Source: Candidatus Heimdallarchaeota archaeon
GTDB lineage: Archaea > Asgardarchaeota > Heimdallarchaeia > JABLTI01
NCBI GenBank assembly: GCA_030614005.1
Contig: JAUWKS010000003.1
Span: 60,001 to 92,000, forward strand
Reading direction: 5' to 3'
DNA: 32,000 nucleotides
Shown here: in pieces, positions 1 through 32,000 of the stretch
Layout: each line of letters begins with the position of its first letter
Position numbering within the stretch: position 1 is the first letter of the stretch
Notes under the pieces: generated by a model
The model's input: only the letters and a program-made list of their open reading frames with translations
Told to the model about the DNA's origin: nothing
Databases searched by the model: none
Made by a program: the position numbers and the translations under genes

Positions 1-226
1 TCAAAGGAGTTTGTCCCCCTAAGTCGTACACTATAAATTCCAAAGATCGGTATTTGTATACTTCAATATTAACTCCGAAAGTAGGTCGAGTAAGAGTAAA
101 TTCTGATCTTAGTATTCTTTTAACAATTGTTGTTTTTCCTGCACCATCTAAACCAACGATAGCAACTGATTTCTTTTCAGCATTTCCTTCTTCTTTTGCT
201 TTAGTTAATCTTCTAAATAAAGACAT
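1..226 (-). CDS. Arf/Sar1-family small GTPase (Asgard Arf-related), 5' part only, runs off the window edge
   Basis: Manual translation from ATG at 226: MSLFRRLTKAKEEGNAEKKSVAIVGLDGAGKTTIVKRILRSEFTLTRPTFGVNIEVYKYRSLEFIVYDLGGQTPL. G1 GLDGAGKTT, G2 TRPTFGVN and G3 YDLGGQ match the Arf consensus GLDxAGKTT / PTIGFN / WDxGGQ. AGGGAA lies upstream as a possible RBS. Not in the ORF track. Confidence 0.9.
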   Translation of the reverse strand, partial: MSLFRRLTKAKEEGNAEKKSVAIVGLDGAGKTTIVKRILRSEFTLTRPTFGVNIEVYKYRSLEFIVYDLGGQTPL

Positions 227-478
227 ATGATTAATTCCCTTTGTTTGTGAAAAGATTATTTATCACTCAGTTTCCCTCAATGAATTATTTTGCAAGGGAA
301 TTCTATATATTATCAGAAATAGCTCTAATACTAAAAGTTTTAGTTTTGGTTAAAAACGAAAAAAAACGGTAAAAAACGACAAAAATCACTTTTCATAGAT
401 AATTTTTTCTTATAGCAAACAAATAAAAAGTTAGTAGATATGATATGGTGAAGGATTAAATAATTATGGTGCTGAAAA

Positions 479-1405
479 ATGAGTCAAGATTATATTATTG
501 AAGTTAGAAATTTAGTTAAAAAGTATGGCTCAGTAGAAGCACTTTCAGAAATATCATTTAAAATAAGTAAAGGACAAATTTTTTCTCTTCTAGGTTCAGA
601 TAGTTCTGGAAAAACTTCATTAATAGAAATTTTAGTAGGTCTGCGAAAACCAACTTCCGGAGAAGCCTTTGTTTTAGGTTTTAATATTAATAGTAAAACA
701 GAGATGCGTGAGATTAAGAAAAGAATCGGCGTATTACCACAAGAATTCAAAACACATGATAATCTTACTGTGAAAGAAAATATTTTGTTTTGGGGAAAAA
801 TGTATGACAAAATGGTTGACCCCATAGAATTAATGAAACTATTGAAACTTGATGAAGTAGCAAATGTTCGATATAAAAAACTGTCAAATACATTGAAACA
901 AAAAGTTGGGATAGCTACTACTCTTGTAAGTGATCCTGAGATTATCTTTCTTGATCAACCTACTGCTGGTCTTGACTATTATATTAAGAAAGAAATTTGG
1001 CAAGTATTGATGGATTTACGTGAACAAGGAAAAACTATCTTTCTAACCTCAAATGATGTATTAGAACCACAAGCAATCGCCGATAGAGTTGCAATACTCC
1101 ATAATGGTATAATAAAAGATATTGGCTCACCCAATGAATTGATTGATAGATATAGTAGTGAAAAGAAATTCATTATAAGATGTCCAAACAAGGATATAAC
1201 TAAGAACGCCTTGAAAGCTTTACAGGAAATCGAAGTTGCAGAAACCGAAACTGGTGATTTAGTTGTTTCAAGCGATGAGATAACCCTACTAGAATTATTA
1301 GAAAAATTAGAGAAATTTAATGTTAAATATTCAGATATAATTACTCAAAGTCCTTCTTTGAATGATGTCTTTCTAATTTTAACAGGAGAAGAATTACGTA
1401 AATAA
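479..1405 (+). CDS. ABC-2/DrrA-type ABC transporter ATP-binding subunit with degenerate catalytic motifs
   Basis: Walker A GSDSSGKT, Q-loop GVLPQE, D-loop AGLD and the C-terminal SLNDVFLILTG tail typical of DrrA-like NBDs. Signature is LSNTL, Walker B is IFLDQ and the switch is LTSN, all non-canonical. Confidence 0.9.
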   Translation: MSQDYIIEVRNLVKKYGSVEALSEISFKISKGQIFSLLGSDSSGKTSLIEILVGLRKPTSGEAFVLGFNINSKTEMREIKKRIGVLPQEFKTHDNLTVKENILFWGKMYDKMVDPIELMKLLKLDEVANVRYKKLSNTLKQKVGIATTLVSDPEIIFLDQPTAGLDYYIKKEIWQVLMDLREQGKTIFLTSNDVLEPQAIADRVAILHNGIIKDIGSPNELIDRYSSEKKFIIRCPNKDITKNALKALQEIEVAETETGDLVVSSDEITLLELLEKLEKFNVKYSDIITQSPSLNDVFLILTGEELRK

Positions 1406-1430
1406 GCTAACTGATATTTGGTGATAAAAT

Positions 1431-2618
1431 TTGAGTGAAGATATTGTCCAATCTGATGAAACACCCCCAAACCAATTCAAATTGTTCATCAGAAAAATAA
1501 AAGCCTTTTTCCGTCCAGTTGGAAATAGCTTAAGGAGAATATCAAATCAAATCGGTGGGCTTAGTTTAGGTTTTTTCAGATCACCTGGATTAATTTTTCT
1601 CACAATTGTTCTACCAATCATCTTAACATTACTATTTGGAGCACTATTTGGTAGTACAATAGATACAAATTATCAGTTAGATGTTCTCGATAAAGATCAA
1701 AGTGATGCGTCAATACAGTTTACCGATTATTTGGGAAATGACACTGGTTTGATGATAGAGGTGCTTGATGAGACAAGTATTAACCCAGTCGAATGGTTGA
1801 AAGAGAATACTAAAACTATTTTACTGGTAATACCAATGAATTGGGGCGCATTTATTAACGATTCAGATCAAACCGATTTAACAGTTTATTATGATCATTC
1901 ATCATCATCTGCAAAAACTACTTTGAAAATAATTGAAGAGGCTGTAATAGAACTCAATTTTGAAATATTAGCAATAGATAATACTTTGGGCGTAGAAACT
2001 GAAAGTCTTTATGTAACTAATTTAGAATTCATTGATTCACTTGTTCCTGGAATAATAATGATTTCTGTTTCAACAATTGCTCTGATTACTAGTCTTAGTT
2101 ATGATATCAACGAAAAACAGAGTGGTATATTACGTAAATTCGTTACAACACCCGTTTTTAAATTCGAATGGGTGTTTGCAAAGCAATTTTGGCAAATAAT
2201 TCTAGCATTTCTTGCTAGTACTTTAACAGTCTTATTTGCTTTAATTTTTGATTTTCAAGTTACAAAATTGCATCCTGCGATGCTAGTAATAATTTTTTAT
2301 GGATCATTAACATTTTCTGGTATAGCAATGATACTCGTAAGACTAATCTCTAATCCAGATGGTGTTATGCTTGCATCTGTATTATTTACTATTCCACAAA
2401 TTCTACTAAGTGGAGCATTAATTCCAATAGATACTTTTCCAACATTTTTACAATATGTCGCTCGGATATTTCCGATATATTATCTAACAGAAGTGATGAG
2501 AGCATTAATGCTCGATCCTTCTCAAGGAGTTTTTTGGATTAATTTCTCCATATCAACAGTATTGGCAATAGGCTTCTTTACTATGGGTATAATAGTCACA
2601 AAATGGAAACAAGATTAA
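1431..2618 (+). CDS. ABC-2 type permease with large extracellular domain
   Basis: One N-terminal TM, a soluble loop (VLDKDQS...SIQF), then IDSLVPG and about 5 TM helices with SGALIPIDTFP...IFPIYY. TTG start preceded by GGTGA. Confidence 0.88.
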   Translation: MSEDIVQSDETPPNQFKLFIRKIKAFFRPVGNSLRRISNQIGGLSLGFFRSPGLIFLTIVLPIILTLLFGALFGSTIDTNYQLDVLDKDQSDASIQFTDYLGNDTGLMIEVLDETSINPVEWLKENTKTILLVIPMNWGAFINDSDQTDLTVYYDHSSSSAKTTLKIIEEAVIELNFEILAIDNTLGVETESLYVTNLEFIDSLVPGIIMISVSTIALITSLSYDINEKQSGILRKFVTTPVFKFEWVFAKQFWQIILAFLASTLTVLFALIFDFQVTKLHPAMLVIIFYGSLTFSGIAMILVRLISNPDGVMLASVLFTIPQILLSGALIPIDTFPTFLQYVARIFPIYYLTEVMRALMLDPSQGVFWINFSISTVLAIGFFTMGIIVTKWKQD

Positions 2619-2636
2619 AGCGGTGGTTGAAAACAA

Positions 2637-3794
2637 ATGGTACCTGAATATCTTCAAAAACTAATCAATTTTTTCACGCACCTCCGAAATAGTTTTAGAA
2701 GGATTAGAAACCACATAGGCATTTCTATACGACTGTTTTATCGATCACCTGGATCAATTTTCCTTCTGGTAATTTACCCTATGATATTGTTATTGCTATT
2801 CGGATCCATTTTTGCAACTGAAGATGCCTTTACATTCCATTTAGAAGTTCAGGATAAAGATGGGACTTCATTTTCAGAAGGATTAATCCAGGAATTAGAT
2901 AATCAAGACATACTTGTTATTCATCGTTTAGATTCAACAATTAATCCCAAAGAGTATTTGCAAGAGAATAATTTACATTCTTGCTTAGTCATACCTCTAA
3001 ATTGGACCGATAATAGCATTAATCCTACTATTTCAACCTCAAATGTAACTCTAATCATCGATCCAAACTCAAATAAAGCGCACAGAGTTGCTCTTATTGT
3101 TTTAAAAACAGTAAAAGATTATTCATTATCTATCAGCGGTGAGGAGCCACCAATTGGAATAACTGAAGTAAACTTCTATTCAGATTCTGTCAGTTATATT
3201 GATTTCTTTATTCCTGGTATTATTGGCGTTATTATCATGAATACTGGAATATTGGGTGTTATCAACCGTCAAGTGCATTTCAAAAAATCAGGCTTATTTA
3301 GAAAATTGGCTACTACACCAATTACCCGTTGGGAATATGCTACAGCGGAAATTGGTTGGCAATATTTAATTGCCTTTTTTACAACTCTCTTAGCATTTTT
3401 AGTGGCATGGGCAGTCTTTTCGTTTAGTTGGGGTAGTTTTGATGAATTGATACCTATAATATTATTTGTGGGAGTGTTGGTATTTTCTGGTATCGGTTTA
3501 ATAATAAGTCAGCTTGTTCGAAATCCCAATAATGCTTTAGCAGTAGGAACGTTAGTAACTCTACCTATGCTGTTTTTAAGTGGAATATTTTTTGATATAT
3601 CTGGTATACAAGCATTGGTCATCATTTCAAAATTCTCTCCCTTAACATATATAGTAGAAGCATTGCGATCTTCAATGATAAATCGAAACTTTTCATATGC
3701 ATGGCTAAATATAGGGATAGCATTTGCTATTGGTATAACAGCTTTTGTTGTTGGCGTATTCCTAACGCAATGGGATGTAGATAAAAAACAATAA
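2637..3794 (+). CDS. ABC-2 type permease, paralogue of the preceding gene
   Basis: Same architecture (VQDKDGT..SEGL, YIDFFIPG, ERE-like FRKLATTP, LSGIFF...SPLTY). 18-bp gap from the previous gene. Confidence 0.88.
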   Translation: MVPEYLQKLINFFTHLRNSFRRIRNHIGISIRLFYRSPGSIFLLVIYPMILLLLFGSIFATEDAFTFHLEVQDKDGTSFSEGLIQELDNQDILVIHRLDSTINPKEYLQENNLHSCLVIPLNWTDNSINPTISTSNVTLIIDPNSNKAHRVALIVLKTVKDYSLSISGEEPPIGITEVNFYSDSVSYIDFFIPGIIGVIIMNTGILGVINRQVHFKKSGLFRKLATTPITRWEYATAEIGWQYLIAFFTTLLAFLVAWAVFSFSWGSFDELIPIILFVGVLVFSGIGLIISQLVRNPNNALAVGTLVTLPMLFLSGIFFDISGIQALVIISKFSPLTYIVEALRSSMINRNFSYAWLNIGIAFAIGITAFVVGVFLTQWDVDKKQ

Positions 3795-3798
3795 TCCC

Positions 3799-3827
3799 TC
3801 CCTCATATATTCATCTATGTGGGGAGT
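3799..3827 (+). terminator. Imperfect stem-loop after the ABC operon
   Basis: ctccctcata...tatgtggggag pairs with one G:U and one bulge. There is no clear U-tract. Ends are approximate. Confidence 0.3.
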
Positions 3828-3854
3828 GAAGATTATTTACGAGGATAAAACACT

Positions 3855-4418
3855 ATGTCAAAAGAATTGTCTATTACCTTTGTCACGAATAATCAAGAAA
3901 AAATTGCTGATATTGAATTAATGTTAGGAGAAACAGTCAATCTGAATTTTGTTTCAGATATTGAATTATTAGAAATTCAATCATTATCAGTTGAAGATGT
4001 TGTAATATCTAAAGCAAAGCAAGCTTATGAAAAATTGGGAAAACCTGTTGCTGTATCTGATAGCGGTTTAGAAATAACCAGTTTGAACAAATTTCCAGGA
4101 GCCTTAGTGAAATTTGTTAATGAAACGATTGGTCAGGAAGGGTTGGTTAAATTGCTCGAAGGAAAAGGAAATAGACAAGCCTATTTCGTAGCTGCAATTG
4201 CATATTGTACTTCAAAAGACGATATTGCTGTTTTTGTAGAGAGAGATGAGGGAGCCATTGCAGAAAAACCTCGAGGGGAAGGATGGCATTTTGATAAAAT
4301 ATTCATTCCGAAAGGGGATACTCTAACTTGGGCTGAAATTGGACGAGAAAATAAGAATATTCATTCTGCATTTCGAAGAGCATTAACGAATATGTCTGAA
4401 AATGTAAGAAAAAAATAG
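3855..4418 (+). CDS. rdgB: HAM1/RdgB (ITPase-like) non-canonical purine NTP pyrophosphatase homologue
   Basis: FVTNNQEK, ELLEIQS, SDSGLEITSLNKFPG and HFDKIF motifs. The canonical SHR is replaced by SAF. Confidence 0.85.
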   Translation: MSKELSITFVTNNQEKIADIELMLGETVNLNFVSDIELLEIQSLSVEDVVISKAKQAYEKLGKPVAVSDSGLEITSLNKFPGALVKFVNETIGQEGLVKLLEGKGNRQAYFVAAIAYCTSKDDIAVFVERDEGAIAEKPRGEGWHFDKIFIPKGDTLTWAEIGRENKNIHSAFRRALTNMSENVRKK

Positions 4419-4436
4419 CTAGTCAAAATGACTAGC
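4418..4436. terminator. Perfect 8-bp stem-loop between convergent genes
   Basis: GCTAGTCA-aaa-TGACTAGC. The A-run at 4408-4415 gives a U-tract on the minus strand. Confidence 0.6.
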
Positions 4437-4454
4437 ATTATGATAGATGGTTAA

Positions 4455-5831
4455 TTATATTTCATCCCGATCTGCAATCGGATTTCTAGTGAATAGAACA
4501 AACGAATAAATCAGAAATGATCCATAAATGAGTTTTATTATTATTGGGATACTTTGATGAATTCCTACTTTTAGAAAACTTGCGAAAAATGAGAAATAGG
4601 AAGGTACAACTAAACCAATGAGAAAGACTGCAATGATTATCTGAATTATTAAATCATATTTTTCCATCTTCTTTCGTTGAATGGTTGTTTTTCCTCCTAA
4701 TACTACAGATAATCCTCCTATAGGTGCAACTATTAGCATAGAAAGACCAATAGGGATAAACAACGCATTCCGAATGACTTGTTTTATTTTCCAATAGTAC
4801 TTTCTCATATCCTCAAATTGACGATTGAGTACAGTTCGTGGGTCTTTTTTCCGTCGAATAAAGAAAAAAATTCTTCTCTTTTTCTCTTCTTTTACTCTCG
4901 AAATGAATTCTTTTGTTGGGTCTCTATAAACTCTGATAGCAGGAACGATATAAAGTGAAATTATACCTACTGCTGCCATAATTCCTTTGTAATATTCCAT
5001 AACATTATCTAAAGTATTAAGTGCGCCAATTTGTGTGCCATCTACCCATCGAATTATTGGGTTAATGAGTCCAATTATTGTTAACACAATACCCACAATG
5101 ATCATTATGTAAATTGGAACTAACATAATTAATTTGAATCTTCTCGGATCAATATCTTCTTGAGTAGTAATTACTTTCTCAGATAGTTTTCCACGGTATT
5201 GTTTTTGTTTTTCTTTGAGTTTCTTCTCCTCTTTTGAGAGTTCTTCTGAAAATTCTTCTTGATCCTCTTTAAGTTCCTTTTCTTTCTTCTCAAGCTTTGC
5301 ATATTCTTTCTTAGCTTTCTTCTCATTCCACTTTCCAGTTTCTAGCTTATCTTCAATTTCCTTCTTCTTTTTGTTCAGCTGCTTTTCTTTTTTGCTAAAC
5401 TCTTGCTTTTCTTTCTTTTCTTTGGCTTCTAGTTTATCAATTTCCTTATCCCACTTTCGAGCTTCTTTCTCACTATATGCTTTCTTTTTGGATGTTTTAG
5501 ATAACCAACTGATTATACCTTGTGCAATTGGTATGTAACCTGTAATAAATCCAAAACCACTTAGTACCTGTTGGAAAATGAAATAAGCTAAGAGGGGGTA
5601 AGCAAAAATCTGCAACCAGGGTATTGCTTCATCTTTTAAAAAGTGAATTAGTATTATCGTTGTAATGAGGACTATTGTACCTATACCAAATCCCCAGTAG
5701 TATTTTTTGTCAAATGTTTTCAAAAAGAATTCTTTAACACTAGGTTTTGGTTCACTTTCAAGTTCATTCATAGTAATGAATGATATTCGGACAAAGTCAA
5801 AAAGATTTCGCTTTTTACCAAAAGGAATCAC
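4455..5831 (-). CDS. Multi-pass membrane protein of unknown function with a long Lys/Glu-rich coiled-coil loop
   Basis: About 7 hydrophobic segments and a roughly 90-aa K/E-rich segment after the second TM. The true start may be the ATG at 5772 (MNELES). Confidence 0.75.
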   Translation of the reverse strand: MIPFGKKRNLFDFVRISFITMNELESEPKPSVKEFFLKTFDKKYYWGFGIGTIVLITTIILIHFLKDEAIPWLQIFAYPLLAYFIFQQVLSGFGFITGYIPIAQGIISWLSKTSKKKAYSEKEARKWDKEIDKLEAKEKKEKQEFSKKEKQLNKKKKEIEDKLETGKWNEKKAKKEYAKLEKKEKELKEDQEEFSEELSKEEKKLKEKQKQYRGKLSEKVITTQEDIDPRRFKLIMLVPIYIMIIVGIVLTIIGLINPIIRWVDGTQIGALNTLDNVMEYYKGIMAAVGIISLYIVPAIRVYRDPTKEFISRVKEEKKRRIFFFIRRKKDPRTVLNRQFEDMRKYYWKIKQVIRNALFIPIGLSMLIVAPIGGLSVVLGGKTTIQRKKMEKYDLIIQIIIAVFLIGLVVPSYFSFFASFLKVGIHQSIPIIIKLIYGSFLIYSFVLFTRNPIADRDEI

Positions 5832-5897
5832 TCATTTTTTACATAAATTCCTTCATTAAAGTTTATCAATTAAATAGTTATAATCAAATCAGAGTAA

Positions 5898-6404
5898 TTG
5901 GTTGAATTAGGAATGAATATTAAAACAAGGGCTGCTACATTACAAGATCTTGAAGAAATTTATCAAATTGAGAAAATTTGTTTTGATTCAAGTGATGTTT
6001 TTCATAAGGAAACCTTTGAATTCTTTTTATCAAAAGAGAGCACTATTTTTCTATTAGCTGAAAAATCCAGAGAAAATAGAAAAGGAAATGCCTTGGTAGT
6101 TGGGTTTATCATTGCTCAACCAAAGCTCAAGTCTAAATTTGAGATTATTACAATAGATGTACATCCAGATTCGCGAAATAAAGGCATTGGTAAATTATTG
6201 CTACGAGAAATTGAGGAAGTAATTTTGACAAGAGTCAAAGATGAAAAAAGGGATTACTTCATTGAACTTGTAGTTTATGAGAATAATCACAACGCAAAGA
6301 AATTGTATACAAAAATGGGCTATCGAATTTTGGGTAAATTAAATAGCTATTATTCCCGTGATCGCGATGGGTTAAGAATGGGCAAGAAACTACTCAAAGT
6401 ATGA
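5898..6404 (+). CDS. GNAT acetyltransferase, RimI/Ard1-like
   Basis: RAATLQDLEEIYQIEKICF, motif A TIDVHPDSRNKGIGKLLL, LVVYENNHNAKKLYTKMGY and YYSRDRDGLRM. Alternative start at ATG 5913. Confidence 0.85.
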   Translation: MVELGMNIKTRAATLQDLEEIYQIEKICFDSSDVFHKETFEFFLSKESTIFLLAEKSRENRKGNALVVGFIIAQPKLKSKFEIITIDVHPDSRNKGIGKLLLREIEEVILTRVKDEKRDYFIELVVYENNHNAKKLYTKMGYRILGKLNSYYSRDRDGLRMGKKLLKV

Positions 6405-6570
6405 ACCTTCATTTCCTAAACAATTTAATCTATTTCTTAATCATTTTAAATGAAGAGAGAGTAATTTGAAATAGAATATTCCACTTGTTAAAATGTTGTC
6501 GGAATTCGCCAAAACGCATACATTTTTAATTAAGAGTAGAACTATTCAAAATATCGTATAGTGGAGTATT

Positions 6571-7791
6571 GTGTATATGAATCCCGAAGTTGAACAGGGT
6601 GATGATGGCAAAGAAATAGCTGAAAAAGATAGAAGCTATCTATTATCTTACACTCGTCATTTAGAAAGAAAAATACGTACTCTCGAGACAGAGAAGCAGT
6701 TAATTGATAATGAACGTATGCGCATGGAACGTGAAATTGCTTCAATGAGAAATGATCTTGAGCAAATGAAGAGAAGTCCATTAATCACTGGTCAAATAGT
6801 AGATCTCTTGGATAATAATCGTGCAGTAGTTAGAAGTTCCAGTGGTCCAAGCTTCGTTGTAAATGTTATAAAATCAATTGATTCAGGTCTTCTAAAACCA
6901 AATGCTCGTGTTGCGTTAAATCAAAGAAATTTTGCTATTGTCGAAGTTCTTCCTCAGCAAAAAGATCCTATGGTTTCTGCGATGGAAGTAGAAGAAAAAC
7001 CATCAATTTCATATGCAGATATAGGTGGTCTTGAGGAACAAATCCTTGAATTACGCGAAACAGTGGAATTACCCCTAACAAAACCAGAATTATTTGAAAA
7101 AGTAGGTATTACCCCACCAAAAGGAGTAATGCTTTTTGGTCCTCCAGGGACAGGGAAAACACTCTTAGCTAGAGCTGTTGCACACGAAACAAATGCTACA
7201 TTCATAAGAGTAATTGGCAGTGAATTAGTACAAAAATTCATTGGAGAAGGTGCACGATTAGTGAGAGAAATCTTCGAATTCGCTGAAGAGAAATCACCGA
7301 CCATTTTATTTATTGATGAATTAGATGCTATTGGATCTCGAAGATTGGATATCGCAACTAGTGGTGATCGTGAAGTTCAGAGAACACTAATGCAATTATT
7401 GAGCAATTTAGATGGTTTCGATATTCGCGGTGATGTTCGAGTTATTGCTGCAACAAATAGACCTGATATATTGGATCCTGCTTTACTAAGACCAGGCAGG
7501 TTTGATCGGATAATAGAAATAAGTGTTCCCGTAGCAACATCACGAGAACAAATCTTCAAAATCCATACCAGAAAAATGTCCCTTGAGGATAAAATTGATT
7601 TGAAAATATTCGTAAGTATGACTGAAGGAGCTTCTGGTGCTGATATCAAAAATATTTGTATGGAAGCAGGAATGTTTGCAGTCAGAAATGAACGAGATCA
7701 TATTGTTGTTGCAGACTTTAAGAAAGCAGTCAGTAAAGTGATGGGTAAAATAAAATCCTCTACTGGTAACAATGAACGATTCTTCGTTTAA
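6571..7791 (+). CDS. pan: Proteasome-activating nucleotidase (PAN)
   Basis: N-terminal coiled coil, OB domain, GPPGTGKT, pore loop [25 protein letters not shown] and [20 protein letters not shown]. Likely start is ATG 6577 (GGAG at 6563). Confidence 0.96.
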
Positions 7792-7795
7792 TTAG

Positions 7796-7815
7796 ATAGG
7801 TAGTTCTCTACCTAT
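7796..7815 (+). terminator. Stem-loop after pan
   Basis: ATAGGTAG-ttct-CTACCTAT, a perfect 8-bp stem 4 nt after the stop codon. A T-run follows at 7825-7830. Confidence 0.6.
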
Positions 7816-7868
7816 TATACTCTATTTTTTATTACAATTTTAATAAAAGAAATGAAATTAAAAAAACT

Positions 7869-8516
7869 TCAAGATTTAGCTGCTGCTTTTCTCTCGAGTT
7901 TTTCTTTAATTTTCTTTAATTGAGCAAATTGCTCTCTTTCTTGTTCCTCTAATGTTGTTTCAATAAAAACTGTTTGAGATTGTAAGCGAGGAATAAGGAT
8001 AAATCTTAATGCATTTACTCTTCGTTTTGTTTCAGTTATTGCTTGACCCAAAATTTGTAACATTGCTAATGTTTCAGCTAATGTAACAATCTTCTCGATT
8101 GCTTTTCGATATTTTTCAATGGTTAGATCTATTTCTGCGCTGGAGCTTAGAAAACTATAGAATAATCTCGAATCAGCTTCATCTCTAATTTTTTCCAAAT
8201 CAAGTTTAGGTACAACAACACCTGCAACATTATTTTCAAAAGCTTCAATTTGCCATATTTCAGGGGCTGCAAAAGCAATTTCTTTCAATCTTAGAGGACC
8301 AACAACCATTTGTGCATCAATAAGCGTTTCATAAGCTTCTAAGGTTAATTTTGATGAATCTTCACGTAATCCGCGAATTGTATCTACTACTTCGAAAAAA
8401 CGAATGACCAAAGAATCTAACTTCTCTTGGAGAAGATCATGCCCTTTCTCTGCTAATTTTAGTTTTTCACGAAGTCTCATCAGATTCATACGAGTTGCTT
8501 GAACGCCCATGCTCAT
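7869..8516 (-). CDS. atpD: A/V-type ATP synthase subunit D
   Basis: TRMNLMRLREKLKLAEKGHDLLQEK and ITETKRRVNALRFILIPRL...LEEQEREQF are diagnostic of the NtpD/AtpD family. Confidence 0.93.
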   Translation of the reverse strand: MSMGVQATRMNLMRLREKLKLAEKGHDLLQEKLDSLVIRFFEVVDTIRGLREDSSKLTLEAYETLIDAQMVVGPLRLKEIAFAAPEIWQIEAFENNVAGVVVPKLDLEKIRDEADSRLFYSFLSSSAEIDLTIEKYRKAIEKIVTLAETLAMLQILGQAITETKRRVNALRFILIPRLQSQTVFIETTLEEQEREQFAQLKKIKEKLERKAAAKS

Positions 8517-8709
8517 TGTCTATCTTTCCATCCTTGGATTGTTGGTTTAATATTGAATTGTGCCTTGCATTTAAGGTTACTTCTATTTTTGGAAATATTA
8601 AAAATAAAAAACTTTTCACTCATTTAAACTTAATTTGTTTGAATTTTTGAGTTTTTACCTAAGAGTTAAATAATAACATCTTGGCTCTCCAATATATGAG
8701 TGAAATTCG

Positions 8710-8961
8710 ATGAATGAATCCACATCCTCTGCGACAAATTCCAATTTGATAAAAATAATTCGATATATCAGAATAAGCCTTCTAGTAAATTTTATAATAA
8801 CAATTCCGCTAACCATATTAGCAGTTTTGGCAATAGGTGAACATACTATTTTCATTCTAACAATTGCTTTTGTAGGATTATTGTGCTTGCAATTTCTTGT
8901 TTTGTTGATATTTGATTTAATAAGACTGTTCAAAGCACGAAAACTCAGAGCAAATGAATAA
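8710..8961 (+). CDS. Small two-TM membrane protein, hypothetical
   Basis: Two hydrophobic segments, a basic C-terminus, and GAGTGA upstream of the ATG. Confidence 0.55.
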   Translation: MNESTSSATNSNLIKIIRYIRISLLVNFIITIPLTILAVLAIGEHTIFILTIAFVGLLCLQFLVLLIFDLIRLFKARKLRANE

Positions 8962-9024
8962 CGGAAAAAATATTTTTTGTTTTTCCTCTCTTTATCTCTA
9001 AAGATATTTAATTATCAAAATAAA

Positions 9025-9032
9025 TTTTATAA
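9025..9032 (+). promoter_or_regulatory. Candidate TATA box for pckA
   Basis: TTTTATAA preceded by A-rich sequence, about 85 nt upstream of the ATG. Confidence 0.35.
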
Positions 9033-9057
9033 GTAGGACATTTATTATAATTGCTCT

Positions 9058-9080
9058 TCATTGAATATCACCTTCAATGA
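9058..9080. promoter_or_regulatory. Inverted repeat (candidate operator or 5'-UTR hairpin) upstream of pckA
   Basis: TCATTGAA-N7-TTCAATGA, a perfect 8-bp dyad about 25 nt downstream of the candidate TATA. Confidence 0.45.
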
Positions 9081-9113
9081 TGAATAAGAAACCTAGAGAA
9101 CCGAGGAGTAATA

Positions 9114-10760
9114 ATGACTGATTTATTGAAATCACTAGAAAATGCTCTTGGAAGACATGAGAATATATTCGATAGTCTCGACCGAAAGAAGTTAATTCAA
9201 GAGTGTGTGGATAATAAAGAAGCATATCTTAGCGCTAATGGCGCTTTAGTTACTTGGACACCCACTGAATCAACAGGACGAAGCCCTAAAGATACTGTTA
9301 TTGTAAAACGAAAAAAAAGCAAAGGAAAAATCGATTGGGATTCTCCAAATTGCATTTCAATTACTGAAGAAACATTTGATATGGCTTGGGAAGATGCAAT
9401 GGAAATCATCGGAGAAAAAGCAAAGATTTATCTCTCTGAGAGATCTCTAGGAGCTGATCCTTCTTATACCCTTAAAGTAAGAACTATTGGTGATCAAGCC
9501 CTCACACAGCTTTTTACATACAATATGTTTCGACCTATTCCTGAAGAATTTGAAAAGAGTGTATTGAATGGCGCCCACTTCACTCTAATTGTTTTACCAT
9601 ATAATAAATTGGATGGTGAGCGTTTCAAAGGTAGGTTACGAAAGTTACAAAAAGATCAGACAAGTAATATGATAGTAGCAATGGATTTTGATAGAAAATT
9701 AGGATTAATAATTGGTTCTGCTTATTGTGGCTCTGTTAAAAAGCTAATGTTCACAGTAATGAATTACATGCTCCCAGAAGTTGGGATATTGCCTCTTCAT
9801 TGTTCAAGTAATGAAGGTCCAAATGGTGATGTTGCTCTACTACTTGGTCTTTCTGGCACTGGAAAAACAACTCTCTCAGCTGATCCTTCACGAGCTCTTT
9901 TGGGTGATGATGAACACGGATGGAGTGATAATGGTGTTGCTAACTTTGAATTTGGTTGTTATGCAAAGTTAATCAATCTGAGACAAGATAAAGAACCAGA
10001 AATTTACAATGCTATGATGCATAAAATAGGCTTTCTGCATCATGGTGCTATCTTTGAAAATACTATGATGTATCCAAATGGAGAATTTGACCTGTTCGAT
10101 GATCGGTTAACACCAAATTCTAGAGGGTCATATCCATTATCTTTCCTGTCAAATGTCAAGTCTCCACCAGTAGGTGGTCATCCAAAGACTATTCTCTTCT
10201 TAACCGCAGATGCAAATGGTGTTATTCCCCCTGTTGCAAAATTGTCTCTTGAACAAGCTATGCTCTGGTTTCTAATGGGCTACACAAGTAAACTAGCCGG
10301 AACAGAAACAGGCATTGTTGATCCAATATCGACCTTCTCAAGATTCTTCGGTGAACCTTTCATGCCACGCAATCCTGATGAATATGCATCTCTTCTAGGT
10401 GACAAGATGGAAAAGCATGGCACTAAAGTATATTTAATTAATACTGGTTGGTCTGGGGGACCATATGGTGTCGGTAAAAGAATGGATATTAATTTAACAA
10501 GAAGACTTGTAGATGCTGCATTATCTGGTGAATTAGAAGGTGTTGAGTATCAGCAAGATGAGATTTTCAAATTAAGTGTGCCTACATCATGCAAGGGTGT
10601 TTCTGCGGACGTTTTGTGTCCTAAGAATACTTGGAAAGATAAAAAAGCATTTGATGAGCGAGCATTAAAATTAGCACAAGATTTCTGTGACCACTTCAAA
10701 AAAGCTTATGCAGATAAGAATATCGATCCAAAGATTGCTGCTACCTGTCCTGGAATTTGA
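9114..10760 (+). CDS. pckA: Phosphoenolpyruvate carboxykinase (ATP)
   Basis: YCGSVKK, LHCS, GLSGTGKTTLS, GDDEHGW, NFEFGCYAK, FLTADANGVIPP and YLINTGWSGG. RBS GAGGAG. Confidence 0.96.
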   Translation: MTDLLKSLENALGRHENIFDSLDRKKLIQECVDNKEAYLSANGALVTWTPTESTGRSPKDTVIVKRKKSKGKIDWDSPNCISITEETFDMAWEDAMEIIGEKAKIYLSERSLGADPSYTLKVRTIGDQALTQLFTYNMFRPIPEEFEKSVLNGAHFTLIVLPYNKLDGERFKGRLRKLQKDQTSNMIVAMDFDRKLGLIIGSAYCGSVKKLMFTVMNYMLPEVGILPLHCSSNEGPNGDVALLLGLSGTGKTTLSADPSRALLGDDEHGWSDNGVANFEFGCYAKLINLRQDKEPEIYNAMMHKIGFLHHGAIFENTMMYPNGEFDLFDDRLTPNSRGSYPLSFLSNVKSPPVGGHPKTILFLTADANGVIPPVAKLSLEQAMLWFLMGYTSKLAGTETGIVDPISTFSRFFGEPFMPRNPDEYASLLGDKMEKHGTKVYLINTGWSGGPYGVGKRMDINLTRRLVDAALSGELEGVEYQQDEIFKLSVPTSCKGVSADVLCPKNTWKDKKAFDERALKLAQDFCDHFKKAYADKNIDPKIAATCPGI

Positions 10761-10777
10761 TGTAATCAATTGATTAT

Positions 10778-10803
10778 TCAAACCTAAATTTCCTTAGGTT
10801 TGA
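10778..10803 (+). terminator. Intrinsic-type terminator after pckA
   Basis: TCAAACCTAA-atttcc-TTAGGTTTGA, a perfect 10-bp stem followed directly by ttttctctcttttccttt. It is preceded by the perfect palindrome TAATCAATTGATTA (10763-10776). Confidence 0.7.
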
Positions 10804-10897
10804 TTTTCTCTCTTTTCCTTTCAAAAAAAATCAAAATGCTTAAAATAGGATGCATTGATTATAATAGGAAAAAGAGAATTTTCTCTAATAGAAGAAG

Positions 10898-11803
10898 GTG
10901 TCCTATTTGACGAATAACGAAGAGACAAACGAAGCATTGTTACAGCTTCAAGATTCAGATGAAAGCATTCGAAATCAAGCAGCACTTTCCTTAGGTTGGA
11001 TGGGTGAAAAAGAAGTAGTTAACCCTTTGATTCATGTACTTCTAAATGATAAATCAGAGAAAGTACGTGCTAATGCTGCAATGTCTTTAGGTCAATTGGG
11101 ATTTGAGGAAGCTATTGATTCTTTGATTAAATCATTGAAAGATGAAGATTATAATGTAAGAGGAATGAGTATCTATTCCTTAGGTTTAATGAAAGCAACC
11201 ACTGCTTTAGGTGCTCTAATAGAGCTTCTGAAAAATGATCCTGATAGAGAAGCTCGAATAGCTGCTGCTGAAACTTTGGCACAATTGGGGAAGGAAGAAG
11301 CAATACAACCATTGGTTTTCACATTCGTGAATGAAGAGAACAAGGATGTAAAAAGAGAAGCAAAAGAATCTTTTGAAAAACTAGCTAAATTACACAATAC
11401 AAAAGGTATTGAATTATTAATCAAAGAAGAAGAAGCAGATAAAACAAAACGTGCAATTGCTTTTCATCAAAAAGAACGCGAAAAAATCATCGATAGTTTA
11501 CAGAATAAAGAAATTGAAAAGAAACGTTCTGAAAAAATTGCTACATTAGTTCTGGAACTTCCACAACAACTTGATTATGCAATTCACAATGAAGAAATAT
11601 CCTATGAAGTGATTTGTGCAGAATTCGACTGTGACAATGTTACTTTAGAACTAGCTTTAAACCAAATGCCTAAAGAACATTTCAACCTTGAAATTGATTC
11701 AATAAATAGACATTTTAAAGTTATTAAACCACAAGCAAAACTTAGCGATGAAGCAAAAATGAAAATTAAATTACTTCGAAAGAAATTTGGCGTTTCTTGG
11801 TAA
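10898..11803 (+). CDS. HEAT-repeat protein (5 PBS-lyase-type repeats) with coiled coil and C-terminal PCI-like winged helix
   Basis: Repeats of L..LL.D....VR..AA..LG.LG, a charged helical linker, and the C-terminal segment ISYEVICAEFDCDNVTLELALNQM...FNLEIDSINRHFKV. Confidence 0.8.
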   Translation: MSYLTNNEETNEALLQLQDSDESIRNQAALSLGWMGEKEVVNPLIHVLLNDKSEKVRANAAMSLGQLGFEEAIDSLIKSLKDEDYNVRGMSIYSLGLMKATTALGALIELLKNDPDREARIAAAETLAQLGKEEAIQPLVFTFVNEENKDVKREAKESFEKLAKLHNTKGIELLIKEEEADKTKRAIAFHQKEREKIIDSLQNKEIEKKRSEKIATLVLELPQQLDYAIHNEEISYEVICAEFDCDNVTLELALNQMPKEHFNLEIDSINRHFKVIKPQAKLSDEAKMKIKLLRKKFGVSW

Positions 11804-11930
11804 TTTACTATTAATTTTTCTTTAGTAATTTTTTTTAAACAAAATAATTATTAACTTCTCACGGTTATATATTAAGCATATTTCCAACTATAAATCATAT
11901 TGAATATAATAAAATTTGATGTGAATACCA

Positions 11931-12827
11931 ATGCAAAAAGTATCTATTGTTACCAATGGAAGTTGTGATCTTCCTAAAGAGCTAATTGAGAAATTTAATA
12001 TTCAAATTGCACCTTTTTAAGTGATTTTTGATTCAACAGCTTATCAGTTGTATGGTGATTCAGGAACTATTTCAAAGGAGGACTTTTACCGGCGACTGGA
12101 AACAGAAGAGTTAATGCCTAGTACTGCAATCCCTGCCCCTAAATCCTTTCATAATGCATTTGAAAAAGCTCTGAGCGTAGGAGAATCAGTTATAGCTATT
12201 TTTCTTTCGAAAGAAATGTCTGGTACAATTCAGAGTGCAAAGCAAGTTGCAACTATTTTTGAAAAGGCTGATATAACTATTGTAGATTCCAAGGTGACTG
12301 CAAGTTGCCTAGGTTTATTGGTTCTTCAAGTTGCTGAAATGGCTCAACAAGGAGCTACAAAAAAAACTATTCTAAAAGAACTTGATAGATTAATCCCTGA
12401 AACAAGACTAGTACTAGTGATGGATACTATGAATTATCTATATCGCGGTGGACGAATAGGAAAAGCTAAGCATTTTTTTGGCACAGCCTTACATATCAAA
12501 CATGTTCTTCACTTTATTGATGGCGTTGTAACTCCAAGTGGTACCATTTTTGGAAGAGCGGAAGTCATTAAGAGGATGAAATTCTTGACACCTTATGTAG
12601 TAAAAAATGCTATTACAAATAATATCTTCATTTGGCATACACGAGATTTTGATATAGCAAATGAAATTTTATCGATAATGGAAGAAGTTAATGATAGTGG
12701 TAAAGAGATAAGAATTCAAGAGGCAGGACCAGTTATAGGAGTGCATACAGGACCAAAATCACTAGGATTTACTTATATCGGCAATTATAACAAAAATTGG
12801 TTGCTAAAAATGAATGAAAAAAATTAG
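11931..12827 (+). pseudogene. degV: DegV/FakB-family fatty-acid-binding protein interrupted by an in-frame TAA at codon 30
   Basis: ATG 11931 gives MQKVSIVTNGSCDLPKELIEKFNIQIAPF*VIFD..., which is the DegV N-terminal consensus, in frame with the ORF-track ORF 12021..12827 (LSKEMSGT, VDSK, GGRIGK, GPVIGVHTGP). TAA is at 12018-12020. Confidence 0.8.
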
Positions 12828-12837
12828 GTTAAATTAC

Positions 12838-13764
12838 CTAATTCTTTCTTTTTCTTTTGACAAATATACTAAAAATAACTCCAGCTGATAAACCAGCAAA
12901 AGTTATTGCTATTTGATATCCTGAAATAAATCCAGAATAATTATAGAATTTGAATCCTGGAAGAGAATAACTGCTTTCTTTACAAATAATTCCAATTGAT
13001 TCACTTAGAACCAACTCTTCTATTGAACCAGAAACACTCGATGAAATACGATACCCTAGCAATATTCCCGTTAAACTATCCCAAACAAATTTTATGTTAT
13101 GATTGAAATTCATATCAATTTCCAATGTATCATTAACAAAAGAACCATACATATACAAGTCAAAAATAGCTTGATTCTCTCTAATTTCAAAAAAAGATTC
13201 AAAATAGGCCTCATAATCATAATTGTTCTCTTTTGATTTGTGATAGTCAATATTAGCTATTTCTCTAAAGTGTTCCCAGAGTGACTCTTCTGGTTCAACA
13301 AAAAACCAGGAAATCATTCCAGGACCAAGGATAATTTCTTGTCTATTAAATCCTTGAATTGATAATCGTAGAGCTTCTTGTTCTGGATAATAGAGGAATT
13401 GATCCAACTCAAAAAGAAACAAATCACTAGAGATTTCTCCGGATGCTGTTGCTGTAGAATTATCAATGATGAACTCAACTCCAAACTGTTCATCAACATT
13501 GACCACTTCAACATCGAAAGTATTTGATGGTGCAATTTTTACTCCTTTGAAATTAACTCCTTCACCACCGATAGACTGGTCACCAATTTGAACCCCCCAG
13601 CTTGCTCCTTCAATTGTATAATTAACAACAGTATCATCATCAATTTCCCAAGTGCCTTCAATATTAACTGCTAAATTTTGACTTAAATAAGGGCTTAGTA
13701 CGAGAATAAAAGTGATAACCAGAAACAAAGATTGTGATTTTTTATTCAAAGGGTATTTCACCAA
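12838..13764 (-). CDS. Secreted, C-terminally membrane-anchored surface protein
   Basis: N-terminal signal-like hydrophobic stretch, a beta-rich body with N-x-S/T sequons, and a C-terminal TM followed by KRKRKN. Confidence 0.8.
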   Translation of the reverse strand: MVKYPLNKKSQSLFLVITFILVLSPYLSQNLAVNIEGTWEIDDDTVVNYTIEGASWGVQIGDQSIGGEGVNFKGVKIAPSNTFDVEVVNVDEQFGVEFIIDNSTATASGEISSDLFLFELDQFLYYPEQEALRLSIQGFNRQEIILGPGMISWFFVEPEESLWEHFREIANIDYHKSKENNYDYEAYFESFFEIRENQAIFDLYMYGSFVNDTLEIDMNFNHNIKFVWDSLTGILLGYRISSSVSGSIEELVLSESIGIICKESSYSLPGFKFYNYSGFISGYQIAITFAGLSAGVIFSIFVKRKRKN

Positions 13765-13932
13765 TCAGTTTTGATTTATTTATAGTATTATCTGAACATA
13801 AAGATAATTTAAACTCTTGCTTATAACTGGAGAGAAAGACCAAAATGAAAGAATCTTTTTATTTTTAAAGAATCACTTTATAGATAGCAAAATATCTAAT
13901 GAGCAAATTTCCTTTGGCGGAGAATAATCATA

Positions 13933-15183
13933 ATGAAAAAAATTACTGTTGGAAACTTACAAAGCAAACCAGGAAAAAGAGTGTATGGATATTTGGATAT
14001 TCTAGAACATCCAGTGGGAACGGTTGAAAGATTGCCTGTAATAATTGCTCAAGGAATGAATGTTGGACCAACATTGTGGTTAACAGCAAACATTCACGGC
14101 GATGAATATACTGGGATACCTGTAATTCATAAAGTGATAAATACAATTGATTTGACTAAACTAAAGGGAACAATAGTAGCAATTCCAACATTAAATCCCG
14201 CAGGGTCAAGAGTTTGCCAAAGACATCCGTATTATGATAAAAAGGATCCAAATAGATTGTTTCCTGATGGAAATCCCTTCAAAGATAAAGAATCGTCTGA
14301 TTCTTCAGAAGTAATCCTAACAGAAAAAGAAGAAGATCTTGGAGATGACTTATCAATAAAAACAGAATCACAAGTAGAAATAACGATAATCCAAGATACA
14401 AGCGAAAAGATACCTAACCCATTCGCAAAATATGAAACTGATGATCTTTATCCTTCAATTCAAGAAACTATTTTCAAGCGTTTGTTTGAAATAATTAAGG
14501 ATTCTGCTGATTATTTAATTGACTTACATAATGCCTTTTTAAAATCCATTCCATTTGTTTTTCTAGATAGAGTTCTCTATAATCCAGAATTGAGTGATGA
14601 CGCTCACAAAGAAGCAACTGAGCTTTACAATCAAACAGAAGAAATGGTGAAAGCATTTGGATTAACAATTGTGAGAGAATCATTGCCGAAAAAATATGTT
14701 GCGAAAAAACTTCACCGATCAACTTCTGGTGCTGCGTTAAATTATTTAAGAATCCCTTCATTTACAGTTGAACTGGGTATGTATTTAGATGTTGAGCCTG
14801 AAGTAGTAGAAGCTGCTACAATAGGAATTTATAATGTATTAACTTGGACAAAAATGCTCGATGGTGAAATTAAGAAACTAACAGGAGTAAGAGTTGTCGC
14901 TGAAAGTGAATCAGTGCGATATCTTGGTCACCCGAGAGTATCAAAGTCTGCAATAATCGAGCTCAAAGTAAAAAAAGGCGATTTTGTGAAAAAAGGTGAT
15001 GTTATTGCCATCGCTCGAGATATCTTTGGAAGAGAAATACCTGAAGTTGGTGAAATAAAAACAGAAATTGATGGTTATGTATTTATGTTTAATCAAGGGA
15101 TTATTCGATATCCAAATGAAGAAATCTGTTGGATGGCTGTTAAAGACAATCAACTAATGATAGATAAGTGGCCAAAGAAATGA
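13933..15183 (+). CDS. Succinylglutamate desuccinylase/aspartoacylase (M14-like Zn hydrolase)
   Basis: ANIHGDE (Zn H/E), PNRLFP, LIDLHNA, FTVELG and the C-terminal lipoyl-like KVKKGDFVKKGDVIA. Carries an acidic insertion of about 60 aa. Confidence 0.88.
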   Translation: MKKITVGNLQSKPGKRVYGYLDILEHPVGTVERLPVIIAQGMNVGPTLWLTANIHGDEYTGIPVIHKVINTIDLTKLKGTIVAIPTLNPAGSRVCQRHPYYDKKDPNRLFPDGNPFKDKESSDSSEVILTEKEEDLGDDLSIKTESQVEITIIQDTSEKIPNPFAKYETDDLYPSIQETIFKRLFEIIKDSADYLIDLHNAFLKSIPFVFLDRVLYNPELSDDAHKEATELYNQTEEMVKAFGLTIVRESLPKKYVAKKLHRSTSGAALNYLRIPSFTVELGMYLDVEPEVVEAATIGIYNVLTWTKMLDGEIKKLTGVRVVAESESVRYLGHPRVSKSAIIELKVKKGDFVKKGDVIAIARDIFGREIPEVGEIKTEIDGYVFMFNQGIIRYPNEEICWMAVKDNQLMIDKWPKK

Positions 15184-15239
15184 TTTATCCTTTTAGTAAA
15201 TAAATTATTATGAGGAAAAAGTCAAACAAAAATGTGTAG

Positions 15240-16685
15240 TTGAGGTTTAATGTTATGTGTTATCTCCTGAAATTAAAAACAAAAATCCTTCTAGGTATGC
15301 TAATTGCTACAATGTTTTTACCTATTATACTTTCAAATTGTGAGATCAACCAAAATAGGTTTTCTATAGATATTGTCGGAGCAGCACAAACGGGTGCCCA
15401 AGTTTCCGATTTTTATGTAGCGATAAATCCTACCAATGAGCTTCATCTAATTTACAGAGAAAAAATTGGTAGTTTCGATCAAATTTGTTACCTAGAATCT
15501 TCCTCTGAATATGTTTGGAATCAATCAAAAAATATCCTAATAAAAGAAAATGAAACACATAAACTCTATAGCAGACCTTCAATTACAACGAAAAATGATG
15601 AACCGTTTGCTGTATATGGATTTGAGAATGGAGTGAAAACAGGTATTGTGTTACTTAAACGCAATACAACTACTAAGATTTGGTCAAGTGAGGTAGTGAT
15701 TGAAAATATTGTCGGATATCTTAACGATCCAATTATTGCCTACAATGCAAATCAAACTAATTTTTGGTTATCTTGGGAAGATAAACATGAGGGAAACTAT
15801 AGTCAATATTTGATGATTGGTAATAGCACTACATTGCAGTGGAGTGCACCAACCAAATTGTCCTCGAATGAGTTGTATGATAGCCGGCAAGGAAATTTCA
15901 TTTTAGATGAAGATGGAAATGGGCACTTTGTTTGGAAAGAAGGTCCAGAAAATCATGAAAAAATATTTTATCGCAAAGTTTACTCTAACGGAACACTCGC
16001 TACTATTGAAGAAATTACAGATGGAACTTATGAATGTATTAAACCTGCAATTGTAATTGATGAAAATAAAAAAATAAATGTTTTTTGGAATAATCATTCT
16101 GATGCAGATCCCGGGACATTCCTTGGTACGAAATTTGTCTATTCAAGTATAAGAGAAAGTGATAATTGGAGCACTTCTTTTGAAGTTGGACCATATATCC
16201 CACTAGAAAGACCTGCTTCGGGTGAATCCGATGCTTTTACTGCTGCTGTTTGCCTATTGAAATCAAAGAATGAACTCTGGTTAGCCTATGAGATTGTTGA
16301 GGATTACGCCTATCATTCTGGAATTGATATTAGAAATAGAGAAAGTTATTCTTGGCAACCAAGCCGTCCACTATCATTAGTTAATAACCGTGCAAAAGAT
16401 CCACAATTATTAAGTTCAACAAATGGTGATCTTATCTGCTTCTGGATAGATGCTCGTGCCGTAACTAATCAGGTTTATTTCCGCATTCGATTTGCTAATG
16501 AAGCATGGTCAAAAGAAATTGCTTTAACAGCATTCAAACAAAATTACTTTTCATCCATTTGGGGATACGTGCTAGTCATAATTGGAGCAATAATAATACT
16601 AACTATTCCTTCTTTGATGATGCGATGGTTGCATAAGAAAAGGAAAGAAAAATATATTAAAGAAAGAGTAAAAAACTTGGATTAA
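15240..16685 (+). CDS. Membrane-anchored surface protein, probable 7-bladed beta-propeller
   Basis: Signal-like N-terminus, seven P.i.id..g.lhlvW.e......i.y repeats, and a C-terminal TM with a basic tail. The exact start is uncertain (TTG 15240 or a later ATG). Confidence 0.75.
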   Translation: MRFNVMCYLLKLKTKILLGMLIATMFLPIILSNCEINQNRFSIDIVGAAQTGAQVSDFYVAINPTNELHLIYREKIGSFDQICYLESSSEYVWNQSKNILIKENETHKLYSRPSITTKNDEPFAVYGFENGVKTGIVLLKRNTTTKIWSSEVVIENIVGYLNDPIIAYNANQTNFWLSWEDKHEGNYSQYLMIGNSTTLQWSAPTKLSSNELYDSRQGNFILDEDGNGHFVWKEGPENHEKIFYRKVYSNGTLATIEEITDGTYECIKPAIVIDENKKINVFWNNHSDADPGTFLGTKFVYSSIRESDNWSTSFEVGPYIPLERPASGESDAFTAAVCLLKSKNELWLAYEIVEDYAYHSGIDIRNRESYSWQPSRPLSLVNNRAKDPQLLSSTNGDLICFWIDARAVTNQVYFRIRFANEAWSKEIALTAFKQNYFSSIWGYVLVIIGAIIILTIPSLMMRWLHKKRKEKYIKERVKNLD

Positions 16686-17215
16686 AATATAAGATCTTCA
16701 GCTGTTTTTTTCCTTTCTTTTTCTGCTGGGTTAATTTTCTCTACTAATTCAATATACAATTCTTTTGGGAATTTTATCCCAAGAAATCTAGCAACAATTT
16801 TTTCTTTCTCTTTTTTATTATGAGCAATAAAGAGTATTGTACCAAAATCTAATCTACTGGAAAGAATTGGTATTTTTCTGATTTTTATGTAAAGGATATC
16901 TGAGTATTTGATAACTTTCTTTTTCTTTGGGCGGTAAATTCTGATTAATTCAAATGAGTCGTCACCAACCCAATATCTCCTTGAATTAACTGAAACATAG
17001 ATGATTGCAAATACAAGAAAGACTACAAATGAAACAATAGACCAAACAATTTTTGAGTACAAGTCTGGATTCGAGCTGCTTTGCACAATTGGTTCTACAA
17101 TAAAATAGACTATAGCAAAAAATACCCCATTCAATAGCAATGCTACTATTAACAAAGTGATTATGTATGTTGTACTCGGAGCAATAGAGTAATTTGCTGG
17201 TTTTTTAGCACTCAT
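16682..17215 (-). CDS. Two-TM membrane protein with bacterial PH domain (bPH_2/YdbS-like)
   Basis: Two TMs followed by RYWVGDDSFELIR...KKVIKYSDILYIKIRK...RLDFGTILF, which matches the bPH_2 pattern. Confidence 0.7.
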   Translation of the reverse strand: MSAKKPANYSIAPSTTYIITLLIVALLLNGVFFAIVYFIVEPIVQSSSNPDLYSKIVWSIVSFVVFLVFAIIYVSVNSRRYWVGDDSFELIRIYRPKKKKVIKYSDILYIKIRKIPILSSRLDFGTILFIAHNKKEKEKIVARFLGIKFPKELYIELVEKINPAEKERKKTAEDLIF

Positions 17216-17363
17216 TTAATTAACCACAGTAAATACAATTATTGTATAATACTAATTATAGTTTTGTTGACTCCTTATTAAAAATAATTCTAATGGAAGA
17301 TTAAAACAATAACTCATTTCCCAAGTTCAATAAAGTAATACAAACTTTATTAATTTCGAGCAA

Positions 17364-20300
17364 GTGCTTCACATCGTGTTGATAGTTGTGGATAGAATAA
17401 CGCTTAATAAAACTTCAAATAAATTAAGAATTGTATTTACCATATTTACTATTGCAATATTTCTATCAAATACTATTTTGATTAATTCAAAGATGGATAT
17501 AAATACCAGAGAAGAACAAAGTGATAATCTGTCCTTATCAACAAAAATACCTCACTTATATTCAACAACGATATCTAAATTGCCTATACAAGATAATCAC
17601 TTACCAACTATACAAGCGATACAAGCAGGTATAACTTGGAATGGTGATGAAATTCTTGATGACCCATATGCACCTGTTGACCCTGTTATAGTAACAGATA
17701 GCAATGATATAATTCACATTTGTTGGGCAAATTATGCTAATGGTCGAACTTTGTATCATCAAATGATTTTTTCAAATGAATCATATGGAGAAAAAGAAGT
17801 AGTTGATAATAAGGCTGATGGAGAATCGTATAGATTAGATATTGCAGCCGATAGTTTTGGTAAAATACATCTGACCTATTCTTGGGGATCTACAGTTGGA
17901 ACCCAGAAAACTTACTATCGATATTGGCAAGAAAACAGCTGGAGCACTGTTGAAAGAGTGGACCACGGTTTGAACGAAAAAGGAGAACCTGTTCCTGCTC
18001 AAGCACCAAAAATTGCTGTAGATAGCACAGGAACTCCACATATAATTTGGAACTCCTTTTATCAAGATGCATATGGTGGATTAGTACTATCTGAAATCTT
18101 ATATCAAAAACGATTAGGGACAAATCAGTGGAGTGTAGTAATTGAAGCTGGGTTTTCAAAACCAGGTGACTATGATATTGTCATTTCTGATAATGGTTAT
18201 ATTCATATTATGTTTGCACTAATAAATGGCTTATTTTCAGTAGAATATCAGCAAGTCTATTATTTAAGTAAACATCTCGATCAAAGTGATTGGACCTCTT
18301 TTGATATGTTGTTAAATCAGTACAAACCAAATATAATAAACGTTATACCAATACCCGCAATGGTAACCACAGGTTCGGCAGTGCACTGTTTTGTAAACTA
18401 TCTCGGTGAAACTGACTCACAGATATTACATTTTATTAGAACAGCCGGGAATTGGAATCCACCAATTACAATCTCAACGAAAGCAGGCATATCTGGAAGA
18501 ATTAAATTGTCTGCAGCAACTTCATCTGTGGGAAATATTATACTTACCTGGCCATATTATGTTTCAGACTCGATTTCTTTAAGATATCAAGTATATTCTG
18601 CAACTTCTGAGCAATGGTCTAGCACTTTTTATGTAACCTCAAACTATACTACAGCACAAGAACCTTCAATAATTTATGATAACAGCGACAATATTCATCT
18701 CGTTTGGAGAGATTATCTCCCTACATCTGGTAGCGCTCTCTACTATAAGCAAGGTTTTGCAGATGATGATCTTGATGGTCTGTCAAATGATGATGAAATA
18801 GCAATATACTTTACAGATCCATATAATGCAGATTCAGATAGTGACTTGTTAAACGATGGATCTGAAATAAGTTTGGGAATGGATCCATTAAACCCAGATG
18901 AAGATATGGATTTAATTTTAGATGGATGGGAAATTCAATACAATTTTGATCCAAATAATGCAACAGATGCGTTAATCGATTTGGACAATGACAATTTAAC
19001 CAACCTGGAAGAATTTTTAGCAAATACCTTTCCAAATAACAATGATACAGATTTTGATGATTTGCTAGATGGAGAAGAACTACAAATCCATTTTACAGAC
19101 CCCACAGAAAGTGATAGCGATGAAGATTTGCTTTTAGATGGCGAAGAAATAAATGATTTTGGCACAGATCCAAATAATAATGATACCGAAGATGATGGCA
19201 TGCCAGATGGGTATGAAATTCAAAATAGTCTTGATCCACTACTAAATGATTCTTTAGCTGATCCTGATTTAGAAGGTTTAACAAATATCCAAGAATATTA
19301 TTACAACACAAACCCTCAGTTGAACGACACAGATATGGATAAATTATCTGATTTTGAGGAAATTTTCAATTATGAAACAAATCCACTTGTATCAGATACG
19401 GATGGAGACTTTCTATCTGATTTTTATGAATTAAATATTAATTCAACAGATACTACCTACAACACTCCAAATCTTTATTCAACAAATCCTCTCGTTTCTG
19501 ACACTGATCTAGATAGCTTATCAGATTATCAAGAAATACACCTTCATCTAACTAACCCAATCTTAGCAGATACAGATTATGATCAAATGTTAGATGGATT
19601 TGAAGTTGAATATGGATTGGATCCATTTACTGATGACGCTTCTGAAGATTATGATGAAGATGAGTTAACTAATTACCAGGAGTCACTGTATAATTCCAAT
19701 CCTTTTGCAAATGATACAGATAATGATCTGATTTATGATAAACAAGAAATTGACTATGGAACAAACCCACTTTCAAGTGATACCGATTTTGATAAATTAG
19801 GAGATTATTCTGAGATATTTATTTACTCAACAAATGCATCTAATCCGGATACTGATTTGGATGGTTTAGATGACTATGTAGAATTATTCTATTACTTTTC
19901 AGATCCTTTGAATATCGATACCGATGGTGACACTCTTTTAGATGGACAAGAAGTCTATCTCTATCAATCAAGTCCAACTCAAGTAGATACCGATACGGAT
20001 GGATTAACTGATTTACAAGAAGTTCAATTTAATTCTAGCCCTGCACTAGTTGACTCCGATTTAGATGGTATGGATGATTATTGGGAGTGGCTCTATGGCT
20101 TCAATCCTCGAATAGATGAATCTCTTGGAGATAATGATTTCGATGGTTTGACAAATTTCGAGGAATATCTTTTTCTTTCCAATCCTTGGAAAATAGATAC
20201 GGATGATGATTTAATTCCTGATTATTTTGAAGTCTATCGATATTTTACTTTACCAAATAATAATGATACCGATTCTGATATGTTAAGTGACTATGAAGAG

Positions 20301-20693
20301 AAATTTATCCATTTCACTTCGCCTCTTGATCCGGATGTAGATGACGATGGCTTATCAGATGGCTATGAAATTCTTTTTTCATTCACAGATCCTTTTAATA
20401 TCGATACCGATTTCGACGGCTATTCTGATTTTGATGAAGTAGAAGCAGGAACAAATCCTCTTGATGCTCGTTTTAATCCTTTAACAAAAAGGATTGTTCT
20501 TCTAACAAGTGTTTCTTCTGGAATCGTTGCGTTTCTTCTTATCTATTTTCTTAGCCCATTTATTGGAAAAGCAATTTCACGACGAAAAGAAAACGAATGG
20601 GTTCAAATTGGTCTTGAAAAGCGTCATCAAAAACACTCTGAATTATTACATAATACAAACGGAATAGCTCAAAATCAAGATGATACTACTTAG
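17364..20693 (+). CDS. Large surface protein: beta-propeller head, about 24 DxDxDG (bacterial TSP3-like) Ca-binding repeats, and a C-terminal TM
   Basis: Seven D..g.iH..W repeats in the N-terminal 450 aa, then D[TS]DxDGLxDxxE...TxP repeats, a TM (IVLLTSVSSGIVAFLLIYFL) and a short cytoplasmic tail. The start codon is uncertain. Confidence 0.85.
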   Translation: MLHIVLIVVDRITLNKTSNKLRIVFTIFTIAIFLSNTILINSKMDINTREEQSDNLSLSTKIPHLYSTTISKLPIQDNHLPTIQAIQAGITWNGDEILDDPYAPVDPVIVTDSNDIIHICWANYANGRTLYHQMIFSNESYGEKEVVDNKADGESYRLDIAADSFGKIHLTYSWGSTVGTQKTYYRYWQENSWSTVERVDHGLNEKGEPVPAQAPKIAVDSTGTPHIIWNSFYQDAYGGLVLSEILYQKRLGTNQWSVVIEAGFSKPGDYDIVISDNGYIHIMFALINGLFSVEYQQVYYLSKHLDQSDWTSFDMLLNQYKPNIINVIPIPAMVTTGSAVHCFVNYLGETDSQILHFIRTAGNWNPPITISTKAGISGRIKLSAATSSVGNIILTWPYYVSDSISLRYQVYSATSEQWSSTFYVTSNYTTAQEPSIIYDNSDNIHLVWRDYLPTSGSALYYKQGFADDDLDGLSNDDEIAIYFTDPYNADSDSDLLNDGSEISLGMDPLNPDEDMDLILDGWEIQYNFDPNNATDALIDLDNDNLTNLEEFLANTFPNNNDTDFDDLLDGEELQIHFTDPTESDSDEDLLLDGEEINDFGTDPNNNDTEDDGMPDGYEIQNSLDPLLNDSLADPDLEGLTNIQEYYYNTNPQLNDTDMDKLSDFEEIFNYETNPLVSDTDGDFLSDFYELNINSTDTTYNTPNLYSTNPLVSDTDLDSLSDYQEIHLHLTNPILADTDYDQMLDGFEVEYGLDPFTDDASEDYDEDELTNYQESLYNSNPFANDTDNDLIYDKQEIDYGTNPLSSDTDFDKLGDYSEIFIYSTNASNPDTDLDGLDDYVELFYYFSDPLNIDTDGDTLLDGQEVYLYQSSPTQVDTDTDGLTDLQEVQFNSSPALVDSDLDGMDDYWEWLYGFNPRIDESLGDNDFDGLTNFEEYLFLSNPWKIDTDDDLIPDYFEVYRYFTLPNNNDTDSDMLSDYEEKFIHFTSPLDPDVDDDGLSDGYEILFSFTDPFNIDTDFDGYSDFDEVEAGTNPLDARFNPLTKRIVLLTSVSSGIVAFLLIYFLSPFIGKAISRRKENEWVQIGLEKRHQKHSELLHNTNGIAQNQDDTT
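18762..20465 (+). repeat. Protein-level tandem array of about 24 Asp-rich 22-26-aa repeats
   Basis: Counted by eye from ADDDLDGLSNDDE to IDTDFDGYSDFDEVEAGTNPLD. The repeats have diverged at the DNA level. Confidence 0.85.
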
Positions 20694-20716
20694 AAAATAA
20701 CAGTAAAAATAGTAGA

Positions 20717-20738
20717 AAGAGGAATATTTAGTCCTCTT
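20717..20738 (+). terminator. Stem-loop between convergent genes
   Basis: AAGAGGA-N8-TCCTCTT followed by ctttttcttc. Confidence 0.5.
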
Positions 20739-20750
20739 CTTTTTCTTCAC

Positions 20751-21467
20751 TTAATCTTCATCAAGAACTTCATCTGCTAGTTCTTCAACAGAAATTTCTT
20801 CAGAATCTTCTGTACTTTCTTCCGTAACTTCTTTAGAAATCTCTTCTGCTACTTCTTCGACAGCTTCTTCGTCAATTTCTTCTTCAGTTTCTTCAACCGC
20901 ATTTTCTATTGCTTCTTCTATTGCTTCCTCAATAATTTCATCAACAGCTTCTTCTTCTTCAATAGCGTCTTCGATTTCTTCTTCTTCCTCTGTTTCTTCT
21001 GTCATCTCTTCTGCGATTTCTTCTGCAGTTTCTTCGTCAATTTCTTCTTCAGTCTCTTCAATGGAATCTTCTACTGCATCTTCTATTGCGTCTTCAATGG
21101 ATTCTTCTACTGCTTCTTTTTCAGCCAAGTCTTCTTTTGCTTCCTCTAAGAATTCTAATTCTTCATCCTTTTTAGAGGGTTTTTTCTCTTTTTTAGTTTT
21201 AACTTTCTTGGTTGTACCCTTTCTTTTCACGAGTCCGATAATTATTATTACGATTAAAATGATTATACCAATTACTACCAGAGCAGCACCAACTAAGAAC
21301 AAAATGATGAAAATTATCGGTAAGTCTTCAATAGTCTCAATTTGATCTGTTAAAGTCATTAAAGCAGGAACAATGATTAATAACAAACCTAAAATAGTAA
21401 GTGCATAGGCAGCTGCTCCTGCTTGACTACCTACTCTTCTATTTTTTGGTTCTTCATTGGATGTCAT
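20751..21467 (-). CDS. Two-TM membrane protein with a Lys patch and a long Glu-rich disordered tail
   Basis: Two hydrophobic helices, KRKGTTKKVKTKKEKKPSKK, then about 135 aa of xxEE-type repeats. Confidence 0.75.
   Translation of the reverse strand: MTSNEEPKNRRVGSQAGAAAYALTILGLLLIIVPALMTLTDQIETIEDLPIIFIILFLVGAALVVIGIIILIVIIIIGLVKRKGTTKKVKTKKEKKPSKKDEELEFLEEAKEDLAEKEAVEESIEDAIEDAVEDSIEETEEEIDEETAEEIAEEMTEETEEEEEIEDAIEEEEAVDEIIEEAIEEAIENAVEETEEEIDEEAVEEVAEEISKEVTEESTEDSEEISVEELADEVLDED
20861..21061. repeat. 36-bp direct repeat (34/36 identical) inside the acidic tail
   Basis: 20861-20896 cagcttcttcgtcaatttcttcttcagtttcttcaa versus 21026-21061 cagtttcttcgtcaatttcttcttcagtctcttcaa. The offset is 165 nt (55 codons). 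Confidence 0.85.
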
Positions 21468-21706
21468 AGTTGTTTACTATCCGCATCAAAATTAAATTTT
21501 GTGCAATAGATAATTCTGTTGTTTTTTCAATAAAATCGCCTATTTTTTCTTTATTTGGATTAGAAATTACGTAAAAAACCAGTTCCCACTTTTGTATTCT
21601 AAATAAAATTCTTCTACTTGCCAAAGAAAGTGAATCATTATCATTAATAGATAGGACTCAAATAATTAATTGCTATTCTTTTAGCACTATAATGGAGTAA
21701 AATTAC

Positions 21707-22108
21707 ATAGAAATTGAAAGTAAATGGTTAGATAAATATCGTTTTTCCGTAACAAACGGCAGAAATGACCCAATAGTAATTGATGTTGGACCTGATTATG
21801 GTGGCAACGGACCTTCAGCTCTAGAATTGGTAATTATGGCTTTAGCAACATGCTTAGGAACGACATACAAAATGATTGCTGACAAAATGCATCTCACTAT
21901 TACAGCAATAAGTGTGAAAGCAAAAGCAAATAAAAATGAGAAGGATTTCATTACTGATATTAAGTTGCATGTTTATGTTTCTTCAAAAGATCCAATTGAA
22001 AAATTAGAAAAAACACTTGAACTGGCAGAAAACAATTGTCCAGTAGATAATATCTTTCAACAAACAAAAATCTCAGTGGAAGCTGAACTACATATAAATG
22101 CTGATTGA
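21707..22108 (+). CDS. OsmC/Ohr-like (YhfA-type) protein, with a 5' end extending beyond the ORF-track call
   Basis: The open frame upstream of 21827 reads IEIESKWLDKYRFSVTNGRNDPIVIDVGPDYGGNGPSALELVIMALATC..., and the conserved CPV is present. There is no ATG/GTG/TTG at the homology start. GGAG at 21694 lies 9 nt before ATA 21707. Confidence 0.75.
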   Translation: MEIESKWLDKYRFSVTNGRNDPIVIDVGPDYGGNGPSALELVIMALATCLGTTYKMIADKMHLTITAISVKAKANKNEKDFITDIKLHVYVSSKDPIEKLEKTLELAENNCPVDNIFQQTKISVEAELHINAD

Positions 22109-22263
22109 TCAAATAAGAATAATGAGGTGCTTTTTTTCCTCATCTTTTCACTATTTTACATTTAGTATATTGATAAAAACAAATTCTCGGAAAATCCGTA
22201 ACGTTTATTTAAGCTAATAATTCGCAGATTGAATCGGAGTAATTTCTGGAGGAAATTAAATCT

Positions 22264-22671
22264 TTGAAATCCGTATACAGATTAGCAAAAAACTTTCATG
22301 CCGTTGTCGATAACGGTAGAACACATTCAATCGCTATTGATTTACCACCTGACAATGGTGGTGAAGATTTAGGTGCAACAGCATTAGAATTATGCGTTAT
22401 GGGATTATCTGGTTGCATAGGCACTATTTTTGTAAAAATAGCAAAAAAAATGCGCTTAACAATCAATCATTTAGACGTTGACCTTGAAGCATTCAAAGGA
22501 CCTAGTGATCCAACTGTAACCAAAGTCACCGCCAAAGTATTCGTAAACTCTCCCGATAGCCTTGAAAAATTAAACAAGTGTTTGGAACTTACACTTGCTT
22601 CTTGTCCTGTTGGAGTAATATTTACAAATGCAGGTATACCAACAGAAGTAACTTTAGAGAAAGTAGCATAA
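22264..22671 (+). CDS. OsmC/Ohr-like protein
   Basis: DNGRTHSIAIDLPPDNGGEDLGATALELCVMGLSGC...LASCPV. TTG start 10 nt after GGAGGA. Confidence 0.85.
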   Translation: MKSVYRLAKNFHAVVDNGRTHSIAIDLPPDNGGEDLGATALELCVMGLSGCIGTIFVKIAKKMRLTINHLDVDLEAFKGPSDPTVTKVTAKVFVNSPDSLEKLNKCLELTLASCPVGVIFTNAGIPTEVTLEKVA

Positions 22672-22724
22672 ATTTTTTGCTTTCTTTCCCTTATTTTTTC
22701 TATTAATTTTGTCGATATAGATAT

Positions 22725-22738
22725 GAAAGGTTTTTAAT
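22725..22738 (+). promoter_or_regulatory. Candidate BRE-TATA
   Basis: GAAAGG-TTTTTAAT about 60 nt upstream of ATG 22798. Confidence 0.35.
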
Positions 22739-22797
22739 GGTGGAGCACTAATAACTCCTAGAGCTAATTATAGATTAGTTATGATGGTGTATTTATT

Positions 22798-23349
22798 ATG
22801 TCCTTCGGCAGCATTTTATTAGGTATGTTGATTGGTGGAATTCTTAGTTCAGGTGCAATTATTGGTATCACCTTCTTAGGAACAATGGTTCCTTGGTGGG
22901 CCGTGCTCCTGATAGGTGCAGCTGGCTGCCTATTCGGCGGTTTGCTTGCAGGTGTACTCGCTAAAGGTGCTGGTGCAGGAGCATTAGCAGGTTTACTCTC
23001 TGGATTAATTGTCTTTGTTAGTGTATTCTTGTTTATTTGGTTTTACTATGAACCACAAGTTATCGCTATGGTAGCTGGTGCAAGTAGTGTTACTGAAATT
23101 GCGGATCAAATAGCTGACTTGTTTGGTGCTGGTGGAACTCCCGTAGGTGATGCAATCACAACTTGGCTAACCACAAACGCTCCTTCAGTTTCTGAAGTGG
23201 AAACTTTTGTAGATACAAATTTCATTCTCTTCGGTTTACTTGTTGGTGCAATTTTCGGTGGCCTTGCAAGCGTAGTAAACTTATTTGCTGGTCTTGTTGG
23301 TGGATTATTCACTCGAAAGAAAAGCGACAAATACGATTCCTATTATTAA
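22798..23349 (+). CDS. Gly-rich membrane protein, DUF5518-like
   Basis: GG.LAG.LAKGAGAGALAG..SG small-residue TM motifs, a helical extracytoplasmic insert, and a final GG..GGL TM. Confidence 0.65.
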   Translation: MSFGSILLGMLIGGILSSGAIIGITFLGTMVPWWAVLLIGAAGCLFGGLLAGVLAKGAGAGALAGLLSGLIVFVSVFLFIWFYYEPQVIAMVAGASSVTEIADQIADLFGAGGTPVGDAITTWLTTNAPSVSEVETFVDTNFILFGLLVGAIFGGLASVVNLFAGLVGGLFTRKKSDKYDSYY

Positions 23350-23359
23350 GAGAACACTT

Positions 23360-23380
23360 CCGTGTGAATTTTTCACGCGG
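23360..23380 (+). terminator. Stem-loop plus U-tract
   Basis: CCGTGTGAA-ttt-TTCACGCGG (9 bp, one G:U) followed by caatttattctttttttt. Confidence 0.6.
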
Positions 23381-23461
23381 CAATTTATTCTTTTTTTTAT
23401 TGACTGATTTTGAAACTCATAGATAAATGTAAATTCATAGATTATCTGAGGAGTAAACCAA

Positions 23462-24517
23462 ATGAGAATAGTTTTTCTATATACTATTTCTAAAGATGCT
23501 TATGATTATCTCAAAGAAAATATACCAGAAGATATTGAGATAATTGCACGAATAAAAGAGGAATATTCTGGCAAACCACCAAATCAGGATTCTGAAATTA
23601 TCGCTGCAACTAAAGATGCCGAAATATTGTTGGGACCTTATGTAACAGAAGAAATTCTTGAGCAAGCATTACCCAAAAATGGTGGAAAACTTAAACTAAT
23701 AATTGTACCATGGACAGGTATCGATAGACTAAATTTCGATTTATTAAGAAAATATCCAGTTGTTGTTGCTAATAGTCATGGAAATGCTCGAACTGTTGCT
23801 GAACACGCAATAGCTCTTCTTCTTACAGCAGCTAAAAATATCATTCATCATGATAGATTACTCAGAAAGGGTGACTGGAGTTCACGATTCAAACGTATGC
23901 CTTCTGTAAGCATAACTGGCATGACTGTAGGGTTGTTGGGGTTTGGAGCGATTGGGACCGAATGTGCAAAGCTTCTCAAAGGTTTTGATGTCAAAATTAT
24001 TGGTTGCAGGAGAACTCTAGAAAAGTCAACTGAAGAGCAAAAAAAACTTGCAGAGAAAATCTACTCAATTACTGAATTGAAAACCTTTCTAAATGATGTA
24101 GATGTCGTGATTGATTCTTTACCGCTCACACAGGATACGAAAGATATCCTTAACAAAAGAGAATTTGATTGGATGAAAGATGGAGTTATTCTTGTCAATG
24201 TTGGAAGAGGCCAAACAGTAAATGAAGAAGCGATATATAATGCTGTAAAAGAAGGTAAGGTTTTTGCAGCTGGTTTGGACCCCCAATGGAAATATCCGCC
24301 AAGAGGCAAAACTGGTGAAAGAGACCTAACAGAAAAAAATTACCCCTCTAATTTTCCAATACACGAATTTGATCAAGTAGTCCTCAGCCCTCACCGTGCT
24401 GCAGATCTAGCAGAAGGATATGAACGAAAACATTGGTTTGATGTAATTGAAAATATCTTAAGAATCTATAAAGACGAAAAACCAATAAATATTGTTAATT
24501 TAGATTTGAGTTATTAA
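23462..24517 (+). CDS. D-isomer-specific 2-hydroxyacid dehydrogenase family protein
   Basis: VAEHAIALLL, Rossmann GLLGFGAIG, NVGRG and SPHRA. GCRRT after beta-2 suggests NADP preference. Confidence 0.9.
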   Translation: MRIVFLYTISKDAYDYLKENIPEDIEIIARIKEEYSGKPPNQDSEIIAATKDAEILLGPYVTEEILEQALPKNGGKLKLIIVPWTGIDRLNFDLLRKYPVVVANSHGNARTVAEHAIALLLTAAKNIIHHDRLLRKGDWSSRFKRMPSVSITGMTVGLLGFGAIGTECAKLLKGFDVKIIGCRRTLEKSTEEQKKLAEKIYSITELKTFLNDVDVVIDSLPLTQDTKDILNKREFDWMKDGVILVNVGRGQTVNEEAIYNAVKEGKVFAAGLDPQWKYPPRGKTGERDLTEKNYPSNFPIHEFDQVVLSPHRAADLAEGYERKHWFDVIENILRIYKDEKPINIVNLDLSY

Positions 24518-24536
24518 TAAAAAAAAAGATTGAAAA

Positions 24537-24560
24537 GAGCCAGCTTTATTTTGCTGGTTC
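24537..24560 (-). terminator. Stem-loop overlapping the ATPase stop codon
   Basis: Minus strand GAACCAGC-aaaaTAAa-GCTGGCTC followed by TTTT and a further T-run. Confidence 0.5.
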
Positions 24561-27500
24561 TATTTTTGATTTTGGTCCGTGACCAATCCAATGTTTCAGT
24601 ATATATTTTCCGACCAAGAATTTCGCTAATTCCATTAAGAGTGCTGCAATAACACAAATGCCTATGACTAACAACCAATCATAAAGTCCTATTGGCATAC
24701 TGTTGAAGACAGTATTATTAATACCAAATTCAGGTTTCATAGGAACATAAATGGCAACCATTTGAAGACTAAGAGCTAATCCAACTGACATCCAAAGCCA
24801 TTTGTTATTGAATGGATTCATTCTTAATGTTGTTCTTTCAAAACCGGATCGAGTGATAAAAACATTGAACATTTCAAATAAAACAGACATTGTAAAGTTT
24901 AGTGTCTGACCATAGGAATACCAAACTTCTGAACTAACTCCACCAGTATAATGATTGAGGTTTGTTTCTTTTGTAAATATCAAAGCAAAATTTTTCATCC
25001 AAGTTGGTGTGGTATCAAGTGCCGCATTAACAGCTGCTATTTGCTCATCTAAATCTGTAATAACTGTTACATCAATGATATTTGCTTCACCAACATAAGC
25101 TAATGGAACAAAAACAATCATACTAGCTGAGAAAGCTAATAATCCCGCGATAATTGAAAAGATATAGATATCTTTCATAAATCCTTCATTTTTCTTTCTT
25201 GGAGGTTCACGCATAATGCCTTCAAATGGTGGGTCAACACTTAAAGCAATAGCCGGCAATCCATCAGTTACTAGATTGATCCAAAGAATTTGGATGGCTG
25301 TGTAAGGTGATCCTAAACCCAAGAAAACAACGCAAACAAATACAGTTAGAATTTCATCAAAATTACTTGCAATTAGATATCTGATGAACTTGAGCATATT
25401 TTGGAATATTGTTCTTCCTCGCTCCACTGCTGTGACTATAGTTGCGAAATTGTCATCTGCTAGAACCATTTGTGCAGCTTCTCGAGTAACATCTGTTCCT
25501 TGGATGCCCATTGCTATACCTATATCTGCTTTTTTGATAGCTGGTGCATCGTTTACTCCATCACCTGTGGTTGCTACTACGTGTCCTTTTTCTTGGAACA
25601 TACTTACAATTCTATGTTTGTGCTCTGGACTCACTCTGGCAAAAATTGAAACATCCTCGATAATATCACTTAATTCTTCATCAGACATTGCTTCTAATTC
25701 AACACCAGTAACAGTCTTCCATTTATCGCCTTGAATTAAACCAATATCTTTTGCAATTGCTTCAGCAGTTATTTTTTGGTCACCAGTGACCATGACTGCC
25801 TCAATACCAGCAGTTCGACATCTTAGCAAAGCACCTTTGACTTCTGGCCTTGCAGGATCTATTAAACCTAACAATCCAAGGAATACGAGGTCTGTTTCGA
25901 TGTTTGCTTCTAGTTCAGATAGAAAGTCTTCTTTATCAACTTTAATCAATCTTTCATCTACAACTCTGTAAGCCAGTGCTAAAACACGCAATGCTCTTGA
26001 AGCCATCTCATCATTCATTTCAAGTATTTTTTCTTTAACGCCATCAGAGAGAGAAGACACCTTACCATCAATAGAAATGAAACTACAATGTTCTAACAAA
26101 ACAGGAGGTGAACCTTTAGAGTAAGCAATGAGATCTTCTTCAAATTCCTTTGAATCAGAAAATCGATTAATAGTTGTCATTCGCTTTCTTTGAGAATCAA
26201 AGAATATCTCTGCTTCCCTTTTGTATAATTTTTCATCATACATTCCCGCTTTTCTAGCAAGTACCATCAATGAGACTTCAGTAGGATCACCAATAATTTC
26301 AATATCATCTGTTTCTTTGTCAAAGTGTACTATTGAATTATTACATAATAAAGAAACGCGAGCCATTTTTTCAATGTCAGGTGATCGTAACGGATCAACT
26401 ACCTTACCATCTTCAATAAATTGTCCAATAGGTTTGTAACCTTCCCCAGTAATTTTAATTTGATGGTTTAGTGTTCTGACTTCTACAACTGTCATTTCAT
26501 TCTTTGTCAAAGTGCCTGTTTTATCACTACAAATAACATCAACAATACCTAATGTTTCAACAGCAGGTAGACGGGAAATAATAGCATTTTGTTTTGCCAT
26601 CATTCGTACACCAATGGCATAAGTAAGTGTTATAGCTGCTGGCAATCCTTCTGGAATCGCTGAAACTGCTAATGCAATCGCATTTTCTAATGCTTCAACC
26701 ACATGGTCAATTTCTATCTCATGTAATACAGCTACCTCATGCAATATTGTAGCTCCGAAAACAATTGCACAAATTATTATTATTGTTAAACCAAGTATTT
26801 TACCAAGTTTATCAAGATTCTTTTGGAGAGGGGTAGGTTCTTCTTTTTCGCTTTGCATTAAAGCAGCAATTTTACCCATTTCGGTTTCCATACCCGTATC
26901 AACAACAATCGCTTTAGCTCTTCCATAAGTAACAGTTGTACCCATGAAAAGCATATTACGACGATCACCAATAACAGCATTAACAGCTATAAGTTGTTTT
27001 GGGCTTTTACTAAGACTAATAGATTCACCAGTCAATGCACTCTCGTCTACTTTCAAACTGGTCGATTCGAGTAATCTCATATCTGCTGGAACCTTTTCTC
27101 CTGCCTCAATAAGAACAATATCACCTACAACAAGGTTTGTCGAATCAATTACATGTTCATCACCATTACGAATTACTCGAACTTCCTTGCTCACCATTTT
27201 TTTAAGTTCTTCTAATGATTTTTCTGCTTGATACTCTTGAATAAACCCAATTAAACCGTTAACAATAACGATTGCAAAAATTACAATTGCTTCAACATAT
27301 TCCTCAAAAATAATTGAAACAATTGCAGCAATAAATAGAAGGCCGATTAAGATATCAAAGAATTGACCTAGAAACAGAAGCATGAGATTAGTTTTGCCTT
27401 TTTCAACTAGAACATTCAAACCATATTTTTCTACTCTATAGGCAATCTCTTTGTCATCTAACCCTAAAGTGGGGTTGACGTCTAACTTTTCTAGTACTTC

Positions 27501-27593
27501 TCCAGTATCCATCGCATGATATGCACGGTCTGGACCTGCTTCCGCAATTTTCCTATCGATTTCGTCTTGTTTATTTTTCCTGTTTCTGGACAT
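24546..27593 (-). CDS. P-type ATPase, type IIA (Ca2+-transporting, SERCA-like)
   Basis: TGES, AVSAIPEGLP, DKTGTLT, VTGD, TGDGVNDAP, M5 SNFDE, M6 LWINLVTDGLPA and M8 FEMFN. Confidence 0.95.
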   Translation of the reverse strand: MSRNRKNKQDEIDRKIAEAGPDRAYHAMDTGEVLEKLDVNPTLGLDDKEIAYRVEKYGLNVLVEKGKTNLMLLFLGQFFDILIGLLFIAAIVSIIFEEYVEAIVIFAIVIVNGLIGFIQEYQAEKSLEELKKMVSKEVRVIRNGDEHVIDSTNLVVGDIVLIEAGEKVPADMRLLESTSLKVDESALTGESISLSKSPKQLIAVNAVIGDRRNMLFMGTTVTYGRAKAIVVDTGMETEMGKIAALMQSEKEEPTPLQKNLDKLGKILGLTIIIICAIVFGATILHEVAVLHEIEIDHVVEALENAIALAVSAIPEGLPAAITLTYAIGVRMMAKQNAIISRLPAVETLGIVDVICSDKTGTLTKNEMTVVEVRTLNHQIKITGEGYKPIGQFIEDGKVVDPLRSPDIEKMARVSLLCNNSIVHFDKETDDIEIIGDPTEVSLMVLARKAGMYDEKLYKREAEIFFDSQRKRMTTINRFSDSKEFEEDLIAYSKGSPPVLLEHCSFISIDGKVSSLSDGVKEKILEMNDEMASRALRVLALAYRVVDERLIKVDKEDFLSELEANIETDLVFLGLLGLIDPARPEVKGALLRCRTAGIEAVMVTGDQKITAEAIAKDIGLIQGDKWKTVTGVELEAMSDEELSDIIEDVSIFARVSPEHKHRIVSMFQEKGHVVATTGDGVNDAPAIKKADIGIAMGIQGTDVTREAAQMVLADDNFATIVTAVERGRTIFQNMLKFIRYLIASNFDEILTVFVCVVFLGLGSPYTAIQILWINLVTDGLPAIALSVDPPFEGIMREPPRKKNEGFMKDIYIFSIIAGLLAFSASMIVFVPLAYVGEANIIDVTVITDLDEQIAAVNAALDTTPTWMKNFALIFTKETNLNHYTGGVSSEVWYSYGQTLNFTMSVLFEMFNVFITRSGFERTTLRMNPFNNKWLWMSVGLALSLQMVAIYVPMKPEFGINNTVFNSMPIGLYDWLLVIGICVIAALLMELAKFLVGKYILKHWIGHGPKSKIEPAK

Positions 27594-27726
27594 TCAATAC
27601 AACGCCTTTGTTAGATATTGAATTGGGTATTAGTTTATTTACCCATTTTATATTTAATACACTCACAGTGCACATTTAATTAATTAATTTTATTATCAAA
27701 AAAATCTTTGAGTAAAAACCTTTCTA

Positions 27727-28389
27727 TCAAAAGAAAGAAAGTATTTTATCTCTGATATGAGATTCAGTGTTAATAGCAGTAATTAAGGCACTTTTACGAG
27801 CTAATTCAATAGTATTAGCTGCTACAATCAATATTTTTGTTTGCTTTTGTTTTGGTTTGTTGAATAAGCTATCCATTTTTAATTCTAAATCTGGAAAATA
27901 ATTTAACACCTGAATTTCATTTTCTGGAAACTTTATTGTTAAATCATCTGTTATGTCAAATAATAAAATAGCTTCTGCACCATAAGCAATTGCAATATCC
28001 CTTATTTTCCAAGAAGGGTCTTCTTGCTTATTTTTCAAACATTTCAATGATGTAAAGTAATGTTGCTTGTTTTCAAATGCCTGATAATCAAAATCACCAT
28101 AATCATAAAGTCGTTGATTAACCAAAGCAATTACTTTCATACCGTTTTCTGCAAGAGAATGTCCTGTTCTTCCAGGAGTTGTAGTTAACAGCTTTTTACT
28201 TTTACAATAATTGAGCAAAGATTTGGTACTACTCTCGGAGAGAAGTAGTTTCTCTTGAAGTTTATATCTCCCCATTGATTCTTTCGAAATCAAAATTAAT
28301 GCTGTAAGTATATCACTGTCTGTGAATTCTGCACGGGCACCACGCTTGCCTGTTTTTATCCATTTAACAATTTTAGACATTGAGTACAA
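27727..28389 (-). CDS. Winged-HTH protein, PH0730/DUF4443-like putative regulator
   Basis: AEFTDSDILTALILI..MGRYKLQEKLLLSESSTKSLL...GHSLAENG followed by IRDIAIAYGAEAILL. Confidence 0.7.
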   Translation of the reverse strand: MYSMSKIVKWIKTGKRGARAEFTDSDILTALILISKESMGRYKLQEKLLLSESSTKSLLNYCKSKKLLTTTPGRTGHSLAENGMKVIALVNQRLYDYGDFDYQAFENKQHYFTSLKCLKNKQEDPSWKIRDIAIAYGAEAILLFDITDDLTIKFPENEIQVLNYFPDLELKMDSLFNKPKQKQTKILIVAANTIELARKSALITAINTESHIRDKILSFF

Positions 28390-28410
28390 CTCACTAGTTC
28401 ACTTTCATAA

Positions 28411-28926
28411 TTAATTTTTCATTTGTTTATTCGTCTTTTTCGAGTCTTTCACAGTAATAACTATTACCCAAGCAATCCCTGCCAAGAAGGCTACAGATAA
28501 AATACCTATTATAATAAATAACCAAACTCTAACTGGATGATCTGTAGGATCTGCTGGGTCTGTTCCTTTAGCTACTTCAAAACCATCATTGAACCTATCT
28601 CCGTCTGTATCCTCATTCCAAGGATCCGTTCCAAAAAGATATTCATCTATATTTACCAATTCATCAAAATCATAATCAAAATTACTATCATCACGGTCAA
28701 TATCGAGGTCATTCTCAATTTCCCAGGCATCTGGCATGCCGTCTTGATCTGTATCTGTTTCGTTTTCATCATTCAAAACAAAGATTATCTGATACTGATA
28801 ATTCAATTCTAATTGGTCTGAAGTAAGTAGATTAAAATTATGATTGTTAGCAGTATCAGCAAGTGGTGTTGCAAGTAGTATTACTACTATCAAAGAAACT
28901 GAAAAACGAATAAATGGTTTTTTCAT
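28411..28926 (-). CDS. Small membrane-anchored protein with three DxDxDG (TSP3-like) repeats
   Basis: Signal peptide, DTDQDGMPDAWE / DYDFDELVNIDE / DTDGDRFNDGFEVAKGTDP, a C-terminal TM and a Lys-rich tail. Confidence 0.8.
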   Translation of the reverse strand: MKKPFIRFSVSLIVVILLATPLADTANNHNFNLLTSDQLELNYQYQIIFVLNDENETDTDQDGMPDAWEIENDLDIDRDDSNFDYDFDELVNIDEYLFGTDPWNEDTDGDRFNDGFEVAKGTDPADPTDHPVRVWLFIIIGILSVAFLAGIAWVIVITVKDSKKTNKQMKN

Positions 28927-28951
28927 GCATGATCCTCTCTCTAATTTTAAC

Positions 28952-29638
28952 TTACTTCACTTGAGCCATTTTTTCACTCAATATTACCCAACATTTCGTT
29001 GTAATTACTAACTCATCTCCTCTCGATTTTCTAAAAGGATAAGCTCGTAACCAAAAATCTGTTTCTTCAGTAGCAATTAAAATAACTTCTACACCAAATC
29101 TGCCAACGCCACCAATCTTTGTAAAGTACAGATAAAAACTTTGAATTGCTTTTACTTCAGTGATGTTTTTATTGGGAATTTCTTTCCACCAGAAGATATT
29201 TCTCCAACTGATTTTTTCCGGGGTAAATTCTACCTTGAAAGTTAACATACAAATTAATCTAATTATTGTGTAAAGATAAGCTAACCCACCGATAATTATT
29301 GGTAATAGTAAAACTAGATCTAGTGAAAGAAAAATTAGTCCCGGAACAAAACAAGCAGAACCAACAAACATTAAAGGTAAAAATTGTGTGACCATAAATA
29401 GCCAAAAATCTCTTTTTTCAATTTTTAAACTATATCCTCGTTTAATTTTCTCAATAAGCTCTTTTTCATTTTCCTCACTAATTTCAAGTTTAACAGAATG
29501 TTTCTCAACAAATTTCTGCCGTTTTTCTTCCACTTCTTTTAGTCCTTCTCCACCAAGTAGAGACTCTTTCAGAGAAACTCGTACTTTCTCGCTTCTGTTC
29601 CGCTTCTTCTTTTCTCCACTCACGTTTAGCACCTTCAA
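28952..29638 (-). CDS. Two-TM membrane protein with a C-terminal bacterial PH-like domain
   Basis: Charged N-terminus, two TMs, then KVEFTPEKISWRNIFWWKEIPNKNITEV. Confidence 0.6.
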   Translation of the reverse strand: MKVLNVSGEKKKRNRSEKVRVSLKESLLGGEGLKEVEEKRQKFVEKHSVKLEISEENEKELIEKIKRGYSLKIEKRDFWLFMVTQFLPLMFVGSACFVPGLIFLSLDLVLLLPIIIGGLAYLYTIIRLICMLTFKVEFTPEKISWRNIFWWKEIPNKNITEVKAIQSFYLYFTKIGGVGRFGVEVILIATEETDFWLRAYPFRKSRGDELVITTKCWVILSEKMAQVK

Positions 29639-29851
29639 TATGGAAATAATTATCTTATAGCTTTTTTAATGTTAAGTTTAAGCTTTTGAAAAGTGTTTCT
29701 AATCCAATTGAAAAACTTAACATAAGAAACCTAACAAATCTCTCCATTTAATCATTTTTGATAGGCTACTCAAAAGTACTTAATGCTTTACTAACGATAA
29801 ATATTTTAAGTAAGGTTATCTTTCTTATATGACTTATATACTTCTGTAAGG

Positions 29852-30112
29852 TTGGAAGATATGGAAGTACACCAGCACCCTGAGAAAAAACATTACATAG
29901 TAACAGATGAAACTAGATGCAAAGGTTGTGGACTATGCATAGAGTTTTGTCCGAAAAATTGCCTTGGTTTTTCGGATGTATTAAATGAAAAAGGATGGCG
30001 TGTATCAAAAATGCATCGAATGAAAGATTGCATTAAATGTTACATGTGCGAACGTATGTGTCCTGATTTTGCGATATTCGTGGATGAAAGTGATGTTCCA
30101 AAGAAAAAATGA
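29852..30112 (+). CDS. korD: 2x[4Fe-4S] ferredoxin, delta subunit of 2-oxoacid:ferredoxin oxidoreductase
   Basis: CKGCGLCIEFCP and CIKCYMCERMCPDFAI, directly upstream of korA. Alternative start at ATG 29861. Confidence 0.9.
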   Translation: MEDMEVHQHPEKKHYIVTDETRCKGCGLCIEFCPKNCLGFSDVLNEKGWRVSKMHRMKDCIKCYMCERMCPDFAIFVDESDVPKKK

Positions 30113-30161
30113 TTACGAGCTCAAGGTGAAATAAGATTGATACACATAGGAGAAAAAGTCC

Positions 30162-31328
30162 GTGGTAGTAGATAGACAACCAAAGGTTATGACTGGAACC
30201 TACTTTAAAAATGGTAATTGGGGTATAGTTGAAGGAGCAATCGCAAGTGGTATTGCAGAATTTTTTGCTTATCCTATTTCCCCCGCTTCTGAGGTTGTTG
30301 AATACATCAGTATTCGCTTACCTGCTGTAGGAGGAAAAGCAGCTTTCATCGTAGAAGATGAAATAGCTTCAATAAATATGTGTATTGGAGCCTCCTGGGC
30401 GGGGTCCAAAGTTATGACAACAACTTCTGGACCTGGTTTTTCACTTAAACAAGAAGGAATTGGTCTTGCTTTCATGTCTGAAACACCGATGGTTATAGTT
30501 AATGTTCAAAGAGGGGGACCAGCAACTGGTTTGCCCACATTTTCTGCACAAGGAGATTATATGCAAGTTCAGTTTGGAACACATGGAGATTATTCAGCCA
30601 TTGCATTAACACCTTGGACTGTGCAAGAATGCTTTGATTTAACAATTAAAGCTTTCAATATATCAGAACAGCTCCGCACTCCGGTTATTCTTCTTGCCGA
30701 TGGTGAGGTGAGTAGAATGATGGAAGAAATTACCATTCCAGAGGAGAAAGAAATAGAAGTACTTCATAGAAAAACTCCTCCGAAAGGAACTGACAAATCA
30801 AATTTTAATCAATTTGATGCTAGAAATGAACCTGATTTAGTTCCACCAATGGCCCACTATGGTGATGGCTATAAAATATTTGGCACCGGATTAACTCATA
30901 AAATCAGTGGTGTGCCTCATTTAGATGAAGATTTACATATTAAGTTAATGGGCAGGTTATTTAAGAAAATTGAAATAAACAAACATCTATATCCTGAACC
31001 TGAATATCATTTTGTTGACGATGCTGAGGTTGTTATAGTTGCAACAGGTATTGTTGCTAGATCTGCTATGGAAGCAATTCTTGAAGCAAGAGAAAAAGGA
31101 ATTAAAGCAGGGTTGATGCGTTTAATTACTGTTTGGCCATTTCCAGAAGAAGCAGTGGAAAAATTGGCTCAAAAAGCAAAGCTGATTGTTGCAGAAATGA
31201 GTATGGGTCAGTTAATTTGGCCTGTGGAACGATTTGCAAGAAAGAAATGCAAATTAGTTACTAGGATTGGTGGAACACCTCCAACTCCAAAAAAGATTCT
31301 AGAAGCAATAGAAGAAGAAGCAAAATGA
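30162..31328 (+). CDS. korA: 2-oxoacid:ferredoxin oxidoreductase alpha subunit
   Basis: YPISPASE, EDEIAS, TSGPGFSLKQE and QRGGPATGLPT. Confidence 0.93.
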   Translation: MVVDRQPKVMTGTYFKNGNWGIVEGAIASGIAEFFAYPISPASEVVEYISIRLPAVGGKAAFIVEDEIASINMCIGASWAGSKVMTTTSGPGFSLKQEGIGLAFMSETPMVIVNVQRGGPATGLPTFSAQGDYMQVQFGTHGDYSAIALTPWTVQECFDLTIKAFNISEQLRTPVILLADGEVSRMMEEITIPEEKEIEVLHRKTPPKGTDKSNFNQFDARNEPDLVPPMAHYGDGYKIFGTGLTHKISGVPHLDEDLHIKLMGRLFKKIEINKHLYPEPEYHFVDDAEVVIVATGIVARSAMEAILEAREKGIKAGLMRLITVWPFPEEAVEKLAQKAKLIVAEMSMGQLIWPVERFARKKCKLVTRIGGTPPTPKKILEAIEEEAK

Positions 31329-31338
31329 AGGTGAAATA

Positions 31339-32000
31339 ATGGCTGCAAAAGACCTCGAAATAGATACAAGTACTCTAGTAAAAAAGCCAAAGAAAACGTT
31401 ACAACATACTCATGATAATCTCTTACGAAAAATAGCTATTCCAACTATTTATTGTCCAGGCTGTGGAATAGGCACTACAATAAACGCTTTTCTGGAAGCG
31501 ATTACCAAGTATACAATTGTTCCTCATGATAATATTTTAGTTGTAAGCGGCATTGGATGCTCTGGCAGAGCAAGTGGATATGTGAATCTTGATGGTTTTC
31601 ATGCATTACATGGTAGAGCTATCCCATTTGCATCAGGTGTAGAAATCGCCAGACCAAAGATGAAACCTGTCATTATTTCGGGTGATGGGGACCTTTTCTC
31701 AATCGGTTTGGGACATTTGGCTCATGCCGCGAGGAGAAATATCGATATGACCGTTATTTGTGTAAATAATGCTATTTACGGGTTGACAGGAGGACAAGAT
31801 GCACCAACAACTCCCGTTGGAGCAAAATCTAGAACTACTCCATATGGTAAAATTTCATTCCCATTCAATTTATCACATGTTGCTATAGCAAATGGGGCAA
31901 CATTTTGTGCAAGATATACTGTTTATGAATTTATTCAACTTGCAAAAGCTATTGGTAGAGGAATGACTCATCAAGGATTTTCCTTCATTGAAGTTATTTC
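31339..32000 (+). CDS. korB: 2-oxoacid:ferredoxin oxidoreductase beta subunit, partial (runs off the window edge)
   Basis: Manual translation from ATG 31339 (GGTGA upstream): ...IYCPGCGIG...VVSGIGCS...LHGRA...SGDGDLFSIG...NNAIYGLTGGQ (TPP-binding motif). Not in the ORF track. Confidence 0.93.
   Translation, partial: MAAKDLEIDTSTLVKKPKKTLQHTHDNLLRKIAIPTIYCPGCGIGTTINAFLEAITKYTIVPHDNILVVSGIGCSGRASGYVNLDGFHALHGRAIPFASGVEIARPKMKPVIISGDGDLFSIGLGHLAHAARRNIDMTVICVNNAIYGLTGGQDAPTTPVGAKSRTTPYGKISFPFNLSHVAIANGATFCARYTVYEFIQLAKAIGRGMTHQGFSFIEVI

What the first reader, a model, noticed from the sequence alone, without database searches (positions are those of the whole stretch)
479..3794. ABC-2 system whose only NBD looks like a complete pseudo-ATPase
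Seen: the NBD keeps the ATP-binding elements (A-loop Tyr in KKYG, Walker A GKT at 608-616, Q-loop Q, Walker B Asp, D-loop). All three hydrolysis elements are changed: signature LSGG to LSNTL (881-895), catalytic Glu to Gln (DQPT, 953-958) and switch His to Asn (LTSN, 1043-1054). The gene is full length and leads two paralogous permeases with extracellular domains. Established: E-to-Q is the standard ATP-trapping mutation. In asymmetric ABC transporters a degenerate site takes its Walker B/His from one NBD and its signature from the other, so one site stays active. Here all the defects sit in one chain, which would cripple both sites in a homodimer and probably also in a heterodimer. Inference: the complex could be an ATP-gated sensor, channel or scaffold, or a dominant-negative regulatory subunit, rather than a conventional exporter.
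Basis: partly seen in the sequence, partly recalled or inferred. Interest (0 to 1): 0.72.

Follow-up and report, generated by a model that had tools for sequence, protein, structure and literature searches.

The report
Conserved hydrolysis-dead ABC transporter ATPase paralogue
A Heimdall-group (Asgard) archaeon carries a second, well-conserved copy of a lipid-exporter-like ABC transporter whose ATPase has lost the residues needed to split ATP; the finding is real and unusual, but what the device does is unknown.

Summary
The 308-aa NBD (479-1405) has LSNTL in place of LSGG, Asp-Gln in place of the Walker B Asp-Glu, and Asn in place of the switch His. It leads two ABC-2 permease genes.

The three changes have different ages.
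- Loss of the signature, His-to-Asn and a remodelled Walker A (Asn-to-Asp, Ala-to-Ser) are fixed in a whole monophyletic paralogue clade. That clade is present in 11 of 11 genomes of one Heimdallarchaeial family.
- Glu-to-Gln (GAA to CAA) occurs only in the window's closest relatives, at 90% identity or more. The 89% sister keeps Glu.

The gene is not decaying. dN/dS is 0.07-0.12 at dS of about 0.5, the same as for the canonical paralogue (0.08).

A canonical three-gene paralogue operon (LSGG, DEP, His) lies on another contig of the same genome. Among about 80 NBD domains in this genome, this is the only one with all three defects in one chain.

Best reading: a whole-operon duplicate whose NBD still docks on its own permeases and probably binds nucleotide, but no longer works as an ATP-sandwich hydrolase. 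The complex would then be nucleotide-gated or structural rather than a pump.

It is a new variant of a known kind. The scan has noted other pseudo-NBD systems on unrelated DNA, but not this clade.

The parts
479..1405 (+). Pseudo-catalytic ABC nucleotide-binding subunit, 308 aa (P0001). DrrA/ABCA-like NBD core (residues 1-215) plus a DrrA-type C-terminal domain (216-308).
   Evidence: AlphaFold2 model has mean pLDDT 91.2. Nearest solved chains are ABCA3, ABCA1 and ABCA7 NBDs and 4yer.
593..616 (+). Walker A, G-S-D-S-S-G-K-T (G39-T46). The Lys and Thr are kept. Positions 2-5 differ from the canonical paralogue (G-P-N-G-A-G-K-T). Asp41 and Ser43 are fixed in the whole clade.
740..742 (+). Q-loop Gln88, kept here and in 24 of 29 non-redundant clade members.
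881..895 (+). Remnant of the signature motif, LSNTL where LSGG-x is expected. Only the Leu is conserved in the clade. The other positions vary freely.
941..958 (+). Walker B, IIFLD-Q. Asp159 is kept. The catalytic Glu is replaced by Gln160 (CAA at 956-958, one transversion from GAA).
   Evidence: Independent contigs.
965..976 (+). D-loop AGLD. Gly164 and Asp166 are invariant in both paralogue clades.
1052..1054 (+). Asn192 at the switch (H-loop) His position. Asn in 29 of 29 non-redundant clade members and His in 30 of 30 canonical paralogues.
1431..2618 (+). Permease 1, 395 aa. ABC2_membrane_3, type V (ABCA/ABCG/ABCH-like) fold, with an extracellular domain between TM1 and TM2.
   Evidence: Model. 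Best fold matches are Tribolium ABCH-9C (E 9e-11) and then ABCA1, ABCA4 and ABCG25. dN/dS 0.14.
2637..3794 (+). Permease 2, 385 aa. Paralogue of permease 1 (33% identity), same family and architecture.
   Evidence: dN/dS 0.09-0.11.
227..478 (.). 252-bp AT-rich spacer between the divergently transcribed Arf-type GTPase gene (ends at 226, minus strand) and the NBD start. Presumed promoter region of the operon.
   Evidence: The same divergent arrangement is seen in L033, L034, L035, L037, L038 and L061. Promoter function is inferred, not tested.

Best explanation
The three genes are one copy of an anciently duplicated ABC-2 (type V, ABCA/ABCH-like) transporter operon. They most likely assemble as two copies of the NBD on a heterodimer of the two permeases.

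In this copy the NBD kept three things: its fold, its surface for docking on the permeases, and the residues that hold nucleotide within one subunit (Walker A Lys/Thr, Walker B Asp, Q-loop Gln and, in this lineage, the A-loop Tyr). It lost the residues that act across the NBD-NBD interface to close the ATP sandwich and fire hydrolysis: the signature motif, the switch His, and the Walker A Asn that faces the partner's D-loop. In the window's own lineage the catalytic Glu was then also replaced by Gln.

The predicted result is a subunit that can still bind ATP but turns it over not at all, or orders of magnitude more slowly than its canonical paralogue. The complex therefore cannot act as a primary pump. 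It would work as a device gated or stabilised by nucleotide occupancy (a facilitator, channel or scaffold for a hydrophobic or lipid-like ligand), while the canonical paralogue operon does the ATP-driven export.

Shown: the sequence states, their phylogenetic distribution, purifying selection, the operon duplication and conserved synteny. Inferred: loss of hydrolysis, retention of ATP binding, homodimeric assembly and the physiological role.
For: 1. The motif states are confirmed in the DNA.

2. The degenerate NBDs form one clade with SH-aLRT 100 on a long stem (0.61). It is sister to a canonical clade from the same genomes.

3. Within the clade (29 non-redundant members) these states are seen:
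- Fixed: Asp41 29/29, Ser43 28/29, Asn192 29/29.
- Free to vary: signature positions 136-139.
- Kept: Lys45 29/29, Asp159 29/29, D-loop Gly and Asp 29/29.
This pattern indicates remodelling under selection, not random decay.

4. Residues 90-105, between the Q-loop and the helical subdomain, are invariant in both paralogue clades. This fits continued docking on permeases.

5. dN/dS values:
- Pseudo-NBD: 0.07-0.12 at dS of about 0.5.
- Its two permeases: 0.09-0.14.
- Canonical NBD: 0.083.

6. The three Gln-bearing operons form a clade (98/98) with the Glu-bearing 89% relative outside it. All use CAA against GAA. This fits one substitution that was then kept through speciation.

7. A complete canonical operon (NBD with LSGG, DEP and His, plus two permeases) lies on contig C26. 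Permease 1 matches permease 1 and permease 2 matches permease 2 best across the two operons, so the whole operon was duplicated.

8. The degenerate operon keeps the same gene neighbourhood across the clade, down to 55% identity.

9. It was found in 11 of 11 genomes of one family.

10. Established knowledge: Glu-to-Gln at this position is the standard hydrolysis-blocking mutation, and known degenerate sites divide their defects between two chains (review PMC7756269). The best-matching solved chain is an ABCA3 entry carrying Asp-Gln at this same Walker B position.
Against: - No biochemical measurement exists. Loss of hydrolysis is inferred from motifs alone.
- 27 of 29 non-redundant clade members keep the catalytic Glu, and the D-loop is invariant. 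This suggests that some catalytic or dimer-interface function persisted in the wider clade for a long time. The clade ancestor may therefore have been a slow ATPase rather than a dead one.
- ATP binding is itself uncertain here. The middle Gly of Walker A is Ser and position 3 is Asp. Some clade members have also lost the A-loop aromatic residue (7-8 of 29) or the Q-loop Gln (5 of 29).
- Nothing shows which NBDs actually pair in the cell.
- No expression data could be obtained.
Confidence: 0.6

Rival explanations
1. It is still a true but slow ATP-driven exporter. Asn192 and another carboxylate (for example the clade-specific Asp41 in Walker A) partly replace the His and Glu, so the homodimer hydrolyses ATP by a modified mechanism.
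For: - The catalytic Glu is kept in 27 of 29 clade members.
- Asn192 and Asp41 are strictly fixed rather than variable, and the D-loop and Walker B Asp are invariant. Fixed replacement residues look like a new functional arrangement.
- Purifying selection equals that on the canonical pump.
Against: - The signature motif, which contacts the gamma-phosphate across the dimer in all studied ABC ATPases, is not replaced by any new conserved motif. It simply varies.
- In the window's lineage Glu-to-Gln is added on top and retained in three species-level lineages with no rise in dN/dS. This is hard to reconcile with hydrolysis being the selected activity.
- Some clade members have also lost the A-loop or Q-loop residues.
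Confidence: 0.15
2. The subunit works in mixed dimers with the canonical paralogue NBD from contig C26. It would act either as a built-in asymmetric partner or as a dominant-negative regulator of that pump.
For: - The two NBDs are 49% identical.
- They share an invariant stretch (residues 90-105) in the region expected to contact the permeases, and an invariant D-loop. Cross-assembly is therefore sterically plausible.
- Both paralogues were found together in most genomes of the family.
Against: - Each NBD gene heads its own complete operon with its own two co-evolving permeases, on unlinked contigs with different conserved neighbourhoods.
- In a mixed dimer each composite site would still carry a defect: this chain's Gln and Asn in one site and its missing signature in the other. 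The usual logic of one active site and one degenerate site does not apply (PMC7756269).
- Three family genomes showed the degenerate paralogue but no canonical one. These genomes are only 69-85% complete, so this counts for little.
Confidence: 0.12
3. It is a decaying gene, an assembly or sequencing artefact, or a strain-specific loss-of-function allele.
For: Three catalytic motifs are hit at once, and the genome is a metagenome-assembled draft (126 contigs, 90% complete).
Against: - The reading frame is full length, with a confident fold (pLDDT 91).
- dN/dS is about 0.1.
- The same states appear in many independent assemblies and studies.
- The clade is conserved in 11 of 11 family genomes.
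- Both permeases are also under purifying selection.
Confidence: 0.02

Closest known systems
DrrA/NatA-type ABC-2 exporters (NCBIfam TIGR01188 drrA; Pfam PF00005 with PF12698) and their eukaryotic relatives ABCA and ABCH (type V fold)
   Same: - End-to-end match of the NBD to drrA, including the C-terminal domain.
- The best solved sequence relatives are the NBDs of ABCA3, ABCA1, ABCA7 and ABCA4.
- The permease model matches insect ABCH-9C and ABCA1/ABCA4 best, including an extracellular domain after TM1.
- The operon layout is one NBD gene followed by permease genes.
   Different: - The drrA score of 215 bits is below the curated cut-off of 312.
- The signature motif, catalytic Glu and switch His are all missing.
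- Walker A is reduced to the minimal P-loop consensus.
The canonical paralogue operon in the same genome (G000 contig C26, locus L031 6240-9702) and its orthologues (P0054-P0099)
   Same: - Same three-gene architecture.
- NBD 49% identical; permeases 33% and 35% identical, gene for gene.
- Same family distribution.
   Different: - The paralogue has GPNGAGKT, LSGG, DEP and TTH.
- Its extracellular domains are longer.
- Its conserved neighbours are different, an MFS gene upstream and PadR and HAAS genes downstream.
- It evolves more slowly: mean column entropy 0.69 against 1.15.
Asymmetric ABC exporters with one degenerate site (TM287/288, TmrAB, TAP1/2, CFTR, MRP1, Pdr5)
   Same: They naturally replace the catalytic Glu, the switch His and the signature, and they use tightly bound unhydrolysed ATP as structural glue or as a sensor (PMC7756269).
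   Different: - In those proteins the Walker B and His defects lie in one NBD and the signature defect in the other, so one site stays active.
- Here all the defects are in one chain, and no second NBD gene is in the operon.
- This genome has such classical split pairs too, on contigs C108, C13, C3, C69, C71 and C8.
CFTR and SUR (ABC proteins used as a gated channel or a channel regulator)
   Same: They set a functional precedent for an ABC scaffold whose output is gating or regulation by nucleotide occupancy rather than uphill transport.
   Different: - They have a different fold class (type IV) and are single-chain full transporters.
- One of their sites still hydrolyses ATP.
- The resemblance here is an idea only. 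Nothing was tested.
Other pseudo-NBD ABC systems noted earlier in this scan (dead KpsT-like subunit in picocyanobacteria, dead-motif MsbA orthologue in Nitrosospira, alphaproteobacterial pseudo-ATPase exporters with a cNMP partner)
   Same: They are intact, conserved ABC components in which the ATPase motifs are degenerate (AI notes that I did not check).
   Different: - They belong to unrelated families and hosts.
- Those cases were described as having lost the ATP-binding residues as well. This one keeps the Walker A Lys/Thr and Walker B Asp, and it has a canonical whole-operon paralogue in the same genome.

Membership tests
ABC ATPase superfamily (Pfam PF00005 ABC_tran) | Profile match above the curated gathering score | tested here: met
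   88.8 bits against a cut-off of 25, covering profile positions 1-137 of 137.
ABC ATPase superfamily (catalytically competent NBD) | Walker A GxxGxGK[ST] | tested here: inconclusive
   The motif is G-S-D-S-S-G-K-T. The Lys and Thr and the outer glycines are kept. The middle Gly is replaced by Ser and position 3 is Asp. It fits the general P-loop GxxxxGK[ST] but not the ABC form.
ABC ATPase superfamily (catalytically competent NBD) | Signature (C-loop) LSGGQ-like motif | tested here: not met
   LSNTL at 881-895. Only the Leu is conserved in the clade.
ABC ATPase superfamily (catalytically competent NBD) | Walker B hhhhD followed by the catalytic Glu | tested here: not met
   IIFLD is followed by Gln160 (CAA, 956-958). 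The Asp is kept and the Glu is lost.
ABC ATPase superfamily (catalytically competent NBD) | Switch (H-loop) His | tested here: not met
   Asn192. Asn in 29 of 29 clade members against His in 30 of 30 canonical paralogues.
ABC ATPase superfamily (catalytically competent NBD) | Measured ATP binding and hydrolysis | not testable with these tools
   This needs purified protein.
DrrA subfamily (NCBIfam TIGR01188) | Score above the curated cut-off of 312.45 bits | tested here: not met
   215.3 bits, although the alignment is full length, 1-302 of 302. This is the closest subfamily, but the protein is not a certified member.
ABC-2 permeases (Pfam PF12698 ABC2_membrane_3 / PF01061) | Profile match above the gathering score for both permeases | tested here: met
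   124.5 and 109.2 bits against a cut-off of 31.6. PF01061 scores 71.7 and 91.9 against 26.9.
Type V ABC transporter fold (ABCA/ABCG/ABCH) | Structural similarity of the permease to solved type V transmembrane domains | tested here: met
   Foldseek gives ABCH-9C at E 9e-11 with TM score 0.52 by query, then ABCA1, ABCA4, ABCG25 and ABCG1. The model is of moderate confidence, pLDDT 77.
Asymmetric (one-degenerate-site) ABC transporters | Two different NBDs, with Walker B and His defects in one and the signature defect in the other, leaving one consensus site | tested here: not met
   The operon has one NBD gene, and all the defects are in that chain.

The most novel reading that the evidence does not exclude
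This is a natural, evolutionarily stable 'EQ-trapped' ABC machine. A homodimer of ATP-binding but non-hydrolysing NBDs has turned an ABCA/ABCH-like lipid exporter scaffold into an ATP-gated passive conduit or sensor. This would be a prokaryotic parallel to the step from pump to channel in CFTR, in the archaeal lineage closest to eukaryotes. It may be functionally tied to the Arf-type GTPase with a longin domain that is transcribed divergently from it in most genomes.
Probability: 0.15. Interest if true: 0.85.

Novelty: new variant of a known kind. Interest (0 to 1): 0.6.

Why it matters
ABC transporters are defined by ATP hydrolysis at two composite sites. The field accepts one degenerate site but has almost no well-documented case of a conserved transporter in which both sites are predicted dead.

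This clade offers a natural series within one protein family, with matched permeases:
- the canonical paralogue;
- signature-less, His-to-Asn forms that keep Glu;
- forms with the additional Glu-to-Gln.

That series makes an old question directly testable: what can ATP binding alone do in an ABC transporter, and what is hydrolysis for? It also cautions annotators, because every database names these proteins simply 'ABC transporter ATP-binding protein'.

The limits are that the organisms are uncultured, the substrate is unknown, and the clade is confined to one archaeal family.

Tried and rejected
- **Complex prediction.** NBD homodimer with two ATP: score 0.03, no verdict. It is not used as evidence either way.
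- **Expression.** No RNA holder was listed among the public runs. The holders were DNA contigs from cold-seep and marine-sediment metagenomes, so nothing can be said about expression.
- **Profile search of 1.84 billion representatives with the degenerate-clade alignment.** The clade collapses to one 50% cluster (representative P0044). The next hits are multi-NBD ABCA-like and tandem proteins. The six I inspected carry LSGG, SGG or SAG signatures and Asp-Glu. None carries this clade's combination, although single stretches have Ala or Gln in place of the switch His. No second, independent lineage with this motif combination turned up. The list was dominated by summed scores of multi-domain proteins, so it is a weak test.
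- **Literature.** I found no description of this clade, nor of a homodimeric ABC-2 NBD with all three defects. The library is incomplete, so this is not proof of novelty.
- **Order of the Glu-to-Gln event.** A protein tree of the NBD alone and a DNA tree of the operon left the subclade unresolved. Only the concatenated protein tree resolved it. DNA for P0009 and P0012 could not be fetched.
- **Pseudogene or artefact.** Rejected (see rival explanations).
- **Linkage to the neighbouring Arf-longin GTPase.** Considered. The GTPase gene is missing from the otherwise syntenic loci of P0044 and P0012, and the whole neighbourhood is syntenic anyway. Adjacency is therefore weak evidence, and I spent no job on it.
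Full report
**1. What is at the coordinates**

The window is G000 contig C35, 60001-92000. ORF 479-1405 (+) encodes a 308-aa protein, P0001. It is followed after 25 bp by ORF 1431-2618 (395 aa) and after a further 18 bp by ORF 2637-3794 (385 aa).

Pfam assigns ABC_tran to the first gene (88.8 bits, cut-off 25). It assigns ABC2_membrane_3 plus ABC2_membrane to both others. NCBIfam's best model for the NBD is TIGR01188 (drrA). The alignment is end to end, but the score of 215 bits is below the curated 312.

- Tyr16.
- GKT at 608-616.
- Gln88.
- LSNTL at 881-895.
- Asp-Gln at 953-958 (gat caa).
- AGLD.
- Asn192 at 1052-1054.

One refinement concerns Walker A, which reads G-S-D-S-S-G-K-T. It differs from the canonical paralogue (G-P-N-G-A-G-K-T) at all four inner positions, including the middle Gly. 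'ATP-binding elements kept' is therefore true only of the minimal P-loop.

**2. A clade, not an accident**

A search of 5.8 billion proteins, followed by alignment, separates the 120 best hits into three groups.
- P0001-P0053 plus P0100 are 53-100% identical to the query. Where sources name them, the names are almost all Heimdallarchaeota or 'Asgard group'. All have a degenerate signature (Leu followed by variable residues), Asn for the switch His, and Walker A of the G-P/S-D-G/S-S-G-K type.
- P0054-P0099 and P0101 are 46-52% identical and come from the same kinds of genomes, sometimes the same contigs. All are fully canonical (GPNGAGKT, LSGG, DEP, TTH).
- P0102-P0120 are canonical outgroups.

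In the tree the degenerate group is one clade with SH-aLRT 100, on a stem of 0.61 substitutions per site, and it has longer internal branches than the canonical group. Its earliest branch, P0044, has only half-degenerate motifs (LSSGM, GPDGAGKT, Asn for His). This suggests that the His and Walker A changes came first and signature decay followed.

**3. The Glu-to-Gln change is recent**

Only P0001-P0007, at 90% identity or more, carry Asp-Gln. P0008 (89%), P0009 (81%) and all the rest keep Asp-Glu. In a non-redundant set, 27 of 29 clade members have Glu.

Among GTDB species representatives, Gln occurs in G000, G010 (93% identical) and G001 (90%) only. A concatenated protein tree of the three operon genes places the three Gln-bearing operons together (98/98), with the Glu-bearing P0008 operon outside. 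The NBD-only protein tree and the DNA tree were unresolved.

The codon is CAA in all three, against GAA in the relatives. Contigs from three separate studies cover the codon without variation.

**4. Selection**

Pairwise Nei-Gojobori estimates at unsaturated divergence, with dS of 0.5-0.8:

| Gene | dN/dS |
|---|---|
| Pseudo-NBD | 0.07-0.12 |
| Permease 1 | 0.14 |
| Permease 2 | 0.09-0.11 |
| Canonical NBD, G000 against G001 | 0.083 |

Values within the Gln group (0.07, 0.10) are no higher than the value against the Glu-bearing sister (0.12). The AlphaFold2 model is confident (pLDDT 91.2).

**5. What is kept and what is lost**

I compared non-redundant sets of 29 degenerate and 30 canonical sequences.
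- Fixed differences: Asn41Asp and Ala43Ser in Walker A, Arg171Lys, His192Asn, Gly226Ser and Glu295Asn.
- Relaxed in the degenerate clade: signature positions 136-139, the two residues after Walker A, and the residues after the switch.
- Invariant in both clades: Walker A Gly/Gly/Lys, Walker B Asp, D-loop Gly and Asp, and a run of residues between 90 and 105 (Phe90, Thr92, Leu96, Val98, Glu100, Asn101, Trp105). That run follows the Q-loop, where NBDs of this class meet the permease coupling elements. The structural assignment of this run is my inference from general ABC knowledge.
- Further erosion in some members: the A-loop residue is no longer Tyr in 11 of 29 (no aromatic or His side chain in 7), and the Q-loop Gln is lost in 5 of 29.

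From my own knowledge of ABC dimer structures (not verified here), the three remodelled elements all act across the NBD-NBD interface: Walker A position 3, the signature and the switch His. The retained elements hold nucleotide within one subunit. The pattern therefore reads as loss of the ATP-sandwich catalytic mode, with the fold, permease docking and probably nucleotide binding retained.

**6. The canonical partner**

The genome has about 80 recognisable NBD domains. The nearest to P0001 (49% identical) is on contig C26. It heads an operon of identical architecture: a canonical 319-aa NBD plus permeases of 402 and 423 aa.

Across the two operons, permease 1 matches permease 1 (232 bits against 131) and permease 2 matches permease 2 (249 against 152). 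The permease duplication therefore predates a duplication of the whole operon. The degenerate copy has shorter extracellular domains.

The two operons sit in different, separately conserved neighbourhoods.
- Degenerate operon: AsnC-type regulator, Arf-type GTPase (minus strand), then the operon, then a Ham1-family gene, a membrane protein, a GNAT and PAN. This order holds from 93% down to 55% identity.
- Canonical operon: an MFS transporter gene upstream and PadR and HAAS genes downstream in both loci read. An MBL-fold gene also lies upstream, and in L039 a methyltransferase gene sits directly upstream.

In the census, P0001 is the only domain combining signature, Glu and His defects in one chain. 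Six ABCB-type gene pairs show the textbook split of defects between partners.

**7. Distribution**

Among 31 related genomes, the degenerate paralogue was found in 11 of 11 genomes of the window's family (two genera). Neither paralogue was found at E of 1e-60 or better in 19 genomes of three other families of the same class. A profile search of 1.84 billion 50%-identity representatives returned a single cluster for the clade.

**8. What kind of transporter**

The best solved sequence relatives of the NBD are ABCA3, ABCA1, ABCA7 and ABCA4. The top hit is an ABCA3 entry that carries Asp-Gln at the same Walker B position. The permease 1 model (pLDDT 77) matches insect ABCH-9C best (E 9e-11; solved in complex with ceramide), then ABCA1, ABCA4 and ABCG proteins. 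The system is thus a type V ABC-2 transporter of the architectural kind that handles lipids and other hydrophobic molecules. The substrate itself is unknown.

**9. Mechanism, with likelihoods**

*Most likely (about 0.6).* This is a homodimer of nucleotide-binding but non-hydrolysing NBDs on its own permease heterodimer. It would function as a nucleotide-gated or nucleotide-stabilised device rather than a pump, and the canonical paralogue would retain active export. The strongest argument is that Glu-to-Gln could be fixed and then maintained under undiminished purifying selection. This implies that hydrolysis was already not the selected activity.

The strongest counter-argument is the long retention of Glu and of the D-loop in the rest of the clade. 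That fits a slow ATPase in the clade ancestor.

*Rivals.*
- A modified but real slow pump: 0.15.
- Mixed dimers with, or regulation of, the canonical NBD: 0.12.
- Decay or artefact: 0.02.

The remainder is unassigned.

**10. Known or new**

I found no description of this clade, nor of a conserved single-NBD ABC-2 system with all three defects. Earlier notes of this scan report other pseudo-NBD systems in unrelated bacteria. The general phenomenon is therefore recurrent, but this family and its stepwise series are new to the scan. I class it as a new variant of a known kind.

Noticed in passing
G000 contig C74:13892-15356 (locus L006 1300-2764, minus strand), outside the window: Two adjacent MacB/LolD-type NBD genes (251 and 238 aa) lie downstream of an FtsX-type permease. 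Both have Gln in place of the Walker B catalytic Glu (…ADQPT and …GDQIT) while keeping the switch His. The neighbouring 387-aa ORF reminded me of an actin-family protein; I ran no search on it. This is a second natural Glu-to-Gln case in the same genome.
   Followed up: partly
window 2-226 (minus strand; continues upstream, L032 9276-10226): An Arf-type small GTPase of about 316 aa is transcribed divergently from the pseudo-NBD operon. The pairing is kept in L033, L034, L035, L037, L038, L061 and the P0009 contig. The GTPase gene is missing from the otherwise syntenic loci of P0044 (L036) and P0012.
   Followed up: partly
L031 9894-10998 (G000 contig C26, just downstream of the canonical paralogue operon): The canonical operon in this genome is followed by a 178-aa ORF and a 179-aa small GTPase. 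No such genes were called at the corresponding place in L039, so this second ABC-GTPase adjacency may be coincidental.
   Followed up: no
G000 contig C27:2254-3924, outside the window: This is a tandem two-NBD protein. Its second half has Glu for the Q-loop Gln, LSEGE for the signature and Asn for the switch His, while its first half is near-canonical.
   Followed up: no
G010 contig C24 (L052) compared with G000 contig C26: G010's pseudo-NBD is 93% identical to the window's. The canonical paralogue found there is only 68% identical to the window genome's canonical NBD, and its permeases only 50% and 31%. The canonical operon may have been replaced, or a different paralogue was hit.
   Followed up: no
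window 1431-3794 compared with L031 7210-9702: The extracellular domains of both permeases in the degenerate operon are about 20-35 residues shorter than in the canonical operon, through several deletions. Permeases 1 and 2 of the degenerate operon are also more alike (202 bits) than those of the canonical operon (144 bits).
   Followed up: no
window 593-616 and window 2-226: The clade-specific Walker A of the pseudo-NBD (G-x-D-x-S-G-K-T) has Asp at the same P-loop position as the neighbouring Arf-type GTPase (G-L-D-G-A-G-K-T). This is probably coincidence. Whether the pseudo-NBD has changed its nucleotide preference was not testable.
   Followed up: no
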